A stretch of DNA of 64,000 bases from Methyloligella sp. (GTDB taxonomy: Bacteria; Pseudomonadota; Alphaproteobacteria; Rhizobiales; HXMU1428-3). The notes under the pieces were generated by a model, which saw only the letters and a list, made by a program, of their open reading frames with translations, ran no database searches and had not been told where the DNA came from. The DNA is taken from NCBI GenBank assembly GCA_021604645.1, contig BQJJ01000003.1, forward strand, positions 176,551 through 240,550. Direction: 5' to 3'. Shown here piece after piece: positions 1 to 64,000 of the stretch. The first letter of the stretch is position 1. The number at the start of each line of letters is the position of its first letter. The position numbers were made by a program, and so were the translations under genes.

Positions 1-384
1 CCACTCGGGGATATGCTGACCCGAATTAGAAATGCTCAAATGCGCAACAAAAGCAAAGTTGCAACACCGGCTTCCAAGCTACGTGCACGCGTTTTGGATG
101 TTCTTCAAAAAGAAGGATTTATCCGCGGATACGCGCAAATCGATTATGGCAATGGAAAGTCAGAAATTGAAATTGAACTGAAATATCACAATGGTGATCC
201 TGTTATCCGCAATATTAGCCGGGTATCTACACCAGGTCGCCGTGTTTATTCAGCGGTTAAGAATGTTCCGATGGTTGCTAACGGCCTTGGCGTCGCTATT
301 CTTTCAACTCCTAAGGGTGTTATGTCAGATGCGGATGCTCGTGAAGCAAATGTTGGCGGTGAAATTTTGTGCAACGTATTTTAA
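1..384 (+). CDS. rpsH: 30S ribosomal protein S8 (5'-truncated by window edge)
   Basis: [12 protein letters not shown]...STPGRRVY...GGEILCNVF; frame is open from base 1, so the true start lies before the window. Confidence 0.98.
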
Positions 385-414
385 TTGCGTTGCTGAAGAA
401 GGAAGGGTAAGCCC

Positions 415-948
415 ATGTCAAGAATCGGGAAGAAACCAATTGCGGTCCCGTCTGGTGTGGAAGTCAAGATTGACGGCCAAACAGTCAAAGCAAAAGGCTC
501 CAAGGGTGAGCTTTCAATTACTTTGGTTGACGATGTTACCGCCCAGATGACTGATGGTAGTGTTGAGGTTTCACCTGTTGGGGAAACCAAACGCGCACGC
601 TCCATGTGGGGTATGTCACGTACATTGATTCAAAACATCCTTGTTGGTGTTTCTGAAGGGTATAAAAAAGAACTCGAAATCAATGGTGTTGGTTATCGGG
701 CCGCGATGAAAGGCAAAAGTCTTTCACTGCAACTTGGTCTTAGCCACGATGTAAATTATGATTTACCAGAGGGCATCAAAATTGAATGTCCATCTAACAC
801 TGAAATTGTTGTTTCTGGTATTGAAAAGCAAGTTGTTGGTCAGGTAGCGGCGGAAATTCGCAGCTATCGTCCGCCAGAGCCTTACAAAGGCAAAGGCATC
901 AAATATAAAGATGAATATATCTTCCGCAAAGAAGGTAAGAAGAAGTAA
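415..948 (+). CDS. rplF: 50S ribosomal protein L6
   Basis: MSRIGKKPI...[13 protein letters not shown]; spc operon position. Confidence 0.98.
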
Positions 949-959
949 GAGATAAGCTC

Positions 960-1322
960 ATGAGCTCTGCAAAATCTACATTTGAACGTCGTAAAGCAAG
1001 AGTGCGCCGCACTTTAGCACGCGTCTCGAACGGGCGGCCTAGACTATCAGTTCATCGCTCTTCGCAACATATCTATGCGCAAATTATTTGCGATAAATCA
1101 GGCAAGACCCTAGTTTCTGCGTCAAGCATTGAAAAGGGACTTCGTGATAAAATTAAAAAAGGCGGCAATATCGAAGCTGCTGAAGAAATTGGAAGCATTA
1201 TTGCTGAGCGCGGCAAAGAAGCTGGTATCGAAGAAGTTGTTTTCGATCGCGGTGGCTACATCTATCATGGTCGAGTTAAGGCCCTGGCGGACGCTGCGCG
1301 TGAAAAAGGCTTGAAGTTTTAA
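960..1322 (+). CDS. rplR: 50S ribosomal protein L18
   Basis: RPRLSVHRS...[21 protein letters not shown]. Confidence 0.98.
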
Positions 1323-1390
1323 TATTTAAAAACAAGGCTTCTTTGATTTTTTGAAGCCTTTGGTTTTTGTTTTTTGAGAGGACTTAACAC

Positions 1391-1951
1391 GTGGCACGTA
1401 ACCCAAAAGACCGGGAAGAAAAAGACAGTGAGTTTGTTGACAAACTCGTTCACATCAATCGCGTCGCTAAAGTTGTAAAAGGCGGTCGTCGTTTTGGTTT
1501 TGCAGCACTTGTTGTTGTTGGAGACCAGAAGGGCCGCGTTGGGTTTGGTCACGGTAAAGCTCGTGAAGTACCTGAAGCGATCCGTAAAGCGACTGAACAA
1601 GCTAAGCGTCAACTGATTAAAGTTCCGCTACGTGAAGGCAGAACTTTGCATCATGATGTTAAAGGTCGCCACGGTGCTGGTAAAGTTTTACTTCGTGCAG
1701 CGCCTCCTGGTACTGGTATCATTGCTGGTGGTCCGATGCGTGCGGTTTTTGAAACTCTTGGTGTGCAAGACGTTGTTGCTAAATCTCAAGGTAGCTCAAA
1801 CCCATACAACATGGTTCGGGCAACATTTGATGCTTTGAAAGCTGAAGACAGCCCTCGCGGTGTTGCAGCACGGCGCGGCAAAAAGGTGAGTGATATTGTT
1901 GCTCGTCGCCGTGATGGTGCTGGTGATAATCAATTGCAAGCTGACGTTTAA
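1391..1951 (+). CDS. rpsE: 30S ribosomal protein S5 (GTG start)
   Basis: [24 protein letters not shown]...GTGIIAGG. Confidence 0.98.
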
Positions 1952-1969
1952 TTTAGGAATTTTGTTGAG

Positions 1970-2161
1970 ATGGCTAAATCTGGAAAAACAATTACGGTTG
2001 AGCAAACAGGCAGCCGTATTCGCCAAAATGAAAAACAGCGTGCTACTTTGACTGGTCTTGGCCTTACGAAGATGCATCAAAAACGCACTTTAGAAGATAC
2101 ACCTTCAGTACGTGGTATGATCGATAGTGTGGCTCATTTGGTTACTGTTGTTGAAGACTAA
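1970..2161 (+). CDS. rpmD: 50S ribosomal protein L30
   Basis: [10 protein letters not shown]...[10 protein letters not shown]; lies between rpsE and rplO. Confidence 0.96.
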
Positions 2162-2225
2162 GCCTGCTTGCAGGCCTTTATCAGTTGGCTTTCCTTAGTG
2201 AAAGTCAGCGGTATTAATTTTGAAC

Positions 2226-2339
2226 GCGCCGGTTGCTTGTAGGCAACCTGAAGACGCAACTAAAACGCGCCGGATGCTCCAAAGGCATTTGAAGGCGCAT
2301 TAATCAGCGCCGGTTGCTTGTGAGCAACCTGAAGGCGCA
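2226..2339 (+). repeat. Three tandem 33-nt hairpin units, GCGCC-GGWTGC-loop-GCAWYY-TGAA-GRCGCA
   Basis: Units at 2226-2258, 2267-2299 and 2307-2339; the inner stem covaries (TTGC/GCAA vs ATGC/GCAT). Confidence 0.9.
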
Positions 2340-2371
2340 TTTAAAAAGAGAAAGCATAAAGGGTATCTTTC

Positions 2372-2857
2372 ATGCGCTTAAATGAATTAAGAGATAATCC
2401 AGGAGCCACTAAAGAGCGCAAGCGCGTTGGTCGTGGTATTGGTTCTGGTAAGGGTAAAACCGGTGGGCGTGGTGTAAAGGGACAAAAATCACGTTCTGGT
2501 GTTGCGATTAAAGGTTTTGAGGGTGGTCAACAGCCTATTCACCGCCGTCTTCCGAAGCGCGGGTTTAATAACATCTTTGCTAAAAACTTCAATGAAGTGA
2601 ATATTGGTCGTTTGCAAAAAGCGATTGATGAGAAGAAGCTTTCGACAAGTGATACAATTACTGTTGAAGCTCTTGTTGAAGCTGGCATTGTTCGCCGTGT
2701 TTTAGACGGTGTTCGCATTCTTGGTGATGGTGAACTAAAAGCTAAGCTGGTTATTAAAGCGGCTGGTGCGTCTAAATCTGCAATTGCTGCGATTGAAAAA
2801 GCTGGTGGTTCAGTAGAAATTCTTGAAGCTAAGCCAGCTGTAGAAGAAAAAAAATAA
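2372..2857 (+). CDS. rplO: 50S ribosomal protein L15
   Basis: [24 protein letters not shown]...GFEGGQ. Confidence 0.98.
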
Positions 2858-3039
2858 GTTAGAAGTTGAATAGAATCATTCGTTAATTCGTCTTTGATTT
2901 TTTAGCTAACTGAGTTTTTATGGCTTAAGTCTTTATTGGACTTAGAGGCCTTAAAAATAGGGGCCTTTATAAAAAGTGATAAAGACCCATATTGGTTTAT
3001 TAGAGATACAAGACAAATTGACTTATAGGGATTAAAATA

Positions 3040-4386
3040 ATGGTTTCAGCTGCCGAACAGTTAGCCGCTAATTTAAATTTTTCTGCCATTGGTAAAGCAG
3101 AAGAACTTAAGAAACGAATTTGGTTCACGTTAGGCGCTTTGTTGGTGTATCGCCTTGGAACCTATATTCCTATTCCTGGTATTGATCTTGATCAGTTGCG
3201 TAATGTTTTCCAAGGAAATGGGACAACTGGCGGCACTATTCTTGATCAGTTGAATTTATTCGCTGGTGGTGCGATTTCGCGTATGGCGATTTTTGCGCTG
3301 AACATCATGCCTTATATCTCTGCCTCTATTATTATTCAGCTTCTGACAACGGTTTCGCCACATCTTGAGCAATTAAAGAAAGAAGGCGAGCAAGGCCGCA
3401 AGCAAATTAACCAATATACACGGTATGGTACTGTTATTTTGGCGACTATTCAGGCGTATGGCATTGCTGTTGGCTTAGAAGGGTCTACCAATAATGTTGT
3501 GCTTGATCCAGGATTGTTCTTTAGAGCCTCGACCGTGATTACGTTGGTTGGTGGTACTGTATTCTTGATGTGGCTTGGTGAACAAATCACAGCTCGTGGT
3601 ATTGGTAATGGTATTTCATTGATTATCTTTGCGGGTATTGTTGCTGAATTGCCTGGTGCGCTTGCAAGTGCTTTTGAACTATCTCGCCGTGGTACGCTTT
3701 CTGTTCCTGTTCTTATCCTTCTCTTAGTTGGTATTGTTGCTATTATCGCTGTGATTGTATTTATGGAACGAGCTCAGCGCCGGTTACTGGTTCAATATCC
3801 AAAACGCCAAATGGGTAACCGTATGGCCCAAGGTGATAACTCACACTTGCCGTTGAAGCTAAATACTGCTGGTGTTATTCCACCGATTTTCGCATCTAGC
3901 TTACTTCTTTTGCCAGCGACTTTTGCAGCCTTTGGGACGAGTGGAAGCTCTGAATGGTTCTCAACGATTACAGCGATGCTTGGTCGTGGCCAGCCGCTTT
4001 ACCTTGCGATCTATGTGGCACTTATTATTTTCTTTGCTTTCTTCTACACCGCGATTGTGTTTAACCCGGAAGAAACAGCTGACAATTTGAAAAAATATGG
4101 TGGTTTTGTTCCTGGAATTCGTCCTGGTTCGAAAACAGCAGAATATATCGATTATGTTTTAACTCGAATTACGGTCGTAGGTGCAATTTACTTAGCCCTA
4201 GTTTGTGTGCTACCTGAATATCTTCAGTCTTACACAGCGGTTTCATTTGCACTTGGTGGCACTTCACTTCTCATTGTAGTGAGCGTGACAATGGACACAG
4301 TCTCACAAGTGCAAAGTCATCTTTTGGCGCACCAATATGAGGGGCTGATTAAAAAGTCTAAATTGCGGGGAAGTCGAAGAAAATGA
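3040..4386 (+). CDS. secY: Preprotein translocase subunit SecY
   Basis: About 10 TM segments; [33 protein letters not shown]. Confidence 0.98.
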
Positions 4387-5033
4387 ATATAATATTATTA
4401 GGCCCTCCTGGGGCAGGTAAAGGTACTCAAGCTCGTCTTATTGAAAATTCACGTGGTCTTGTTCAATTGTCTACTGGTGATATGCTTCGTGCAGCTGTTG
4501 CAGCTGGTTCTGAAGTTGGACTTAAAGCGAAAGCCGTGATGGAAGCGGGCGGCCTGGTTTCTGATGAGATTGTTATTGGTATTATCTCGGACCGAATTGA
4601 TGAGCCTGATTGTCAAAACGGCTTCATTCTTGATGGCTTTCCACGGACATTACCACAAGCTGCAGCATTAGAAGACCTACTTGCTTCTAAGAATAAGAGC
4701 TTAAATGCTGTTATTGAAATGCGCGTTGATGATGAGAAGCTTGTTGAGCGGATTACTGGCCGCTTTACTTGTGGTGATTGTGGTGAAGGATACCATGATA
4801 CATTCCGCACTCCTAAAGAAGAAGGCAAGTGTGACAATTGCGGCAGCTCAAACTTTAAGCGCCGCGCTGATGACAATGAAGAAACTCTGCGGACTAGATT
4901 GTTATCTTATTACAAAGAGACATCGCCGTTGATTGGTTATTATTTTGCAAAAGATAACTTGGCTTCAATTGATGGCATGGCTGACATGTCTGAAGTGACA
5001 AACCAGATTGAGACTATTTTAGCTAGTGCATAA
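4383..5033 (+). CDS. adk: Adenylate kinase with zinc-type LID
   Basis: [11 protein letters not shown]-loop, LDGFPRT, CGDC...CDNC LID; overlaps the secY stop. Confidence 0.98.
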
Positions 5034-5178
5034 TCTTTTCGAATTGAATGGATTGAATGCTCTAGATTTAAATTTACGCACAATTTTCCGCCCCTTTTTT
5101 ATACTCCGGTCGGATTGTGCTTTAGCTAATCGTTCTTAACGGTTACTTAAGTTTTTTTGCTTGAAAGAGCGTAGGGGC

Positions 5179-5207
5179 TTGACGAAAACGAGTTAAACCC
5201 TTACAAA
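5179..5207 (+). promoter_or_regulatory. Putative sigma70 promoter of the rpsM operon
   Basis: TTGACG-N17-TACAAA in the adk-rpsM gap. Confidence 0.5.
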
Positions 5208-5530
5208 AACTCTTTTTCACGCAAGAATTAGTGATTCTGTCAGAAAGTGCCCTTAAGTGCTTTCTGTTTGCTAGGTTCTACAACGCGGACTTTTGCTGTT
5301 GTGGAGGTTAGAACGCTGGTTTTTAAGCTATTAAAGGCTATTAAATCAGTATCCTTGCCCTTTCTTAAACTTATGAAGGGGGAGGGAACAAATAGAAGGC
5401 TTTTGTTAGGCCGCTTGGTGTCACTGCTTATCTTAAGTGAGTGATCATTTAGCAAAACTGATAAAATGAAGTTTTAAGTGAAACTAAGGGGGACTGAAGT
5501 GATTTCAGGCCTCTATTCAAGGAGAATACT

Positions 5531-5899
5531 GTGGCTCGTATCGCAGGTGTCAATATACCGACTAATAAGCGCGTTGTGATTGCGCTAACATACATTCACG
5601 GAATCGGTGATAAGTTCGCTCGTGAAATTTGTGAAGAAGTTAAAATTCCAATGGAACGTCGCGTGAATGAATTGTCTGACGCGGAAGTTATCCAAATTCG
5701 TGAAACGATTGACCGTGACTATATGGTTGAAGGTGATTTGCGCCGTGAAGTTTCTATGAATATTAAGCGCCTGATGGATCTTGGCAGCTATCGTGGACTG
5801 CGTCATCGTCGTGGTTTACCTGTTCGTGGTCAACGTACGCACACAAACGCCCGTACCCGTAAGGGTCCAGCTAAAGCAATTGCTGGTAAGAAGAAGTAA
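5531..5899 (+). CDS. rpsM: 30S ribosomal protein S13 (GTG start)
   Basis: [10 protein letters not shown]...[14 protein letters not shown]. Confidence 0.98.
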
Positions 5900-5989
5900 T
5901 TTAAGAATCTCATTATTCGCTGGTTACCTTTTTTAAGCTGGTTAGCTTTTGGTAATATATGCAAGATGATTATTTGAAAGACGAAGTAA

Positions 5990-6379
5990 ATGGCACAAGA
6001 GAGAGCACGTACTCGCAAGCGCGAGAAGAAAAACATCACATCTGGTGTTGCTCATGTTAGCGCAAGTTTTAATAACACGAAAATTACAATTACGGATGCA
6101 CAAGGAAATGCAATTTCCTGGAGTTCTGCTGGAATGATGGGTTTTAAGGGGTCTCGTAAATCGACACCTTATGCTGCTCAATTGGCTGCTGAAGATGCTG
6201 GTAAGAAAGCTCAAGTGCATGGCATGAAAACTCTTGAAGTTGAAGTGACTGGACCAGGTTCGGGCCGCGAATCTGCACTACGTGCGCTTCAATCAATTGG
6301 TTTTCAGGTTACAACAATTCGTGACGTAACTCCAATTCCTCATAATGGTTGTCGCCCTCGTAAGCGTCGCCGCGTATAA
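5990..6379 (+). CDS. rpsK: 30S ribosomal protein S11
   Basis: [11 protein letters not shown]...RKSTPYAAQ...PIPHNGCRP. Confidence 0.98.
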
Positions 6380-6578
6380 TTTAGTGCGGGATTGAACTTT
6401 CACTTTAGTTTTGGCTTTGTTGTCAAGTTTGGTGAAAATAATCTTTTAAGCAGTTGTTAGTAACAGCTGTTTAATTGGTCTTAAGATAACTGAGGGTGTC
6501 CTTGTTTTGAGGATAAAAAGCATTAAACGGTTTAGACTGTTTTGCGAATACCCATTTTGCGAATAAAGGTGACGAAAC

Positions 6579-7595
6579 GTGATCCAGAAAAATTGGCAAG
6601 AACTTATTAAACCAGGTAAGTTAGATATTCAGGGTGGTCGTGACCCTAAACGGCACGCAACTGCAGTTGCTGAGCCGCTAGAGCGCGGTTTTGGTATGAC
6701 ACTTGGCAACGCTATTCGCCGTGTTTTACTTTCTTCATTGCGCGGTGCTGCGATTACTTCTGTTCACATTGATAGTGTGTTGCATGAGTTCTCTTCAATC
6801 ACCGGTGTTCGTGAAGATGTGACGAACATTGTTTTGAACATTAAAGAGATTGCTCTTAAAGCACACTCTGAAGGCACAAAACGTATGGTGCTTCAGAAAA
6901 CTGGCCCTGGTGTTGTTCGTGCTGGCGATATTGAAACTGGTTCTGAAATTGAAGTTTTGAACCCTGAGCATGTTATTTGTAACCTTGACGATGGCGCGTC
7001 TATTCATATGGAATTTACCGCTGACACTGGTAAAGGTTATGTGCCTGCTGATCGTAACCGTCCTGAAGATGCGCCGATTGGTCTTATTCCTGTTGATGCG
7101 CTTTACAGCCCGGTTCGTAAGGTTTCTTATAAAGTTGAGAATACTCGTGAAGGTCAAATTCTCGACTATGATAAATTGATTTTGGACATCCATACGGATG
7201 GTTCTATTGTTCCTGAAGATGCAATTGCACTTGCTGCTCGTATTCTTCAAGATCAGCTTAGCATTTTTGTGAACTTTGAAGAGCCACAAAAAGAAGTTGT
7301 TGAAGAGAAGCAACCTGAACTTGAGTTCAACGCTGCTCTTCTGAAGAAGGTTGATGAGCTTGAGCTTTCTGTTCGCTCTGCAAATTGCCTGAAGAACGAT
7401 AACATTGTTTATATTGGTGATCTTATTCAGAAAACCGAAGCTGAGATGTTACGTACACCGAATTTTGGACGTAAGTCCTTGAACGAAATTAAAGAAGTTT
7501 TAGCTGGTATGGGGCTGCACTTGGGTATGGAAGTACCGAACTGGCCACCTGAGAATATTGAAGAACTCGCTAAACGCTTTGAAGATCATTATTAA
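6579..7595 (+). CDS. rpoA: RNA polymerase alpha subunit (GTG start)
   Basis: [21 protein letters not shown]; [12 protein letters not shown]...NFGRKSL. Confidence 0.98.
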
Positions 7596-7646
7596 GTTTA
7601 AGTCGCCATTATCATAAAGATATTTGGTTAGGTTAGGAGAACACCC

Positions 7647-8078
7647 ATGCGCCATGGTATGAAGGGGCGGAAGTTAAATAAGACGTCTAGTCATAAGAAA
7701 GCTATGTTTGCCAATATGGCTTCAGCGCTTATTAAGCACGAGCAAATTATTACAACATTGCCAAAAGCTAAAGAGCTAAAGCGTGTTATGGATCGCCTTG
7801 TTACCCTTGGTAAAAGAGGTAATCTTCATTCACGTCGTCTGGCTGCTGCACGTCTTCGTGATGAAGCTATGGCAAAGAAGCTTTTTGATGTATTGGCTGA
7901 GCGTTATAAAGATCGTAATGGTGGTTATACACGCGTTCTTAAAGCTGGCTATCGTTATGGTGATAGTGCACCTGTTGCGGTTATTGAGCTTGTTGATCGT
8001 GATGAAACAGCACGTGGCCAAGATTCTGGCCCAACAGCAGACTTCACAAAAGATGATGAAGCTGAAGTTGCAGCTTAA
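7647..8078 (+). CDS. rplQ: 50S ribosomal protein L17
   Basis: MRHG...ITTLPKAKE...[10 protein letters not shown]. Confidence 0.98.
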
Positions 8079-8106
8079 AGCTACACTTTAAAGACTTATA
8101 AATTTT

Positions 8107-8145
8107 AAAAAGCCCGTCCTGAAATTTCAGGATGGGCTTTTTTTT
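8107..8145 (+). terminator. Intrinsic terminator of the alpha operon
   Basis: AGCCCGTCCTGAA-AT-TTCAGGATGGGCT followed by a T-run. Confidence 0.9.
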
Positions 8146-8273
8146 GTCTCACGGCTCTTTTGTTATGCTTCAGATGCCCATTCTTTTTAGTCCACCTTAG
8201 ATTGTCCACATGCAACCGGGGACAACATCCACAGTACTAAAGCGGTGGCTTTCCGAAAGGGCGGCGTATTTTG

Positions 8274-8406
8274 GCGATCAGCTTATCTGTACTTGCATTT
8301 TATTGGCGCTTTAGGGTTCTTAGTATCTAAACCATGCTGCTCCGTGCGGGCTGATTTTTTACGATCAGTTTATTCGTACTCGTTTCGCTCCATTCGGACT
8401 GATCTT
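8274..8406 (-). repeat. Composite GATCAG...CTGATC palindromic element (long copy 8274-8355, short copy 8361-8406)
   Basis: Long copy matches the reverse complement of 16595-16676 at 64/82 ungapped; short copy matches the reverse complement of 16540-16585 at 29/46 with covarying stems. Confidence 0.9.
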
Positions 8407-8641
8407 ATGCACCGGACGCGACTGGCGTCATGTAGGTGCTCCTAAAGGGCAGTATTCCCTTTTTCGTAAGGAATAGAAAAAATGCTGCCCTTTAGGAATT
8501 CATTAAAACGTAAGGCACTCTAGCAGATGCGGAATTCTTCTAATAAATATGACATGGCTGGCGTTTGATACAGGCTGACGATTGCGCTTGCAACAATGAG
8601 AGCGAGTATCAGTACCGCCACTTTTATAGGTATTGAGAGTG

Positions 8642-9979
8642 TCATATAGTTGCTCGTTTTTCTCTCTCGGCGACCGGTGTTTCAGTGATTGGCCAGTTTA
8701 ATAAAGCTGAGAGAAGGCTAAAGCCAATGGCCAAATACCAAACTATATCATAGTTTCCGGTTTTGTCATAAACGTAGCCGCCTAACCAACCGCCTATGAA
8801 TGAGCCAAGTTGGTGCCAGAAGAAGACCACGCCGCCTAACATCGACATATGTTTTACACCCCAGACAGAGGCAACAGTGCCGTTAGTTAACGGTACTGTT
8901 GAGAGCCAGAATAGTCCCATAAGCAAGCCAAATGCGTAGGCGGTATAGGTTGAAATTGGCAATAATATAAAGGCAGCTATAACCAGCCCTCTCAGGAGAT
9001 AAAGCCAGGAAAGTAGCATTGGTTTGCGCTGTCTGCCGCCCCAGAGGCCGGCATAGTAAGTTCCTATGATGTTTATCAATCCGATTAATGCAAGCACGGT
9101 TGTGGCGACAGAGGCATCCAGGTTTCTATCGGATAGATAGAGGGGTAAATGCACACTGATGAAAACGACTTGAAATCCACATGCGAAAAAACCTAAAGAG
9201 AGCAACCAGAAATCGCGCATGGATAGAGCTTCTTTTATGGCTTCATAAGGGCTAATGCTTAACACTTTTGGATCTGTTTTCTTTAGATTGGGTTCTTTTA
9301 ATCCAAAGGCTAAGGGAAACATGATGAGTGCCATTAGTGAAAGGGCAATTAGAGCACCGTGCCAATCTAACCAAGTTAGGAGACCGAGGCTGATGGGCAG
9401 CATGATGAATTGGCCAAAGGAGCCAACAGACATTGCAACGCCCATGGCAAGAGACCTTTGTTCTGGTTTGACCAAGCGGCTGATTGTTCCAAAGATGACG
9501 GGGAATGTTGTGCCAGATAGTCCAACTCCAATGAAGATACCAGCTCCTAATATGAAACAGGTTTGGGCTATTCCATCAAAATTTGCGTTTAGTTGTTCCG
9601 CACTGAAGCCCAGAACCGTGGCTGCTTGAATAACATAGGATGTGACAGTGGTTATGTCAGCCATGACCCAAAGGCCAGCTGCATAGAGAAGCGCTCCTGT
9701 TGTAACTATGATTGGTGAGCCATATTTATCAGATAAAAGCCCTGTAAAGGGCTGTGTAATGCCCCAAATTAGGTTTTGTAGGGCTATGGCAAAAGCAAAG
9801 GTTTCGACTGGCCATTGCATTTCGGCGCTCACAGGTTTTAAAAACAGCCCAAAACCATGGCGAATACCAAGAGAGAATAGAATAATTATAGAACCGCAGA
9901 CGAGCGCAATGAGTGCTGCCCCCCACTTGGATGAGTATTCATTGTTTGGTGTTGATAACTGACTAGGCGAGTTATTCAC
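8642..9979 (-). CDS. MFS transporter
   Basis: About 12 TM segments; MFS motif A-like GLLSDKYG. Confidence 0.9.
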   Translation of the reverse strand: MNNSPSQLSTPNNEYSSKWGAALIALVCGSIIILFSLGIRHGFGLFLKPVSAEMQWPVETFAFAIALQNLIWGITQPFTGLLSDKYGSPIIVTTGALLYAAGLWVMADITTVTSYVIQAATVLGFSAEQLNANFDGIAQTCFILGAGIFIGVGLSGTTFPVIFGTISRLVKPEQRSLAMGVAMSVGSFGQFIMLPISLGLLTWLDWHGALIALSLMALIMFPLAFGLKEPNLKKTDPKVLSISPYEAIKEALSMRDFWLLSLGFFACGFQVVFISVHLPLYLSDRNLDASVATTVLALIGLINIIGTYYAGLWGGRQRKPMLLSWLYLLRGLVIAAFILLPISTYTAYAFGLLMGLFWLSTVPLTNGTVASVWGVKHMSMLGGVVFFWHQLGSFIGGWLGGYVYDKTGNYDIVWYLAIGFSLLSALLNWPITETPVAEREKRATI

Positions 9980-10018
9980 GGTCTTTACCTTTAAAATTCG
10001 TGTTGAAATAAGCCGTAT

Positions 10019-10444
10019 TTATTTAGATTGGTCTTTAGAAAGTTTGTTAAATTCACTGAGTTGGTTGAGGCGTTTTTCCGTTTCTTCATCCAAGATTTCA
10101 CGGATTTGCTTTTGCGTTTCTTCCCAATAGGGAGTTGCGGTATCTATGGCTTTTTCTGCTTTCTTAGTCAGATGAATAACTTTTGACCTTTCATCTTTAC
10201 CGCAGTTTAGAGTGACTAAGCCGTCTCTCTCTAATACTTTTAAATTACGTCCTAGAGTGCTTCTGTCCAGATTAACGATTGCTGCAAATTCACTAATGGT
10301 CGATGGACCTGCATTTTTGAGCCGCCTCAATAGGCGGAACATTGTTATTTTGAGCCCAGAAGGTTCTATGGCTCGATCATACAATTCGGTTAATGCGAGT
10401 GCTGCTTCACGCAAAGATGTGCAAAGACATGGTTTTTGTGTCAT
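10019..10444 (-). CDS. MarR-family transcriptional regulator (probable ATG 10444)
   Basis: CLCTSLR N-terminus; wHTH LDRSTLGRNLKVLERDGLV...DERSK. Confidence 0.9.
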   Translation of the reverse strand: MTQKPCLCTSLREAALALTELYDRAIEPSGLKITMFRLLRRLKNAGPSTISEFAAIVNLDRSTLGRNLKVLERDGLVTLNCGKDERSKVIHLTKKAEKAIDTATPYWEETQKQIREILDEETEKRLNQLSEFNKLSKDQSK

Positions 10445-10450
10445 GATGTA

Positions 10451-10460
10451 GGTATATACC
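10451..10460. promoter_or_regulatory. Putative MarR operator core
   Basis: Perfect palindrome GGTATATACC immediately upstream of the marR start. Confidence 0.5.
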
Positions 10461-10587
10461 CGCAATATAAATTGTCAAGTGCGAATATATATAAAAAACA
10501 AGCCCCTCTAGATGAAGATCAGCGAGAGGGGCTTGAGTTTAATAATGAAATGTAGGAATAGAAGTTTTTCATTTTAAGGAGGGAGTA

Positions 10588-11067
10588 TTACTTTCCTAAA
10601 TCTTTTTGTATCGCATCTAAACCGGCTTGAAAGATGCCAGCAATGATCCCGGCAGCTTCTTCATCTGTTTTGCCTTTTGCATCAAAATGAGTTGACCATG
10701 TCAATTTGGTTTTTTTTCCTTCTGGGGTGATAGAAAAGGTTGCTGCGTAATTGGTAACTGGGAGTGGGCTTTCTAAAATAGTGTAAGAATAGCTCGACTT
10801 TGTTCTGTTAGTGAATTTTTCAAAGACTTTTGCGCCATCACCAAGTGTTAGAGTACGAAATAAGTTATCGCCTTTTTTCATTTCTTGACATTTGGCGACT
10901 GCTGGGTGCCAATTTGCAATGGCGCACCAACTACCAACTTTTTTCCATGTTGTGGCTACATCAGCGCCTAAAATCACTTCTTTTTTTACTTCTACAGCTA
11001 AGGCAGCCGTACTTGTAAGTGCGCAGAATGCGCCAATGAGTGCAGTTTTTGTTATAGTTTTCAACAT
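10588..11067 (-). CDS. Secreted SRPBCC/polyketide-cyclase-fold protein (MxaD-like)
   Basis: Signal peptide (ALA cleavage); WHPAVAKC, SYTILESPLPVTNY. Confidence 0.7.
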   Translation of the reverse strand: MLKTITKTALIGAFCALTSTAALAVEVKKEVILGADVATTWKKVGSWCAIANWHPAVAKCQEMKKGDNLFRTLTLGDGAKVFEKFTNRTKSSYSYTILESPLPVTNYAATFSITPEGKKTKLTWSTHFDAKGKTDEEAAGIIAGIFQAGLDAIQKDLGK

Positions 11068-11276
11068 TTCAACTCTCCCTTAAGTTTGAGTTGTCAGCAT
11101 TAAGGTTTCATTGCTTAATAGCAATGTGCTTTCCATAAGAAATATGTAATGAAATGTAATAAATAATGACATAATTCTGAGAGAATCATAAATTCGTTTT
11201 AATATGTTGATTTAATTGTGAAGTTAGTCGACACATGCTGTTGATATTTGGATTTTGAGATGTTTGGAGAGGTTGG

Positions 11277-12710
11277 ATGTATCATAAATTAAGGCAAATT
11301 GCTTTATTGGTGAGTGTGATATCACTTGTTTTAGAAGCGATGTTTAGCACGGTTGCTCTGGCTCGCGTGCCTGACTCAGAAGCTGACATTAAACTTTCCT
11401 TTGCGCCTATTGTTAGGGATGCTGCGCCAGCTGTAGTGAATGTGTATGTGCGCCATAAAGCTGTGAAAAAACAGTTTCGTTCCCCTCTTTTGAGAGATCC
11501 GTTTTTTCGACATTTCTTTGGTAATAAGCTTAATCGTCAACGTCGGAACCGGATGAAAAATTCGCTTGGTTCTGGTGTCATTTTGCGCCCTAATGGAATT
11601 GTTGTGACCAATTATCATGTGATTAAAGGCGGCGAAAATGGTGAGATTAAAGTTGCGTTACAAGATAAGCGTGAATTTGTTGCACACATCATTTTAAAAG
11701 ATGAAGAGACCGACCTTGCTGTCTTGAAAATTGAGAATAAGCAAGGTGAAAAATTTCCATTTTTAAGATTTGAAGATTCTGATCAATTGCAAGTTGGTGA
11801 TTTAGTGCTAGCCATAGGCAATCCATTTGGGGTTGGGCAAACTGTGACCAGTGGCATTGTTTCAGCTTTGGCTCGAACACGTGTTGGAGCGGCTGACTTC
11901 CAATCTTTCATTCAGACTGATGCTGCGATTAATCCAGGTAACTCGGGCGGTGCTTTGGTTGATATGCATGGCCGATTGATTGGTATTAATACAGCGATTT
12001 ATTCAAAATCTGGTGGTTCGAACGGTATTGGTTTTGCTATTCCTTCTAATATGGTGAAGTTGGTTGTTAATTCAGCTTTGAAGGGCAAGAAGGTTACACG
12101 TCCATGGTTTGGGGCAAAGTTGCAAAGAGTGACACCTGATATTGCACGCTCGCTTGGCTTGGACCGGCCAAGTGGTGCTTTGGTTACTCGAATTTATGAG
12201 GCCAGTCCGGCTCAATTCGCAGGATTAAGAAGCGGTGATATTGTGCTGGATGTTGGTGGCCATTCGGTTGATGATCCACGTAGTTTTCATTTTCGCTTTG
12301 CAACAATGGAATTGGGCGGGCGCACGAAGTTAACTGTTTTTCGTAAAGGGAAAAAAATTAATAAAGATATTGCTCTGATTGAAGCTCCTTTTACACCAGC
12401 GCCAAATAAAAAAGTGCTTCGTGGCAACCACCCCTTTAGTGGTGCACATGTTGCTAACCTTTCTCCCGGACTGGCGGAAGATATTGATCTTGATGATATT
12501 GAAGGTGTGGTGATTACTGATGTTGTGCGTCGTAGTTTTGCATCCTCAGTTGGGTTTCGGAAAAACGATATCATCGTTAGTTTGAATAACAACCCGATTT
12601 TATCTGTTAGGGAATTGCGCACTTCGGTTAGGAAAAACTTTCGTGTTTGGCGTATTGAGATCAAGCGCGGCAAGCGTATTTTGCGCTTTGTTCTACCTGG
12701 TGGAAATTAG
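11277..12710 (+). CDS. degQ: DegQ/HtrA serine endoprotease with two PDZ domains
   Basis: SLGSGVI, TNYHV, TDAAINPGNSGGAL. Confidence 0.93.
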   Translation: MYHKLRQIALLVSVISLVLEAMFSTVALARVPDSEADIKLSFAPIVRDAAPAVVNVYVRHKAVKKQFRSPLLRDPFFRHFFGNKLNRQRRNRMKNSLGSGVILRPNGIVVTNYHVIKGGENGEIKVALQDKREFVAHIILKDEETDLAVLKIENKQGEKFPFLRFEDSDQLQVGDLVLAIGNPFGVGQTVTSGIVSALARTRVGAADFQSFIQTDAAINPGNSGGALVDMHGRLIGINTAIYSKSGGSNGIGFAIPSNMVKLVVNSALKGKKVTRPWFGAKLQRVTPDIARSLGLDRPSGALVTRIYEASPAQFAGLRSGDIVLDVGGHSVDDPRSFHFRFATMELGGRTKLTVFRKGKKINKDIALIEAPFTPAPNKKVLRGNHPFSGAHVANLSPGLAEDIDLDDIEGVVITDVVRRSFASSVGFRKNDIIVSLNNNPILSVRELRTSVRKNFRVWRIEIKRGKRILRFVLPGGN

Positions 12711-12818
12711 GGACTTGCTACTCAGATGAACTAACCTTGAGAGGCAGTGTGTTTGTTTTTAGTCTCTCAAGCTTGTGATATTATATTTTGTGATATCATT
12801 TTTATAGTGGACCTTTGA

Positions 12819-14165
12819 ATGGAAGATTTATTTGATGCAGCTGGTGTGAGCGGAGATGTGCCGCGCCCATTAGCTGATCGATTGCGCCCGAAAACCATTA
12901 AAGAAATTACTGGCCAAACTCATTTGTTGGGGGAGGGTGGTTTGCTGACGCGCATGGTTGCGCAAGGGCGGATTACTAATCTGATTTTATGGGGCCCACC
13001 TGGCACTGGTAAAACGACTTTAGCTCAGGCTTTGGCGAATGAAACCGATTTGCATTTTGAGCAACTCTCTGCAATTTTTTCTGGTGTTAAGGATTTAAAA
13101 GCTGCGTTTGAGCATGCAAGAATGCGCCGCCGTGAAGGGCGGGGGACGTTGTTGTTTGTTGATGAGATCCACCGGTTTAACAAAGCGCAGCAAGATAGCT
13201 TTCTGCCAGTGATGGAAGATGGCACGATTATTCTTATTGGTGCAACAACTGAGAACCCATCATTTGAGTTGAACAATGCGCTTTTGTCTCGCAGCCAAGT
13301 GCTCCCGTTTGAGCGGCATAGTGCCAAGGACCTTGAAAATCTTTTACAACGTGCTGAAGTTGAAATTGGTCGGCCGCTTCCAATAGACGCGGAAGCGCGG
13401 CAACATTTACTTGCGTTAGCTGATGGTGATGGTCGGATGATCATTAATATGGCTGAGGAATTGTTTCTTGATTTGGGGGAAGAAAAAATCCTCAAAAAAG
13501 AAGATCTGGCCAAAGTGTTATTCCGACGACGCCCAACCTATGACAAGGCGGGTGATGGTCATTACAATCTTATTTCCGCTTTGCATAAATCTGTGCGCGG
13601 CTCGGACCCTGATGCCGCGCTTTATTGGTTTGCTCGTATGTTAGAAGGAGGGGAGGACCCTATCTATATTGCCAGACGTTTGGTGCGGATGGCGGTTGAA
13701 GATATTGGTCTTGCTGACCCTCAGGCGTTAGTACAAACGAATGCTGCGAAAGATGCGTTTCATTTTCTTGGTAGCCCTGAAGGGGAATTGGCTTTAGCGC
13801 AAGCAGTGCTTTATTTAGCTTCTGCGCCTAAATCTAATGCAGCTTATGTGGCTTATAAAGCGTCTCGCATTGCAGCGAAAGAAAGCGGTGCGCTGCTACC
13901 TCCTAAAATTGCTTTGAATGCGCCGACTAGTTTGATGGCTGATCAGGGCTATGGAGATGGGTACATTTATGATCATGATACGCCGCATTGTTTTTCTGGC
14001 CAGGATTATTTTCCAGATGAATTCGGTGAACGGCCCCATTTGTATCAACCTGTACCACGTGGGTTTGAAAGAGAATTGGGCAAGCGGATGAGCTATTGGG
14101 CCAGTTTGCGTGATGGGGAGACGAGTGAACCCAAAGCTAAAAAATCAGATGAAGATGGTGATTAG
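12819..14165 (+). CDS. rarA: Replication-associated recombination protein A (AAA+)
   Basis: GPPGTGKTT, LFVDEIHRFNKAQQD, ISALHKSVRGSDPDAA. Confidence 0.96.
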   Translation: MEDLFDAAGVSGDVPRPLADRLRPKTIKEITGQTHLLGEGGLLTRMVAQGRITNLILWGPPGTGKTTLAQALANETDLHFEQLSAIFSGVKDLKAAFEHARMRRREGRGTLLFVDEIHRFNKAQQDSFLPVMEDGTIILIGATTENPSFELNNALLSRSQVLPFERHSAKDLENLLQRAEVEIGRPLPIDAEARQHLLALADGDGRMIINMAEELFLDLGEEKILKKEDLAKVLFRRRPTYDKAGDGHYNLISALHKSVRGSDPDAALYWFARMLEGGEDPIYIARRLVRMAVEDIGLADPQALVQTNAAKDAFHFLGSPEGELALAQAVLYLASAPKSNAAYVAYKASRIAAKESGALLPPKIALNAPTSLMADQGYGDGYIYDHDTPHCFSGQDYFPDEFGERPHLYQPVPRGFERELGKRMSYWASLRDGETSEPKAKKSDEDGD

Positions 14166-14360
14166 AGTTTTCTAGCTATGTAAACAGCTCTCATTAGATG
14201 CTGTTTCGGCTCAAATTTGTTGTGTTTTTGGATTTAAGCTTTGGTTAACACTTTTTAACTGCTAAAAAGGTTTTGACTAAAAGTTTTGGCCTCTTTTTAT
14301 AATTAATTGCAAAAGTTTAAGAGGTTGCTTTACAGGGTGTTTTGTTAAGGGTTGCGTTAC

Positions 14361-14864
14361 ATGATTAAATTTAAGGATTTGTGGGAAAATCATCCGCTTA
14401 ATAAAAGTGAACGATTTCCATGTCGTTCATTAGGGTTTCCAACTTATAGAAACCAGTGTGCTATTCGCATGAGTATTGCACTGAAAGCTGCGGGTGTGAC
14501 GTATGAAATGATGCCGCGTGGTATGGTGACATGTGGCGCTCATCCGAAAAAAGAGATGCATTACATTCGCGCCGAAGAGTTGGCGAAGGGGCTTACAATG
14601 GCCCGAATTCCTGGGCTTGGAAAAGTTGAAGTTTTTCGCAATCCGAAAAATTATTATCGTGATTTGTTTGGGCGTACGGGCATTATGCTTATTCGTAATT
14701 ATTGGTTTAGAACCGGTGAAACGCGCGAGCCTTCTGGTGACCATATTGATGTTTGGAACGGCCAACGTACGGCATCAGCCTGGTTGATTAATTGGTTTTT
14801 CTGGGCTGGTTATTATGGTGGTTACGACAAAGCAACTGAGATTTGGTTTTGGGAGGTGAAATGA
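14361..14864 (+). CDS. Tae4-family (NlpC/P60-like) peptidoglycan amidase
   Basis: NQCAIRMSIAL (catalytic Cys), GDHIDVWNG (His), IWFWEV C-terminus; no signal peptide; probable ATG 14361. Confidence 0.8.
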   Translation: MIKFKDLWENHPLNKSERFPCRSLGFPTYRNQCAIRMSIALKAAGVTYEMMPRGMVTCGAHPKKEMHYIRAEELAKGLTMARIPGLGKVEVFRNPKNYYRDLFGRTGIMLIRNYWFRTGETREPSGDHIDVWNGQRTASAWLINWFFWAGYYGGYDKATEIWFWEVK

Positions 14865-15091
14865 GACTCTTATTCGGTTTTATTGGTGCTGTGGCTGGGG
14901 CACTTGCTGCTGTGTTTTATGTGGGCTCTCTAGCGAGTGATACATATTTGGCGAACAAAACTTTTGAAAGCCCGGAAGATGCTATGATTTATCATAGCTT
15001 TATATATCTGGGTAGTATTGCTGTTTGCTTGATAGTGGGGCTTATTCTGGGACGGCTTATTGGTCGTATTTTGGACTGGGTTTTTGGGTGA
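14861..15091 (+). CDS. Small 2-TM membrane protein, coupled to the amidase
   Basis: ATGA overlap with the amidase stop; two hydrophobic helices around a short polar loop. Confidence 0.75.
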   Translation: MRLLFGFIGAVAGALAAVFYVGSLASDTYLANKTFESPEDAMIYHSFIYLGSIAVCLIVGLILGRLIGRILDWVFG

Positions 15092-15158
15092 GTTTTTTTC
15101 ATTTCTAAGATGACTGTTTTGGAAGAATGAAAAGACTAAATAACGAAAGAACCAGACA

Positions 15159-15548
15159 ATGAAATTTATTGCCTATGCTGCGCTGGGTGGTGCAATTGGC
15201 GCTAGTGGGCGCTATTTGGTAGGGCTTCTTGCTGTTCGTCTTTTGGGACTTGGTTTTCCGTATGGGACGTTTATCGTCAATATTCTTGGTGCGTTATTGA
15301 TGGGAGTTTTGATAGAAGCGCTTGCGCTTCGCTTTCAAGGTTCAGCTGAGTTGCGCACTCTTTTTGCAACCGGTGTACTTGGTGGTTTCACGACTTTTTC
15401 AGCTTTTTCCCTTGAAGTTGCCAACATGATAGAACGAGATCAATGGTCTATGGCTGCCTTTTATGCTTGCGCATCAGTTGTTTTTAGTGTTGCTGCATTG
15501 TTTGCGGGTCTTTATCTCGGGCGGTATATTTGGGGAGCGAGTGTGTGA
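15159..15548 (+). CDS. crcB: Fluoride efflux channel
   Basis: PYGTFIVNILG, TGVLGGFTTFSAF. Confidence 0.95.
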   Translation: MKFIAYAALGGAIGASGRYLVGLLAVRLLGLGFPYGTFIVNILGALLMGVLIEALALRFQGSAELRTLFATGVLGGFTTFSAFSLEVANMIERDQWSMAAFYACASVVFSVAALFAGLYLGRYIWGASV

Positions 15549-16543
15549 GCAACGTTGCGAATGTTACAATAACTGAAAAAGATGATGGTCTTAGACTTGA
15601 TCGTTGGTTTAAGGAAAATTATCCGCACATAAGTTTTGGCCAATTGCAGAAGTTAATGCGTACTGGTCAGGTGCGTGTGGATGGCAAACGTGTGAAGACA
15701 AATGCTCGTATTGAAGAGGGGCAGGTTATTCGCGTGCCGCCAATTGGGCAGGAAATTGTCGCAACTCCAGCTAAAAAACCAAAAAAGGTCAATAAGGGCG
15801 ATTGGGATTATATTCGCTCTCTTATTATTCATGAAGATGATGCTTTGATGGTTTTGAACAAGCCGTCTGGATTGGCTGTGCAAGGTGGTACGAAAACCAC
15901 TCATCACGTGGATGGTATGCTGGGGGCTCTGGGTCAGGGCGATGACCGGCCTAAACTTGTGCACCGCTTAGACAGAGATACATCTGGTTGTTTGCTTGTG
16001 GCTAAAACAAGACAAGCGGCCTCTAAATTAGGCGCTGTGTTTCGCACACGATCTGCTCGCAAAATTTATTGGGCCCTGACTTACGGTGTTCCGCGTCCGC
16101 ATCAAGGTGAGATATCTTGTTTTATTGCAAAAGGTGATGGACCGACACCTGGGAATGTGGGGGAGATTGTTAAGGTTGTGAAACCTGGTACACCTGGGGC
16201 GCAGCATTCTCATTCTTATTATTCAGTGATTGAACAAGCGGGACAGAAATTAGCCTGGGTTTCTTTAAAGCCAGTAACTGGCCGCACACACCAATTGCGG
16301 GTGCATATGGCAGAACTTGGGACACCGATTTTGGGAGATCCTAAATATTTTAATTTACCTGACTTTGAACCGCTTGAAGGATTGACGGATCGGTTGCATT
16401 TGCATGCGCGCCGTTTAGCAATTCCTCATCCGAATGGTGGCACGCTTGATATTACGGCGCCTTTGCCAGCCCATATGCAAAAGAGCTGGTCGACACTCGA
16501 TTTTGATGCTCAACGCTATGATGAAGAACAGGAAGTGGATTGA
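15545..16543 (+). CDS. RluA-family pseudouridine synthase with S4 domain (start approximate)
   Basis: RLDRWF S4 domain, HRLDRDTSG, TGRTHQLRVH. Confidence 0.93.
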   Translation: MSNVANVTITEKDDGLRLDRWFKENYPHISFGQLQKLMRTGQVRVDGKRVKTNARIEEGQVIRVPPIGQEIVATPAKKPKKVNKGDWDYIRSLIIHEDDALMVLNKPSGLAVQGGTKTTHHVDGMLGALGQGDDRPKLVHRLDRDTSGCLLVAKTRQAASKLGAVFRTRSARKIYWALTYGVPRPHQGEISCFIAKGDGPTPGNVGEIVKVVKPGTPGAQHSHSYYSVIEQAGQKLAWVSLKPVTGRTHQLRVHMAELGTPILGDPKYFNLPDFEPLEGLTDRLHLHARRLAIPHPNGGTLDITAPLPAHMQKSWSTLDFDAQRYDEEQEVD

Positions 16544-16676
16544 TCAGCCTGAGCGGAGCCTTGCGAGCACAGACAAGCTGATCAAAGGAAAACCTTCAGC
16601 CTGAGCGGAGCAGCGCGGTTTTCACATTGGGAAATCTAAAGCGCCAAGAAAATGCGAGTACAGATAAGCTGATCAA
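16540..16676 (+). repeat. Composite GATCAG...CTGATC palindromic element (short copy 16540-16585, long copy 16595-16676)
   Basis: 9-bp perfect terminal IR TTGATCAGC/GCTGATCAA; the long copy carries a nested GCGC-hairpin-TAAA-GCGC unit at 16613-16644. Confidence 0.9.
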
Positions 16677-16698
16677 TGATTGAGATAACGTTCAGTTA

Positions 16699-17262
16699 TT
16701 ATCTTATGACCCAATCTGAGGGAGGTTCTTGTTCGAGCCACTTTCGAGATGGTTTTCCGCGCACGAGCAGCACTTGTCTTTTGACGCCGCGCCCAACACC
16801 GTAGATTGCGCCGTCACTCACATTTAGTACAACGGAATGATCATTAACGGGTGTGCCCGGTGAGGCTGACCAGATTTGCTCCGTTGATAATGAGGGGAAT
16901 AAGGTTTTATCGACAGTTGCTTTGTTACAGACAAAGGTGAGTAAAATTTGAAGTTCTTCAATTTTGGGGAGCCGCCAATCTTGTTTTGAGTTAAAGATTT
17001 GAGTTTTTGCATGGCTCTCAGCTTCTAACCAGCTGTATGATCGAGCTGTTCCTTTACATCCATTATTTGACAGGGATTGACCTTCTAAACATTGTTTGAA
17101 TTCAAGTCCTGAGGGGTGGTGTTTTATCGTGCCGTTCTTTTGAGCTGTGAAGTTTTTATTTACCGCTAGCTCTTTGTTTTTTTCTGAACAGGCCTTTGCA
17201 TTTAGTGAGATTGGATATAAACAACATGATCCAAGGATGATAAATTTCATTAATGATTTCAT
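16699..17262 (-). CDS. Secreted DUF1566 (Lcl C-terminal) domain protein (probable ATG 17262)
   Basis: GLEFKQCLEGQ, DWRLPKIEEL, IWSASP, VLLVRG; SD GAGGA. Confidence 0.8.
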   Translation of the reverse strand: MKSLMKFIILGSCCLYPISLNAKACSEKNKELAVNKNFTAQKNGTIKHHPSGLEFKQCLEGQSLSNNGCKGTARSYSWLEAESHAKTQIFNSKQDWRLPKIEELQILLTFVCNKATVDKTLFPSLSTEQIWSASPGTPVNDHSVVLNVSDGAIYGVGRGVKRQVLLVRGKPSRKWLEQEPPSDWVIR

Positions 17263-17453
17263 TGGGCGGGTATCCTCTTTTACAAAATTGATTTTCCGGT
17301 TCAATTCAACCTAACGGTAGGTAGGTTTGTGAGGCAATTCAAAACATGTCAGAGAACGTCATTTAATTGTAAGTTCAGACGTTTCTTGATTTGAAGCTTT
17401 TGGCTTTGTCAGTTTGTTTTTGAAAAAACATATTATTTAGGTGGGAATTTAGA

Positions 17454-18158
17454 ATGTATTGCATCTTGTTTGATTGTGATGGGACGATTGTGGATAGCGA
17501 GGCTTTGATCGTTCGTGCGATGCAAGATGCGTTTGAGGCGCAATCGCTTGTAGCTCCTAGCCCTCAAGAGATTCAGCAGATTATTGGTCTCTCACTCCCC
17601 ATAGCGGTTGAGGTGCTTTGTATGCCGTTTGAGAATGTTGAGGTTAATCAAAGTTTGATTGAAAACATTGGTGAGGGATATAAAGCATCTTATCAACATT
17701 TAAGAGATGAGCTTGGTCATCCAGAACCTTTGTTTGAAGGGACACATGAATTGCTTGCCCGCCTAAAGGCACAAGATGATGTTTTTCTTGGCATTGCGAC
17801 GGGAAAGTCTATGAAAGGTGTGCAGGGACTTTTGAAACGTTTTGAACTTGAAGATGTTTTTCATACAATCCAAACAGCATGTAATGCCCCATCGAAACCT
17901 CATCCGGGAATGATTGAGCAGGCTTTGAAGGAAACGGGAGCTGAGGCTCACCGTACTGTTATGATTGGTGATACGACATTTGATATGGAAATGGCGCAGA
18001 ATGCAGGTGTTCCATCTATTGGGGTTACCTGGGGGCATCATGAAAAAGAAGAGCTTTTGCCATTTGCGCCGAAGATGATTGTTGATGAGTTTTCAGATCT
18101 ATTATCTGCTATACAAGAAACACTCTCAATTGATAAATTGGGAATTGATAAACTGTAA
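17454..18158 (+). CDS. HAD-IA hydrolase (phosphoglycolate phosphatase-like)
   Basis: FDCDGTIVDS, KPHP, MIGDTTFD. Confidence 0.9.
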   Translation: MYCILFDCDGTIVDSEALIVRAMQDAFEAQSLVAPSPQEIQQIIGLSLPIAVEVLCMPFENVEVNQSLIENIGEGYKASYQHLRDELGHPEPLFEGTHELLARLKAQDDVFLGIATGKSMKGVQGLLKRFELEDVFHTIQTACNAPSKPHPGMIEQALKETGAEAHRTVMIGDTTFDMEMAQNAGVPSIGVTWGHHEKEELLPFAPKMIVDEFSDLLSAIQETLSIDKLGIDKL

Positions 18159-18188
18159 TTTTAACAGCCGAATTTACAAAGAAATTTA

Positions 18189-18974
18189 ATGAATAAAGAT
18201 AACACTCCTTCAAAAGATGACGCTTTGCCATCTGGTCCTAAATATATGTCAAAAGCTGATGATGTGCGCCCGAAACCAAAACGGTTTTATAAAGACGTTA
18301 AGGTTGAGGTTTTAGAGGATCAATTCAGTATCCTCTTGGATGAGCGTGTTATCAAAACTCCCATGAAATCGACTTTGGCTGTGAAATCTGAACCGCTTGC
18401 TTTAGCTATCTCTGATGAATGGTCAGCTCAGGGTGAAGAGATTGATAGTGAAACTATGATTTTGACCAAGCTTGCTAATACTGCCATTGATCGGGTTGCC
18501 CCACGACGTGCTGATATTTTGGAGGAGCTGGTCAGTTATGGGGGGAACGATCTTTTATGTTACAGGGCAAGCGACCCCGCTAGTCTTGTTGAGTTTGAGC
18601 AGAAGGTGTGGGACCCGATTTTAAATTGGCTTAAGGAACAGCATGGTATCGACATGAAATTGGCTGCAGGTGTTATTCATGTTTCTCAAGAGTTAGAAGA
18701 CCTTGAGAAACTATCGGCGCTCTATGATCGGTTTGATGAATTTGCTCTTACAGCTCTGCATAATATGACAACAATGTTAGGTTCCGCGGTTTTGCCGCTT
18801 TCGCTGGTTTTAGGAGACTGGGAAAGCGCAGATGTTTGGGATGCGGCTCATTTGGAAGAAAATTTCCAAATTGAGCGCTGGGGTACGGATGAACAGGCGC
18901 AAAATCGCCGCGAAATGAGACATGGTGAGTTTTTGGAGACTTATAATTTCTATCAATTGAGCCGTAAGTCCTAA
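18189..18974 (+). CDS. ATP12-family chaperone
   Basis: KRFYKDV, LDERVIKTP, TKLANTAID, QIERWG. Confidence 0.92.
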   Translation: MNKDNTPSKDDALPSGPKYMSKADDVRPKPKRFYKDVKVEVLEDQFSILLDERVIKTPMKSTLAVKSEPLALAISDEWSAQGEEIDSETMILTKLANTAIDRVAPRRADILEELVSYGGNDLLCYRASDPASLVEFEQKVWDPILNWLKEQHGIDMKLAAGVIHVSQELEDLEKLSALYDRFDEFALTALHNMTTMLGSAVLPLSLVLGDWESADVWDAAHLEENFQIERWGTDEQAQNRREMRHGEFLETYNFYQLSRKS

Positions 18975-19067
18975 AAAACAGCTGAGATTCACAGTTTGAC
19001 GCATGAAATGTCTGTGATAAAAGAAAAGTCAAATTATAAGACTGTCTATATAGAGTGTGGAGACATT

Positions 19068-20600
19068 ATGAACGAAATAATCGAAGAGCTAGAGAAACGC
19101 CGTGAAAATGCGCGCCTTGGTGGGGGCCAAAAACGGATAGATGCTCAACATCAACGTGGCAAACTAACAGCCCGTGAGCGTATTGATCTTTTGCTTGATG
19201 AGAATTCGTTTGAAGAGCTTGATATGTATGTTGAGCACCGTTGCACAGATTTTGGTATGGAAAAGAACAAAATTTCTGGTGATGGCGTTGTCACAGGCTG
19301 GGGTACTGTTAATGGTCGTGTGATTTATGTTTTTGCTAAAGACTTTACGGTTTTTGGTGGGTCTCTTTCTGAAGAGCACGCAAAAAAGATCATGAAAATT
19401 CAAGATATGGCTTTGCGCAATCGCGCGCCGATCATTGGTTTGTTTGATGCTGGTGGTGCCCGTATTCAAGAAGGCGTGGCGGCACTTGGCGGTTATGGTG
19501 AGGTTTTCCAACGTAATGTTCTCTCGAGCGGTGTTATTCCGCAAATTTCTGTGATTATGGGGCCTTGTGCTGGTGGTGATGTGTATTCGCCAGCGATGAC
19601 TGATTTTATCTTCATGGTAAAAGATACGTCTTATATGTTTGTGACCGGGCCTGATGTTGTGAAGACCGTGACGAACGAAGAAGTGACAGCAGAAGAACTT
19701 GGTGGTGCCAGTGTGCATACAGTGAAATCTTCGATTGCTGATAAGGGCTATGAAAATGATGTCGAAGCGATGCTGCAAATGCGCCGCTTGATGGACTTTT
19801 TACCAGCGAATAATATGTCTGATGTACCTGTTCTACCTACGAAAGATGATCCGGACCGTGTTGAGACAAGCCTTGATAGTTTAATACCTGAAAACCCAAA
19901 CCAGCCTTATGACATGCATGAGCTTATTACTAAGGTTGTTGATGAAGGTGATTTTTTTGAAATTCAGGAAAAATTTGCTAGCAACATCATTTGTGGGTTT
20001 GGCCGAGTTGAAGGCCAGACTGTTGGCATCGTTGCGAACCAACCGATGGTTCTTGCGGGTGTTTTGGATAGTGATGCGTCTCGTAAAGCCGGGCGGTTCG
20101 TTCGTTTTTGTGATTGCTTTAACATTCCACTTGTTACCTTTGTTGATGTGCCAGGCTTTTTGCCAGGAACAGCGCAAGAATATGGTGGGTTGATCAAACA
20201 TGGTGCGAAACTCTTATTTGCATATGCTGAAGCCACAGTTCCGAAAATTACAGTGATTACTCGTAAAGCTTATGGCGGCGCGTATGATGTGATGAGTTCG
20301 AAGCATATTCGCGGTGATATGAATTATGCCTGGCCAACCGCTGAAATTGCTGTGATGGGTGCGAAGGGTGCTGTGGAAATTATTCACCGGAAAGATCTGG
20401 ATGATCCGGAAAAGATTGCTGAGCACACTAAGAATTATGAAGACCGGTTCTGTTCGCCATTTGTTGCAGCTGAGCGTGGTTATATTGATGAGGTTATTTT
20501 ACCTCGTAATACACGGCGCCGGGTTAGCCGTGCGCTCAATATGCTTAAAAATAAGCAAGTTGAGAACCCATGGAAAAAACACGACAACATTCCGCTATAG
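19068..20600 (+). CDS. pccB: Propionyl-CoA carboxylase beta (carboxyltransferase) subunit (probable ATG 19068)
   Basis: [34 protein letters not shown]. Confidence 0.93.
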
Positions 20601-20941
20601 TTGGCGGCTAGAGCGTTTCATTTTTTATTGGATTTAAGGAAACGCTTTATTTTTCTCTCACGGGCTATTCTGCCGCGAAAAACGGCAGGCCTTCCGATGG
20701 GACGTCGCTTACGCCGGACAGCTTTTGCTGCCATGTCCGTGCTCTGGAGAAGAGCACTCCCTTCTTCTGAAAGGTGTTTTATGTAGCATTGTTACTGATT
20801 TCAATTTTATATGACATGCTCTAGCCTTTTGTAGCGATTATATGAATAAGTATTGGAGCCGTGAATTCTTGTTTGAGTTTGCGGCTTCGTTTTAACTAGA
20901 TTAGAGTTTTTTATTGATGATTTAGAGGGTAAGAGGGTTTA

Positions 20942-22645
20942 ATGGCTATTGTTGGTATCGATTTAGGAACTACAAATTCTTTAGTTTCTTATTGGAGCGA
21001 TGATGGCCCCAAATTAATTCCTAATGCGCTCAAATCCTTTTTGACACCGTCTGTTGTGGGCGTGGATGATCAAGGGGATATTCTTATTGGCGAAGCGGCA
21101 AAAGAGCGCCTCATTACACATCCCCACCTCACCATTGGTGATTTTAAACGAACAATGGGCAGTGAGGCCCTTGTTAAATTAGCTGATGGGGCTCACTCCT
21201 ATCAATTTCGTCCCGAAGAACTGTCGGCTTTTGTACTCCGCTCTTTAAAAGCCGATGCTGAGCAGCATCTTGGTGAAGATGTAACGGGAGCGATTATTTC
21301 TGTTCCAGCTTATTTTAACGACATCCAACGCAAAGCAACGATTGATGCTGGCAAGCTTGCTGGCCTTAAGGTTGATAGTTTGATTAATGAGCCAACAGCT
21401 GCTGCATTGGCTTATGGGCTCAACGAAGTTGATGAAAGCCAGTTTCTTATTTTTGATCTTGGCGGTGGAACCTTTGATGTCTCCATATTGGATAAGTATG
21501 ACAATGTCATGGAAGTGCGGGCGACGGCTGGGGATAATTTTCTTGGCGGTAATGATTTTAGAGATTTATTGTTAGAGACTTTAGGTTCCGATCATAAGAT
21601 GGATTTAGAGGAATTATCCGCCTCTGATAAAAACAAGTTAATACGCTTGGCTGAACTTGTTAAAAAAGATCTATCGGCTCGAGAAGAGGCGACTTATTCA
21701 GCTCAAATTTCTGATGTGAAATTGGAAGGTTCTTTTAGCCGTGACCGGTTTGAAGAGCTGACAAGCTCCTTGCGCCGCCGCTTGCGTGTGCCTATGGAGC
21801 GGGCGATTAATGATGCGACTTTGCGGCCTGAAAATATCGATAATGTTGTGATGGTTGGCGGGGCGTCGCGCATGCCAATGATCCGCCGGATGGTTGGGCG
21901 TTTGTTTCAAAAGTTACCGCTGTCTCATTTAAACCCTGATGAAATTGTGGCGCTGGGTGCTGCTGTTCAAACTGGGCTTAAGACCCGTAATGCTGCGCTT
22001 GAAGATGTGGTTATGACTGATGTTTGTCCTTACACATTAGGGACATCTGCTGTGGTTGATGACAATTATGATAATCTAGTGATTGTGCCGATTATTGAAC
22101 GAAATGCTGTTGTGCCGATTAGTGAAAGTCAGCAATTTTTCACCATACGAGATAAGCAAACGCAAATTAATCTGGATATTTATCAAGGGGAAAATATGCG
22201 CCCTGAAGATAATATTCTATTGGGAGATTTAAAGGTTGAGGTGCCTGCGGCTCCAGCTGGTAAAGAGGGGGTTGATGTTCGGTTTACTTATGACATCAAT
22301 GGTGCTCTTGAAGTTGAAGTAAAGGCGCTTTCAACTGAAAAGATTGTTCGTAAAATTTTTAAAAACCAGGCTAATCTTTCTGATGAGGAATTAGAAAAAC
22401 GGTTTAAAGCTTTAAGTGGAATTAAATTGCACCCGCGTGAACATGCTGAAAATGCTGTGCTAATTGCAAAGGCGGAGCGCATTTACGCTGAAAGCTTGAA
22501 GGCCCAACGAGATTATGTACGCTCGCTCATTCTTGATTTTGAGCAGGCGATTACCGATCAATCTAACCGGGACCTTGATAAGGTTCGTGAACAATTTTCT
22601 CAAAGCTTAACCGAACTTGAGAATAGCATGTTTGATATGGATTGA
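20942..22645 (+). CDS. hscC: Hsp70-family chaperone, HscC type
   Basis: [27 protein letters not shown]; short 567-aa length typical of HscC. Confidence 0.85.
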
Positions 22646-22651
22646 TGTTTC

Positions 22652-24091
22652 ATGGATGTTTGGGAAAGATTGGGCATTGAAAAAACGGATGATGAGCGCG
22701 CGATTAAACGAGCGTATGCTAAAAAGCTGAAAACCATTCGCCCTGATGAAGACCCGAAGCATTTTCAAACTCTTAGAGAAGCGCGCGATGAGGCTATATA
22801 TTTAGCTAAGTATGATTTTGATTATGACTATGATTGGGACGATGAAGAAGAGGCCTCTGATAGTTCTTCTCATAATGAAGAAAATCTCTCACCGACTGTA
22901 GAACCGTCTCTTGAGGAACAAGGAGCTGAGAACTTAACTTTAGAGCGTGCTTTAGATGATGCTGAACCTCGGATTGAGGATAGTTATGTTTTAACGCTTG
23001 ATGAGGAAGACGTTAAACGTGATCCCATAATTTCTCAATCAACTAATTCCAAATTAACAGAGTTAAAGGAAGAAGATGCTTTAAGCGAAGTGACTTCTGA
23101 AGGCGCTCCTTCCAACATTCGTGGCACCTCTAATGTCAAAGAGGTTGGGACTAAGCTGGGGGAGAGCGAGACTCCTCCTAATCTGCCTGGTTTTTATGAG
23201 ACTGATATTGATGATGTTACTTATGAACATATTGATGATGAAGTTGAGAATTTAATGGGACCGTGGTCGCTTTGGGATACGGCTGAATGGAAAAAGTTTG
23301 TAAACCGTGTTCGGGAGTGCTCTTTTGATATTTCTAATTATGCTGAATATGAAATTTTAAGCGCACTTGGAGACAACTTAACAGAAGCTAAAATAGAAAG
23401 CTCTTTTAAGAGAGATGCTCGCCTTAACATTCTTTATTACTTAGATGAAGAATATGGTTGGACGCAAAATGACCGGCGGATTTATGCTGTTTTGCCAAGT
23501 GATCAATCTGACGTGTTGATGGATTATTTGCGTCATGGGGAAATAGGTGTGTCTCATGGATCTGGAGAGACATATTATGATGCGTTTGGTTTTCCATTAT
23601 TAACTGCTGAACATTTCAAAGATTATCTGGGAAAGAATGATAGTGTTTATGAAAAATACTATCAAAAAAGTTATTCAGATGGACGTGAGCTGAGACCATC
23701 CTGGTGCTGGCCCGGTTTTATCTTTTCACCGCTTTGGCTGGCTCATAGATGTAATGATGGGTTGGAGGCGCTTGCTGGTATGTTTTATCTTATGGCGCTG
23801 ATTGTACTACATTATGGATTGACCACGCCGAGTGTGATTGCCAGCATTTTAGGCATCTTAATGATCGTATCTATACATGTTCTTGTTGGTGTTTATGGGC
23901 GCAAACTGGTTGTTACGACTTTAGCGAATACTCTTCAAGATTTACAGAACGATGAAAAACTGTCTCAAGATGAAAAACTAAAAAAATTAGCCTCAATTGG
24001 CCGTGGTGGTTTTAAGGCTTTGTTTGACTTTATTGTTGGTATGGCCGGTATTGGATTAATTGCTACGCTTATTTATCGCTTGCTTATTTAG
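22652..24091 (+). CDS. Membrane-anchored J-domain protein (RPD variant) with C-terminal DUF2628-like region
   Basis: WERLGIE...IKRAYAKKLKTIRPDEDP...FQTLREA; acidic linker; SWCWPGFIFSPLWL plus TM helices. Confidence 0.8.
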   Translation: MDVWERLGIEKTDDERAIKRAYAKKLKTIRPDEDPKHFQTLREARDEAIYLAKYDFDYDYDWDDEEEASDSSSHNEENLSPTVEPSLEEQGAENLTLERALDDAEPRIEDSYVLTLDEEDVKRDPIISQSTNSKLTELKEEDALSEVTSEGAPSNIRGTSNVKEVGTKLGESETPPNLPGFYETDIDDVTYEHIDDEVENLMGPWSLWDTAEWKKFVNRVRECSFDISNYAEYEILSALGDNLTEAKIESSFKRDARLNILYYLDEEYGWTQNDRRIYAVLPSDQSDVLMDYLRHGEIGVSHGSGETYYDAFGFPLLTAEHFKDYLGKNDSVYEKYYQKSYSDGRELRPSWCWPGFIFSPLWLAHRCNDGLEALAGMFYLMALIVLHYGLTTPSVIASILGILMIVSIHVLVGVYGRKLVVTTLANTLQDLQNDEKLSQDEKLKKLASIGRGGFKALFDFIVGMAGIGLIATLIYRLLI

Positions 24092-24264
24092 GCTTAAGTA
24101 CTAGAAAAAATTGGGTAAAATGGACTGAATTGTTTCATCTTGCTAGTTTTTTTATTTCTTTATAAGAAAACTTAAGGAGAGTGCTTGTCCCTCTTACAAA
24201 CTATGTTTAAAAGAGACACGGTATATGTGATAAAAAAACACAGATATCATTAAATTTAGTTGAA

Positions 24265-24346
24265 CTTCAGATGCCCACTAGCATCCGCATTAGATGTGCT
24301 TCAGATGTTTAGTTTTGATTTGGCTTTAGTTTCCCACCAGAAACCG
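24265..24346 (-). repeat. Two short hairpin-family copies (24265-24287, 24323-24346)
   Basis: CTTCAG-ATGC-CCACTA-GCAT-CCG and CTTTAG-TTTC-CCACCA-GAAA-CCG. Confidence 0.75.
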
Positions 24347-24390
24347 CTGAAGGCATCCGGAAAACCTAGATAAAGAAAAAGTCGAAAAAT

Positions 24391-26406
24391 ATGTTCAAAA
24401 AAATCCTTATAGCCAATCGCGGTGAAATTGCTTGTCGCGTCATTAAAACAGCTAAAAAAATGGGTATAGCCACTGTGGCTGTTTATTCTGATGCTGATCG
24501 CCAAGCGTTGCATGTGGAAATGGCGGATGAAGCTGTGCATGTTGGTAGTTCGGCGGCTTCTGAGAGTTATCTTTTACCAGAGAAGATTATTGCTGCCGCT
24601 AAAGAAACCGGTGCAGAAGCTATACACCCTGGTTATGGATTTTTATCTGAAAATGCTGATTTTGCCAAAGCCTTGGAGAAGGCAGGTATCGCGTTTATTG
24701 GGCCGAATGTTAAAGCCATCGAAGTGATGGGTGACAAGATTGAATCCAAGAAATTTGCGAATGACGCTAAGGTGAACACTGTCCCTGGTTATATGGGGGA
24801 GATTGAAACGGCTGAAGAAGCTATCAAGATTGCTAATGACATTGGTTACCCAGTGATGATTAAAGCGTCAGCTGGCGGTGGTGGTAAGGGCATGCGTATT
24901 GCCAATTCTGTTGACGAAGTTGAAGAAGGTTTTAATGCGTCGAAGTCGGAAGCTATGTCGAGCTTTGGTGATGATCGTATTTTTATTGAGAAATTTATTG
25001 TTGAACCACGCCACATTGAAATTCAGGTTTTAGCTGATAAGCATGGCAATGTGATTTATTTGAACGAGCGGGAATGTTCTATTCAACGCCGGAACCAAAA
25101 AGTTTTGGAAGAAGCTCCAAGTTCTTTCCTTGATGATGCAACTCGTAAAGAAATGGGTGAGCAGTCAGTTGCTTTGTCAAAGGCTGTTGATTATGAAAGT
25201 GCCGGTACTGTTGAATTTATCGTCGATAAAGACCGTAACTTCTATTTTCTTGAAATGAATACACGTTTGCAAGTTGAGCACCCTGTTACTGAATTGATCA
25301 CTGGTGTTGATTTGGTCGAACAGATGATCAAAGTAGCGGCTGGTGAAAAACTTGAGATAAAGCAATCTGATGTGAAAATTGATGGTTGGTCAATTGAAAG
25401 CCGGATTTATGCGGAAGACCCTTATCGTAACTTCTTACCTTCTATTGGTCGTTTGGTTCGTTATCAGCCACCAGCTGAAAGTACTGAAGATGGTTTAACT
25501 ATTCGAAATGATACGGGTGTTTATGAGGGTGGTGAAATTTCAATGTTTTACGATCCGATGATCGCAAAACTTATCACTCATGCTCCGACCCGCGCTGAAG
25601 CTATTGAGCATATGGCTGGCGCACTTGATCGTTTTTATATTGATGGTATTCAGCATAATATTCCATTTTTGAGTGCGATTATGCAGCATGAGCGCTGGGT
25701 GACCGGAAATATCTCAACCAGCTTTATTGCTGATGAATACCCGGATGGATTTGAACCGCGTGCGCCTGAAGGTGAAGAGCTTAAAGTTTTATCATGTGTT
25801 GCAGCTGCAATTGATTATCTTGGTAATACTCGTCGCCGTCATATTTCTGATCAGATGGAAGGGCGCCGCGTTGTTTTTGCTGAAGATAGAGTTGTGCTTA
25901 TGTCAGATGTTCGCCAAGAGCTAACAGTGGAGCAAGTTGCACCAGAGACTGATGACTTGACTATTCATTTCAAAGGCGAGAAGCCCGAGGCTGTTTCAGT
26001 TTCTTCGAATTGGTGGTTTGGTGAACCTTTGTGGGTTGGTACGGTGAATGGCAAAGATGTTGCTGTCCAAGTTCGTGCAATTGATAATGGGTATGAGCTT
26101 TCTTATTCAGGTGTTACCTCTCCAGCTTTTGTTTATACAAAACGTGAAGCTGAGCTTGCTGCTTTGATGCCTATTAAAGTCGCGCCAGACACATCTAAGC
26201 TGCTTTTATGCCCAATGCCTGGTTTGGTTGTGAAAATCATGGTTGAAGAAGGCGAAGAAGTGAAGGCTGGTCAATCACTTTGTATCGTTGAAGCGATGAA
26301 GATGGAAAACATCCTTAAAGCTGAAAGAGATACTGTTGTTACCAAAATTAATGCAGAAGCTGGTGATAGCCTTGCCGTTGATGCTGTGATTATGGAACTT
26401 GAATAG
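24391..26406 (+). CDS. pccA: Propionyl-CoA carboxylase alpha (biotin carboxylase plus BCCP)
   Basis: ANRGEIA, HPGYGFLSEN, EMNTRLQVEH, EAMKM biotin site. Confidence 0.93.
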   Translation: MFKKILIANRGEIACRVIKTAKKMGIATVAVYSDADRQALHVEMADEAVHVGSSAASESYLLPEKIIAAAKETGAEAIHPGYGFLSENADFAKALEKAGIAFIGPNVKAIEVMGDKIESKKFANDAKVNTVPGYMGEIETAEEAIKIANDIGYPVMIKASAGGGGKGMRIANSVDEVEEGFNASKSEAMSSFGDDRIFIEKFIVEPRHIEIQVLADKHGNVIYLNERECSIQRRNQKVLEEAPSSFLDDATRKEMGEQSVALSKAVDYESAGTVEFIVDKDRNFYFLEMNTRLQVEHPVTELITGVDLVEQMIKVAAGEKLEIKQSDVKIDGWSIESRIYAEDPYRNFLPSIGRLVRYQPPAESTEDGLTIRNDTGVYEGGEISMFYDPMIAKLITHAPTRAEAIEHMAGALDRFYIDGIQHNIPFLSAIMQHERWVTGNISTSFIADEYPDGFEPRAPEGEELKVLSCVAAAIDYLGNTRRRHISDQMEGRRVVFAEDRVVLMSDVRQELTVEQVAPETDDLTIHFKGEKPEAVSVSSNWWFGEPLWVGTVNGKDVAVQVRAIDNGYELSYSGVTSPAFVYTKREAELAALMPIKVAPDTSKLLLCPMPGLVVKIMVEEGEEVKAGQSLCIVEAMKMENILKAERDTVVTKINAEAGDSLAVDAVIMELE

Positions 26407-26548
26407 TAACAAGTTCCATAAGTAACAAGTTGTGTAAGTAATATTGTATTTACTGATAAATTTAAGCTGATTTGACATATAAACAGAACTAATGCCATCA
26501 TGAAAGCAGGGAGTGAAACTTTAATTTATTAAAGGAGACTGCTTCGTA

Positions 26549-27097
26549 ATGAAATTTACAACCACCTTTGTTCTGTTTTTATGTCTGTCCTTTGTTAGTA
26601 TCCCAGCAGTATTTTCACAAGTTAAGCATCAGGTCAGTCAGCAGCTCAATCAGGGACATATTAAACAGTTACCTAGCCATAAGTATCTAGATAGCCGTTG
26701 TACTGATTATTACAGCCGGCCTGTGCTTCATGTCAGAAATGATAGTTTAAGTGATGTTGCGTTTTCGGATTTGATGCGCCATCGCGGTGTTGCTATGGGG
26801 CCGATGACGATTTTGAACATTCGCAGATTGTCAAAATTATCAAAAGCGTCGCAATTGTTTTTCATTGCGCATGAATGTGGTCACCATGTTTTAGGACATC
26901 TTTATTTTCGCTTGCCTGGTCAAACAGCTGAACAAGAGGCTGATTGCTATGCGATCCGTTCTCTTATTCGAAGTGGCATGTTTACATTAAAAGATGTTGC
27001 AGATGTTCAGACTGATATGCGGAAATATGCGCAGGCATCAAGAATGCATATATCTGGTGATGAGCGGGCGATAGCTTTAATCGGCTGTATGGAATAA
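26549..27097 (+). CDS. Secreted HEXXH zinc metalloprotease-like protein
   Basis: Signal peptide; AHECGH plus downstream EQEADC. Confidence 0.65.
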   Translation: MKFTTTFVLFLCLSFVSIPAVFSQVKHQVSQQLNQGHIKQLPSHKYLDSRCTDYYSRPVLHVRNDSLSDVAFSDLMRHRGVAMGPMTILNIRRLSKLSKASQLFFIAHECGHHVLGHLYFRLPGQTAEQEADCYAIRSLIRSGMFTLKDVADVQTDMRKYAQASRMHISGDERAIALIGCME

Positions 27098-27114
27098 TTG
27101 AAGCTGTTTTTCTT

Positions 27115-27777
27115 TTAAGCTTTGAAATGGCTTTCAAAATGAGTTTTGAAGGCTTTTACTATTCTGTCTTCTGTGTAGGCAATGTTTAGCTTTTTAAAAC
27201 TCGTCACACCGTGTTCTTTAATGCCGCAAGGAACGATGCCATTGAAGTGCTCTAGATTTGGTTCGAGGTTTATACTTAACCCGTGAAAGCTAACCCATTT
27301 ACGCAGGCGAATGCCGATGGCTGCTATTTTATCATCGATATCCGGGCCTCTTTGTGGTTGAGGGACCCAGAGACCAACACGGCCTTCTCTTCTGGCGCAC
27401 TCGATATTGAATTCCGAGCAGATATCCATGATCCAGCCTTCAATTTCATGAATAAACCAACGGACATCTTTTTTGCGCTTGTTCAGATCGAGCATGATAT
27501 AGGCAATTTTTTGCCCTGGACCATGATACGTATATTCACCTCCTCTTCCGGTTTGATAAACGGGAAAACGATTTGGAGTGAGGAGATCTTTCTCTTCTGC
27601 GCTTGTGCCTGCTGTGTATAGAGGGGGGTGTTCCAGGAGCCAGATACACTCTGATTTCTCGCCTTTATGGATTTGTTCTACTCTTTTTTCCATAAATTCA
27701 AGGGCATCAGGGTATGGAACCGGAAAATCGCTGATTTTCCAGTGAACATCACATTCAATATCTGTTTTGTTTACCAT
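27115..27777 (-). CDS. lipB: Octanoyltransferase LipB (start approximate)
   Basis: LEHPPLYTAG, RGGEYTYHGPGQ, KIAAIG, IVPCGI. Confidence 0.95.
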   Translation of the reverse strand: MVNKTDIECDVHWKISDFPVPYPDALEFMEKRVEQIHKGEKSECIWLLEHPPLYTAGTSAEEKDLLTPNRFPVYQTGRGGEYTYHGPGQKIAYIMLDLNKRKKDVRWFIHEIEGWIMDICSEFNIECARREGRVGLWVPQPQRGPDIDDKIAAIGIRLRKWVSFHGLSINLEPNLEHFNGIVPCGIKEHGVTSFKKLNIAYTEDRIVKAFKTHFESHFKA

Positions 27778-27989
27778 TCGGTAACTAAGCTCCAACACAA
27801 TTAGATTACTGACTCGGAATATAGAACTATAGCCTTTCAGTCAAACATGCCGAGTAACTCATACTCGTTATTTGGTTTTAAAGACACATGAAATTCGTTG
27901 GTACTTTCGTTAATGCTATGGTTGAGAAGCCTTTATAAGGTTTTTTTATATTTAGAATTATAAATTGATTTGTTTGAGGACTTTTCGTT

Positions 27990-28232
27990 ATGACGCCCAT
28001 TTCTGGTGTGGAAATTGAGTTAAGTGTTGTGATTGGGCGGCGGACTATGCCGATCAACCATCTCTTGCGCATGGGGCGCGGCGCCGTGATTGAACTTGAA
28101 GCAAACGTAAATGATGAAGTTGAAATTCTTGCAAATATGGTTCCTATTGGGCGCGGTGAGGTTATTGTTGAGGGTGATCGCATTACGGTTGAAATCACTC
28201 AAAAATATAACCTGAGTGATATGGCAGCTTAG
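27990..28232 (+). CDS. FliM/FliN (SpoA-domain) family protein
   Basis: VELSVVIGRRTMPINHLL...IGRGEVIV; conserved lipB-fliN-tRNA-Leu context. Confidence 0.85.
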   Translation: MTPISGVEIELSVVIGRRTMPINHLLRMGRGAVIELEANVNDEVEILANMVPIGRGEVIVEGDRITVEITQKYNLSDMAA

Positions 28233-28354
28233 GTTTTTCTTTTCAAAATTTCCAAATAAAAAGCTCTTGCCTTCATTGGGCAGGTTTGTTAAATGTCTTT
28301 TTCTCAGTAAGGGAGTTTACTACTTAAGTAAACCTACCAGCCTTTACTTATTGT

Positions 28355-28441
28355 GCGGCCGTGGCGGAACTGGTAGACGCGCAGCGTTGAGGTCGCTGTC
28401 CGGTAACACGGGTGGAAGTTCGAGTCTTCTCGGCCGCACCA
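28355..28441 (+). tRNA. tRNA-Leu(GAG), CCA encoded
   Basis: Acceptor stem GCGGCCG/CGGCCGC, D-loop TGGTAGA, anticodon stem CAGCG/CGCTG with loop TTGAGGT, long variable arm, TTCGAG T-loop. Confidence 0.97.
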
Positions 28442-28598
28442 ATAGGCTACAGACTAGCCTGTTTTTTATTCTTCATTTTTTCAATTAGAATTATTTTTAT
28501 GTTTTTCTTAATCGCTTGATGAACGATTTAGGTTACTTGTTTTGTAACTTGGAGATGGTTCTTATCTGAATTATTTATAATTATGGGTTAGTTTTATA

Positions 28599-28637
28599 AG
28601 GGCTTGTTGGTCCTTGGTTTTGATATCAACAAGCCCT
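28599..28637. terminator. Hairpin between tRNA-Leu and the convergent Cys-rich gene
   Basis: AGGGCTTGTTG...CAACAAGCCCT. Confidence 0.6.
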
Positions 28638-28653
28638 TTGGTTCATTTATTGA

Positions 28654-29556
28654 TTAAAAGACTTTGTTACATGCTCTTGATGGGCAGAGGTATGTTGTGC
28701 CGTGGCCGATTGCACCGCCGGCTCCTACGCTGCCGATACCGATGCCAACAGAGACACCTTTGATAAGGAGTGTTCTTTTGTCATACCAGAGAACAACACC
28801 TACACCAGAGCCCACATCAAAGTTTCCTATGGCTGCGTATAGCGCTCCGCCAACATTATTGGGGGTGTCTGTAAAGGCTGACATTACAAGATCATTTCCA
28901 ACACCTAAGATAACGCCACCAAAATAAGTTTTAGAAACATAGAGAGGTGCACGCCCTCTTTGGTTTACTGGTAGAGCAAGTCCTGTTTCGCGGCCGTAAC
29001 CACCAGCCACTGATACAGAAGATTGGACACCAACTGATAATGTTCTAAATCCAGCTTTTTGTAGGGCAGTTTGTACAGCTCTTGTCTGCATATCCTGAAT
29101 AACACTTCTAATTCTGTTTGGATCTTTTGATTTAAGGGCAGCTTTTAAGCGTCTGATCATTTGCTTGTTGCCGACGCGTCTTAACGTATTGGCAATTGTA
29201 CGGATCATTGGTTTAAAGCGCTGTGCTTGAGTTCTTGCGTCTCTCAGTAATTTCTTTTTGACTGATTGTTTTGGTTTCACACATTTGCCGATTTTCCATT
29301 TCAGGCCTCTTTTACAAGCCTTTCCTTTTTTGGTGATGGGGCAAGCTCTTTGATTTTGCCCACCGCATGGACGGCATACGCCTCTTACATTTGTGAGCCA
29401 GCTTCTGCACATGCCGCCTTTTTTAAAAACAGAACAAACTTTTTGATTGTGGCCACCGCATGCTGCCTGGGCAGGGGTGATTGTGGTGAGTGATGTTAAT
29501 AAGCAAAGTACTATAAGTGTGATTTGAGCTTTTAAAATTTTTGTAAGTTTCTTCAT
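28654..29556 (-). CDS. Secreted basic protein with two Cys-rich repeats and a Gly-rich C-terminal domain
   Basis: Signal peptide (AQA); two CGGxNQxxC-x8-C-x10-C repeats; K/R-rich helical middle. Confidence 0.75.
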   Translation of the reverse strand: MKKLTKILKAQITLIVLCLLTSLTTITPAQAACGGHNQKVCSVFKKGGMCRSWLTNVRGVCRPCGGQNQRACPITKKGKACKRGLKWKIGKCVKPKQSVKKKLLRDARTQAQRFKPMIRTIANTLRRVGNKQMIRRLKAALKSKDPNRIRSVIQDMQTRAVQTALQKAGFRTLSVGVQSSVSVAGGYGRETGLALPVNQRGRAPLYVSKTYFGGVILGVGNDLVMSAFTDTPNNVGGALYAAIGNFDVGSGVGVVLWYDKRTLLIKGVSVGIGIGSVGAGGAIGHGTTYLCPSRACNKVF

Positions 29557-29779
29557 GATTTTTGTCCCTTGTGTTGCGTCTAGGGAAAAACTATGGCTTG
29601 GCTAATGAATGGAAAATGAATGTTTGGTGCTTTAAGCCGAACATGAATTATTCTTAATGATATGGTTCTGAATTGTTCTCATTTTGCTGTTTTTTGATGG
29701 TTTATTTATAGGTTTTGCTCTTTCTTAACCACGAATAATGAGTGAGTGTTATTCTTTATTTCAAAATAAAGCCCTCATT

Positions 29780-32056
29780 TTATTGCCAAAAATTGAATTC
29801 GATATTCTCTGGTGCGAGGCAGACTTGGTCGCTGCAGGCTTGTAGCTTTAAAGCGATTTTGTTTGCGACTTGTTGTTGGTTTTTGGGAAAGTCTGTCATG
29901 ATTGTTTTTTCTCCTTCATAGAGTGAGAGTTTCTCTTTATTGAAGGAGAGGGATTTTATTTTAGGTTTTGGAAATTCTTTCGCTTCGATCTTTTGACCAT
30001 TTATTGTTATTTGAGTTGGAATTAAATAGTCTTCTAATGGAGCATTTGAATTGATATGCCAGCCAGGACGTATGGTGATAGTGAGTGTTACTCCCTTAGT
30101 CTCTCTATTTAATTTAAGAGCAACTTTTACATTTCCCTTTGCTGTGTCTCGAATAAACCCGGTGTTGCCATTGCTCGCAGCGTTAACAGCGTTTACCAAA
30201 ACACCTCTCATTTGTGGGTTGCTCAGAGCATGGCCTGAGAGCGCAGAGGCGAGTAAAAGGCTTTTCTTTTTTTGTTCAGAATTGCCATTTTTTTCTGCCA
30301 GTGCATGTAATAATTTCAAGGCAAGCGCGTTGCCTGATGGGATTGGATTGTCATCAAGGGGCGGGAAGGTGCCGATGCCATCTTGCGTTTCTGTCATACG
30401 GTATGGAGTGATTTCTTTTGACCATTGGGAGCCAAATCGTAATTGTAATTCATCGGCCAATCTTTGAACCGTTTTCATAGAAGTTTGGTTCTGTTCTCCT
30501 GATGGTTTGTATGTTTCAAGTGCGAGTAATGCTAATCCAAGCCCTGCGTAATCGGCTAACTGACCGTCAATTCCTATGTTTCCTTTATAGCTTGCGCGAT
30601 AGAGGCGATCTTTTTTAAGCATGTTTTGTGTGATGTAGTTAGCTGCTTTTTTTGCGGCCGTATAATAATTTTCTCGCTCTAGGATGTATGAGGCATGGGC
30701 CAGGGCTTCTATCATCATGGCATTCCAGGATACTATTATTTTTTTATCTTTGTGGGGGGGATTTCTTTTTTCTCGGGCTTGTCTTAATTGTTCAAGTTCA
30801 CCCTTTAATTTCTCATAATAGATTTGTTCGTTTAGTTTTAGTGATTTTGCGATGTCTGCTGGTAGTTGTTCTAAATGCAGAATATTTTTTCCCTCAAAGT
30901 TTCCGTTGTTAGTTAGTGGAAATGTTTTGAGAAGGACAGATGTTTTTGAATTGTAGAATTCCTCAATTTCCTGTTTTGACCAGATGTAGAAAGCACCTTC
31001 AATTTTTTTGCCGTTTTCATCTATGGAGTCTGCGTCTTCAGCTGAGTAGAAGCCGCCGTTCTTGTCTTGCATATCTCGGAGAACATAATCGAATAACCGA
31101 ATGGCTGTTTGTTTGTATCTCTCTTTTCCGGTTAGGGCATAGGTTCTTACAAGAAGGTTTCCGATTAAAGCCTGGTTGTAGAGCATTTTTTCAAAGTGAG
31201 GAACGAGCCAGCGTTCATCAACGCTATAGCGGTGAAAGCCTCCACCTACATGGTCATGTATGCCACCTTTGATCATGCCGTCTAATGCGGCCATTGCGGT
31301 GAATAATGCGGTGTTATCTCCTCTCTCAGCTTGATCCAGAAGAAATGACAGGGCTGATTCTTGAGGGAATTTAGGAGCAACTCCAAAGCCACCGTTAAAT
31401 TCGTCTTTGTTTTTGGTTGTCATTTGCATGGCTTCAGAAATGACTTCTGGCGTTATATTTCGTACCCCTTCAGTTCGGTTCATGTAGCGGTTTATACCAT
31501 CTGCGACCTGCTTGCCTTGTTCAATGAGTGTTGTTTGTTCGGTTTTCCAGAGTTTTACAATATGTTTTAGGGTGCTTAGGAATTGGTCTGGGGGGAGGTA
31601 AGTGGAGGCATGGAATGGTTTTGCATTTGCTGTGAGGAAAACTGAATTGGGCCAGCCGCCTGTGCCTGTCATAGCTTCGGTTACAAGCATAAACTGGCTG
31701 TCGAGGTCAGGGCGTTGCTCTCTGTCTACTTTGATGGAGATGAAATGTTCGTTTAGATATTTTCCAATTTCTTCATTTTCAAAACTTTCGCGGGCCATGA
31801 CGTGACACCAATGACAGGTTGAGTAACCAACAGAGAGAAAGATCGGTTTGTTTTCTGCCTTTGCTTTTTTTAAAGCTTCTTCACCCCAAGGGTACCAGTT
31901 AACTGTGTTGTAGAGATGTTGTAGAAGATAGGGGGATTGGGAGCCGAGTAGTTTGTTGGCAGTTTGTTTTTTGGTTTCTGTTTTTTCAGCTGCTGCGTAT
32001 GAATGACTAAAAAGAATATATAAACAAGTAATAGATATTTGAATGAATAACTTCAT
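29780..32056 (-). CDS. Secreted YyaL/SSP411-like thioredoxin-domain protein with C-terminal DsbD-N-like domain (probable ATG 32056)
   Basis: [36 protein letters not shown]; C-terminal PGWHINSN...[11 protein letters not shown]. Confidence 0.88.
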
Positions 32057-32178
32057 CGCACCCTCACGCATCAGAAATTTATTTTGATTTTCCTTTTATG
32101 CTAATTGATGTTCTGGTTTGGCTACAATCAAATTATCGCGAGGAATTGATCTGTATCTTTTCATTGAAACCTCTTTAT

Positions 32179-32208
32179 AAAAAAAAGACCTCATAATTTA
32201 TGAGGTCT
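32179..32208 (-). terminator. Terminator of the globin/multiheme operon
   Basis: AGACCTCATAA-x-TTATGAGGTCT followed by a T-run on the minus strand. Confidence 0.75.
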
Positions 32209-32250
32209 GTAGTTTTTTACGCACGCACAGGCTAGCCTGTTTTTATATTC

Positions 32251-32273
32251 CTTCAGTTGCCCACCAGCAACCG
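32251..32273 (-). repeat. Short hairpin-family copy
   Basis: CTTCAG-TTGC-CCACCA-GCAA-CCG. Confidence 0.75.
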
Positions 32274-32306
32274 TCAGAGATTGGGGGATGCTAATTTATA
32301 AAGGAC

Positions 32307-32759
32307 TTAAGTTCCGAATAATTTTCCAAAAAATCCTTTTTTAGATTTAGACGCTTCTGCGGCCGCGTCTTTCATGACGGTTGCCAATGTGCCGTAGGTA
32401 GTGACCCAGGCGTCTTTTACTTCTGGTGTGAAGTCGTCTTTTAATCCTTCTTGCAAAGTCCAGATTAAGGCTTCACCCACTTTGTCGTAGTGCTCATCTT
32501 TTACACCGTAATCAACATGTTTCGCTCCAAGTGTTTTTACTGGCTCGATGATTTGTTCGATTTGGTGAAGATTATTTACCGCGGTTCCTAGCATAGACAT
32601 AAGTTTGTCGCGCTGGTCTGTGATATTATCTGCAAACATTGGGCGGACTTCCGGGGCGATTTCGAAAAGTCTGCCGTAAAATAAATCGCCTGCTGTTGAA
32701 GCGATTGGTTCAACTTTTTTAAATGAAGATTGAACCAGCTCAACTTGTTCTGGTGTCAT
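32307..32759 (-). CDS. Single-domain globin (FHb/Vitreoscilla type) with C-terminal amphipathic tail
   Basis: LFYGRLF (TyrB10), DQRDKL (GlnE7), GAKHVDYGV (HisF8), HYDKVGEAL; tail KKGFFGKLFGT. Confidence 0.92.
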   Translation of the reverse strand: MTPEQVELVQSSFKKVEPIASTAGDLFYGRLFEIAPEVRPMFADNITDQRDKLMSMLGTAVNNLHQIEQIIEPVKTLGAKHVDYGVKDEHYDKVGEALIWTLQEGLKDDFTPEVKDAWVTTYGTLATVMKDAAAEASKSKKGFFGKLFGT

Positions 32760-32837
32760 TGTTTTGTTCCTTTGATTGGTTTTGAAGCCTCTCTCTTTGT
32801 TCTGGACAATGAGAGAGGCCAGATTTTAAACTTTTAA

Positions 32838-33425
32838 TTATTTAAGCGGAATACGGATAACTACACCGCCCATGACATCACCCATTTTGAAATCCTTTTT
32901 AGGTGTGTCTTTGTGATTGTTGTGACAACCAACACATGGTGTTGCGACTGCCACGTCTGCGTAAACAGCGGTGAAATATTTTTTGCCACCTAAGGTTTCT
33001 TCGCCGTAGAAATTTTTGCCTTTGTTAGCGTTGATATATTCAAGGCCTTTTTTCTCCAGCTCTGTTGTTGGTTTGTTTTGTTTGTTAATGGGCCATAGAG
33101 AAAGAAGAGAATAAGAGAATTTATCGGTTTTATCCGCTACTGCTTCTGCACCGAAGCGGAACATTTGAGCAGGTAGTGGCAAGGATTTATCATCCTCAAA
33201 GGATTCTGTGGCTTTGATCACTTTGTGCTTGTTAGCTAAACGCTTTACGACTTTTTTGGTGTAGATGGTTCTGTCTGATTCAAGGACCAGGTGCAGCATG
33301 TCTGTGACTTGTTGAGGTTCAAAGGTTTTAGCTGTTGCTGGGGCTGACATTGCCATGCCAAGCATGAGGCTACCGGTAGCAATTGAAAGAGCCGTTTTTT
33401 TCAATGATGTTTTAAAGTTCAACAT
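32838..33425 (-). CDS. Periplasmic DUF3365 (Tll0287-like) monoheme c protein
   Basis: Signal peptide; LSLWPINKQNKP; PCVGCH heme motif; GDVMGGVVIRIP. Confidence 0.85.
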   Translation of the reverse strand: MLNFKTSLKKTALSIATGSLMLGMAMSAPATAKTFEPQQVTDMLHLVLESDRTIYTKKVVKRLANKHKVIKATESFEDDKSLPLPAQMFRFGAEAVADKTDKFSYSLLSLWPINKQNKPTTELEKKGLEYINANKGKNFYGEETLGGKKYFTAVYADVAVATPCVGCHNNHKDTPKKDFKMGDVMGGVVIRIPLK

Positions 33426-33488
33426 GTAAATCTCCTTTAATGTTTTTAAAACAGCAGTTATTAGTTCGAAGTTTAGGGGAGGGGGAAA

Positions 33489-34916
33489 TCATTTATTTTC
33501 CTCCGGTTTCGATGATCGTTTCAGTACCCAATCAATGCTTTCTATTTTGAAGGCTGACCGACCATGGAAATTCTTTTTTATTAAATTTGGATCCGCTAAG
33601 GAATCGATAGAGAACTGCAAGCCATGACAGGATGAGCAAACAGAACGGATCATCTTTTCGTTTGGCCTTAGGTTGTCATTTTGATTATGAGTGATGATGA
33701 AGACTTCGTTTTCATATTCATCTTCAACGGCTATGCGCGGCATATGACAGGTTGCGCAAGTAACGCCAGAACCTTTGGGCAATTCTCCCTTTAGCTCCTT
33801 TTGCCACAGTTCATGATGAGGTGATGTGAGGTAGGCTTTGCTGTGCTCATCATCGTGACATGAAAGGCAGGCCTGAACTTTTGCTTTTTGGATATTGAAT
33901 TTATGATTGTTTTTTCCGACTGAGTGACATGTGTTGCATGTGAGTTCAGTCCCGTGTGCCGATTGCTTCATTGGTAAGCGTGCCAACTCAGGGCGCATGG
34001 GGGAAAGTTTCTTTTCTTTAAACAATCCGAATGGATCTGCTTTTGATTGCAGCATGTTTGGAGCTAAACGCATGCCATGCTTACCAGCAAGAAAGCTTTT
34101 GTTTTCTTCTTTATGGCAAGTTGCACAAACGGCAATACCTGGTTTTTTAATCCATGCCTGTTTTTCTTTGTTAGGTTGATGGCAAGATGAACAATTTACA
34201 CCGTTCTTTGCGTGAGCATCATCATGCCATGTGTCTAGTAGCTTTTGGTTGATGTGCTCTTTTGGAGCATTGGCTTCTGTTCGGTTTAATGGATTGCCGC
34301 GTTTTAGCCCGCCATATTCTTCGCTTAGTTTTTCATAATTTAAATTGTTTATAAGCTGGGTTAGCTTCATTTCAGGTTGTTTGGCGTGCTTTTCTAGAAA
34401 GTTTTCATAGAGTGCACGGTTATCATGATAGTTATGACAACCAGAACTTGCGCAGCCTTCGAAGTTCAAATCTTTATGGGTTAGAGGACGATCTTTTCCA
34501 ACATCTGCATGGCACTTAAAACAGTAATCTTTAGGGATTGTGACCCCCATACCCATTGAGCTGATGAGCTCGGGCTTGTGCTCTGTATGGCATGTTACGC
34601 ATTTCATTGCGTTTAGTTGCTCGAGACGTGCTGCGTTTCTTGGATCTCTGAACTTCTTTATAGGATGACTGTCTTTTGAAACCTTTAGTTCGTTTTCATG
34701 ACAACTCAGACATGCTTTTTGAATGGTATCCCCATCAGTGAAGCCGTTGCCATGACATGTGTTGCAAGAGAGTTCGATTTGATGGTGACCGCTTGTGGTT
34801 TTACCAATAAGGAGTGAGGAACGATCGCCATTATAAAACATTGTTGTGGTTAAGTAGCCACCAATAGCTACCGTGCCACTCAACCAAAGCAACCAAAATA
34901 GAATATTACGAGACAT
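33489..34916 (-). CDS. Membrane-anchored multiheme cytochrome c (10 CxxCH plus one CX4CH)
   Basis: N-terminal TM; CNTCH, CLSCH, CVTCH, CFKCH, CASSGCH, CSSCH, CATCH, CNTCH, CLSCH, CATCH, CSSCH. Confidence 0.92.
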   Translation of the reverse strand: MSRNILFWLLWLSGTVAIGGYLTTTMFYNGDRSSLLIGKTTSGHHQIELSCNTCHGNGFTDGDTIQKACLSCHENELKVSKDSHPIKKFRDPRNAARLEQLNAMKCVTCHTEHKPELISSMGMGVTIPKDYCFKCHADVGKDRPLTHKDLNFEGCASSGCHNYHDNRALYENFLEKHAKQPEMKLTQLINNLNYEKLSEEYGGLKRGNPLNRTEANAPKEHINQKLLDTWHDDAHAKNGVNCSSCHQPNKEKQAWIKKPGIAVCATCHKEENKSFLAGKHGMRLAPNMLQSKADPFGLFKEKKLSPMRPELARLPMKQSAHGTELTCNTCHSVGKNNHKFNIQKAKVQACLSCHDDEHSKAYLTSPHHELWQKELKGELPKGSGVTCATCHMPRIAVEDEYENEVFIITHNQNDNLRPNEKMIRSVCSSCHGLQFSIDSLADPNLIKKNFHGRSAFKIESIDWVLKRSSKPEENK

Positions 34917-34930
34917 TCACAAAGGCTCCT

Positions 34931-36940
34931 TTAATAATAATAGACGGTTAGAATATGAAGGGCTAACAAGACAGGTAGTGGCCAGAAGGTAATGATATGT
35001 AGCCAGAATGTTATTTTTGCTGGTGCTTCATTATTCAAACGCATGCCTTTTTCTAACAAACGATGTTCTCCTGCTTTTAAGAGACCTGTTAATGCCCCTG
35101 TTAATCCAAGAGCGATGAAACTGAGCATCAACCAGAAATTTAAATTTTCACCCAGATGAAACCCAGTATGAAGAAACAGAATAAACGCAGCTAAAAGACC
35201 AATGATGATGTGAAATGCGCGCCAGCCTGAATAAGCTCCGAAGGAGAGGAACTTTATATTCTTTCGTAATGATAGAATGGCGGCGATGACTGATAGTCCA
35301 AGAAGTGTAAACCCGCTGACTTGTTTATAATACCCATCTGTCCAGAGCATATCGATTGTGAAATCTGGAATGACACTGTCTCTAGCTGGGAGGCCTGGGG
35401 CGATGAGTGTGATGAGTGCTGCCAGTAATGCTAACGCAGAGCCAATGAGAACCGGTTTGATCCATTCAATTGGTTCATATTTGGGTTTTCCTGCAAGTAA
35501 TTCGTGAATGAGGGGTTTGCAACTGCCGCAAACGGTTGAACAGCTTGTTTCTCTCTTTACTGCATCAAAGGTGACGCAACCTTGTGAGATGGCGTCCCCG
35601 ATTTGTCCGCGGGTAACGCCCGTGCAGTTGCAAACTGTAGCAGCAGCTGGCCAATCAGTGACACTTTGTGGTTTCTTTTGAGAAAATAGAAAACCTGATT
35701 TTTGAAAACTTAGTTTTTGCCAAGGCCATATGAATTTTTGTTGGACGATTGCATTTTGAAGAACATTGATTTCTGGCCAGTCACCGATTGCCATGGCGCC
35801 TACCAGACGATTTTTTTGTAAAATTAAACGACGATAGATGGCTTTTTCTGAATTTTGATAGGTAATTGTGTTGATATCAATTCGCTCTGCGAGTTGTTCT
35901 ACATCTCCCATTGAGAAAACATCTGAACCGACGACTTTTAACTTTGTTGTTGGTAAAGATCCGGAGTAACTTTCTGTTTTACCTATGATATTGTTAACGG
36001 CTATGGTCGCTTGTTCGAGCCCCGGACCTACTAGTCCGTAAGTGTTGCCATTATATTCAGCGCATTCCCCAATAGCGTAAATGTCTTCCTCGGAGGTTTG
36101 CATGTTTTGATTAACAGTAATGGCACGGCTAACAGAAAGGCCTGCATCTCGTACCATTTCCATATTTGCTCTAATACCTGTGCAAACTATTAAGGTATCG
36201 CACTCAATATTTTCTCCACTTGAAAGTGTGATACCCTCTACCCTGTCTGTCCCGTTTATTTTTTTAACGGATAGACCCGTTTTTACGGTTAGACCCAGTG
36301 CTTCTATTTGCGATGCCAGGAGAGCGCCTGCCCCTTCGTCTAATTGGCGCGCCATTAGTCTGGTTTCGTGCTCAACTACGATGGTTTCTATTTTTCTGTT
36401 GGCCATACCACGAGCTGCTTCTAGACCTAGGAGCCCGCCGCCGATTACAACACAGCGCCTTGCTGATATGCTTCTTGCGACTAGTTTTTCAACGTCATCA
36501 AAGTTTCTAAATTTAAAAACACCATCAAGTTCAATGCCTGGTATTGCTGGAATGTGTGCCCTTGACCCTGTTGCTAATATAAGTTTGCTATAAGAGAAGC
36601 GTCGATCGAATTGACCGATGACTTGTTTGTTTTCTGTATCTATTCCAACAATTGGATGAGATGTGTATTGTTTTACATTTGCATCTTTTGGTAAGTTTGG
36701 TTCTAGATAAACCTGTCCGACTTGAACATCTCCTGAGAGGAGGGGGGTCAGCTTTACTCTATTGTAAGGCTGCCAACGTTCTGCATTAAAAATTATGACT
36801 GGGACATCATTTGCCGATAGGCATTCAGCTGCACGTATCCCTGCTGGCCCGCCACCGATTACAACAACCGGGTTCAGTTTTGTATCCAGAACGGTAGACG
36901 AGTTTTTACAATCAGAATTTTTCTGATCTTTCAGCAGCAT
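34931..36940 (-). CDS. NirB-like NAD(P)H/FAD oxidoreductase plus BFD [2Fe-2S] plus 5-TM di-heme-b domain (probable ATG 36940)
   Basis: GGGPAG and GGGLLGLE dinucleotide motifs, IYAIGEC; VCNC...CGSC; two H-x13-H pairs on TM3 and TM5; SD AGAGGGG. Confidence 0.85.
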   Translation of the reverse strand: MLLKDQKNSDCKNSSTVLDTKLNPVVVIGGGPAGIRAAECLSANDVPVIIFNAERWQPYNRVKLTPLLSGDVQVGQVYLEPNLPKDANVKQYTSHPIVGIDTENKQVIGQFDRRFSYSKLILATGSRAHIPAIPGIELDGVFKFRNFDDVEKLVARSISARRCVVIGGGLLGLEAARGMANRKIETIVVEHETRLMARQLDEGAGALLASQIEALGLTVKTGLSVKKINGTDRVEGITLSSGENIECDTLIVCTGIRANMEMVRDAGLSVSRAITVNQNMQTSEEDIYAIGECAEYNGNTYGLVGPGLEQATIAVNNIIGKTESYSGSLPTTKLKVVGSDVFSMGDVEQLAERIDINTITYQNSEKAIYRRLILQKNRLVGAMAIGDWPEINVLQNAIVQQKFIWPWQKLSFQKSGFLFSQKKPQSVTDWPAAATVCNCTGVTRGQIGDAISQGCVTFDAVKRETSCSTVCGSCKPLIHELLAGKPKYEPIEWIKPVLIGSALALLAALITLIAPGLPARDSVIPDFTIDMLWTDGYYKQVSGFTLLGLSVIAAILSLRKNIKFLSFGAYSGWRAFHIIIGLLAAFILFLHTGFHLGENLNFWLMLSFIALGLTGALTGLLKAGEHRLLEKGMRLNNEAPAKITFWLHIITFWPLPVLLALHILTVYYY

Positions 36941-37073
36941 GTGACCCCCTCTGATAAGCCTCCATTGCATAATTTGTTGGAGTACTTATTCATTGGTTGC
37001 TCAAACATGAATGAAAGAGCTGTTGTCTTTCTTTCATGCATGTTTGATGCATTTTTAATTTTTCTTAATTAAA

Positions 37074-37089
37074 AGCAAGCCGTATGCCA
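37074..37089 (-). promoter_or_regulatory. Sigma54 -24/-12 promoter of the redox operon
   Basis: TGGCATACGGCTTGCT (GG-N10-GC) about 135 bp upstream of the first gene. Confidence 0.75.
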
Positions 37090-37347
37090 TTTGCCGGCAT
37101 TCTTTTTTTTGTGCAATAAATACAGTGGTTTATGGCGTTTCTTTTTGGTGGTGAAGAATTTTTCAGCTTTTATTACATGCCTTATAAATAGGCATCAGCT
37201 GTGTCGTTGATGAATTATTACGACTTTTTTGAAGGTGAGTTTTTGGGTTTTATTTAAAAAAAACAAAATTTATTTTGGCCAATATGCCATAAGGGAGGGT
37301 GAGTATGAAGTGGTAAAACTTTTACCACTTCATTGATTTTTCTAGTT

Positions 37348-38748
37348 CTAGAAATGTAGAGCTTCGTTGTTTGTATCTAAAATACTTTCATGCATCATTT
37401 CTGATAGAGTTGGGTGAGGGAAGATGACATGGGATAATTGAGAAGCTGTTGCTTTGAGAGTGAGCGCAATAGAAAATCCTTGGATTAATTCTGTTACTTC
37501 AGCACCAATCATATGAGCTCCAAGAAGTCTGTCTGTGTGGCGATCTACGATGGTCTTTATCATGCCTTCTGTTTCACCCATGGCAATGGCTTTACCATTG
37601 GCTTGGAATGGAAAGCGACCAACTTTAACGTCATAGCCCATTTCTTTTGCTTTAGATTCAGTATAGCCGACAGAAGCAACTTGTGGTGTGCAGTATGTGC
37701 AGCCTGCAAGAGCAAGGGTGTTTAATGATTTTACATCTTCTTTGCCTGCTATTTTGTCAACACAGATTACGGCTTCATGGCTGGCTTTATGAGCTAACCA
37801 AGGAGGTGCGGTTACATCACCAATAGCAAAAACGCCCGGTTGGTTGGTTGCACACCACTGATCTGTTTCAATGTGTCCACGATTGGTTGCAATTCCTAAT
37901 TCTTCTAATCCCAGACCTTCAACATTTGGAGATATGCCAACAGCTGAAATAACTTTATCAACTTCTAAGGTTTCTAATGATCCATCTTCTTTTTTAAGAG
38001 TTGCTGTTACTTTTCCATTTTCTTTGGTTAGGTTTGCAACAGAGGTTGAGAGTTGAAAGTTAATTCCTCTTGATTGAAGTGATTTCTTAGCGATTTCTGA
38101 AATTTCGCTATCTTCAGCGGGTAAAATTCTATTCGCGATTTCGACGACGTGAACTTTAGTTCCAAGCGTGTTGTAAAAACTGGCGAACTCAATTCCAATT
38201 GCCCCTGAGCCAACGACTAATAATGAATTTGGTTTTTCTGTTGGGGCAAGTGCTGCGCGATAATCCCAGATATATTCACCATCAGGCTCGAGACCAGGAA
38301 TTGTTTTTGCCCTTGCTCCTGTTGCAATGATGATGTTTTTAGCGGTTACATCTTCGATCGGTGTGCCGGTCGAATCCAATACAGTTATTTCAGAGTTGCT
38401 TTTTAATTTCCCTGTGCCTTGAATAACTGTGATTTTGTTTTTTTTCATCAAGTAGGCAATGCCATTTGATAATTGCTGAGACACTTTTCTGGAGCGTTCG
38501 ATGATTTTTGTAAAATCAAATTCAGCTTCATTAGCTTTGAGGCCATAATTTGCCGCATGATTAAAGAGTGAAAAAACTTCAGATGAACGAAGTAAAGCTT
38601 TTGTTGGGATACACCCCCAGTTGAGACAGATGCCCCCAAGTTTGTCTCGTTCAACTAACGCTACTTTTAAACCTAATTGAGATGCTCTAATGGCAGCAAC
38701 ATAGCCACCGGGGCCACCACCTATGACGGCAATATCATATGTCGACAT
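37348..38748 (-). CDS. lpdA: Dihydrolipoamide dehydrogenase (E3)
   Basis: GGGPGGY, GGICLNWGCIPTK, HPTLSE. Confidence 0.95.
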   Translation of the reverse strand: MSTYDIAVIGGGPGGYVAAIRASQLGLKVALVERDKLGGICLNWGCIPTKALLRSSEVFSLFNHAANYGLKANEAEFDFTKIIERSRKVSQQLSNGIAYLMKKNKITVIQGTGKLKSNSEITVLDSTGTPIEDVTAKNIIIATGARAKTIPGLEPDGEYIWDYRAALAPTEKPNSLLVVGSGAIGIEFASFYNTLGTKVHVVEIANRILPAEDSEISEIAKKSLQSRGINFQLSTSVANLTKENGKVTATLKKEDGSLETLEVDKVISAVGISPNVEGLGLEELGIATNRGHIETDQWCATNQPGVFAIGDVTAPPWLAHKASHEAVICVDKIAGKEDVKSLNTLALAGCTYCTPQVASVGYTESKAKEMGYDVKVGRFPFQANGKAIAMGETEGMIKTIVDRHTDRLLGAHMIGAEVTELIQGFSIALTLKATASQLSHVIFPHPTLSEMMHESILDTNNEALHF

Positions 38749-38781
38749 GAGTAAATTCCTTTGTACTTTTACTTTATGTAT

Positions 38782-39558
38782 TTAGGACTGAGTGTGATCA
38801 TGAAAACTGTTGAGCAGTCCTTTCATGAGATCAGTTCGGTTAAATTTTTGTGGAGGGATTAGCTCAGAAAGATTGATGTGATTTTCTGGCTTAATTTTTT
38901 TTTCTATATCGCATAGTTTATAAAAACTATTTGAAGCTGCGATGAGTTGATGGATAGGAACGTCTCCTAAAAGAGCAACGTGACCTAAAACGGCAAGGCA
39001 ATCTTCCTTGTTTTGGTTTTTAAAGCGGCGCCATTTTTGTGCGGTGCCCGCGATTTTTAATCCATCTACAACTATGTTGAATTTGCCATCACAGAAAGCA
39101 CCTTCTACAGAAGATGTATAAGACTTTATGTTGTATGTATCATTCAAATAATTTGTAATGGGATTGCAGAGTTTTTTATAAGCCGCTTCAATGCTTGTCT
39201 TTTCATGCCATACTTCAGAAAAAATGTATGAGATATTTATCATGCCGGGGGCTTGCGGGGTAAGATCACCGCCAGTTTGCCTTACATGAACAGGCCAGTT
39301 TAAAGAGGCCATCGTTTCGCATGCATTTTTAAAACTTGGTTTTGAGCTTATTGATTTAGGTACAACAATGCCTTGAGGCATTGACCAAATGAAACAGCCA
39401 GGCACAGAAAAGGGAAGAGTTGCTTTATTTAATAAAAAGCTTTCTATGTTACTAGCTGTTTCAAATGGCACCAAAGCCTCACTCAACGAAAAGTCTTCCG
39501 CAGGAAGCTTTTGAGCTTCCTGTTCTGACTTGTTTAGAGAGTAAGATGGAAGTGACAT
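38782..39558 (-). CDS. Lipoate-protein ligase family protein (catalytic domain only)
   Basis: VRQTGGDL, KFNIVVDGLKIAGTAQ; no C-terminal LplA domain. Confidence 0.8.
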   Translation of the reverse strand: MSLPSYSLNKSEQEAQKLPAEDFSLSEALVPFETASNIESFLLNKATLPFSVPGCFIWSMPQGIVVPKSISSKPSFKNACETMASLNWPVHVRQTGGDLTPQAPGMINISYIFSEVWHEKTSIEAAYKKLCNPITNYLNDTYNIKSYTSSVEGAFCDGKFNIVVDGLKIAGTAQKWRRFKNQNKEDCLAVLGHVALLGDVPIHQLIAASNSFYKLCDIEKKIKPENHINLSELIPPQKFNRTDLMKGLLNSFHDHTQS

Positions 39559-40262
39559 TATGAGTTATTCTCAATGATTTTACATAGATCAGTTAGGAAA
39601 TCAGCCGCTGGGCCGCCGTTTATTGCTCTATGATCGAAAGAAAGAGATAAGCCCATTATTGGACGGACTTCGAGTTCACCATTTTCACATTCCCAATATT
39701 GTTTGCGAACTTCACCCAATCCCAAAATTGCGATTTGAGGCTTGTTCACAATTGGTGTGAAATGTTGAACTCGGGACAAACCAAGGTTTGAAATTGTGAA
39801 TGTCCCTTTGGTCATTTCTGTCACGTTTAGTTTGTTTGTTTTAGCTCTAGCTATTACATCTTTTCGGGCAACTGCCCGCTCTGCGATTTGTAACTCATCA
39901 GCATTTAGAATTGCTGGTGCCATGAGAAGGTCTCCCTCCAAGGCAACGGCAACTGCAATGTGCATAAATGGTTTCACCTCAATTTGTTTATCATCTGCAT
40001 AGCCATTTATGCCGGGATGTTTTTTAATTGCTTCGATGACAGCGTCAACGATGAGGTCTTCAAAAGAAACTTTGATGCCATTGTTTGCGAGCTCTTTTTT
40101 TCTATTTAAAAGAGCTGTTACGTCGCAAGATGCATTGTGTGTTAGCTGAGCTGTGGTCGTTAGGCTCTCAACCATTTTTTTTGCGATCATTCCTTTCATC
40201 CCTGTGAGGGGAATGATCTTTTCTTCTCTGGCTGGAGTTTCTGACACTAAGTTATCAGTCAT
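39558..40262 (-). CDS. E2 acyltransferase, catalytic domain only (probable ATG 40262)
   Basis: GTFTISNLG, LSLSFDHRAING; no lipoyl or E3-binding domain. Confidence 0.85.
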   Translation of the reverse strand: MTDNLVSETPAREEKIIPLTGMKGMIAKKMVESLTTTAQLTHNASCDVTALLNRKKELANNGIKVSFEDLIVDAVIEAIKKHPGINGYADDKQIEVKPFMHIAVAVALEGDLLMAPAILNADELQIAERAVARKDVIARAKTNKLNVTEMTKGTFTISNLGLSRVQHFTPIVNKPQIAILGLGEVRKQYWECENGELEVRPIMGLSLSFDHRAINGGPAADFLTDLCKIIENNS

Positions 40263-40281
40263 TGAGTTTGCCCCACTGGAT

Positions 40282-40509
40282 TTAAGCGATTGAGCCAATG
40301 GTGCCGCCTTTTGCGACGACGGCTTCAACGGCTTGACTGATTGAGATTGTTCCTGTTTTTGGGGCATGAATTTCATGCTGAATTTTTTCAACCATGATTT
40401 CGGCAATTAAATCTCCTTCATTTACAGCTGCTCCATCACTTACTAACCAGCTTGTGATTACTGCGTCTGAATCTTCATCCCAAAGTGTTGTTGGAATTGT
40501 AACGTCCAT
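40282..40509 (-). CDS. Stand-alone lipoyl-domain protein
   Basis: WLVSDGAAVNEGDLIAEIMVEK...EIHAPKTGTI. Confidence 0.88.
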   Translation of the reverse strand: MDVTIPTTLWDEDSDAVITSWLVSDGAAVNEGDLIAEIMVEKIQHEIHAPKTGTISISQAVEAVVAKGGTIGSIA

Positions 40510-40511
40510 TC

Positions 40512-41525
40512 TTATTGTTCCTTCATTTTTGCGTATGCATTGACAATTTTTTCAGGGTTTGGCAGAGCAAAACGCTCCATTGGCCGAGAAAACGGGATTG
40601 GAATATCTGGGTAAGCAACTCTTTGTGGGGAGGCTTTGAGAGCTGTGATATCTCTCTCTGCAATGGTTGCTATGATTTCACCAGTTAATCCGTAACTTTG
40701 ATAATCTTCATCGACAACGATGAGGTGACCGGTTTTTTTAACCGAATTAAAGACAGTGTCTCTGTCCAATGGTACTAGTGTGCGTAGATCAACAACTTCT
40801 GCATTTACGCCTTTTTCTTCTAGAAGTTTTGCAGCTTTTAAGCCGTTGTGTACACCAAGGCCAACACCAACGATGGTGACGTCAGATCCTTCTTTAACAA
40901 TTTTGGCTTCACCAAAAGGAATGGTATATTCCTCTTCAGGGGTGTGAACTGTTGCCCCTTGTTCCGTGCCGAGCCAGCCCATGCCTTGTAGGCTTTTATG
41001 ATACATATAGACAACAGGGTTATCGTCTCTGATGGCTGTGGCCATTAATCCTTTGGCATCATATGCATTACTTGGGCATACAACCTTCATACCTGGGAGG
41101 TGAGCAAAGGTGCCGTATAGAACCTGTGAGTGCTGACCACCATCGGAATAACCGCCGCCGCCTGATGTCATAAGCACCATCGGGACTTTAAATTTACCGC
41201 CAGAGAAATAAATGTTTTTGGCCATAAGATTGTAGATAGCGTCGAAACAAACACCGAAGAAGTCAACGAACATAAGTTCGACGACGGGGCGCATGCCATC
41301 TTGCGCAGCACCCACTGCTGCACCGATGAAAGCTGTTTCTGAAATAGGCGTGTCGCGAATTCTTTTGGATCCGAACTCTTCGATTAGACCTCTTGTGTTG
41401 CCATACACACCGCCGAGTTGTCCGATATCTTCGCCCATAACAAAGACATTTTCGTCACGGCGCATTTCTTGTGCGGTTGCTTCTGCCATTGAACGGGCAA
41501 TGGTGAGTTTACGTTCATTTTCCAT
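40512..41525 (-). CDS. acoB: TPP-dependent dehydrogenase E1 beta (acetoin dehydrogenase-like)
   Basis: RIRDTPISETAFIG, EVVDLRTLVPLD. Confidence 0.85.
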   Translation of the reverse strand: MENERKLTIARSMAEATAQEMRRDENVFVMGEDIGQLGGVYGNTRGLIEEFGSKRIRDTPISETAFIGAAVGAAQDGMRPVVELMFVDFFGVCFDAIYNLMAKNIYFSGGKFKVPMVLMTSGGGGYSDGGQHSQVLYGTFAHLPGMKVVCPSNAYDAKGLMATAIRDDNPVVYMYHKSLQGMGWLGTEQGATVHTPEEEYTIPFGEAKIVKEGSDVTIVGVGLGVHNGLKAAKLLEEKGVNAEVVDLRTLVPLDRDTVFNSVKKTGHLIVVDEDYQSYGLTGEIIATIAERDITALKASPQRVAYPDIPIPFSRPMERFALPNPEKIVNAYAKMKEQ

Positions 41526-41615
41526 ATGATTATTTGACAGACGCTTGTTTCGCCTGTCCCTTCATTTTTTTAATTTTGAAAGTTCATATTGAACCCCTGA
41601 TGAAAACGGGGGCCG

Positions 41616-42602
41616 TTATACAAAGACCTTATCAAGCGCTTCAGCTGGCTCTGGATAGTCACTTTCGCGAGCAAACTCTATAGCTTCGTCTACTAGCTTT
41701 TGTGCTTTCTGAGTTATTTGAAGATTTTCGTCATCTGTAATAACGCCTTCGTCGATCAATAGATTTTTCATGCGAACAATAGGGTCTTTTGATTTTAAAC
41801 GATCAAGTTCACCGTCTGGTCTGTAGCCCTCAGCATCTCCCATGAAGTGACCAGCTAATCTGGTTGTTTCAACTTCAATCAGGGTTGGGCCTTTTCCAGC
41901 TCTTGCATCTTCGATGGCGATACCTGCGACATCATATAGTGCTATTGGATCATTATCAGCGATGAAACGACCAGGCATATTGTAAGCCTGCGCCCGAACA
42001 GCATTATGTTTTACAGCAGTTGAGTCCGCTTTAGAGACTGAAATGCCCCATGAGTTGTCTTCAATGACAAAAATAACTGGGAGTTTCCAAACAGCTGCAA
42101 GGTTTAGCGATTCATGAAAAGCGCCTTGGTTTACAGCGCCTTCTCCTAAGAAAGCTACAGCAACTGAATCGTCGCCTTTCATTTGCTTTGAAAGAGCAGC
42201 GCCTACTGCAGGACCAAGACCCTGAGCAATAATCCCTGAACAAGCAAAATTCACATCTGCATCGAAGATATGCATATGCCCACCACGGCCACCACTCAGA
42301 CCTGTTTTCTTACCGAAAATTTCAGCTGCCATCAATTTTAGATCTACACCTTTAGCAATTGCCTGGTGGTGAGGTCTATGTGTTGCAGTGACAACATCGG
42401 ATGGTTTTAAGTGAGCGCAAACGCCAACGGCACAAGGCTCTTGACCGTTGGACAGATGCATCTCTCCTGGAATTGGTCCTTCAGCCATATTGAAGACTGG
42501 AGTTTTCCCTTCCATGTAGATGGTTTCCATCGCTTCTTCAAAAAAGCGACTGACCAACATGTTCTCATACATCCATTTTTTTTTCTCAGATGTTGGTAAC
42601 AA
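41616..42602 (-). CDS. acoA: TPP-dependent dehydrogenase E1 alpha (acetoin dehydrogenase-like), TTG start
   Basis: GEMHLSNGQE, GEGAVNQGAFHESLN (GDG motif altered to GEG), GHFMGD; SD GGAGGT. Confidence 0.85.
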   Translation of the reverse strand: MLPTSEKKKWMYENMLVSRFFEEAMETIYMEGKTPVFNMAEGPIPGEMHLSNGQEPCAVGVCAHLKPSDVVTATHRPHHQAIAKGVDLKLMAAEIFGKKTGLSGGRGGHMHIFDADVNFACSGIIAQGLGPAVGAALSKQMKGDDSVAVAFLGEGAVNQGAFHESLNLAAVWKLPVIFVIEDNSWGISVSKADSTAVKHNAVRAQAYNMPGRFIADNDPIALYDVAGIAIEDARAGKGPTLIEVETTRLAGHFMGDAEGYRPDGELDRLKSKDPIVRMKNLLIDEGVITDDENLQITQKAQKLVDEAIEFARESDYPEPAEALDKVFV

Positions 42603-42662
42603 TTCTTAACACCTCCCTCATAAATTTTTTATTTTTAAAAAATTGTTTATGAAGTTAGTAAG

Positions 42663-42678
42663 AGCATAGAGCGTGCCA
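42663..42678 (-). promoter_or_regulatory. Sigma54 -24/-12 promoter of the aco cluster
   Basis: TGGCACGCTCTATGCT. Confidence 0.8.
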
Positions 42679-42751
42679 TATTATTAAGTGATTGTTTTTG
42701 TTGGGTTTGATGTTTTGGTGAGAAGTTAACAAGACACTAAAACGCCCCTTA

Positions 42752-42769
42752 TGTCGCAGTTTTGCTACA
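42752..42769. promoter_or_regulatory. Putative enhancer (UAS) for AcoR
   Basis: TGTCGCA-N4-TGCTACA about 80 bp upstream of the -24 box; extra half-site TGTCTCA at 42825. Confidence 0.5.
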
Positions 42770-42853
42770 GGGCGTTTTGAGTGTGAGTTTTCATCGCTTA
42801 GTGTGTTGTTTGTTTTTTATTTTTTGTCTCAGCGATGTATTTAAAAAATTAGA

Positions 42854-44821
42854 TTATTCTCCCAGTTTATTGGGGGCAACAATTCCATATTTCTTAATTT
42901 TTCGATGTAAAGTGGATCTGCTAATTTCTAGCTTTTCAGCCGTTGTTGTTATGTTCCAATTGTTTCTGACCAAAATATTTTGGAGAATTTTTGCTTCACT
43001 TGATGATTTTGTGGCTTCTAATGAAAAGCTATCAGGATTGTTGATCTTGATATCATTTACAAAGGCAGCTGTATTATCATCAATGCTGTTTGCGTTAAAA
43101 GATTGCAGTAGTTGTTCTGGAAGGTCGTCAACTTTGATTGTTTTCTCTTCGCAAAAACACAAAGCGTATCGAAGAACGCTTTTAAGCTCTCTGATGTTAC
43201 CAGGCCATGAATAAGAGTTGAAAATGCTCATAACTTCGTTTGAGATTTCTATACTCTTAGCGGTGTCATCTGGTTCAGCGGACAAGATGGATTGAATGAT
43301 TTCCTGTAAGTTTTCTCTTTCGCGTAAAGGAGGCAATGTTATTTCTGCGCCTTTGATGCGATATAATAAATCTTGGCGGAACAGGCCTTGTTCGATGAGT
43401 TCTGATATATTTTTATGGGTCGCGCAAATTACTTTTATGTCGACAGGAATTGGCTCAACAGCACCTAGTGGGGTTACTTCCCTTTCTTCCAAAACTCTTA
43501 AGAGGTGAGCTTGAAGGTTGATTGGCATGTCGCCAATTTCATCAAGAAATAGAGTGCCATTATTACTGGCTAGAATTTTACCTTTTTTTCCATCCTTCAA
43601 ACCGTCTGTGAATGTGCCTGGCATATAGCCGAAGAGTTCACTATCCATGAGTGAGGGGGGGATAGCCGCGCAATTGAGAGCTACGAAAGGTTGATCTTTT
43701 CTATCGCTGGTTTCATGCAGGAGTTTTGCCAGAGTGTCTTTACCAACACCGGTTTCTCCTAATAAAAGCAGAGGTATGTCTTTATTGATAAGCCGTTTTC
43801 CGATTTCAACGCAGCGTAAAACATTTTTTTCTGATCCTGAAAAGTCGTCAAATTTTTTATTTTCGACTTCTATGGAGCTGTCAATAGGTGCTTTTTTCGA
43901 AGAGAGCTTTTTGCGTAAAACTGGCTTGGAGTCGTCTGAGGCGACATTTGAGCTGATACGTAGGCCTTTTACGAAATTGTTGGCCATTGGGCCTTCTTTT
44001 ATTTCTAAGAAATGTTTTTGCTTTGAAAAGATCTTTTCAACGGGCTCTTGAATGACTGTTTCTAGTGATTGCCCAACCAAGTTATACAATTCACATTCAC
44101 CCATAATCTCAAGGCAATCTTTTGTTGCACCTTGAATGATTCCGTCGTCATCAAATGCTAATAGGGCTTTGGATTCATACAGCGAGACATTGGAATAGGG
44201 AGAGCAAGAAATGATATTCTGTTCTTTAAAAAATGATAAAAATATATTTGCGCTAATTTGTTTGGCTGCTTCTTGAATGAAACTATGAGTAAAGAAGCTC
44301 TCTACATAATCTTCAGAAACCATGCGGGAAATGTTTATGGCTCCGATGATTTTTTCTTGTGTGTCAAAAATTGGGGCTGCTGTGCATGTGAAATTTTTAA
44401 GATGTTCGGCGTAGTGCTCAGTACCACTGATAGTCGTGCCCTGTTTATTGGCGAGGCTTGTACCTATGCCATTAGTGCCGATGTTATCTTCATTCCATAC
44501 TGAGCCGGTTATGAGGCCATGATTGCGGTACTCTGAACTTTCTGATGTATCTGCAAATTCGTTTACAGTTACACCGGTTCCATCGGCAATTAGCACGCAA
44601 TAATCACTTTCTTTTGCTAAGTGTCTTACTGCATTAATGACTTCTTCGCTGTGCTCGAGAAAGTGCTGGAGGGAATCTTGTCTAAGTTTAACTTCTTTTT
44701 CTGATAAGATATCAACGGGCTTACGAGCTTCTCTATCCAATTGGAATTGGTTTTTGCATCGACGCCAAGAGTTTTTAACGATTAGATCTCTATGGTCTTG
44801 GTATGCAAGCTCGTCTCCCAT
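42854..44821 (-). CDS. acoR: Sigma54-dependent activator, GAF-AAA+-Fis HTH (AcoR type)
   Basis: GTNGIGT GAF, GETGVGKD, GTFTDG (GAFTGA variant), LFLDEIGD, WPGNIRE. Confidence 0.88.
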   Translation of the reverse strand: MGDELAYQDHRDLIVKNSWRRCKNQFQLDREARKPVDILSEKEVKLRQDSLQHFLEHSEEVINAVRHLAKESDYCVLIADGTGVTVNEFADTSESSEYRNHGLITGSVWNEDNIGTNGIGTSLANKQGTTISGTEHYAEHLKNFTCTAAPIFDTQEKIIGAINISRMVSEDYVESFFTHSFIQEAAKQISANIFLSFFKEQNIISCSPYSNVSLYESKALLAFDDDGIIQGATKDCLEIMGECELYNLVGQSLETVIQEPVEKIFSKQKHFLEIKEGPMANNFVKGLRISSNVASDDSKPVLRKKLSSKKAPIDSSIEVENKKFDDFSGSEKNVLRCVEIGKRLINKDIPLLLLGETGVGKDTLAKLLHETSDRKDQPFVALNCAAIPPSLMDSELFGYMPGTFTDGLKDGKKGKILASNNGTLFLDEIGDMPINLQAHLLRVLEEREVTPLGAVEPIPVDIKVICATHKNISELIEQGLFRQDLLYRIKGAEITLPPLRERENLQEIIQSILSAEPDDTAKSIEISNEVMSIFNSYSWPGNIRELKSVLRYALCFCEEKTIKVDDLPEQLLQSFNANSIDDNTAAFVNDIKINNPDSFSLEATKSSSEAKILQNILVRNNWNITTTAEKLEISRSTLHRKIKKYGIVAPNKLGE

Positions 44822-45227
44822 TAAGCCTCACCTTTCTATATAAATAAAATTAATTTGCTTACCCACCCATTTCAAAATTACATAGTTTGTAGCTCTTTAT
44901 CAATCCAGCTTAGTCAAAAGTACGAACTTTCTCATTTTAAGGTTTATACATTAAGTTTTGATTCCAGTGAAATTTTGAGTCTGGATTAAGTGATTTTAGC
45001 ATGCAAAGCCTCTCCCTTTATGGGGCCGCTACGTTGAGATGAGTGATGCTACTAGTGGTTCATCCCTGCTTCACTTTTATTAAACTTTTGTTCACTAAAT
45101 AAGCTTTTTTTGAGAAAATATTAATAATTTTTTTACTGTTTATTTTCCTCTAACTTGCTGTAAACGCTTCATAAATTAGTTGTTTGTTTTGGGTCTGACT
45201 TTGTTGAATGTGGGGCTTGTTAACTTT

Positions 45228-45243
45228 TGGCATAAGCTTTGCT
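45228..45243 (+). promoter_or_regulatory. Sigma54 -24/-12 site upstream of the porin gene
   Basis: TGGCATAAGCTTTGCT. Confidence 0.65.
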
Positions 45244-45517
45244 TCTTTCATTGGCATGCACTTAATAAAAATTCGTGTGAGGAGGTCTTTCTTCTGACTT
45301 GCGAAATAATAAAGCTATTTGGGTTTTCAAACGAAAGATGGCGTCGTGAATAAATAAGATTATGCGCATGGAGTTATTAACTTCTTTGTTTTTGATCATG
45401 GTCAATTCACAGCTAGAGAATTCGAGAAGCCATGACTAAAAATTGTTGCGTTAGTTATTAAACTTGCTGGCTAAATTTTAGGTGTAATTTTTTAACTAAA
45501 CTTTTGGGGGACAATAA

Positions 45518-46855
45518 ATGTTCAAAAAACTATTATTAACTACAGCTTTCTCACTGGCGTTATTGCCAGTAGCTGGGACTGCGAATGCAGCCGATCTTGG
45601 GGGAGATTGTTGTGCTGATCTGGAAGAGCGTGTTGCTACTCTAGAAGCAACAACTGCTCGTAAAGGTAACCGCAAAGTATCATTGACTGTCTCTGGTTGG
45701 GTAAGCCAGGCAATTTTGGTTTGGGATGATGGTGAAGAAAGCGATGCCTATATCGTATCTGACACAACAGACCTTTCTAACAACATCAGTTTTGCAGGTT
45801 CTGCTAAAATCAACAGTGACTGGTCTGCTGGTTATCATATTAATGTCTTCTTTGATAATGCGAGTGCTCTTTTCGTTGATCAAACCAACGATGATGCTTC
45901 TAATGGCATAACAGTTGAACGTGCAAATTTGTGGATCAAAAGTGAGAGCCTTGGTAAAGTCACGATTGGCCAACAAAGTGCTACTGGTGATAACGTAGCT
46001 ATTCTTGCAGATTTTTCTGGTACACTTTTCCCAGCTAATAACGTGATCTTTGATGGCGCATTTATGTTCCTTCGTCCTAAAGGCGGCACAGGTCTAGCTT
46101 CAGGTCGATTTGCAAACCTTGCTTTCTGTAACAGCGTTTCATTTGGTATTGGTAGTGACTGTAATGGTTTCCGTACAAATGCAATTCGTTATGATTCACC
46201 AACACTAGCTGGCTTTAGTGTTTCAGCATCTTGGGGTGAAGATGACAAATACGAAGGTGCTATTAAATATGGTAACAAATGGCAAGACTATCAAGTTTCA
46301 GCTGCTGTTGGTTATGGTATCACGCATGGTGAAGGTACAGCTGGCCAAGGCGTAGCATCTCGTTCTGAGTTCCTACAAATCGGTGCGATGGTTAAACACT
46401 TGCCATCTAACCTCTGGATTTATGGTTCTTGGGATACTGAAGACACAGACAGTGCTAACTTTTCAGATGGTACACAATTATACCTTAAAGCTGGTTGGTC
46501 ACCAAAGTTGAATTCACTTGGTACGACACACTTCTGGTTTGAATACGGTAAAATTGAAGACAGACATGGTAACTACGCTAGTGGTGCTAACACATGTGCT
46601 GCCTTTGATGGCACAGGTGCAAACCTTGACGGAGCTTGCGCAAGTGCAGCTGACGCGACTGTAAATGTAACTGGTTCTGAAATTACACGTCTAGGTGCTG
46701 GTATCCAACAACAAATCGACGCAGCTTCAATGCAAATCTACGCTAAATGGCGCATGATGGAAGCAGAAGTTGATTTCAACGATGCTGGTGTTGCTGGTTC
46801 AGAAGAGTTTGAAGAGCTTCATATGTTTATGGCTGGTGGCGTTATCTTCTTTTGA
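45518..46855 (+). CDS. Outer-membrane porin (Hyphomicrobiaceae-type N-terminal coiled coil)
   Basis: Signal peptide; CCADLEERVATLEATTARKGNRKVSLTVSG; IRYDSP; terminal Phe. Confidence 0.88.
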   Translation: MFKKLLLTTAFSLALLPVAGTANAADLGGDCCADLEERVATLEATTARKGNRKVSLTVSGWVSQAILVWDDGEESDAYIVSDTTDLSNNISFAGSAKINSDWSAGYHINVFFDNASALFVDQTNDDASNGITVERANLWIKSESLGKVTIGQQSATGDNVAILADFSGTLFPANNVIFDGAFMFLRPKGGTGLASGRFANLAFCNSVSFGIGSDCNGFRTNAIRYDSPTLAGFSVSASWGEDDKYEGAIKYGNKWQDYQVSAAVGYGITHGEGTAGQGVASRSEFLQIGAMVKHLPSNLWIYGSWDTEDTDSANFSDGTQLYLKAGWSPKLNSLGTTHFWFEYGKIEDRHGNYASGANTCAAFDGTGANLDGACASAADATVNVTGSEITRLGAGIQQQIDAASMQIYAKWRMMEAEVDFNDAGVAGSEEFEELHMFMAGGVIFF

Positions 46856-46936
46856 TCTCGCTTCATAGTTGAAAAAACTGAATTGGGGGGAACTATTAAA
46901 CTGTTTTTATAACACCACCTAGTGGTTCCCTCTACG

Positions 46937-46983
46937 CAGGCAGTGACAAGTTCTTCCTATTCGCTTTCACTGCCTGTTTTTTT
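46937..46983 (+). terminator. Porin terminator
   Basis: CAGGCAGTGA...TCACTGCCTG plus T-run. Confidence 0.8.
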
Positions 46984-47037
46984 ACCAGAAATTTAATGTG
47001 ACCTTAATCTGTCTTGTTGGACAGGGAACAAATATGA

Positions 47038-47805
47038 TTGTTTGATAAAGTTTATATGAGAGAAAAAACGTTTAAAAAAGCATATCTTATTGATAGTCAG
47101 CCTCTTTATTTAGATGGATTAGAAGGCATTATTAAAGGGCTTTACTCAGATATTATTGTTGAGAAAATTAGTTCCTTAGAAGAATTTTTTTCTAGCAACA
47201 TTAAGAACGAACATCAGTCTTTGATTGTTTTAGACTTTTTGTCTTTTGGTGAGTTTGGCTTGGATATATTGCTTGAATTGAGAATTAAATATCCGAATGT
47301 AAAAATTGTATTGTTCAATGAGTTTGATTGCGAAGAAATTCGAGAAAAAATTAGATATCTTGGCGGTTCAGCTTTTCTGACAAAGCAATTATCTGTCTCG
47401 GAGATAAAATCTGTTTTCAAAAAATTAGAGCAAGATTTACAAACTATTTCGTGTAAAAACTTTTATGTGTCTGTTCGTGGGTACTCCTCTTTCTTTTCGT
47501 GTACGGCTTCCCATCGTTTGACTAAAAAAGAAATGAATATTCTTACGTTTTTAATGCGCGGAACAGTAAACAACGAAATCGCGTCTTTGGTTGGCTTGAC
47601 TGAAAGTACAGTTAAAAGTCACGTCTCTTCAATTATTAAGAAAATGGGTGTTATTAATCGTACGCAAGTCTTTATTGAGATGGAAAAACTTCGCGTGAAG
47701 ACCGCTGTGTGGAACTCTTCATTTTATTCTCCGATTTCATTTCGTCATGTGAGGCGTGTTTATCCGGAAAAGAATGGATTAGAAGAGCTTGGAATGGTTG
47801 TCTGA
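47038..47805 (+). CDS. NarL/LuxR-type response regulator (REC plus HTH)
   Basis: REC-like N-terminus (LIVLD, FLTK); LTKKEMNIL...TVKSHVSSIIKKMGVINRTQ. Confidence 0.85.
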   Translation: MFDKVYMREKTFKKAYLIDSQPLYLDGLEGIIKGLYSDIIVEKISSLEEFFSSNIKNEHQSLIVLDFLSFGEFGLDILLELRIKYPNVKIVLFNEFDCEEIREKIRYLGGSAFLTKQLSVSEIKSVFKKLEQDLQTISCKNFYVSVRGYSSFFSCTASHRLTKKEMNILTFLMRGTVNNEIASLVGLTESTVKSHVSSIIKKMGVINRTQVFIEMEKLRVKTAVWNSSFYSPISFRHVRRVYPEKNGLEELGMVV

Positions 47806-47818
47806 AAGTCGCCCTATA

Positions 47819-48565
47819 TTAATAGTGGTATTTAGAGATCGCAACTGCTTCTGATCGTGTGCTTACCTCAAGTTTTCTGAAGATATTTTTCATGTGAAAC
47901 CTAATGGTGTTTTCTGTGACATTGAGTGCTTTTCCTATTTCTGCGTAGGTTAATCCTTCGCAACAATGTTTGAGGCACTGGGTCTCTCTTGTACTTAAGG
48001 TGGCTTTGTTCCAGCTTTTATTGGCGAGGGACTTGGACATGGTTTTTGAGGGTTCAAACCTTTCTAGTGCTTGCATGAAGCTACTTGCCATCAGCTGGAC
48101 TTCTTCTTTTGAATTTATAAAATTTTGATAAGTGGTTTCATTTTTACCTTGCGTATAAAGTGTTACACCTCTTACTTTCTCGATTGTGTTGAAGGGGATG
48201 AGCCAGGCATGGTGAACGTTAAACAATTTCATTAATCGAAACTGAAATTGAATGACCCAGTTGGATTTGTTTTTTTCTAGTGCTTCTATGTAATCGAAGG
48301 GAAATGATGATTTGCTGATGAGTTTTGTTACGGGGCAATTTTCAATCATTCCTTGATCTACGAACTTTTCTATATATTCAAGACCATAACTTGCGACATA
48401 GTAATTGCCGTCCTGGCGTAAATTTTTCAATGTGTTTATTTGGTAGGAAAAAGCGTCAAATGCTATGTAACCACGGGATGAAATCTGTTGTGAAAAATAA
48501 GCTTTCACGTCTTTCATTGATTTTTTGTTATTGATTTCATTCTTATAGATTTGGAACGATTTCAT
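47819..48565 (-). CDS. LuxR-family regulator with degenerate autoinducer-binding domain (LuxR solo)
   Basis: N-terminal autoinducer-binding-like pattern; LSTRETQCL...TENTIRFHMKNIFRKLEVSTRSEA; no luxI in window. Confidence 0.8.
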   Translation of the reverse strand: MKSFQIYKNEINNKKSMKDVKAYFSQQISSRGYIAFDAFSYQINTLKNLRQDGNYYVASYGLEYIEKFVDQGMIENCPVTKLISKSSFPFDYIEALEKNKSNWVIQFQFRLMKLFNVHHAWLIPFNTIEKVRGVTLYTQGKNETTYQNFINSKEEVQLMASSFMQALERFEPSKTMSKSLANKSWNKATLSTRETQCLKHCCEGLTYAEIGKALNVTENTIRFHMKNIFRKLEVSTRSEAVAISKYHY

Positions 48566-48620
48566 TCGATTGCCTATATGCGGGTATTTTTATGATATCT
48601 CTTATTATAGATTTTTTATG

Positions 48621-48653
48621 GTAAAAGAGGAGCTCTATTTAGAGCTCCTCTTT
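48621..48653 (-). terminator. Terminator after the lipoprotein gene
   Basis: 13-bp IR AAAGAGGAGCTCT/AGAGCTCCTCTTT. Confidence 0.75.
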
Positions 48654-48695
48654 GCATTATCCAACATGATGTTGTTTGAAGGCAAATTGGAAGAA

Positions 48696-49157
48696 TTAAA
48701 ATCCACCGCAAATTGAGGTTATTTGAGCTAGTGAGGGGTTGCTTACACCATTGTTTTGTAGAAAAGAGCGCACGTCATCTATGTCATGATTGCTAAAAGG
48801 AAAGCCCTGGAAAGAGGAAGCTACATTTGAACCTGTGTTGCAGAATATACCTGGATAGGTGTTTTTGGTGAGATGATCAGCGTTAAAGCCTGGATTGGAA
48901 TAGGTCAGGAAATTACGTGGATCCTTATAAATATTGGCGTTGGCCTGACTGTTTGTCATTTCATTAAATTCTGAGTTGTTTTGGTTGAACCGTTTTCTCT
49001 CATTATTTAAAATTTGTTCAAAAAAAGCTGTTTCTTCGGCGCTTAACTGTTCTCCATCGACTAGGCTTAATAAGTATAGTTCGCACCCTCCTAGAGGGGA
49101 AAGTGCAGCGAGCAGAAAAATTGATATGCTTAGGTTTTTTAGGGATTTAAAAATCAT
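48696..49157 (-). CDS. Putative lipoprotein
   Basis: Signal peptide II with lipobox LGGC; two further Cys. Confidence 0.7.
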   Translation of the reverse strand: MIFKSLKNLSISIFLLAALSPLGGCELYLLSLVDGEQLSAEETAFFEQILNNERKRFNQNNSEFNEMTNSQANANIYKDPRNFLTYSNPGFNADHLTKNTYPGIFCNTGSNVASSFQGFPFSNHDIDDVRSFLQNNGVSNPSLAQITSICGGF

Positions 49158-49175
49158 TTGATTTAAGACTCTCTT

Positions 49176-50213
49176 TTAAAATGGTGAGCGGGCGCCAATT
49201 GAAATTATTGTTTGGCGGAAATCATTTCGAGGTAGATTGCTATCGAAATCCGTGAGACTTGCTCTGCCATAGATGTTTAGTCGTTCATTTAGATCGTAAG
49301 AAATTTCTCCAGAGAGACCTGTTCCTTTTATTTCCTCTAATGCGAGGGCGAGAGAGGTCAGCTCTGGTGCGTTATAATTTCCATCAGAATATGAGCCTGT
49401 GAGTGAGACTGTTAAACCAGGTTTTAAAATCCAATTGAAACCGACTTCGAAGCCGTAGAAGTCATTGTCTAGAAATGGATTGTTAAAGGCATCAACTTTG
49501 CCGAAGCGCAATCTGGAAAAAAGACTTAACTGACGAAGTGCTAGAGGTTGATAGGTGAAAGCGATGTCACCTTGATAGCGGTCTTGGTCACTGAGGGTTG
49601 CGAATTCGAATGTGCGGCGTGATATAGTCCCGCCAACGGATATGAGTAATGCGCCTTCGCTGAGTTGATAGTTTTTGTTTAGACTAAGCCGGCCACCGTA
49701 AGAACTTGACATGTGAGTTGGGACTTCGAATTTTTTATTTGTGAAATAATCACTAGAGTAGAAGCCGCTTACCTTTAGAACTGTATCAGAATTGAATTTG
49801 TAATAGAGAGCTGTTTCATTTCCTATAGTGACAGAATTATATTCATCAAATTCTTCGTAACCGAACCAATCAACAATGCCTGCAATGTGTAAAAGACTTC
49901 GTTCTGAGAGCGGAGCAATGAGATGGCCTGCACTGCTTAAGTTTAATCTCTTATCGCTTTTTCGTTTTGGATTGAGTTGGAAAAACTGAGTGATATCTGG
50001 TTCTAAGATACCATCTACATAGTCAGTTGATATATTGTAATTGAATTTTAAAAGAACAGGGCGCTTCGTTTTTAGAAACTTTTTTGCTTGTTCTGACGTG
50101 ACTTGCTGATTGTTGTTCTCTATTGTTTCTTCTGCCTGTGCTGATGAGATGACAGAAACTGCCAAGCTCGCCCCCAGAGCAATGGCGTGGATATTCATTT
50201 GTATTTTGGGCAT
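49176..50213 (-). CDS. Outer-membrane beta-barrel protein of unknown family
   Basis: Signal peptide (AQA); alternating-residue beta strands; terminal ISIGARSPF. Confidence 0.75.
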   Translation of the reverse strand: MPKIQMNIHAIALGASLAVSVISSAQAEETIENNNQQVTSEQAKKFLKTKRPVLLKFNYNISTDYVDGILEPDITQFFQLNPKRKSDKRLNLSSAGHLIAPLSERSLLHIAGIVDWFGYEEFDEYNSVTIGNETALYYKFNSDTVLKVSGFYSSDYFTNKKFEVPTHMSSSYGGRLSLNKNYQLSEGALLISVGGTISRRTFEFATLSDQDRYQGDIAFTYQPLALRQLSLFSRLRFGKVDAFNNPFLDNDFYGFEVGFNWILKPGLTVSLTGSYSDGNYNAPELTSLALALEEIKGTGLSGEISYDLNERLNIYGRASLTDFDSNLPRNDFRQTIISIGARSPF

Positions 50214-50281
50214 ATAGCCTCATCCCCTTTTGTTCATGAATAATATTTGCTCACGCTATCAAAGGGGGGGGTGCGTCGGAA

Positions 50282-50297
50282 CTACATGATCATGTAG
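50282..50297. promoter_or_regulatory. lux/las-box-like palindrome
   Basis: Perfect palindrome CTACATGATCATGTAG (CT-N12-AG); TAGCGT -10-like hexamer at 50258-50253 on the minus strand. Confidence 0.6.
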
Positions 50298-50446
50298 GGG
50301 GAGTGAGGTTTTGCACAGATGGTATTTTGTTTTTATAATTTAATTAACTAGTGAACGCAGAAAAAATGACTTAATTTTCAATTAGCTTTGCCTAAGGATT
50401 TTTATGAAAAACATGTACAATCCGGTTGAATTTAGAGGGGCTGGTT

Positions 50447-50908
50447 ATGAAAATTGTTGTTAATGGACAAGAAACCGAAGTGGATGTTTCTTCTGATATG
50501 CCGCTTTTGTGGGTTTTGCGAGATGAATTAAATATCACCGGCACAAAATATGGGTGTGGTATTGCTCAATGCGGTGCTTGTACAGTTCATGTTGATGGGG
50601 TGGCTGTTCGCTCATGCCAGTTAGCAATAGGCGACCTTAAAGGGGAGGTCACAACAATTGAGGGGGTGGGGACACCTTCTTCTTTGCATGTGGTTCAAGA
50701 CGCATGGATTGAACATCAGGTTGCACAATGTGGGTATTGTCAATCTGGACAGATAATGCAGGCGGCGTATCTTTTGGATAAAAACCCTACCCCCACAGAT
50801 GATGATATTGATTTAGCGATGTCTGGTAACCTTTGTCGTTGTGGGACTTACCCCCGGATAAGAGCAGCTATTAGAGCTGCTTCAAAACAACTTGCTAAGG
50901 GGGAATAA
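50447..50908 (+). CDS. iorA: IorA-like 2x[2Fe-2S] small subunit (probable ATG 50447)
   Basis: [28 protein letters not shown]. Confidence 0.88.
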
Positions 50909-50909
50909 T

Positions 50910-53165
50910 ATGGGACGTTTGGGGACAATTACAAAGCGTACTTTTCTGGTTGGATCTGCAGCTGTGGCTGGGGGCATTGCTTTTGGTTTATATAAGCTGG
51001 CAACCCCTCAGGAGAACCCACTAGAAGAGGGGCTTCTTGAAAATGCGGCGACCTTTAATCCTTGGATTTTAATCGACAGTGAAAAAATAACCTTGATTAC
51101 ACCGCATGGTGATAAGGGGCAGGGCGTGACGTCTATGCAGGCAGCACTTTTGGCTGAGGAGCTGGATGTTGAGTTTGGTCAGTTTGAGACCAGCTTTGGT
51201 CAACCAAGCGCTGCTTATTGGAACACAGCCATGGCTGATGAGGGCGTACCTTTCATGGCGACAGATAAAAGTTTTAAAGCTGATGCTATGCGTGATGTAA
51301 TGGGCGGCGTGATGAAGCTTATGGGGATGCAAGGCACGGGCGGTTCAACATCTACACCTGATAGTTATGAGAAATTGCGCATAGCTGGGGCAATGGCACG
51401 TGAGACTTTAAAATTAACTGCCAGTAAAAAATTTAAAACTCCCCTTGATCAGTTAAAAACCAAGAATGCTGCTGTTATTTTTCCTGGTGGAAAAATTGTG
51501 AAATATACTGAACTTGCGGTAGATGCAGCCCAAATTGCCCCTGTTCAGGATGTTCAGCTTCGAGATCCCAGTGAGTGGCGTTTGGTTGGGAGGCCAATGA
51601 AGCGGGTAGATATTGTAGAGAAATCTACGGGTACACTGAAATATGGTATCGACCAGACTATGAAAGATATGGTTTATGCGACCGTTAAGGTCAACCCGCG
51701 TCAGGGTGGTGGTATAAAACGTTATGATGCAAGTACAGCTGAAACCATGAGGGGTGTTAAAAAGATTTTGCCCGTGACCAATGGTGTTGCGGTGATAGCT
51801 AGCAACACTTGGTATGCGATACAAGCGGCCGAAGAGATTGAGTTTGAATGGGAGCCGGCGCCTTACCCAGCTGAACAAAAAGATCATTGGGCAGAGATTT
51901 CTAAATCGTTTGTTGAAGAAAAGCTTGATAGTGAATGGCGCAATGATGGTGATGTTGAGCAAGCTCTTAGTGCACGGGAAGTCATCTCTCGGGAATATCG
52001 CTCTCCTTATGTTGCTCATGCTCCGCTTGAACCTTTGAATGTCCTTATTCGAGTTTCTGCTGAAAAAGTTGAAATTTGGAGTGGGCATCAGATGCCTCGG
52101 ATGTTGCAAAAGATTGTAGCAAAAGTGACCGGGCATAATGCTGATCAGGTTACCTTTCATAATCTTTATATGGGAGGTAGTTTTGGTCACCGGTTAGAAA
52201 TGGAGCACCTTAAATTGGCGGCGGAGATTGCGAACCAAATGCGCGGTGTGCCGATTAAGCTGACTTATAGCCGAGAAGAAGACTTTGCGCATGATTTTCC
52301 TCGTCATATTGCTATGGGGCGCGGTAAAGGGACTGTGAAAGATGGGAAGGTTGAAGCCATTGATCTTGAGATAGCAGCTCCTTCTGTGATTAATTCTCAA
52401 ATGGGGCGCGCTGGGTTGAGTATTCCCGGGCCTGATGCGCAAATTGCAGCCGGTGCCTGGAATAATCCTTATCAATTTCCCAATTATCGTATGCGGGCCT
52501 ACCGGGTTGATGAACTTGCTCCTGTTTCTTCCTGGCGCTCTGTTGGTGCTGCTGGAGCGGGCTTTATATTTGATAGTTTCCTAGATGAACTTATTCATGA
52601 AGCTGGAGCAGACCCGATGGCTGAGCGCATTCGATTAATGGGAGACAAAACCTCTCGGACTGTATTGGAGACTGTTGCTGAGATGTGTTCATGGAACACA
52701 AAATTGGGGGCCACCAAACTTGGTGAGAATAAAGGGCGCGGGGTGGCTTTTGTAGAAAGTTTTGGTGTGCCTGTTGCTGAAGTGGTTGAGGTGACAAACA
52801 CTGAGGATGGACTTAAAATTGATAAGGTGTGGATTGCTTGTGATGTTGGGCGAATTATAGACCCTGTTAATTTTGAAAACCTTGTGCAAGGCGGGGTTAT
52901 ATTTGGACTTGGCCATGCAATGAATTGTGAAATCACCTACTCTGATGGAATGGCAGAGCAATCTAACTATGACAGTCATGATGGAATGCGTATGTCGCAG
53001 TGTCCTGAGATATTTGTTAAGGGGTTGGAGAATGGATCTAAGGTTCGTGGCATTGGCGAGCCCCCTGTTCCGCCAGCAGCACCAGCTTTGGCAAATGCTA
53101 TTTTTGCCGCCACTGGTAAGCGCCTTAGAGAAATGCCTTTTAATAAGCATATTGATTTTGTTTAA
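50910..53165 (+). CDS. iorB: IorB-like molybdopterin oxidoreductase large subunit (ATG 50910)
   Basis: Tat-like TKRTFL, GDKGQG, GGSFGHR, SWRSVG, GIGEPPVPP. Confidence 0.88.
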   Translation: MGRLGTITKRTFLVGSAAVAGGIAFGLYKLATPQENPLEEGLLENAATFNPWILIDSEKITLITPHGDKGQGVTSMQAALLAEELDVEFGQFETSFGQPSAAYWNTAMADEGVPFMATDKSFKADAMRDVMGGVMKLMGMQGTGGSTSTPDSYEKLRIAGAMARETLKLTASKKFKTPLDQLKTKNAAVIFPGGKIVKYTELAVDAAQIAPVQDVQLRDPSEWRLVGRPMKRVDIVEKSTGTLKYGIDQTMKDMVYATVKVNPRQGGGIKRYDASTAETMRGVKKILPVTNGVAVIASNTWYAIQAAEEIEFEWEPAPYPAEQKDHWAEISKSFVEEKLDSEWRNDGDVEQALSAREVISREYRSPYVAHAPLEPLNVLIRVSAEKVEIWSGHQMPRMLQKIVAKVTGHNADQVTFHNLYMGGSFGHRLEMEHLKLAAEIANQMRGVPIKLTYSREEDFAHDFPRHIAMGRGKGTVKDGKVEAIDLEIAAPSVINSQMGRAGLSIPGPDAQIAAGAWNNPYQFPNYRMRAYRVDELAPVSSWRSVGAAGAGFIFDSFLDELIHEAGADPMAERIRLMGDKTSRTVLETVAEMCSWNTKLGATKLGENKGRGVAFVESFGVPVAEVVEVTNTEDGLKIDKVWIACDVGRIIDPVNFENLVQGGVIFGLGHAMNCEITYSDGMAEQSNYDSHDGMRMSQCPEIFVKGLENGSKVRGIGEPPVPPAAPALANAIFAATGKRLREMPFNKHIDFV

Positions 53166-53186
53166 CCGCTGGTTTGAAACTTATTC

Positions 53187-54887
53187 TCAGCCATCAATAA
53201 TTTCTTCTAAACGTTCATATTCATTCTCTCTATATTTATCTATGAGGCTTGTGATTTCATCTGTGCTTACATCAAGGGAAGAGAGGATGACGCTGCCGAG
53301 TTGAAGGCTGGATTCTGCCGCTTCTGATACAATGGCGGTTGCGCCAACTGTTTCTAGGTGTTGTATATGTTTGCGGTCTCTTGCCCTTACATAAATGGGC
53401 AGATCTTTATATTGTGCTCTTAAAGCTGCAACTGTTCGGCTAGCTGTTGCCTGGTCATCGAGAGTGACGACGACGCTTGTTGCTCTAGAAATTCCAGCGG
53501 CTTCCAATACTTTTATTTGACTGGCATCTCCATAGTAAACTTGCATGGTTTTGCCACGGCATTTTTTAACTCGGTTTTGATCTAGGTCGAGGGCGACATA
53601 AGAATAACCTGCGTCTGAGACAACTTTTGCTACAGTTTGGCCAACACGGCCAAAACCAGCAATGAGGATGTGATTGTTGAGATTTTGTATTTCCTCATCA
53701 ATTGGGTCTGGTTCAGCATTTGTTTTTTTGTCTATCAAGTTTGATATTTTTTCGCCGGCTAAAAACATCAATGGTGTTAAGAGCATGGTAATGGCGATGA
53801 CGGCTAGTAAGATTTGAGTGATGTGCGGTGAGATGATTTTAAGAGCTAATGCTGCGCCAAAAAGTACAAAACCAAATTCACCACCTTGTGAGAGGGCAAA
53901 GCCTGTTCTGATTGAGGTGCTAAAAGGCATTTTGAATAATCTGCATAGACACGTGATGATGATCATTTTTCCGATCAGAAGGCTGATAACAATTAAGGTG
54001 ATGGTGCCTAGATTGTTAAATATGAAAAACACATCAATTAACATACCGATGGTCATGAAGAAGAGCCCAAGGAGTATGCCTCTGAAGGGTTTTATGTCTG
54101 CTTCGATTTGATGTTTGTATTCTGTTTCAGCCAGGAGGACACCTGCAAGCAGCGCGCCTAATTCCATTGAAAGCCCTGCTTGTGACATAGCCCAGCCCAT
54201 TCCAAGAACGATGAGTAATGTGGTTGAGACAAAGAGCTCTGAATTTCGTGTTGCGGCAATGACGTGAAATAAAGGCCGCAGAAAGTAACGGCCAAAGCCG
54301 ATTATTAGCAAGAGCGCAATGCCTCCCTTTAAAGCTGACATGCTAAAGGCTTCGAGAAAGGATGTTTCGTTTGATCCAAGCAAGGTAACTAGAAGGAGTA
54401 GGGGGACAACTGCCAGATCTTGTAAGAGAAGAATGGAGAAAGTTGTAAGACCGTAAGGTGTGGCACGTTCGCTGCGCTCTGTTAAAAGTTGAAGCACGAA
54501 GGCTGTTGAGGAGAGTGCTAAGCCACCACCGATAATTGTTGCGGCATTTATGTTTAGCCCCAACGCCCAAGCTATACTTCCAATTAGGCTGCCTGTAATG
54601 AGGACTTGAAGAGAGCCTAGTCCAAAGACTTTCCAGCCAAGTGTTTTTAATCTCTCGATAGAGAGTTCTAGTCCGATCATAAAAAGCAGGAAAACAACGC
54701 CGAATTCTGCAAATTTATGTGAAGCTTCTGTGTCTTCAATAAGTGCGAAACTGTGAGGGCCGATTATGAGGCCAGCTGTGAGGTATCCAAGTATTGGACT
54801 TAGACCAAGTCGGCGAAAAATAGGGACGGCGATCACTGCAGCTGATAGGAAAATCAGGACATCAAAAAGATCGTTTGAATGGTGCAC
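53187..54887 (-). CDS. CPA2 (Kef-type) K+/H+ antiporter with KTN domain (GTG start)
   Basis: AEFGVVFLLFMIGLE, LLLQDLAVVP, SQGGEFGF, IAGFGRVGQ. Confidence 0.92.
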   Translation of the reverse strand: MHHSNDLFDVLIFLSAAVIAVPIFRRLGLSPILGYLTAGLIIGPHSFALIEDTEASHKFAEFGVVFLLFMIGLELSIERLKTLGWKVFGLGSLQVLITGSLIGSIAWALGLNINAATIIGGGLALSSTAFVLQLLTERSERATPYGLTTFSILLLQDLAVVPLLLLVTLLGSNETSFLEAFSMSALKGGIALLLIIGFGRYFLRPLFHVIAATRNSELFVSTTLLIVLGMGWAMSQAGLSMELGALLAGVLLAETEYKHQIEADIKPFRGILLGLFFMTIGMLIDVFFIFNNLGTITLIVISLLIGKMIIITCLCRLFKMPFSTSIRTGFALSQGGEFGFVLFGAALALKIISPHITQILLAVIAITMLLTPLMFLAGEKISNLIDKKTNAEPDPIDEEIQNLNNHILIAGFGRVGQTVAKVVSDAGYSYVALDLDQNRVKKCRGKTMQVYYGDASQIKVLEAAGISRATSVVVTLDDQATASRTVAALRAQYKDLPIYVRARDRKHIQHLETVGATAIVSEAAESSLQLGSVILSSLDVSTDEITSLIDKYRENEYERLEEIIDG

Positions 54888-54961
54888 GCTTTGCTCTCCA
54901 ACCTCTTATGGTCATGTCTTTTTATGATACCAAAGATATAGCTTCTCTTTTAATTTTTTTC

Positions 54962-54975
54962 TTGATGTAAATCAA
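54962..54975. promoter_or_regulatory. FNR/FixK/CRP-family box
   Basis: Perfect TTGAT-GTAA-ATCAA upstream of the Kef gene. Confidence 0.7.
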
Positions 54976-55026
54976 AATAAATCTTCAGAAGATGAGGGGG
55001 GCATTAGTGGTTTTTTATTTTTTCAA

Positions 55027-56442
55027 TTAGTCTGCGTTTTGTACAGATAGAAGACGCTGGTGTTTGCGCATGGCATTTTGGGCATCTTTTAGGGTAATGA
55101 TCCCTTGTGCTTTTAGGATGGGGAGTAGTTTTAAAAAGACTTCAGCTGTTGCGATGGCGTCACCTAAAGCTGTGTGCCTTACTTTTTCTTCTATGGTTAT
55201 GTTCAATCTCTCGGCAATGGCATCTAATGTGTGAGTGGCACTTTGGCCATAAATGGCTGCTGATAGTAAAACTGTGTCTAGAACGGGATGGTCGAAGGTA
55301 AGGCCAGTTTTGCTTTCTTCTCTTTTGAAAAAAGCCAGATCAAACGGGGCGTTATGAGCAACGAGAATTGCATTATTGCTGAAGGCATGAAAATTTTTAG
55401 CGGCCTGGGTAAACAAAGGTGCTCCTTTGACCATGGCATCTGTTATGCCATGTATTTTTGTTGAAGCTGTGGGGATTAGTCTTTTGGGATCTACATAAGT
55501 GTCAAAGACTTCTCCATTAATTTGCTGCCCACTTAAAACCCTAACCGCCCCGATTTGAATAACATCATCTGTTTTGGTTGATAGCCCTGTTGTTTCTGTG
55601 TCGAATATAACAAAACAGAGATCGCTGAGGTTTGTTGAAGCTTGTTGTTTATTTGCCAAGTGTTCTGAAATATCAAAATCGAAGACTAAGGGGCGGGGGG
55701 CTAGGCCGTGATCCCTTGCGCTTAGAACTATTACTAAGCCAAGATTATCTTCTAACAGTCTTACAGTGGCTTCAAAATCAATGGATTTATCTGAGCTGGG
55801 TAAGCGTATATCCTGGACGGCTCCTGGTTTTTGTTCACTTAACTGTTGTTTCACTTCGCTCAATGTTTTTTTGCAGAAGTAGTCGGTAATTGGTTGGCCA
55901 AGAGCGAGGGGGTGATAGTTTTCAAATGCAGCAGCTGATTGCCCGTCATAGAGTGAGACTTGCCCATTTTCACCGACTAAAATTACACCAAGAGGTATTT
56001 CAGAGAGGACTTTGGTGAGGTGCGCTTTTTCTGTTTCTAACTGTGCAGTTTTACGAGCGATTTCTTCAGCTGTTTGATATTTTGTTTCTGATAGTCTTTG
56101 GGTAACAGCCGCAGCTGCTGATGATAGATCTCCTAAATAACGACCCGTTTTCGTATCGACTTCATCTGTTGTATCTGTATGAGCATTAACTCGTAAATTA
56201 GCGGCGAGCTGTTCGATCGCTTTGGCTATGTTTTCATCAAACAAGAGCCAGATAAAAACAGAAAGTCCTAAAATTCCAAAGCTAGAATAGATGCCGGCAT
56301 TTATAAATGCTGAAAATAGTTCGGGAGAGGTGAGGCGGCTGTAACTTAGCCATAAGGCAAATGCGACAATGGCTATTGACCCAAGTGCTAAAAGGGCAAA
56401 AAACAGTAAAATTCTAAGTCTTAAACTTAAGTTTTTTAACAT
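55027..56442 (-). CDS. 2TM-HAMP-like-PAS-like-DEDDh 3'-5' exonuclease fusion (probable ATG 56442)
   Basis: Two N-terminal TMs; VLSEIPLGVILV PAS-like start; FDTETTGL, AHNAPFD, HTALGDA. Confidence 0.85.
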   Translation of the reverse strand: MLKNLSLRLRILLFFALLALGSIAIVAFALWLSYSRLTSPELFSAFINAGIYSSFGILGLSVFIWLLFDENIAKAIEQLAANLRVNAHTDTTDEVDTKTGRYLGDLSSAAAAVTQRLSETKYQTAEEIARKTAQLETEKAHLTKVLSEIPLGVILVGENGQVSLYDGQSAAAFENYHPLALGQPITDYFCKKTLSEVKQQLSEQKPGAVQDIRLPSSDKSIDFEATVRLLEDNLGLVIVLSARDHGLAPRPLVFDFDISEHLANKQQASTNLSDLCFVIFDTETTGLSTKTDDVIQIGAVRVLSGQQINGEVFDTYVDPKRLIPTASTKIHGITDAMVKGAPLFTQAAKNFHAFSNNAILVAHNAPFDLAFFKREESKTGLTFDHPVLDTVLLSAAIYGQSATHTLDAIAERLNITIEEKVRHTALGDAIATAEVFLKLLPILKAQGIITLKDAQNAMRKHQRLLSVQNAD

Positions 56443-56450
56443 TTTTTCCC

Positions 56451-56975
56451 CTACCCGCTGTTTTGGCATGCTGTTTTGGTGACCGGATTATCTTTGCCTG
56501 TTTCGTACCATGTGGCGCCTTCAAGACTTCCATCTTCTTTAAAGCGCACACCGTCTGTTAGATCGGCTCTTTTTCCATTTTCACAATCAAAAATGGCTTT
56601 GATGCGGTTTGCAGGTGCCCAACGGCCATAGATAAGTAAATCCAGGATACGTTGATTTGGGAATTTATCGTTTTTTCGAACTGAGAGTTTATCGACAGCG
56701 ATAAAACGATCCACATAAGGAACGAGATATGTCCAGGGGCGATAAAACACAGATTGTTCAACTTTTTGAGCGACGTGAATTCCCTCTGGGAGGGCGTTTG
56801 CAGTTCGGGTATACCAGCTATATTCATTGAAGATTGTGAAACTAATCATGGCGCCGCCTGCCATCACTGGGATGATCCAGCGCGGTAATCGTTTGCCTGT
56901 TAGGTGGTTGGCTATGAGGGCAATGCCTGCGCCAGCAAAGCCCATGGCAAAAGTGGCGATGAGTTCTATAAACAT
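56451..56975 (-). CDS. Conserved hypothetical membrane-anchored protein
   Basis: Two N-terminal hydrophobic helices; soluble domain with two Cys; ends 9 bp before the exonuclease start. Confidence 0.75.
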   Translation of the reverse strand: MFIELIATFAMGFAGAGIALIANHLTGKRLPRWIIPVMAGGAMISFTIFNEYSWYTRTANALPEGIHVAQKVEQSVFYRPWTYLVPYVDRFIAVDKLSVRKNDKFPNQRILDLLIYGRWAPANRIKAIFDCENGKRADLTDGVRFKEDGSLEGATWYETGKDNPVTKTACQNSG

Positions 56976-57136
56976 AACAGCATTCCTTGTCTTTTTTTAA
57001 TTGGTTCTTTTGTTTTCGTTGTTAAAGGACGCTGTGTCCTGTCAGTTTAATTATAGTACCTTTTTTACTAAAGTACGTTTCATTTCTATTTCTATAGAAC
57101 GGCATGTCCTTTTTTTATAGGACGTTACGTTCTTTT

Positions 57137-58963
57137 TTACAGGACGTTACGTCCTTGGGTGGCGGCTGCTTGCATTGTTCTGACAACAACAAATGCGTCT
57201 CTTAAATGGCTTCTTTCGAAATCAGAGAGGTCAGTTGGGCGCATGAAGTTATCTGGCTTTTCGCCGTGTTTTATTTGTTCTGCTTGGTGTTTTAGCCGTG
57301 TTTCGGCTATGAGGTCATACGCATCTATCAGATCATGTCCTCCTGAGGTGCTGATTGTGCCGGCTTCTCTAGCGGCTAGGAGCCTGGCTCTTGTGTTAAC
57401 GGGTATGATTTGTTGTTGCAAGGCGTAGATGCGCCCAAGGTCAACGATGGGGACAACGCCGTTTAACTTTAAATCTATGTGGTGTTTATGCTCACCGGAT
57501 TTTAAAGTGGCAAAGCCTCGTAATAGTCCGAGGGGGGGGGTGTGTGTGATTGAGTTTGCAATCATATGAGCGGTGAAGATGCTATTGGCAGCGGCTTTTT
57601 CTAGTGTTTCAGCCTGTAGCTCTTGATAGAGTTTTTCTGTTCCGCCAATGGGGCGTAGGTCAAACATAACAGATGCCAGCATTTGGGCTTGCTTATCTGG
57701 TTTTGCGATCCAGCCTTCGAAATATGAGCGCCAAACAGATAGGGGTTGCCGCCATTGCTCATTGGTTGCCATCATATCACCTGGGCAATAGACATAGCCG
57801 CATTCATTCAAACCATCGCACACGAAGTGGGATAATTCTTTGAAATATTTTTTATCATTTTCTTTGAGACTGTCATCTAGGATGAGGCAATTGTCTTGAT
57901 CTGAAACGCCGGTTTGTTCCTGGTGCCCTTGGGAGCCGCAGGCCAACCAGAGATAAGGCACTGGCGCTGGGCCGAGTTTTGTTTCGGCTAACTTTAATAA
58001 TCTGCGGGTTGCTGCGTCTGATATATCTGTAATGAGGCGGGTTATAATATCATGTCTATTGCCACTGCCGACCAGATTGGCCAGAAGATGGGGGATGCGT
58101 GCTGTTGCTGACGCCAGTTCAATTGAAGAATTACTTAGGGCAATATCATGGACAAGACTGGCTGAATTATCCGCCTGGAATTTTGTGAGATCTGTTTTGG
58201 TTACGATGCCTAATAGTTTACCACTCGAAGCGATTGGAATGTGACTAATTCTTCTTTCAATCATTAAATGCAAGATGTCTGAACCGATTGAATCTGGGGC
58301 CAGGGTCAAAGGATCTGGGGTCATTATTTCACTAATGGGTCCGTCTGGTGACTTGCTTTCGGCGACGACTTTTTTTGAGATGTCATTTAATGTAACAATC
58401 CCATGTAGTCCTTTTTCATCATGGACTATGAGAGATGAAATGGCGTTATCTCTCATTAAGCGGGCAGCTTCGACTATTTTCATTGAAGGGGGGCAGCTTT
58501 GCAGGGTGGGGGTCATGAGATCTGCTGCCATTGCGCTTGCAAGTGCGTTTGGTTTGTAGTTGTTAACTTTGGCGCGACTTCTTGTGAAAAAGTTTTTAAA
58601 GGGTTGGTGAGTTTTAAATAGATGATCGAATTGTTCTTTGGGGAGTAACAGGAGTGTCGTGTTTTTAGTTGCGACAGCAGTGGTTGCTGCTAAGCCGTTG
58701 GTTAAGAGGCCGCGTTCGCCAAAACTGTTTTTTTCTCGCAGTGTTGATAGATGATCGCCTGTTTCAATGGTGATATCGATACAACCTTTTGCAATGATGT
58801 ATAGGCCCTCTAGTTGCTGACCGCTTTGATAAATTGTTTCGCCATCGTTGAATTGTAGCGTTTTTATTTTTGAGGTGAGGGTTTCTAACTCAGCTTTGGT
58901 GAGAGTATCATAGGGATGGATTTCAGATAAAAAATGATTTGTGTTCATGTTGAAGGGTGTCAC
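57137..58963 (-). CDS. cNMP-binding/CBS/DUF294 nucleotidyltransferase
   Basis: FGERGLL cNMP domain, two CBS domains, WLACGSQG...SDQDNCLI, FFD-like MFDLRPI. Confidence 0.9.
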   Translation of the reverse strand: MTPFNMNTNHFLSEIHPYDTLTKAELETLTSKIKTLQFNDGETIYQSGQQLEGLYIIAKGCIDITIETGDHLSTLREKNSFGERGLLTNGLAATTAVATKNTTLLLLPKEQFDHLFKTHQPFKNFFTRSRAKVNNYKPNALASAMAADLMTPTLQSCPPSMKIVEAARLMRDNAISSLIVHDEKGLHGIVTLNDISKKVVAESKSPDGPISEIMTPDPLTLAPDSIGSDILHLMIERRISHIPIASSGKLLGIVTKTDLTKFQADNSASLVHDIALSNSSIELASATARIPHLLANLVGSGNRHDIITRLITDISDAATRRLLKLAETKLGPAPVPYLWLACGSQGHQEQTGVSDQDNCLILDDSLKENDKKYFKELSHFVCDGLNECGYVYCPGDMMATNEQWRQPLSVWRSYFEGWIAKPDKQAQMLASVMFDLRPIGGTEKLYQELQAETLEKAAANSIFTAHMIANSITHTPPLGLLRGFATLKSGEHKHHIDLKLNGVVPIVDLGRIYALQQQIIPVNTRARLLAAREAGTISTSGGHDLIDAYDLIAETRLKHQAEQIKHGEKPDNFMRPTDLSDFERSHLRDAFVVVRTMQAAATQGRNVL

Positions 58964-59020
58964 GGTTGTTGCTCCCTGAATGTCATGATGATGGTTTCTT
59001 TTTTAAAAATAGTTGATGTT

Positions 59021-59059
59021 TTAAAAAAGAAGAAAGGCGGGCTTTAAGGCCCGCCTTTC
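59021..59059 (-). terminator. Terminator after actP
   Basis: GAAAGGCGGG/CCCGCCTTTC plus T-run on the minus strand. Confidence 0.8.
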
Positions 59060-59066
59060 ATTGTTT

Positions 59067-60845
59067 TTAGTGCTCAGTTGCTGCGCCAGCCCCGCGGGGG
59101 ACGCGTACGCTTTCGACGAGTTCTTTGATTTCGTCTGGTGTATCTTCTGTTATTGAAGATACGAAGTATGCGGCAACGAAGTTTAGAATAGCTCCAATTG
59201 CACCGATTGCTGTTGACTTAATGCCAAAGAGTGATCCTGCAATTGTATCTGGGAACGAAGCTGTTCCTGGAATGAAGAACCATCCTTTGTGCAAGAAGAT
59301 GTAGACAAGAGTGAATATTAAACCTGTCAACATGCCAGCAACGGCACCCCGGTTATTGATGCGTTTCGAGAAGATACCCATCATTAAGGCCGGGAAGATT
59401 GAAGCGGCTGCAAGACCGAAGGCTAGAGCCACCGTTTGTGCTGCGAAACCTGGGGGATTAAGTCCGAGATATGTTGCAACAGCAATTGCAACTGCCATTG
59501 AGATACGGGCAGCGAGTAGCTCTCCTTTTTCACTGATGCCTGGGTTTATGGACCCTTTGATCAGATCGTGACTAACGGCAGATGAAATTGCAAGGAGTAA
59601 TCCGGCTGCCGTTGAGAGGGCAGCTGCGAGGCCGCCAGCGGCAACTAACGCAATGACCCAGCCAGGTAGGTTTGCAATTTCAGGATTGGCGAGAACAAGA
59701 ATGTCTCTGTTTACAACTAGTTCAGAGCCTTTCCAGCCACGTGATTCAGCTGTCTCTGCAAAGCTCTTTGACTTGTCATTGTACATCTGAATGAGGCCGT
59801 CACCATTTTTATCTTCAAACTTAAGAAGGCCTGTAACTTCCCAGTTTTTCATCCAATCGGGACGTGCTTCATAAGCAAGTGATTTCTCAGCTGTTCCTTT
59901 TGGATAGATGGTGTCGATGATATTCAGGCGTGCCATCGCACCAACAGCTGGAGCCGTTAGATAGAGTAGAGCGATGAAGACAAGAGCCCAACCGGCTGAC
60001 CAGCGTGCATCTGCTACTTTTGGAACTGTGAAGAAGCGAATGATCACGTGAGGCAGACCGGCTGTACCGATCATCAATGAGAATGTGAATAAAACCATAT
60101 TAATCACGGAAGATGGTGTGCCATTTTGTGCTGTGTATTCTCTAAAGCCAAGTTCTGTTACAAGTTGATCAAGACGGCTTAGTAGTGCCTGGCCTGATTC
60201 AACATGGTCTCCGAAAAGACCTAAGGCTGGTACCGGGTTGCCTGTTAATTGTAATGAGATGAAAATGGCTGGGATTGTATAGGCTGTGATTAATACGCAG
60301 TATTGAGCAACCTGTGTGTATGTCACGCCTTTCATGCCACCTAGAACAGCATAAAAGAACACCACACCTGCACCAATCATAAGACCGACTGTATTGTTCA
60401 CTTCAAGGAAGCGAGAGAAGGCCACACCAACGCCTGTCATTTGGCCAATCACATAAGTGATTGAAGCAACGATTAGGCAGACAACCGCGATGATGCGTGC
60501 TGTTGGGCTGTAAAAGCGATCGCCAATAAATTCGGGAACAGTGAATTTGCCAAATTTACGTAAGTAGGGTGCTAGTAAGAGAGCAAGTAGCACGTAACCA
60601 CCAGTCCACCCCATTAGGAAGGATGAATTGATATAACCACCAAAGGCAATGAGGCCAGCCATTGAGATAAATGAAGCTGCTGACATCCAGTCAGCGGCTG
60701 TTGCCATACCGTTGGTGATTGGGTGAACGCCGCGACCAGCTGCGTAAAATTCTGATGTGGTACCGGCACGGGCCCACACTGCGATGCCGATGTATAGCGC
60801 AAAACTTGCTCCTACAAACAGCAGGTTAAGGGTATATTGATCCAT
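59067..60845 (-). CDS. actP: Sodium:solute symporter (acetate/monocarboxylate permease ActP-like)
   Basis: NGMATAADWMSAASF, GTAGLPHVIIRFFTV, LAAALSTAAG. Confidence 0.88.
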   Translation of the reverse strand: MDQYTLNLLFVGASFALYIGIAVWARAGTTSEFYAAGRGVHPITNGMATAADWMSAASFISMAGLIAFGGYINSSFLMGWTGGYVLLALLLAPYLRKFGKFTVPEFIGDRFYSPTARIIAVVCLIVASITYVIGQMTGVGVAFSRFLEVNNTVGLMIGAGVVFFYAVLGGMKGVTYTQVAQYCVLITAYTIPAIFISLQLTGNPVPALGLFGDHVESGQALLSRLDQLVTELGFREYTAQNGTPSSVINMVLFTFSLMIGTAGLPHVIIRFFTVPKVADARWSAGWALVFIALLYLTAPAVGAMARLNIIDTIYPKGTAEKSLAYEARPDWMKNWEVTGLLKFEDKNGDGLIQMYNDKSKSFAETAESRGWKGSELVVNRDILVLANPEIANLPGWVIALVAAGGLAAALSTAAGLLLAISSAVSHDLIKGSINPGISEKGELLAARISMAVAIAVATYLGLNPPGFAAQTVALAFGLAAASIFPALMMGIFSKRINNRGAVAGMLTGLIFTLVYIFLHKGWFFIPGTASFPDTIAGSLFGIKSTAIGAIGAILNFVAAYFVSSITEDTPDEIKELVESVRVPRGAGAATEH

Positions 60846-60858
60846 GTCTCAGCTCCTA

Positions 60859-61140
60859 TTATTCGTCAACGCCATGTTCTTTGTCGAGTTTATTCATACG
60901 CCACGCGTAGAAAAAGATTAGACAAAGAAAGACAAGAATTGAACCTTGCTGAGCGAACCAAAATCCGAGATCGGTTCCTCCGACTTTTATATCTGCAAGG
61001 AGTGGACGAAACAGGATGCCACACCCAAATGAGACGAATGCCCATATGATGAGTGAAACAATTATTATTCGAAGATTTGTTGACCAGTAGGCGCTATTGT
61101 TACCACCCCCGGTTTTATTTGATGAGTTTGTATCAGTCAT
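60859..61140 (-). CDS. DUF4212/YjcH-like small membrane partner of ActP
   Basis: YWSTNLR...LGFWFAQQGS; directly upstream of actP. Confidence 0.88.
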   Translation of the reverse strand: MTDTNSSNKTGGGNNSAYWSTNLRIIIVSLIIWAFVSFGCGILFRPLLADIKVGGTDLGFWFAQQGSILVFLCLIFFYAWRMNKLDKEHGVDE

Positions 61141-61731
61141 TTCTTCCCCTTTAAGTTTTTTGGATCGGAAGCACGGTCCTGATTTTATCAGTCATGATCT
61201 TAACCGGCATCTGATCTTTATTATTTACTTAAAACTCTGCGTTTGTGATTTTGGCAGAATGGACCTTTGACAAGATTGGCTACGACTTACACGACTGGTG
61301 CAGTGTTGCACGATCTGTGACTTGAGGTCCTGAGCGCAGTGAGCATAGGCACTTGTTCCGCTGCGGTTCTTCTTGTGCCGGGCCAGCTTTGTTATGAATT
61401 CAAGTTCATATTATTATGTAGCTGGTGCCCAGAGGAGAATGGTAAGGGGGTACGTTTATGGTTTTTATAATTTTTTACTATCAGTAAAAGCCCTTAAATC
61501 TCCTACGTAAGTTGTAGAATAAGCATAAGTGCATCGCAAGTATAAATCTATAAAAATGAATATATGAACGATTTTAAAAACGTTTGTGTGGGAATTTTAC
61601 AAATGAAATGGGGAGATAAATTCTTCTATGGTTAAGTTTATAGGTTAACATGGGGTAGTATGATATGATCCGCGCATCTCGCAAAGATTTTCATTTCGTA
61701 TAATCTTTGGAAGGTTTGTTTGAGGGACTGT

Positions 61732-62157
61732 TTAATCAATTTGAATTTTCTTTGTGCGGAGCTTTTTAAGGCTACCTCTTTTGGTTTTGCCTTCCAGACG
61801 CTTCTTCTTGGCTGATAATGTTGGTTTGGTTTTTATACGGTGTTTGGGAGTTCTTGCTGCATTTCTAATAATTTCAAATAGACGTTGTCGGGCATCACGG
61901 CGGTTTAGTTCTTGTGTGCGGTGTCTATCTGCAAAAATAATCATTATGCCTTCTTTAGTGAGGCGGCTGTCTTGCAGGTCTAAAATTTTTTTGCGGATAT
62001 ACTCAGGTAAATTGGGAGATCTTTTAACGTCAAAGCGAAGTTGTACAGCTGTTGCGACTTTGTTTACGTTTTGCCCTCCGGAGCCACCAGCGCGCACGAA
62101 ACGTTCGACAATTTCATTGTCGAAGAGGTGGATTTTCTCTGTGACTTTGATTTTAAT
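61732..62157 (-). CDS. arfB: Ribosome rescue peptidyl-tRNA hydrolase ArfB (apparent ATT start)
   Basis: FVRAGGSGGQNVNKVATAVQL, RTQELNR, basic tail; SD AGGAG 8 nt before an in-frame ATT at 62157. Confidence 0.9.
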   Translation of the reverse strand: MKIKVTEKIHLFDNEIVERFVRAGGSGGQNVNKVATAVQLRFDVKRSPNLPEYIRKKILDLQDSRLTKEGIMIIFADRHRTQELNRRDARQRLFEIIRNAARTPKHRIKTKPTLSAKKKRLEGKTKRGSLKKLRTKKIQID

Positions 62158-62182
62158 GTTGAATACTCCTAGAAGCTGCTTT

Positions 62183-62530
62183 TTAGATTAAACTTTCTTG
62201 AACGTCTTTTGTCCAGCCAACATAAATTGTTTTCTCAACTTCAATTACAGGGCGTTTAATCAGTGTGGGGTTGTCTTCAAGCGTGGATTGAGTTTCTTTT
62301 GAAAGGGCTGCTTCTTGTTCAGCTTTAGAGAGAGTGCGCCAGGTGGTTGATCTTTTGTTGAGTAACTTTTCTATGCCAACTGAACTAAGCCATGTGGGTA
62401 TTTTCGAAGAGAGGTCTACTTCAGCTCTAATATCAACAAAGTCATATTCTATGCCTTTTTGATCAAGGGCCTTCATAGCTTTCTTACAGGTGTCGCAGTT
62501 TTTCAAACCATAGAGATTTAGCTTTGCCAT
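62183..62530 (-). CDS. ArsC/Spx/MgsR-family protein
   Basis: YGLKNCDTCKKA, NKRSTTWR, PTLIKRPVI. Confidence 0.9.
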   Translation of the reverse strand: MAKLNLYGLKNCDTCKKAMKALDQKGIEYDFVDIRAEVDLSSKIPTWLSSVGIEKLLNKRSTTWRTLSKAEQEAALSKETQSTLEDNPTLIKRPVIEVEKTIYVGWTKDVQESLI

Positions 62531-62619
62531 TTTGTTCTTTCAAATTTTTTATTGAGACTTGTTCTTTTGCATAAATGGAAAAATTAATCACTGCAAACTC
62601 TATTTTCAAACTTCATTAT

Positions 62620-63258
62620 TTAGTGGTTATCCAGTTTGTTTATGTCGCTTATTTTGTCTATGTCAAAAAGGATATGAGGGGATGTTACTTCAATGAGTTT
62701 TAACTGGTCTTTGTTTTGCCTGATGATTTCTTTGGCTCCGTGATCGCCGCTTAATGTGGAGAGCTTTTCAAAATGAGTTTTACTAAATAGAACCGGGTGA
62801 CCAGGCGTGCCTTGATAAGCGGGGCGAAAAATGGATTTCTTATTTATGGTTTCAGTTTTTTGTTCTTGAGCGTAGTTGTTGCTCAGTTCCGATATGATCT
62901 CTTTTGTTATTTTTGGCATATCAGCTAAACAAATAAAAACGCCTTCACTGTTTTGAGGTAGGACAGACATTCCTGCTGCTATTGAAGCTCCCATACCTAG
63001 TTTGTAGTTTTCATTATGGAGGACTGTAATGTTGGTATTCTTATTTTTGATTGGAATAAGTTGTTTGTTTAGTGTCTCAGCATGGCCGCCTGTAACAACG
63101 ATGATTTTCTCAAGGTTGCTGTTTATTAAAGGAGATAAGCTCAAGGAAATAAGCGGCTTTTCGTTGATGAGCTGGGTGAGCTTTGAGCCTTCTTCAAAGC
63201 GAGTTGATTGACCGGCGGCGAGTAGAATGGCTGCTAACTTATTTGAATGAGCTAACAT
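62620..63258 (-). CDS. mocA: Molybdenum cofactor cytidylyltransferase-like NTP transferase
   Basis: LLAAGQSTRF, CLADMP, GHPVLF, GDHGAK, DID. Confidence 0.85.
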   Translation of the reverse strand: MLAHSNKLAAILLAAGQSTRFEEGSKLTQLINEKPLISLSLSPLINSNLEKIIVVTGGHAETLNKQLIPIKNKNTNITVLHNENYKLGMGASIAAGMSVLPQNSEGVFICLADMPKITKEIISELSNNYAQEQKTETINKKSIFRPAYQGTPGHPVLFSKTHFEKLSTLSGDHGAKEIIRQNKDQLKLIEVTSPHILFDIDKISDINKLDNH

Positions 63259-64000
63259 ATATAACCTTTGCTTTGTGCTTCATTCATAATTTCACAAATG
63301 ACGGAGAGTGCTAGCAGTGAGGGGTTTTTTGCAACGGGGATGATGCCGATTGGTCCTTTGATTTTTGCAATTTCGTCTTCTTTTATCCCGAGGGATTTTA
63401 AGGTTGCAATTCTTTGATAATGAGTTTTTTTGCTGCCCATTGCACCAATGTAAAATGGAGAAGTTTCTAATAGTTGTTTGTAGAGAGGTAACTCTTTTTC
63501 ATGATCGTGGAATAAGAGAACAACGGCCGTGAATTCGTCTATAAACAGATCGGGTTTGTTTGTTAGCTCTGTCGTTGTTAGAGTTTTAAAACCTTGAAGT
63601 TTTGCGGACTTCAATAGGTCATCTTCTGTCGTGCAAATTTTGGTTTTAATTTCAACATCTTTAGCGATATTGGCCATGCTCATAACGGCTGGCCCATTTC
63701 CTGCGATCAGTAATTGAAGAGGAGGGACGTAGTTTCGAAACATGATCATTTCATCTGCGGTTGGTCTTTCGTTTTCTTGCTCCTTATGGAGTGAAGTAAC
63801 TTTTGTGGTGCCCTCAGACATATTTATTGACAGTGTGTAGGCTTTTCTCTTGCTCGACAATTCCATCATTGTTTCAAGCTGGTTGAGTTTGATGGATTGA
63901 TCAAAATATAGATCAAGTCCGCTACCGCATGGAAGTTTTAAGTCTATGTAGGGGGACCCTTTGCCATAGCGGATGAGTTTGTTTTGGTTTGAACTCATGA
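63252..64000 (-). CDS. xdhC: XdhC/CoxI Moco chaperone (5'-truncated by window edge)
   Basis: YGKGSPYIDLKLPCGSGL, YIGAMGSKKTH, GPIG. Confidence 0.88.
   Translation of the reverse strand, partial: MSSNQNKLIRYGKGSPYIDLKLPCGSGLDLYFDQSIKLNQLETMMELSSKRKAYTLSINMSEGTTKVTSLHKEQENERPTADEMIMFRNYVPPLQLLIAGNGPAVMSMANIAKDVEIKTKICTTEDDLLKSAKLQGFKTLTTTELTNKPDLFIDEFTAVVLLFHDHEKELPLYKQLLETSPFYIGAMGSKKTHYQRIATLKSLGIKEDEIAKIKGPIGIIPVAKNPSLLALSVICEIMNEAQSKGYIC

Follow-up and report, generated by a model that had tools for sequence, protein, structure and literature searches.

A conserved sigma-54-type operon in Methyloligella sp. that may encode an NAD(P)H-driven electron conduit across the membrane

Could a bacterium carry electrons from cytoplasmic NAD(P)H directly to haem proteins in the periplasm, and if so, for what purpose? 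This question is raised by four adjacent genes in a 64,000-nt stretch of the Methyloligella sp. assembly GCA_021604645.1 (contig BQJJ01000003.1, positions 176,551 to 240,550; hereafter the window). All four ORFs are on the minus strand, as are the features given below unless stated otherwise: gene 1 at 34931-36970, gene 2 at 33489-34916 (475 aa), gene 3 at 32838-33425 (195 aa), and gene 4 at 32307-32759 (150 aa), with intergenic gaps from gene 1 to gene 4 of 14, 63, and 78 nt. The true start of gene 1 is most likely the ATG at 36940 (gene 34931-36940, 669 aa), because GAGGGGG precedes it, the identical database protein P0001 has this start, and other members of the genus do not keep the ATG further upstream.

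A first-pass annotation had described these genes as running from one promoter to a single terminator, and we located both elements. The predicted -24/-12 promoter TGGCATACGGCTTGCT (37089-37074) matches the sigma-54 consensus TGGCAY-N5-TTGCW exactly, a pattern found twice in the window versus 0.22 expected and 11 times across the 3.57-Mb genome, and it is kept, with a variable spacer, in 4/4 genus members (4 genomes). The predicted intrinsic terminator (32178-32208) has a 10-bp stem (32208-32186), a 3-nt loop, and T8; the terminator-like matches internal to the operon are two, both weak and both in coding sequence (genes 4 and 1). The leader also contains a 5' UTR hairpin (36998-37051; leader fold -36.6 kcal/mol, z = -4.1) with no U-run after it. 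This layout is best explained if genes 1-4 are a single operon that depends on sigma-54 and encodes a membrane redox machine.

Gene 1 encodes an apparent flavo-FeS-cytochrome-b fusion. It had been read as the FAD/NAD(P)H and BFD [2Fe-2S] parts of NirB with transmembrane (TM) helices in place of the siroheme half, and both Pfam and the NCBIfam NirB model agree. Residues 25-401 (35738-36868), assigned to the cytoplasm, match Pyr_redox_2 (E 4e-58) and Rubredoxin_C (E 5e-19), and residues 435-483 (35492-35638), with four Cys, match Fer2_BFD (E 4e-13); C437, C471, and C474 are invariant in 105 sequences and C439 is nearly so. The best PDB match is 3klj, a NirB-family N-terminal domain (E 2e-42), and Foldseek with the flavodomain returns ferredoxin, rubredoxin, and persulfide reductases (E between 1e-35 and 1e-30). 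Since the NirB model TIGR02374 covers gene 1 at model positions 1-468 of 794 only (406.6 bits, below the cut-off of 578), the siroheme half is missing.

The five-helix TM domain (residues 494-668; 34937-35461) is predicted by AF2 to have helices at 494-513, 536-557, 570-592, 600-630, and 640-668, and when modelled alone it reaches a pLDDT of 88.8 and a pTM of 0.81. The two H-x13-H pairs that had been noticed on parallel helices, H577/H591 on TM3 and H648/H662 on TM5, are present in this model, and none of the four His varies in 105 homologues from three phyla or in 12 diverse sequences. The H-x13-H spacing covers about 21 A of helix; with the His of TM3 lying as deep in the model as those of TM5, it fits two stacked bis-His haems. 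K/R-rich loops after TM2 and TM4 are consistent with the positive-inside rule and with a periplasmic C-terminus. The further proposal that this is a membrane domain of the NOX/ferric-reductase/MsrQ type was not borne out: Pfam finds no family above threshold in the domain (Ferric_reduct E 0.019, 15.5 bits versus a cut-off of 28), no structure matched by Foldseek reaches significance (best E 0.4), and the di-haem assignment therefore comes from the conserved His only.

The remaining genes encode what had been proposed, with Pfam and motifs in agreement. Gene 2 (33489-34916) is an N-terminally anchored cytochrome c with 10 CxxCH motifs and one CASSGCH, and all 11 haem motifs plus 11 more His are invariant in 64 sequences. 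It holds two modules resembling haems 4/5 of NrfA and octahaem nitrite reductase (ONR; E 3e-9); we found no CxxCK motif, no recognisable NrfA active-site set, and no catalytic-haem signature in it. The 13 conserved His suffice for bis-His ligation of all 11 haems, which, along with the lack of an evident catalytic haem, counts against the proposed N-oxide chemistry. Gene 3 (32838-33425) is a secreted, Tll0287-like (sCache_haem, DUF3365) monohaem c protein (PF11845, E 3.5e-21) with one CxxCH, a signal peptide ending in APATA, and 51-75% identity across phyla. No Cys outside the CxxCH occurs in 11 aligned orthologues. His45 is invariant and the Met of LPAQMFR is present, and either could close the distal site, against a substrate role. 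Gene 4 (32307-32759) is a single-domain 3/3 globin (Globin, E 3e-16) with TyrB10, GlnE7, and HisF8, no signal peptide, and a basic amphipathic tail, KKGFFGKLFGT, that is kept in 7/10 orthologues; its closest structures are Methylacidiphilum HGb globins (E 1e-27), followed by neuroglobin, Vgb, and Hmp.

The order gene 1-gene 2-gene 3-globin recurs in 11/11 other loci examined, from Alpha- and Betaproteobacteria and Planctomycetota; one of them is in a Pirellulaceae MAG, with 35% identity. Given this order in every other locus and the invariance of the four TM His and all 11 haem motifs, the four-gene operon is, on sequence grounds, real and conserved and not a chance arrangement. Domain swaps extend the pattern. 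P0248 combines an EF-hand, BFD, and FAD_binding_6/NAD_binding_1 with the same TM domain and is followed by cytochrome and Tll0287-like genes, and P0315 combines three cNMP domains, BFD, an FNR-type flavodomain, and the TM domain and is followed by a gene 2 orthologue at 41% identity, which indicates that the TM domain invariably has an NAD(P)H flavodomain with BFD to feed it and a gene-2-type cytochrome as its partner. At locus L096, a truncated haemoglobin and an FNR-like reductase stand in for the globin; this non-orthologous replacement argues that globin function is integral to the module, and, as the replacement brings its own reductase, that the globin does not have to be reduced by gene 1.

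Several observations link the operon to nitrogen oxides, as the first-pass annotation had suggested. In 4/11 loci it adjoins nasT/nasS, nrtABC, or nirBD-nasA; in the other 7/11, nas genes were not found nearby. Sigma-54 promoters lie 5' of gene 1 in 6/11 loci (L001, L002, L003, L006, L007, L093), and the leaders of L002 and L093 contain true terminator hairpins. The Methyloligella genome has nirBD-nasA, and its nirB and nrtA also carry sigma-54-like promoters. The palindrome TGCCTATTTATAAGGCA (37178-37194), a candidate upstream activator site, precedes the -24 element by 105 nt and is kept in 3/4 genus members; TGCCTATTTTGAAAGCA, identical to it at 14/17 positions, sits 97 nt 5' of the true nirB sigma-54-like promoter (C1:91506), so that a TGCCTATTT..GCA palindrome is common to the operon and nirB at similar promoter distance. 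The pattern TGCC[CT]ATTT-N4-[AG]GCA, which was drawn up post hoc, has only these two sites in the genome. Roughly between transcript positions +10 and +30, a putative NsrR-type operator core, ATGCAT-N5-ATGCAT (37036-37052, no strand assigned), matches the core of the published motif gATGyAT-(N5)-ATrCATc (PMC1274295). Strict cores of this type number two in the genome versus 0.35 expected, the box is retained in four genus members although the flanks diverge, and the genome encodes two NsrR/RirA-like Rrf2 genes. Counting against an N-oxide reading are the 7/11 loci without nas genes, the confinement of the NsrR-type box to this genus among the loci examined, and the post hoc nature of the nirB palindrome.

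Based on these data, we have reasonably good confidence that the operon encodes an NAD(P)H-driven transmembrane electron conduit. Gene 1 would oxidise cytoplasmic NAD(P)H at its NirB-type FAD domain and pass single electrons through the BFD [2Fe-2S] cluster to two b-type haems held between parallel TM3 and TM5, with H577 and H648 ligating the cytoplasmic-side haem and H591 and H662 the periplasmic-side haem. From the outer b haem, electrons would go, independently of quinones, to the membrane-anchored cytochrome of gene 2 and then to the Cache-type haem c protein of gene 3. This protein has no counterpart of the Cys that serves as axial ligand in Tll0287, and it is the likeliest place for the substrate to bind. 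The electron path first proposed is thus the best reading and is strengthened by the invariant His, the flavodomain-BFD pairing, and the adjacent cytochrome, apart from its NOX-type membership. Electron export driven by NAD(P)H runs down the membrane potential; this counts against the scheme and calls for a physiological justification.

The globin, cytoplasmic and often tethered by its tail, would be the obligatory fourth part, probably as an NO dioxygenase or an NO/O2-binding partner that gene 1 may keep reduced. Expression would follow the nitrate-assimilation regulon: in relatives through sigma-54 together with NasT or with terminators in the leader, and here through sigma-54, the nirB-like upstream site, and the NsrR-type box. 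Such co-expression suggests that the operon handles NO or another nitrogen oxide; NO is favoured by the NsrR-type core, by TyrB10/GlnE7 in the globin, by tight NO binding in a Cache-haem protein without the axial Cys (preprint 10.64898/2026.02.01.703092), and by the narK-bjgb-flp-nasC operon of Bradyrhizobium, a precedent for a globin and a flavoprotein in nitrate assimilation (PMC4724949). Whether the role is in NO/N-oxide chemistry at all we judge an even question. As a whole, the explanation that we lean towards is a conduit in the nitrate-assimilation regulon by which NO or another N-oxide from nitrate use (nitrite, hydroxylamine) would be removed or converted on both sides of the membrane. 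Of the periplasmic N-oxide reduction originally proposed, the N-oxide link is supported; gene 2 shows no catalytic-haem signature, and a periplasmic pathway does not explain the cytoplasmic globin.

The same conduit might instead be nutritional, with NAD(P)H driving, under N-limitation, an Nrf-like reaction that makes ammonium for uptake from nitrite, hydroxylamine, or NO in the periplasm, while the globin converts cytoplasmic NO to nitrate for NasA/NirB. Nitrogen-type sigma-54 promoters across lineages, the adjoining nas genes, and the NrfA/ONR-like modules of gene 2 would fit, and one source names the Filomicrobium orthologue of gene 2 "nitrite reductase (cytochrome; ammonia-forming)". We nevertheless consider this unlikely: the NrfA likeness is limited to two copies of the electron-transfer haem-4/5 module, neither CxxCK nor a recognisable NrfA active-site set was found in gene 2, and the genome already has nirBD-nasA.

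Somewhat more doubtful is an export system in the manner of NOX or ferric reductases, making periplasmic superoxide or reducing a metal, be it Fe(III) or another, or an organic acceptor. Its link to nitrate genes would then be only indirect, for instance because assimilatory enzymes need iron. The overall logic is NOX-like, the EF-hand and cNMP variants recall NOX5/DUOX, Cache-haem proteins make superoxide with O2, nas neighbours are missing at 7/11 loci, and, beside the weak Ferric_reduct matches, TonB receptor and PepSY_TM genes adjoin L096. This reading leaves the obligatory globin, the nasT/nasS adjacency, and the NsrR-type box unaccounted for, and the Pfam and Foldseek results do not support membership in the ferric reductase (FRD) group.

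It is improbable that gene 1 is a mere membrane-tethered globin reductase, the two together acting as an NO dioxygenase in the way of Flp-Bjgb or Hmp, with the TM segment a haemless anchor and genes 2 and 3 separate or quinol-fed. In a nas operon, the NirB-N-type flavoprotein Flp has been proposed as the partner that serves Bjgb, a globin (PMC4724949), the globin tail suggests membrane docking, and fold and family searches give no match proving haem. A passive anchor, however, would not be expected to keep four depth-matched His invariant over three phyla; the TM-cytochrome pairing survives a change of flavodomain type, distant 270-aa relatives retain both H-x13-H pairs beside a cytoplasmic 4Fe-4S protein, and the L096 globin is supplied with its own reductase. 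Inward flow, in which periplasmic haems oxidise NH2OH, NO, or Fe2+ and feed the globin or flavin, or a redox/NO sensor, is very improbable: Cache-haem domains do sense NO when fused to signalling modules and variants bear regulatory EF-hand and cNMP domains, but in none of the four proteins does Pfam find a domain for output or signalling, electrons moving inward to NAD(P)+ would go uphill and against the membrane potential, and eleven haems are excessive for sensing.

A literature search found no paper on this four-gene system. If the conduit we favour is correct, it would be an NAD(P)H-driven transmembrane electron export with a NirB/BFD module and a dedicated 11-haem cytochrome, and its parts can be compared with known systems. 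The FAD/NAD(P)H, Rubredoxin_C, and BFD parts of gene 1 correspond to TIGR02374 1-468. The protein shares 35% identity with the NirB of this genome, and it has its TM domain where NirB has the NIR_SIR siroheme/[4Fe-4S] half; the stand-alone relatives NorW, rubredoxin/ferredoxin reductases, and Flp share the NirB-N-type flavodomain. Bradyrhizobium likewise pairs a single-domain globin with a NirB-N-like NAD(P)H flavoprotein, co-regulated via NasT/NasS, to clear NO formed in nitrate assimilation, but its Flp is soluble and the system has no TM cytochrome-b domain, multihaem cytochrome, or Cache-haem protein (PMC4724949). Gene 2 resembles NrfA and the octahaem nitrite reductase TvNiR in its two haem-4/5-type modules and NrfH/CymA-type anchors in its N-terminal membrane helix; it differs from NrfA/TvNiR in having no recognisable catalytic haem and eleven haems, including a conserved Cx4CH, and its input would be a flavocytochrome b rather than the quinol of NrfA/NrfH/CymA systems. 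Gene 3 is a stand-alone periplasmic member of the Tll0287/sCache_haem family with CxxCH. Unlike Tll0287 and the P. putida protein it lacks the axial Cys, as do NO-binding Cache-haem sensors, from which it differs in having no signalling output. NOX, DUOX, FRE, SpNOX, CsNOX5, and Fre-MsrQ-MsrP follow the same logic of NAD(P)H to flavin to two b haems to an outside acceptor, and NOX-type systems stack two bis-His b haems on TM3/TM5 via H-x13-H, as proposed for gene 1; the EF-hand modules and FNR-type flavodomain of NOX5 are also present in relatives of gene 1. In contrast to NOX/FRE, the flavodomain of gene 1 is NirB-type and N-terminal instead of FNR-type and C-terminal, there is an additional BFD [2Fe-2S] cluster, and the TM helices number five instead of six. 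The acceptor would here be a dedicated 11-haem cytochrome c, whereas in NOX, ferric reductase, and MsrQ systems it is O2, Fe(III), or MsrP.

The four co-oriented genes that the first-pass annotation had described are present as minus-strand ORFs at window positions 34931-36970 (g1), 33489-34916 (g2), 32838-33425 (g3) and 32307-32759 (g4), separated by gaps of 14, 63 and 78 nt. The start of g1 appears to be better placed at the ATG at 36940, because GAGGGGG lies just before it, the resulting protein has an identical database counterpart (P0001), and this codon, unlike the upstream ATG, is conserved in the genus. The protein is then 669 aa long, and all gene 1 residue numbers refer to this version. 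The proposed sigma-54 promoter, TGGCATACGGCTTGCT at 37089-37074, exactly fits TGGCAY-N5-TTGCW, a pattern found twice in the window (0.22 expected) and 11 times in the 3.57-Mb genome. It has GG at -24, GC at -12, exact spacing and the TGGCAC-N5-TTGCW form, and is kept in relatives, so the operon promoter is predicted to be sigma-54-dependent. A single terminator had also been proposed, and a hairpin with a 10-bp stem and a T8 run behind it, at 32208-32186, indeed closes the unit.

Upstream lies an acetoin-dehydrogenase operon (42602 to 37348, minus strand) with its own sigma-54 promoter (TGGCACGCTCTATGCT at about 42662-42677, minus strand), its own adjoining AcoR-like activator and its own terminator, and the four genes are therefore a separate unit. 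We considered the sigma-54 activator at 42854-44821 (minus strand) as the activator of the four-gene operon, and rejected it as more likely the AcoR of the adjacent aco operon, given the TGGCACGCTCTATGCT promoter that this operon has beside it. Elsewhere in the window there is a second exact sigma-54 promoter, TGGCATAAGCTTTGCT at 45228-45243 (plus strand), followed after ~275 nt by an ORF of 445 aa (45518-46855) that matches no Pfam family. Just past the operon terminator, 29780-32071 (minus strand) encodes a 763-aa secreted protein with DUF255/Thioredox_DsbH and a C-terminal DsbD_N-like domain.

Searching with the transmembrane (TM) region of gene 1 returned 673 proteins that are built like gene 1 and about 670 aa long, and an exhaustive profile search gave 979 clusters (50% identity) at E <= 1e-3, 358 of them at E <= 1e-30. 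Conservation of the gene neighborhood was borne out, as the order g1-g2-g3-globin is retained wherever the locus is long enough to show it: in Pseudolabrys sp. FHR47 (L001; CP039740), in six loci from metagenomes or MAGs (L002, L003/L004, L093, L094, L095 and L096), in a Pseudomonadota MAG (L005), in a Hydrogenophilales locus (L007) and, at 35% identity, in a Pirellulaceae MAG (L008). In Pseudazoarcus (L006) the contig stops after g2. Filomicrobium marinum is also a carrier and, like Pseudolabrys sp. FHR47, can be cultured. Scanning genome contigs for VIGGGLLGLE recovered full-length relatives in just 4/80 loci; this pattern is common to NirB and gene 1, so the scan was swamped by true NirB. 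Within the genus of the host (about 41% GC), 8/14 genomes carry the module. Sampling of the order's other families gave a full-length copy in 0/47 genomes, and an even sample of 400 further genomes of the class had the module in 2, a patchy distribution that marks it as an accessory module.

The soluble half of gene 1 comprises the Pfam domains Pyr_redox_2, Rubredoxin_C and Fer2_BFD, that is, the FAD/NAD(P)H domain and BFD [2Fe-2S] module expected of NirB. The siroheme/[4Fe-4S] half of NirB had been claimed to be missing, and we agree, since the match to the NCBIfam model TIGR02374 is limited to model positions 1-468 of 794. The score is 406.6 bits vs an equivalog cut-off of 578.35, and the C-terminal NIR_SIR_ferr/NIR_SIR half is not there. 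The true NirB of this genome is encoded on another contig (C1:91699-94146) and scores 915 bits. With a full-length model of gene 1, Foldseek returned flavoprotein reductases only.

In place of the siroheme half is a membrane domain, for which AlphaFold2 with a 105-sequence alignment gave a pLDDT of 88.8 and a pTM of 0.81 when modeled alone (pLDDT 87.7 for the whole of gene 1). The model contains the five TM helices previously proposed, at 494-513, 536-557, 570-592, 600-630 and 640-668. Loops rich in K/R follow TM2 and TM4, which together with the cytoplasmic N-terminal flavodomain gives a topology with TM3 and TM5 parallel, both running outward, and a periplasmic C-terminus. Two His pairs lie on these helices, H577-x13-H591 on TM3 and H648-x13-H662 on TM5, with H577 and H648 about 7-8 residues into the helix and H591 and H662 near the outer ends. 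With 13 residues between them, the two His of a pair come to lie ~21 A apart along much the same face of the helix, the classic geometry of two bis-His b haems. All four are invariant in alignments of 28 sequences, of 105 sequences and of 12 maximally diverse sequences at 35-61% identity, so the annotation's expectation of conserved His held. A further His, H626 of a cytoplasmic EHR motif, is nearly invariant.

The further claim, that this is the layout of NOX, ferric-reductase and MsrQ membrane domains, survives in part. The two His pairs on TM3 and TM5 with a spacing of 13 (12-14 in the ferric-reductase domain) agree with it; the Ferric_reduct score, the number of helices and the domain order do not. 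Ferric_reduct (PF01794) covers TM2-TM3 only, with an E-value of 0.019 and 15.5 bits vs a cut-off of 28, and matches just 2/12 diverse members. Instead of six TM helices with a C-terminal FNR-type FAD/NADPH domain, gene 1 has five helices and an N-terminal NirB-type flavodomain. Against the PDB, Foldseek with the TM domain alone reached no E-value better than 0.4, with DUOX1 in 6th place (E 1.1, TM 0.37) and STEAP2 in 43rd, by a method that resolves helical bundles poorly. Nor did the two-haem cytochrome b families Ni_hydr_CYTB and DUF4405 match above threshold: Ni_hydr_CYTB (PF01292) reached an E-value of 0.054, and DUF4405 (PF14358) matched 5/12 members with a best E-value of 0.0018, or 5.8e-4 in a distant 270-aa relative. 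These sub-threshold matches suggest remote kinship, short of proof. Given the sub-threshold Pfam scores and no significant Foldseek match, we treat the TM domain as a putative new or very remote di-haem cytochrome-b-like domain.

Relatives in which the soluble part has been exchanged show what this domain keeps company with. The database protein P0248 (L108:704-3559) consists of an EF-hand, BFD, FAD_binding_6/NAD_binding_1 and the same TM domain, and is followed by a cytochrome gene and a Tll0287-like gene, while P0315 (L106:6881-9922) has three cNMP-binding domains, BFD, an FNR-type domain and the TM domain, and is followed by a g2 orthologue with 41% identity (L106/L107). Both have FNR-type domains, yet these likewise stand N-terminal to the TM domain. 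From these loci, the TM domain is always behind an NAD(P)H flavodomain and BFD, and always paired with a g2-type cytochrome. The two variants look like signal-gated versions of the conduit, recalling NOX5/DUOX. More distant TM-domain relatives (E about 1e-8) are 270-aa membrane proteins from the same taxonomic order as the host (L103:955-1767 and L105:1362-2174), with the two H-x13-H pairs and a helical insert. The gene beside them encodes a protein in which a cNMP-binding domain is combined with a 4Fe-4S dicluster. In these predicted units a cytoplasmic Fe-S donor is again paired with a His-bearing membrane module, and they may represent an uncharacterised module for transmembrane electron transfer in its own right.

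The product of g2 had been called an 11-haem cytochrome c, and we counted 10 CxxCH motifs plus one CASSGCH. Across 64 homologues all 11 motifs (11/11, Cx4CH included) are invariant, with the sole exception of H268, the His of haem 7, which is nearly so. Eleven additional His are invariant and two more nearly invariant, enough for all haems to be bis-His. Among PDB structures, g2 matches only the haem-4/5 module of NrfA and octahaem nitrite reductase, twice (residues 218-281 and 375-454). A CxxCK motif is absent, and neither a catalytic haem nor the Arg/Tyr/His set of NrfA is recognisable; there is no full-length NrfA match (TIGR03152, 18.6 bits vs 692). We therefore rejected an NrfA-, ONR- or HAO-type enzyme, g2 having only the repeated haem-4/5 module without CxxCK and no HAO among its matches, and read g2 as a probable wire with no recognisable enzyme in it. 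Two orthologues differ in form: the one beside the cNMP/FNR variant (L106:10116-11669) is without the third haem motif (10 vs 11 haems) and has a C-terminal extension, and the one at L095:11106-12439, from a MAG, is in two ORFs of 260 and 190 aa, which could mean that it is a pseudogene or that a frameshift or sequencing error has split it.

Gene 3 is a DUF3365 monohaem protein as described, of the Tll0287-like/sCache_haem family (PF11845, 76.6 bits vs a cut-off of 24.1), with one conserved CxxCH (CVGCH) and a signal peptide. It is the most conserved of the set (51-75% identity, even in Planctomycetota). Neither it nor 10 orthologues has a Cys outside CxxCH, so g3 is without the axial Cys ligand of Tll0287 and outside the redox (Cys/His) subtype. 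A phmmer search of the PDB with gene 3 did not reach Tll0287 (5B82); either His45, which is invariant, or the Met in LPAQMFR could be the sixth ligand. A Cache-haem protein without the axial Cys is reported, in a 2026 preprint, to bind NO tightly, and Cys/His forms to act as redox proteins (10.64898/2026.02.01.703092).

Gene 4 encodes the expected globin, of 150 aa, with no signal peptide and with TyrB10, GlnE7 and HisF8. Its closest solved structures are the Methylacidiphilum HGb globins (E 1e-27), then neuroglobin, Vgb and Hmp. Hmp is a globin fused to an FNR-like reductase; g4 is the globin only, matching positions 3-143 of PRK13289 with 78 bits vs 432. Its basic amphipathic tail, KKGFFGKLFGT (window 32307-32345), recurs as KKGF[FL]xx[LM]F in 7/10 orthologous 3/3 globins and is missing in L003, L007 and L008; its conservation suggests that the tail targets the globin to the membrane. 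At L096 the 3/3 globin is swapped for a truncated haemoglobin (PF01152) together with, directly behind it, an FNR-like reductase of Fer2, FAD_binding_6 and NAD_binding_1 domains (L096:13084-14435). From this non-orthologous replacement we conclude that the globin function belongs to the module. L096 is the most divergent locus of the alphaproteobacterial type, and TonB-receptor, PepSY_TM, DUF2271 and DUF4198 genes follow the reductase, which look like iron uptake genes.

Nitrate-assimilation genes adjoin the operon in 4/11 independent loci: nasT-nasS-nrtABC lies downstream in L001, the operon sits between nasT-nasS and nirBD-nasA in L003, nasT is directly upstream in L006, and nrtCBA and nasS are 2 kb off in L007. 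Six loci (L001, L002, L003, L006, L007 and L093) have sigma-54 promoters 85-199 nt upstream of g1, and the leaders in L002 and L093 contain strong hairpin and U-run terminators. Sigma-54/NtrC control combined with antitermination is the layout of the nas operons of Klebsiella, Azotobacter and Pseudomonas, and the leaders of the relatives are, as judged from sequence, of this type. In the host genome, nirBD-nasA-cysG and nrtCBA are on contig C1 (C1:91699-102313) with the sigma-54-like promoters TGGCACGGAAATTGT and TGGCACAAAACTTGA. The region C1:86729-91025, divergent from nirBD-nasA, has genes for a sensor kinase, for a periplasmic binding protein and for an NtrC-family activator (C1:87985-89322) in which GAYTGA stands for GAFTGA. 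The last is a candidate activator of nirB and, through a common TGCCTATTT..GCA site, also of this operon. No NasT was found in the host genome by tblastn with the L003 NasT; a search with Pfam ANTAR also found nothing there and is uninformative, because control genomes gave no match either. The g1 promoter is preceded, at a distance of 105 nt, by the palindrome TGCCTATTTATAAGGCA (window 37178-37194, minus strand), and the nirB promoter, at 97 nt, by a copy with 14/17 identical positions (C1:91506); the pattern derived from them occurs at no other place in the genome. We estimate the probability of such sharing by chance at roughly 0.01, for a feature noticed post hoc.

Across four genomes of the genus, the promoter keeps its -24/-12 elements and varies in the spacer. 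They also share a conserved element, ATGCAT-N5-ATGCAT, which occupies about +10 to +30 (window 37036-37052). The NsrR operator is gATGyAT-(N5)-ATrCATc (PMC1274295); the element is exactly its core, with mismatches at the flanking g and c. Strict copies number two in the genome vs 0.35 expected. The genome has two NsrR/RirA-like Rrf2 genes (C8:69609 and C1:294301), which score under both the NsrR and RirA cut-offs. As the box was not found in other lineages, control by NsrR is plausible as a genus-specific feature. No NorR-type GT-N7-AC triplets were evident by eye upstream of the promoter. Elsewhere in the genome, at C1:24294, there is another NsrR box, AAGATGCATTGTAAATACATCTT, in textbook form. 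The gene cluster behind it is that of a haem-copper oxidase of the CuA type, with a CxExCGxxHxxM-bearing subunit II, a subunit I of 487 aa and an SCO-like gene; the enzyme may be a CuA-containing NO reductase.

We think that genes 1-3 probably form a conduit from NAD(P)H to the periplasm. In gene 1, electrons would pass from cytoplasmic NAD(P)H to FAD, on to the BFD [2Fe-2S], then to a predicted inner b haem (H577/H648) and from it to a predicted outer one (H591/H662); from there they would enter the 11 c haems of g2 and reach an acceptor through the g3 haem, with the globin working on the cytoplasmic face. A role with NO or another N-oxide has, in our judgment, an even chance, and we base it on the globin and the NsrR-type box, on expression that is predicted to be nitrogen-regulated, and on the precedent of the Bradyrhizobium nitrate-assimilation globin/flavoprotein system Bjgb-Flp-NasC (PMC4724949). 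One rival is an assimilatory periplasmic reductase, to be weighed with the adjoining nitrate-assimilation genes on one side and a g2 read as a wire on the other. Another is NOX-like export to O2 or Fe(III). Gene 1 might also be a tethered globin reductase only; at L096 the replacement haemoglobin comes with a reductase, and the TM domain is always found with a g2-type cytochrome. Inward electron flow or sensing comes last among these readings.

Returning to the outward conduit, we tentatively suggest, as a possibility that we hold to be rather less than even, an unrecognised class of quinone-independent transmembrane reductase. In it, a flavo-FeS module for NAD(P)H, derived from NirB (in relatives of the FNR type and gated by Ca2+ or cNMP), and a new di-haem-b domain would feed an 11-haem wire. 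A Cache-fold haem c protein would provide the catalytic site in trans, and with the membrane-docked globin the whole would be a nitrogen-regulated nitrogen-oxide branch, handling NO, nitrite or hydroxylamine at both membrane faces during nitrate assimilation. Full-text literature searches found no description of the operon. If the proposal is true, this is a second, independently assembled route for electrons from NAD(P)H to the outside without quinones, a problem otherwise solved by NOX and ferric reductases, and here the electrons enter a multihaem wire. In Planctomycetota and in Alpha- and Betaproteobacteria of soil and sea, it would also be an unrecognised part of NO homeostasis and of the assimilation of nitrate. 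Stand-alone Cache-haem proteins and the neuroglobin-like bacterial globin family would thereby be given their first physiological context. The EF-hand- and cNMP-gated variants suggest signal control over electron export, and for bioelectrochemical engineering the attraction is an NAD(P)H-to-periplasm conduit that is compact and genetically linked.

Among known systems, NirB shares one half with gene 1 and does not share its catalytic half. Bjgb-Flp has a similar context, to which this operon adds a transmembrane and periplasmic haem chain. NOX, FRE and Fre-MsrQ would work alike, yet the operon departs from them in ferric-reductase threshold score, domain order and helix number.

Follow-up and report, generated by a model that had tools for sequence, protein, structure and literature searches.

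Genes at the globin locus

The gene on which this analysis centres encodes a single-domain globin and is the last of four co-oriented genes, separated by gaps of 14, 63 and 78 nt, in a 64,000-nucleotide stretch of Methyloligella sp. DNA (hereafter, the window). In module order, the products are a NirB-like FAD/[2Fe-2S] protein, an 11-haem cytochrome c, a Tll0287-like haem-c protein and the globin:

34931..36970, minus strand: NirB-N-terminal-like FAD/NAD(P)H oxidoreductase with a BFD-type [2Fe-2S] domain, 679 aa
33489..34916, minus strand: multihaem cytochrome c, 475 aa, with ten CxxCH motifs plus CASSGCH
32838..33425, minus strand: Tll0287-like (DUF3365) protein, PF11845 at 76.6 bits, with one CxxCH motif (CVGCH at residue 164)
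32307..32759, minus strand: globin, the sole ORF there; 150 aa, single-domain M-family globin
32186..32208, minus strand: intrinsic terminator-like hairpin and T-run (10-bp stem, then TTTTTTTATA), about 100 nt past the globin stop codon

The first product matched Pyr_redox_2 (197.5 bits), Rubredoxin_C and Fer2_BFD in Pfam, and TIGR02374 over model positions 1-468 only. Replacing the sirohaem half of NirB, its C-terminal domain contains six histidines and five predicted transmembrane helices (residues 506-524, 550-568, 588-606, 610-628 and 653-671). This membrane domain gave only sub-threshold Pfam matches, to Ferric_reduct (E = 0.018) and to cytochrome b561 (E = 0.029); we infer that it is di-haem b in nature. 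The multihaem cytochrome has a hydrophobic N-terminus that reads by eye as a signal anchor and that falls below the hydropathy threshold. The N-terminus of the Tll0287-like protein resembles, also by eye, a signal peptide, and the protein is predicted to be periplasmic; a recent preprint attributes redox-related roles to stand-alone Tll0287/DUF3365 members. The layout of the module points to a path leading from NAD(P)H in the cytoplasm to the periplasm; in this scheme, the globin and the NirB-like flavin domain would be the only cytoplasmic parts.

An earlier note on this DNA had assigned the globin to an operon. This proposal was borne out, as the four-gene order is kept in 26 of the 36 loci that we surveyed (see below) and the terminator-like hairpin follows the globin, closing the putative operon. 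Directly downstream of the hairpin (29780-32071, minus strand) lies the gene for a protein of 763 aa, in which a DUF255/thioredoxin domain is combined with a DsbD_N-like C-terminus; this gene adjoins the module in the close relatives L001 and L003 (95% and 72% identity, respectively) but not in more distant loci.

The globin

The ORF translation closes with ...TVMKDAAAEASKSKKGFFGKLFGT, and the C-terminus of the 150-aa protein reads ...AAAEASKSKKGFFGKLFGT-stop. Nucleotides 32307-32345 hold the stop codon (32307-32309) and residues 139-150 (SKKGFFGKLFGT); the lysine before residue 139, which the earlier note had included in its quotation of this segment, lies one codon further, at 32346-32348.

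In Pfam, the protein matched PF00042 (60.5 bits). The flavohaemoglobin model NF009805 gave 78 bits against a cut-off of 432, and since the match is confined to the globin part (model positions 3-143), the protein is devoid of a reductase domain. At only 150 aa, it differs from Hmp, where the globin is fused to an FAD/NAD(P)H ferredoxin-reductase-like domain. Nor does it carry the transmitter domain (MCP, GGDEF or kinase) of a globin-coupled sensor, consisting just of a globin domain and a 19-residue tail. No transmembrane segment was predicted in the globin, and no signal peptide could be read by eye in its N-terminus (MTPEQVELVQ...).

[quoted passage not shown] HGb-I was the best match both by fold and by sequence (E = 6.7e-26). 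Among solved structures, the Methylacidiphilum globins HGbRL and HGb-I are the closest, followed by neuroglobin and Vitreoscilla haemoglobin. The residues lining the haem were placed as follows, with B10, E7 and F8 taken from an ungapped alignment to 3s1i:

32676-32678, minus strand: TyrB10 (Y28)
32613-32615, minus strand: GlnE7 (Q49)
32604-32606, minus strand: LysE10 (K52)
32517-32519, minus strand: HisF8 (H81)

Y28, Q49 and H81 are invariant in the 54 aligned homologues, and K52 is nearly so. HGb-I has the same TyrB10/GlnE7/HisF8 set and a Lys at E10; the Tyr and Gln of 3s1i, numbered one position later than Y28 and Q49, were taken as its B10 and E7. The TyrB10/GlnE7 pair had been read in the earlier note as typical of NO-dioxygenase-type globins that need a reductase. 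The pair is indeed there, but it does not fix the function, since HGb-I possesses it too and yet is described as hexacoordinate.

The genome encodes a second globin, outside the window, with a long acidic/Pro-rich N-terminal extension and without the C-terminal tail described below:

contig C2:236151-236543, minus strand: second globin, 44% identical

A 2,004-bp contig labelled 'uncultured Methyloligella sp.' (L001) encodes a globin 100% identical to that of the window. The G+C content of the genome is only 41.8%, although the nearest named records are Hyphomicrobiales MAGs.

A conserved C-terminal tail

Past the end of helix H, the globin continues with two elements:

32343..32363, minus strand: flexible linker AAEASKS, residues 133-139, joining the end of helix H to the motif
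32313..32342, minus strand: core motif KKGFFGKLFG, residues 140-149; T150 and the stop codon (32307-32312) come after it

Conservation was assessed on the best 120 of roughly 3,700 homologues, which are 62-95% identical to the globin and mostly 149-154 aa long. A C-terminal K-K-G-[FL]-[FL]-[AGS]-[RK]-[MLI]-F-G is present in 114 of these 120, with the residue counts K(110/114)-K(112)-G(110)-[F67/L39]-[F76/L38]-[A83/G16/S14]-[R92/K14]-[M66/L29/I12]-F(108)-G(106). In 105 of 113 homologues, 0-1 residues follow the motif before the stop codon; in the present globin it is one, T150. By comparison, the linker is poorly conserved, being Pro/Ala/Glu/Val-rich and 4-14 aa long (median 6). A conserved peptide on a drifting linker implies a functional terminal motif rather than a chance extension. 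Thus the ORF sequence and the conservation among the best homologues uphold the original observation, namely that the globin ends in a MinD-type tail.

Within the genome, a looser form of the pattern ends five of the six-frame ORFs, and the full KKGFFxKLFG form is found in the globin only. When the wider family was reduced to representatives at 50% identity, the tail occurred in this cluster and in one triple-globin protein only.

A helical-wheel analysis had been proposed as a check on the tail. On such a wheel, an arc of 140 degrees takes in F143, F144, L147 and F148, and the hydrophobic moment (0.33-0.39, versus 0.37-0.43 for real MinD tails) is in keeping with the MinD range; at the same time, it reaches only the 72nd percentile of the genome's C-termini, so that the moment is not diagnostic and cannot carry the argument. 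In the AF2 model, the tail is a helical continuation of helix H with a pLDDT of about 59 and is not packed on the core, as might be expected of a segment that folds on lipid.

Comparison with the membrane anchors of MinD and RocS

The MinD protein of E. coli ends in ...KKGFLKRLFGG. Closer comparisons were provided by the MinD C-termini from three genomes of the same order, EKRGFFGKIFGRKAA, EKKRFFGNLFGRRAA and VKKSLFGGLFRRAA. The first of these (also given as GEKRGFFGKIFGRKAA; EKRGFFGKIFG) equals the globin's SKKGFFGKLFG at 8 of 11 positions, the other three being S/E, K/R and L/I exchanges. When KKGFFGKLFG is set beside the MinD segments KRGFFGKIFG and KKRFFGNLFG, the globin shows the sequence pattern of the anchor. 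Like the globin tail, the MinD anchor is at the extreme C-terminus, spans about 10 residues and follows the scheme [KR][KR]-G/x-hydrophobic-hydrophobic-x-[KR]-hydrophobic-F-G; its net charge (+3 or +4) and hydrophobic moment are similar as well. The carriers differ, however: MinD is a ParA/MinD ATPase, whereas the carrier here is a haem globin without an ATP-driven dimerisation cycle to switch membrane affinity.

MinD itself is scarce in these bacteria. The best TIGR01968 match in this genome scored 66.7 bits against a cut-off of 212.9, none of the 13 other genomes of the genus contained a protein reaching that cut-off, and of 17 other families in the order, only three had a MinD, these having supplied the tails compared above.

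A second parallel is provided by RocS of S. pneumoniae, whose anchor, AKEEVQATKKGFFARLFG(GK), inserts into the bilayer as a 'kink-helix' according to solid-state NMR and MD simulation in a 2026 study (PMC13042908). The authors of that study aligned the RocS anchor with those of MinD (PMC13042908). The RocS core, KKGFFARLFG, is 8/10 identical to the tail of the present globin; the consensus of the globin family is KKGFFARMFG, and two homologues, P0097 and P0110, end in KKGFFARLFG, the exact RocS core. RocS is a DNA-binding chromosome-segregation protein of Firmicutes and has only the anchor module in common with the globin, but it shows that a MinD-type anchor can occur on a protein other than MinD. 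The resemblance to MinD put forward in the earlier note is real, and stronger than could be known there, considering both the same-order MinD C-termini and the RocS anchor. As judged by sequence, the tail belongs to the class of portable lipid-binding anchors.

Co-occurrence of the tail and the module

The survey covered 36 loci, of which 28 came from species genomes and the other 8 from assemblies. The four-gene module accompanied 17 tailed and 9 untailed globins; nine more untailed globins and a single tailed one (L035) had no module nearby. Fisher's exact test on these counts gave p = 0.007, uncorrected for phylogeny. In L035, which lies on a 1.5-Mb contig, the module is absent within 7 kb of the globin. 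Carriers of the module belong to Hyphomicrobiales, Rhodospirillales, Rhodobacterales, Kordiimonas and Sphingomonadaceae, with one Myxococcota genome in addition; Rhodovulum sp. DZ06 (L017) is a cultured carrier. Of the 14 genomes of the genus, 8 encode both the tailed globin and the multihaem cytochrome and the other 6 encode neither, making the four-gene module an accessory unit at this level.

Whether the tail correlates with the operon had been named as a test of the membrane hypothesis, and the outcome was one-sided. The tail is nearly confined to operon-linked globins (17 of the 18 tailed ones), but 9 of the 26 operon-linked globins do without it. Because of these nine, the tail cannot be a requirement for the module; it is a clade-specific accessory of module-linked globins. 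In a tree of the globin cores, the tail changed state at least twice, and since the untailed L014 and L016 nest beside the tailed L013, one of these changes was probably a loss inside the tailed clade.

We looked downstream of the nine untailed module-linked globins for tails cut off by a recent stop codon or frameshift, and three-frame translation disclosed no remnant of the motif. A 37-aa ORF after the L041 globin, considered as a split-off tail, proved to be GC-rich intergenic sequence without the motif.

When 21 of the flavoprotein partners were aligned, no fixed difference separated tailed from untailed loci, and a single gap-status column tracked the tail. Likewise, the partners from L013 (tailed) and L014 (untailed) are 74% identical and contain no distinguishing segment. 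Since no flavoprotein feature follows the tail, a generic lipid target fits better than a dedicated docking groove.

A few peculiarities of individual loci may be recorded here. A gene for a small SoxA/TsdA-like cytochrome c follows the globin in two tailed loci (L038:7518-8003 and L039:7589-8092), and in L038 genes for an MCP and for a CCP/MauG-type di-haem peroxidase also come after the globin; these products may be further redox partners. In the globin gene of a Dehalococcoidia MAG, codon 13 (L024:10037-10039) is an in-frame TGA; the residue at this position is an invariant Phe in the family of the tailed globin and Trp in HGb-I and HGbRL. The TGA may stem from pseudogene formation, from a sequencing error or from recoding.

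Nitrate assimilation genes and the Bjgb-Flp system

In 8 of the 26 module loci, nasTS, nirBD or nasA flank the module. None of them is adjacent to it in the window, the nirBD-nasA genes of this genome being located on another contig (C1). The distribution is uneven: 7 of the 9 untailed modules (L010, L011, L012, L014, L016, L020 and L041) are found among nitrate assimilation genes (nasT, nasS, nirBD, nasA), as opposed to 1 of the 17 tailed ones (L036). The tailed loci in this contrast were L003-L008, L013, L017, L034 and L036-L040. The inverse pattern may reflect phylogeny rather than function, the untailed state occurring in only about three independent lineages.

In Bradyrhizobium, the single-domain haemoglobin Bjgb and a separate flavoprotein, Flp, detoxify the NO made during nitrate assimilation (PMC4724949). 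The arrangement narK-bjgb-flp-nasC (PMC4724949) is similar to that of the module in that a gene for a single-domain haemoglobin stands beside one for a separate FAD/NAD(P)H flavoprotein; in all 26 module loci, the globin is co-located and co-oriented with such a flavoprotein gene. Bjgb-Flp is also tied to nitrate assimilation and to NasST control, just as the module sits among nas genes in eight loci. The nasT-nasS-MFS-globin layout of L015, an untailed relative with 60% identity, recalls the narK-bjgb pair. Given these nas neighbours and the likeness of L015 to narK-bjgb, NO/N-oxide chemistry is the best guess as to function. The split flavohaemoglobin advanced in the earlier note can thus claim a published analogue in Bjgb-Flp. 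The two systems differ, however, in that the flavoprotein of the module has a [2Fe-2S] domain and five predicted membrane helices, the module adds two genes for periplasmic c-type cytochromes, and the globin carries a predicted membrane anchor.

Globins known to associate with lipids or membranes

We know of no link between HGb-I and the four-gene module. The deposited HGb-I chains, 131-139 residues long, align with our globin only up to residue 130-131 of the latter and lack both the linker and the KKGFF tail. HGb-I nevertheless binds lipids, upon which its haem goes from hexa- to pentacoordinate (PMC11203436). By analogy, membrane contact could affect haem reactivity in the present globin too.

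Vertebrate globin X is bound to the membrane through N-terminal acylation. A membrane-bound globin-coupled sensor is known from Geobacter (PMC8076648). Both place a globin at the membrane, but by lipid modification or by integral transmembrane helices, while the anchor considered here is predicted to be a reversible, in-plane amphipathic helix.

Possible functions of the tail

We consider it quite probable, from the conservation of the motif and its similarity to the MinD and RocS anchors, that the tail binds the membrane. The last ten residues, KKGFFGKLFG, borne on a short flexible linker, would act as a MinD/RocS-type amphipathic membrane-targeting sequence that folds against the inner membrane from its cytoplasmic side, burying the four large hydrophobic side chains (F, F, L and F) in the bilayer while the lysines meet the phospholipid head groups. 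In this way, an otherwise soluble, cytoplasmic and reductase-less globin would become a peripheral membrane protein. The membrane surface would then keep it close to the NirB-like FAD/[2Fe-2S] domain, its most likely electron source and presumably the only other part of the module that faces the cytoplasm. Globin and flavoprotein could act as a membrane-assembled counterpart of the split NO-detoxifying Bjgb-Flp haemoglobin system, the same flavoprotein also feeding the periplasmic cytochromes.

The most likely picture is a globin peripherally attached to the inner membrane and kept close to its probable reductase, as a membrane version of the Bjgb-Flp pair. To the reading as a whole (an anchored globin and the module flavoprotein forming a membrane-assembled, split NO-detoxifying pair) we assign a probability of roughly 0.55. 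One step of it is more tentative: that the flavoprotein reduces the globin for NO detoxification, with the anchor holding the globin beside it for NO/O2 chemistry, is plausible but somewhat less likely than not, gene adjacency and the Bjgb-Flp analogy being its only grounds.

The membrane-binding evidence (the conserved motif and the likeness to MinD and RocS) would apply equally if the tail bound the membrane but the globin, instead of being reduced by the operon flavoprotein, served other membrane enzymes as a buffer or carrier of O2 or NO, or acted as a ligand-dependent regulator of the conduit. An O2 buffer/carrier role with terminal oxidases has been proposed for Vitreoscilla haemoglobin, and HGb-I undergoes a lipid-coupled change in haem coordination with no known catalytic role. 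Furthermore, untailed globins function in the same module, so that proximity to the flavoprotein may not be the purpose of the tail. We nonetheless regard this reading as rather unlikely: the strict gene order beside an exposed FAD/[2Fe-2S] flavoprotein, together with the Bjgb-Flp precedent, makes a redox partnership the simpler account; the 150-aa globin has no transmitter or regulatory domain, and no feature of the flavoprotein tracks the tail. For these same reasons (no transmitter domain, no partner feature tracking the tail), the idea in the earlier note of a sensor gating the conduit found no support.

Lipid may not be the target at all. A conserved C-terminal peptide on a flexible linker, restricted to module-linked globins, is also what one would expect of a short linear docking peptide for a protein, be it the cytoplasmic domain of the NirB-like protein or some other partner. 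The near-identity of the tail to the MinD and RocS anchors, whose target is the bilayer, makes this very unlikely, as does the behaviour of the flavoproteins, in which neither the alignment of 21 partners (one gap-status column aside) nor the L013/L014 comparison yielded a residue or segment that sets tailed loci apart from untailed ones. Finally, the low AF2 confidence for the tail, and its loss at least once inside the tailed clade (L014 and L016 next to L013), would be compatible with a tail that has no localisation role, such as a degradation tag, an inherited but neutral extension or a fold-back helix tuning ligand access. This we judge extremely improbable, because a motif conserved position by position at 62-95% identity, beside a freely varying linker, points to selection on the motif itself. 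In addition, AF2 does not pack the tail on the core, and the tail is unlike known C-terminal degrons, the ssrA type of which ends in ...LAA.

Returning to the membrane-anchored globin, a more elaborate version can be envisaged, although we hold it to be quite unlikely, in which docking is itself a switch. Off the membrane, the haem would be hexacoordinate and inactive, its sixth ligand being GlnE7 or the near-invariant LysE10, as in HGbRL and HGb-I; on the bilayer, lipid contact would act as oleate does for HGb-I, opening the haem to a pentacoordinate, ligand-reactive state. A single MinD-type anchor binds weakly, and attachment could accordingly depend on a ligand- or redox-controlled dimerisation. 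The outcome would be a reversible, MinD-like cycle on and off the membrane, with NO/O2 chemistry turned on only next to the reductase.

Implications

Globins held at membranes by other kinds of anchor, and a MinD-type anchor on a non-MinD protein, were both known before; our full-text literature searches retrieved neither a bacterial globin with a MinD-type anchor nor a description of the four-gene module. Bacterial globins of the single-domain kind are generally regarded as soluble, with no known reductase partner. A large and mostly alphaproteobacterial family of them bears a recognisable membrane address and shares a conserved operon with an NAD(P)H flavoprotein integral to the membrane, which puts forward a candidate location as well as a candidate reductase. 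If correct, the interpretation would carry the split flavohaemoglobin idea of Bjgb-Flp over to a pair that assembles on the membrane and is coupled to a trans-membrane electron conduit. The proteins that have acquired the portable MinD-type anchor would then include a redox haem protein. The carriers are organisms common in marine and sediment metagenomes.

The anchor may occur on other globin architectures too. P0126, a 444-aa protein with three tandem globin domains, closes with ...EPKGLFAKLFGIFK, a tail of the same type, and P0261, a single globin of 171 aa, closes with ...KQRSFFGSVAAFLGWSR.

Follow-up and report, generated by a model that had tools for sequence, protein, structure and literature searches.

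Introduction

LuxR, LasR and QscR recruit RNA polymerase as class II activators from their boxes. LuxR solos with a pocket of the non-AHL kind are common in genomes, and to our knowledge very few of these have a known ligand, operator or target. The motif CT-N12-AG has been used to search for sites of LuxR-type factors (PMC6113619), and we have taken the definition of a lux box from the same study. In Pseudomonas aeruginosa, QscR was found by ChIP-seq at a single site, lying at −54 to −29 of the adjacent PA1897 operon (PMC6113619). The Photorhabdus regulators PluR and PauR are sensors of photopyrone and dialkylresorcinol respectively, with pocket motifs TYDQCS and TYDQYI, and each activates a single adjacent operon, pcfABCDEF, leading to a change in the cell surface and clumping (PMC4414361). 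Subgroups H and I of the Pseudomonas LuxR solos have substitutions at W57 and D70 (PMC8546723, PMC10134790), and these are the two residues that hydrogen bond to AHL (PMC8546723).

We have analyzed a 64,000-nucleotide stretch of DNA (the window) from a marine-type Hyphomicrobiales bacterium, the genome of which is 3.57 Mb and 99% complete. It contains a luxR-type gene together with genes for an outer-membrane barrel and a lipoprotein. Our preferred reading, to which we assign a probability of about 0.72, is that the luxR-type protein is an orphan of the QscR sort, linked to a single target operon that it probably activates from a class II position in response to a ligand other than an AHL.

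A three-gene cassette in differing genomic contexts

Reading along the − strand, the cassette comprises a lux-type box, a promoter, the barrel gene, the lipoprotein gene, a hairpin and the luxR gene with its own promoter. The barrel and lipoprotein genes are separated by 18 nt. The genes, and one neighbor, are

49176..50213, − strand: barrel gene, encoding an orphan outer-membrane beta-barrel of 345 aa
48696..49157, − strand: lipoprotein gene, encoding an orphan lipoprotein of 153 aa
47819..48565, − strand: luxR-type solo regulator of 248 aa, with a divergent autoinducer-binding-like domain and a GerE helix-turn-helix
47057-47805: NarL-type response regulator, neighbor of the cassette

Related loci (given G or L numbers here) show that the barrel, lipoprotein and luxR genes keep together in three genomic contexts or more. 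The NarL-type gene and kefB flank them in the window and in G003. In G009, L013 and L014-16 they sit between a gene for a 137-aa protein and an ABC transporter, and in L012 they adjoin a glycosyl hydrolase. L031 has the lipoprotein gene followed by luxR at the end of a contig. Comparison with G003 indicates purifying selection on all three genes, with dN/dS = 0.07 for luxR, 0.08 for the lipoprotein and 0.10 for the barrel. G013 is a decayed copy of the cassette, in which the −10 hexamer of the barrel promoter has been mutated to TAGCCT. A search for related loci using alignment A4 gave the G009 MAG as the sole match in the genome contigs and no match in the metagenome contigs. The box and the three genes are inherited as a single unit across differing contexts, and the cassette is a rare, self-contained three-gene regulatory unit.

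The regulator is a LuxR solo with an altered pocket

The C-terminal part of the regulator is a GerE domain (PF00196, E = 3.4e-16; Pfam). Residues E178, L182 and G188 (TraR numbering) are retained as E194, L198 and G204 in the pattern E-x3-L-x5-G, and across the aligned subfamily G204 never varies and E194 hardly does. The N-terminal domain makes a marginal pass against Autoind_bind (PF03472), scoring 24.3 bits with a gathering cut-off of 23, and this profile is matched by 31 of 40 subfamily members at E ≤ 0.01. The best relative of solved structure is QscR (3szt), with E = 1.7e-9 over residues 22-241 (phmmer, ungapped alignment).

The six-residue pocket signature of AHL receptors, WYDPWG, is replaced by YFCPYA, so that only P71 of the six is kept. 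In TraR numbering the residues correspond as Y60 to Y53 (kept), Y64 to W57, F68 to Y61, C77 to D70, P78 to P71 (kept), Y92 to W85 and A120 to G113. This map was taken from the alignment with QscR, and agrees with the spacing Y-x3-W-x3-Y-x8-D-P-x13-W that the regulator shares with its two canonical LuxR paralogues in this genome. An alignment by eye in the initial annotation had given W to Y, Y to F, D to C and W to Y with Pro kept, and the QscR alignment and the paralogue spacing both reproduce it. The annotation had also asked whether a proper alignment would restore the AHL residues; when this was run W57, D70 and W85 stayed replaced. Both of the residues that hydrogen bond to AHL are changed, W57 to Y and D70 to C. 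Because W57, D70, W85 and G113 are all replaced, the signal of the regulator is most likely not an AHL.

The initial annotation had named the protein a LuxR solo and noted the absence of luxI from the window, and this absence extends to the whole genome. A search of the 99%-complete genome with the LuxI profile PF00765 gave no synthase, the best score being 13.6 bits (E = 0.07) with a cut-off of 24. The regulator is a LuxR solo as to LuxI-type synthases, the type covered by the search.

A search with the N-terminal domain returned only 37 clusters among 1.84 billion representatives, and the subfamily is therefore small. Its hosts are uncultured Hyphomicrobiales, Wenzhouxiangellaceae and other Pseudomonadota MAGs. 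Across 40 members the pocket positions are Y53 in 38, Y at 85 in 37, A at 113 in 39 and D or C at 70 in all. Cys at position 70 marks one well-supported clade (18 of 19 sequences, support 97/90). The possibility that the regulator acts independently of any ligand must be considered here, as the AHL-contact residues are all changed except Y53 and P71, and ligand-independent LuxR solos are already a recognized class (PMC10134790). Yet the strong conservation of the pocket positions within the subfamily argues for a working pocket, and we regard ligand-independent action as a minority possibility.

The palindrome and the barrel promoter

The elements upstream of the barrel gene are

50282..50297, strandless: predicted operator, a perfect 16-bp lux-type box CTACATGATCATGTAG, CT-N12-AG, with a predicted span of −51..−36
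50253..50261, − strand: putative extended −10, TGaTAGCGT, from conservation; predicted start near 50246
50218..50227, − strand: Shine-Dalgarno region of the barrel gene, GGGGATGAGG; GGGA.AGGCT.TATG is conserved in all loci
50308..50317, − strand: conserved upstream block TGTGCAAAAC, a candidate UP-like element or second site

The perfect CT-N12-AG palindrome described in the initial annotation is present at 50282-50297, and CTACATGATCATGTAG has the form of a lux-type box, i.e. an inverted repeat of 16-20 bp of the type CT-N12-AG. Downstream of it on the − strand come 23 nt and then the hexamer TAGCGT (50258-50253), with the TG at 50261-50260. The distance from palindrome to hexamer is 34 bp center to center, as had been estimated. 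Every intact locus retains TTTG.TAGCGTGA, always 23 bp away from the palindrome, and seven loci keep the TG and the 23-bp spacing to TAGCGT. It is from this conservation alone that we assign the putative −10. If the hexamer is set at −12 to −7, with the start deduced from the conserved extended −10, the palindrome spans −51 to −36 and is centered at −43.5. Relative to the predicted start, the lux-type box would thus occupy a class II position at a conserved promoter. A scan for consensus promoters did not call the barrel promoter as it lacks a −35 element, the corresponding region being TTCCGA in the window and TTCTTG in L012, both of them poor.

These features could also be read in terms of repression, with the same LuxR at the same box acting as a repressor like EsaR or ExpR, or independently of ligand, and blocking the −35 region until it is released. 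A box over −51 to −36 lies where occlusion could repress and would suit an EsaR-type repressor just as well, and a promoter with an extended −10 is able to work without a −35. However, the position and the CT-N12-AG form match the sites from which LuxR, LasR and QscR activate, and a poor −35 is a property of activator-dependent promoters. We therefore consider repression or ligand-independent action at this box to be unlikely, and activation to be the better reading.

Further upstream, TGTG.A.AAC is conserved in 7 of 7 aligned promoters, including loci without the divergent gene. We rejected the idea that the conserved TGTGCAAAACCTCACT block is a CRP-like site, since its right half is not conserved in G009 or L012 and the phase is wrong. 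The divergent iorAB promoter in the window (TTTGCA-18-TATAAT, 50310-50339) is a good one and is 13 bp from the box, and a second effect of the box on iorAB in the window is possible. Dam methylation of the central GATC of the palindrome is unlikely, given that the genome is without a D12-class methyltransferase and that boxes in the wider subfamily are without GATC.

Conservation of the palindrome

The palindrome might have arisen by chance or for structural reasons and play no part in regulation. The genome contains 134 perfect 16-bp palindromes, equivalent to ~2.4 per 64 kb, of which four are of the CT-N12-AG type, and there is a copy of the sequence with two mismatches inside a coding region (31246-31261). 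Because there are 134 of these, the palindrome alone is not significant; it is weak evidence, and conservation is what counts. All 16 positions are identical in G003, G009, G013, L012, L013 and L014-16 while the flanks diverge. In L012 the palindrome is unchanged, in spite of an altered spacer sequence and a protein identity of only ~57-65%. The invariant block extends to 22 consecutive bases including the palindrome, set among flanking non-coding DNA that has otherwise diverged. The window and G003 share a nearly identical promoter over the stretch TGTG to ATG, though dS for the genes is 0.34-1.1. With the fixed spacing to the −10, and with related palindromes recurring beside homologous regulators (below), a chance origin is very improbable.

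With zero or one mismatch allowed, CTACATGATCATGTAG has no other copy in the 3.57-Mb genome. Because the box is unique, the regulator probably acts directly on the barrel-lipoprotein operon alone, and the description of the target as dedicated in the initial annotation is upheld on the same grounds.

A CTAC-N8-GTAG-type palindrome lies upstream of luxR or its operon in seven of the nine distant subfamily members examined, located in the first intergenic region 5′ of luxR or of the operon that contains it. By chance ~0.1 such matches are expected per 8.7-kb locus. The usual form is CTACCCG-NN-CGGGTAG, and one is a TCAC...GTGA variant. Two of the nine loci carry variants, and no box was found at one of the nine (L029). 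The distant boxes are

L017: CTACCCGTCCGGGTAG
L028, L030 and L034: CTACCCGAACGGGTAG
L032: CTACCCGGCCGGGTAG
L033: CTACTCACCTGAGTAG
L027: TCACCCGAACGGGTGA

In L017 and L030 there is a TAnnnT hexamer 23 bp downstream of the box. At these loci regulator and box appear to co-vary across the wider subfamily.

This bears on whether the palindrome could serve the adjacent NarL-type response regulator or the divergent iorAB oxidoreductase operon. The NarL-type protein also carries a GerE helix-turn-helix, and its gene adjoins the cassette in the window, G003 and G013; the strong iorA promoter is only 13 bp away. A scan of metagenome contigs for the exact 19-mer gave seven matches, none of which is the cassette, and in unrelated low-GC contigs the 19-mer has NarL-type two-component genes as neighbors. 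But the box remains with the cassette where both neighbors are absent (G009, L012-L016), and G003 keeps it without iorAB. Moreover, distant members of the LuxR subfamily have related boxes in unrelated contexts, and the box is therefore tied to the LuxR subfamily rather than to the NarL-type protein. We find a role for either neighbor as the primary one very unlikely, and assign the box to the LuxR-type regulator.

The region upstream of luxR

Two elements lie between the lipoprotein gene and luxR:

48624..48653, − strand: hairpin with a 13-bp stem, followed by UUUUACC
48604..48609, − strand: TATAAT, likely the −10 of luxR's own promoter, read from the sequence just after the hairpin

The hairpin has a folding free energy of −22.7 kcal/mol (z = −4.58), and none of 200 shuffled sequences folds as well. 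G003, G009, L012, L013 and L014 also have a hairpin in this position, though the sequences of the stems differ. It was not called in a scan for consensus terminators, its T tract being weak. It is probably an intrinsic terminator or attenuator. The likely −10 is TATAAT in G003 and TATGAT in L012, and is not clearly present in the G009 group. At the stop of the lipoprotein gene, CAACATCATGTTG was considered as another box ahead of luxR but discarded, as it is present in the window only.

Two orphan families: the barrel and the lipoprotein

The barrel protein has a signal peptide (...SSAQA|EE), ~14 strands and the C-terminal sequence ...ARSPF. Its AlphaFold2 model (pLDDT 61.8) has 14 strands, with only ~25 residues between the signal peptide and the first strand. 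Foldseek against the PDB found only generic barrels (TonB-dependent receptors, TamA, Sam50 and OmpG; TM 0.4-0.6), of which OmpG is best at 0.60 when normalized by target. A structure search against the Slam/DUF560 and BBP2 families had been proposed in the initial annotation; the Slam/DUF560 lead finds no support, and BBP2_2 is matched below threshold only. PF04575 (DUF560) and TPR are absent from the Pfam matches of the five members tested at a maximum E of 10, and the structural search returned no more than the generic barrels. The score against BBP2_2 (PF10082) is 18.2 bits with a cut-off of 23.7, and covers profile positions 300-375 only; that against EpsL (TIGR03014) is 21.6 bits with a cut-off of 275. 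These are a distant similarity within the barrel clan only, short of membership of either family. The Autotransporter profile is likewise sub-threshold (20.5 bits, cut-off 26). An autotransporter beside a distant subfamily member was considered as a relative and set aside, with an hhalign probability of 4%. Homologues of the barrel form only three clusters.

The lipoprotein has the lipobox L-G-G/A-C (...LSPLGG-C25), with L22, G23 and C25 invariant in seven homologues (alignment A2). This agrees with the bacterial pattern [LVI][ASTG][GAS]C, and lipidation is predicted. Two more cysteines, 106 and 150, are also invariant. The protein has no relatives in Pfam, NCBIfam or the PDB, its homologues form only three clusters among 5.8 billion proteins, and its AlphaFold2 model is unusable (pLDDT 47). 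Profile searches against PDB sequences gave no match for either protein. Both are orphan families.

A model for regulation of the cassette

In our model the N-terminal domain retains the autoinducer-binding fold, together with Y53 and P71, and a LuxR-type dimer would bind the 16-bp palindrome via the GerE helix-turn-helix. The palindrome, with its center near −43.5, would abut the poor −35 (TTCCGA) of a weak sigma-70 promoter, a position from which the bound regulator would most likely bring in RNA polymerase by class II activation. Transcription that passes the hairpin may give positive feedback on luxR. The barrel (~14 strands) and the disulfide-containing lipoprotein are likely to form one complex in the outer membrane. 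Going further, the Cys-70 clade, in which a strictly conserved cysteine stands in for the AHL-anchoring aspartate, might sense its signal by thiol chemistry (the signal being, for instance, an electrophile, a redox cue or a metabolite that is captured covalently), and barrel and lipoprotein might be a novel outer-membrane pair that displays the lipoprotein at the cell surface or imports the same signal, closing a feedback loop. We offer this extension as a long shot.

Comparison with known systems

The system is a tractable one. The subfamily is small and coherent, with a pocket signature of Y53, loss of W57, D or C at 70, W85 changed to Y and G113 to A, and comparison alone provides a predicted operator consensus, CTAC-N8-GTAG. 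With a single linked target operon in this clade, ligand screens and binding tests are easily designed; it is the combination of coherent subfamily, predicted operator and single linked target that makes simple reporter and binding tests possible. The regulator also provides a handle on when the orphan barrel and lipoprotein are made. This is an unusually clean starting point.

The closest parallel is with QscR and PA1895-1897, where an orphan LuxR-type protein likewise has one CT-N12-AG box in the genome (predicted in our case) and a linked operon. Nevertheless QscR keeps the AHL pocket and binds AHLs, whereas W57, Y61, D70, W85 and G113 are replaced here. Sequence identity is low, the targets are unrelated (here a barrel and a lipoprotein), and the gene order is different, with luxR following its target on the same strand. 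PluR and PauR are also LuxR solos with an altered WYDPWG, and PauR has Y at the position of W85 too. They differ in keeping Y61 and D70, both of which their signals require, in contrast to the YFCPYA found here with D70 changed to Cys. They are not close relatives, as none of the 37 matches to the N-terminal domain is a named homologue.

Substitution of W57 and a conserved adjacent gene are shared with the OryR/XccR/PsoR group and with subgroups D-I of the fluorescent Pseudomonas, groups whose definition combines primary structure with that gene, and the logic of a solo regulator with a neighboring target gene is common to the LuxR solo subgroups. These groups differ from ours in their residues (W57M and Y61W in the plant-associated one), in their neighbors (pip, mfs1 and others) and in their hosts. 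The present subgroup is too rare to have been picked up in the surveys of these groups. A barrel gene followed by a lipoprotein gene in one operon is also the arrangement of Slam with surface lipoproteins, LptD/LptE, TbpA/TbpB and BtuB/BtuG. The likeness is one of gene organization only, as we found no kinship in sequence or fold and no DUF560, TPR or plug. We regard the regulator as a new subgroup within a well-known type, rather than the cassette as a new kind of system. The view of LuxR-type regulation is left unchanged, and what is gained is a new subgroup that is tractable, along with two envelope proteins of orphan families.

Organization of the locus

The cassette consists of genes for an outer-membrane β-barrel, a lipoprotein and a LuxR-type regulator, and a palindrome (the box) upstream of the first. 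All of its features are on the minus strand of the window.

Features of the cassette and its flanks (window coordinates)
50317-50308, −: conserved block TGTGCAAAAC, just upstream of the box
50297-50282, −: perfect palindrome CTACATGATCATGTAG, upstream of the barrel −10
50261-50253, −: extended −10 TGaTAGCGT, 23-nt spacer from the palindrome
Upstream of the barrel gene, −: Shine-Dalgarno GGGGATGAGG
50213-49176, −: barrel gene, 345 aa; signal peptide ends SSAQA/EE, C-terminus ...ARSPF
49157-48696, −: lipoprotein gene, 153 aa; lipobox LGG-C25; starts 18 nt after the barrel gene
48653-48624, −: hairpin, 13-bp stem; ΔG −22.7 kcal/mol, z −4.6
48609-48604, −: TATAAT, 3' of the hairpin, before luxR
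48565-47819, −: LuxR-type gene, 248 aa
47057-47805, +: flanking NarL-type regulator gene
50447-53165, +: iorA/iorB-like molybdo-oxidoreductase genes, on the other flank
Same side as iorA/iorB: kefB-like gene

The hairpin and then the TATAAT lie within the 130-nt spacer between the lipoprotein gene and luxR. None of the three genes has a paralogue in its own genome. The receiver domain of the NarL-type neighbor is atypical, with a Response_reg score of 26.3 bits where the cut-off is 30.2. This regulator lies outside the mobile unit, and is syntenic with the cassette in only part of the genus.

The palindrome and the promoter

The initial annotation located a perfect palindrome at 50282-50297, about 34 bp upstream of TAGCGT; the position is correct, and so is the distance, which is 34 bp from centre to centre. 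If TAGCGT occupies −12 to −7 of the predicted start, the palindrome is centred at −43.5. Within the 3.57-Mb genome this is the only copy with one mismatch or fewer. Perfect 16-bp palindromes are common there (134, four with the form CT-N12-AG), so the significance of the box must come from other evidence. A near copy with two mismatches, CTACATGGTCATGTAT, lies at 31246-31261 in apparent coding sequence and is most likely due to chance.

We aligned seven upstream regions of cassette copies. Invariant across all seven are CCCCTACATGATCATGTAGTTC, TGTG.A.AAC, TTTG.TAGCGTGA at a fixed 23-bp distance, and the ribosome-binding region. In locus L012, from a metagenome contig, the spacer is changed from CGGCGCACACACCCC to TTGACGGGTATCCG, with palindrome and spacing unaltered. 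The −35 position is poor, being TTCCGA, or TTCTTG in L012. Such an arrangement is that of a predicted activator-dependent promoter carrying a class II site. The block TGTGCAAAAC is kept in every cassette copy, even those lacking a divergent gene. A good iorA promoter, TTTGCA-18-TATAAT, occupies 50310-50339 of the window, and its −35 (TTTGCA) and this block overlap.

The ligand pocket of the LuxR protein

The protein had been proposed to be a LuxR solo with a non-AHL pocket, from an alignment by eye. That alignment is sound, as the phmmer alignment to QscR (3szt) is ungapped through the pocket region. Moreover, two canonical LuxR paralogues encoded in this genome (C1:329387-330965) have the pattern Y-x3-W-x3-Y-x8-D-P-x13-W, with the same spacing as Y-x3-Y-x3-F-x8-C-P-x13-Y here. 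In the notation where AHL receptors read WYDPWG (W57, Y61, D70, P71, W85 and G113 of TraR), this pocket reads YFCPYA. Both hydrogen-bond partners of AHLs, W57 and D70 (PMC8546723), are lost. The match to PF03472 is marginal (24.3 bits; cut-off 23). The solo status also holds, since no LuxI (PF00765) was found across the 99%-complete genome. Outside the window, C1:329387-331386 carries two tandem LuxR-type genes with fully canonical AHL pockets (W57, Y61, D70, P71, W85), followed by a truncated third copy. As the genome lacks LuxI yet has canonical AHL pockets, the organism may eavesdrop on foreign AHLs through these genes.

A rare subfamily with associated boxes

When 1.84 billion cluster representatives were searched in full by HMMER with residues 1-175, the N-terminal domain, as query, only 37 proteins reached E ≤ 0.001. 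Named matches come from metagenome-assembled genomes of Hyphomicrobiales/Rhodomicrobiaceae, Rhizobiaceae, Wenzhouxiangellaceae and unclassified Pseudomonadota, and their names are generic.

Pocket residues in an alignment of 40 subfamily members (TraR positions)
Y53: retained in 38/40
W57: not conserved
Y61: Y or F
D70: D in 21, C in 19
P71: retained in 35/40
W85: Y in 37/40
G113: A in 39/40
Residue after G113: invariant W

That the replaced positions are so strongly conserved speaks for a functional pocket and not a relic. All but one of the 19 Cys-70 sequences fall in one clade (support 97/90), consistent with one single change.

Of nine loci of distant members (25-38% identity), seven carry a palindrome of this type; it is located in the first intergenic region 5' of luxR, or of the operon that includes luxR.

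Palindromes of the distant loci
L017: CTACCCGTCCGGGTAG
L028, L030, L034: CTACCCGAACGGGTAG
L032: CTACCCGGCCGGGTAG
L033: CTACTCACCTGAGTAG
L027: TCACCCGAACGGGTGA

By chance alone, a locus would contain about 0.1 matches to CTAC-N8-GTAG. In L017 and L030 the palindrome is, in addition, followed at exactly 23 bp by a TAnnnT hexamer. In the window clade the outer CTAC/GTAG is retained and the inner triplet CCG becomes ATG. Regulators and boxes are associated across unrelated contexts, and this is the strongest argument for the prediction that the cassette LuxR, not the NarL-type neighbor, binds 50282-50297.

Next to the luxR genes of distant members are mainly genes for large secreted or surface proteins, including an RTX/cadherin protein, a thaumatin-like protein, three unknown proteins (2268, 1002 and 605 aa) and an autotransporter with luxR directly after it. 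They hint weakly at a cell-surface theme for the subfamily.

Exact copies of the 19-mer CCTACATGATCATGTAGTT are also present in metagenome contigs (L021:258, L025:5709, L022:944, L023:5744 and L024:3830), most of them low-GC and Bacteroidota-like, L024 having 54% GC. There the 19-mer adjoins genes for NarL-type response regulators or Y_Y_Y hybrid sensors. GerE-type helix-turn-helix proteins may have converged on this site, or chance may account for part of the occurrences, since a few random matches are expected.

Inheritance of the cassette

Among 60 relatives the barrel is present in G003 (92% identity) and G009 (71%), both other species of the genus, with a remnant in G013. Public assemblies provided further loci (L012, L013, L014-16 and L031). 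The order barrel, lipoprotein, luxR on the same strand is kept in every case. The genomic context of the cassette varies. The NarL-type gene and kefB flank it in the window and in G003, the latter lacking iorAB; in G009, L013 and L014 its flanks are a 137-aa secreted protein and an ABC transporter; in L012 it adjoins a glycosyl hydrolase. The G013 copy (L011 957-1807) is decayed: codon ~41 of the barrel gene is joined to codon ~87 of luxR, luxR has an internal stop, and the −10 is mutated to TAGCCT, although promoter and palindrome are retained. Given the differing surroundings and this decay, the cassette is accessory, is gained or lost as a whole, and requires neither iorAB nor the NarL-type gene.

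Between the window and G003 the three genes have dN/dS = 0.07-0.10, indicating purifying selection. For 47819-50213 against L009 7023-9416 (G003), dS is 1.13 for luxR, about three-fold higher than for the barrel (0.41) and lipoprotein (0.34), which hints at recombination inside the cassette. The 137-aa protein has no family and lies 5' of the cassette on the same strand in the G009-type lineage (L010 101-514, L013 147-560, L014 2670-3083); the window's copy has no counterpart beside it. In L012 (4431-5472, low coverage) the barrel is split into frames of 155 and 200 aa, by either a frameshift or an assembly error.

The barrel and the lipoprotein

All matches of the barrel to the Autotransporter, BBP2_2 and EpsL profiles are sub-threshold, and it contains no DUF560 or TPR domain. 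Its AlphaFold2 model is moderate (pLDDT 61.8) with 14 strands, and Foldseek matches are to generic barrels. No relatives of the lipoprotein were found outside the cassette, and its structure model is unusable. It has an invariant lipobox and two invariant cysteines, and an unusually hydrophobic stretch directly follows the predicted lipid-carrying cysteine (CELYLLSL). As the operon is tight and the two proteins strictly co-occur, we infer that they form a complex.

Proposed regulation and comparison with known systems

From the box position and the weak −35, LuxR would activate the barrel-lipoprotein operon from the class II box; repression by the same LuxR from this box is a possible alternative. 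The hairpin recurs, with a stem sequence that differs in each lineage, and is followed by TATAAT, which points to a separate promoter for luxR, possibly with feedback by read-through. In distant members luxR lies 5-32 bp after its neighbor gene without a hairpin, so the ancestral form may have been an autoregulated operon.

The initial interpretation, a LuxR solo acting at a lux-box before the barrel-lipoprotein operon, is supported as far as sequence analysis goes. CT-N12-AG is the search motif for LuxR-type factors, and QscR has a single ChIP-seq site, at −54 to −29 of PA1897 (PMC6113619). The cassette LuxR is likewise an orphan with a single box in the genome and a linked operon, and a QscR-like arrangement with the box at a class II position is the best-supported reading. 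Solos of the LuxR type whose pockets are altered, sorted into groups by sequence and neighboring genes, are an established kind. They include PluR and PauR, with the pockets TYDQCS and TYDQYI (PMC4414361), a plant-associated group, and Pseudomonas subgroups among which D70 substitutions occur (PMC8546723; PMC10134790). The cassette LuxR represents a new, rare subgroup of these solos. Its pocket signature is new (YFCPYA, and a Cys-70 clade), its operator can be deduced, and its predicted outer-membrane target is an orphan.
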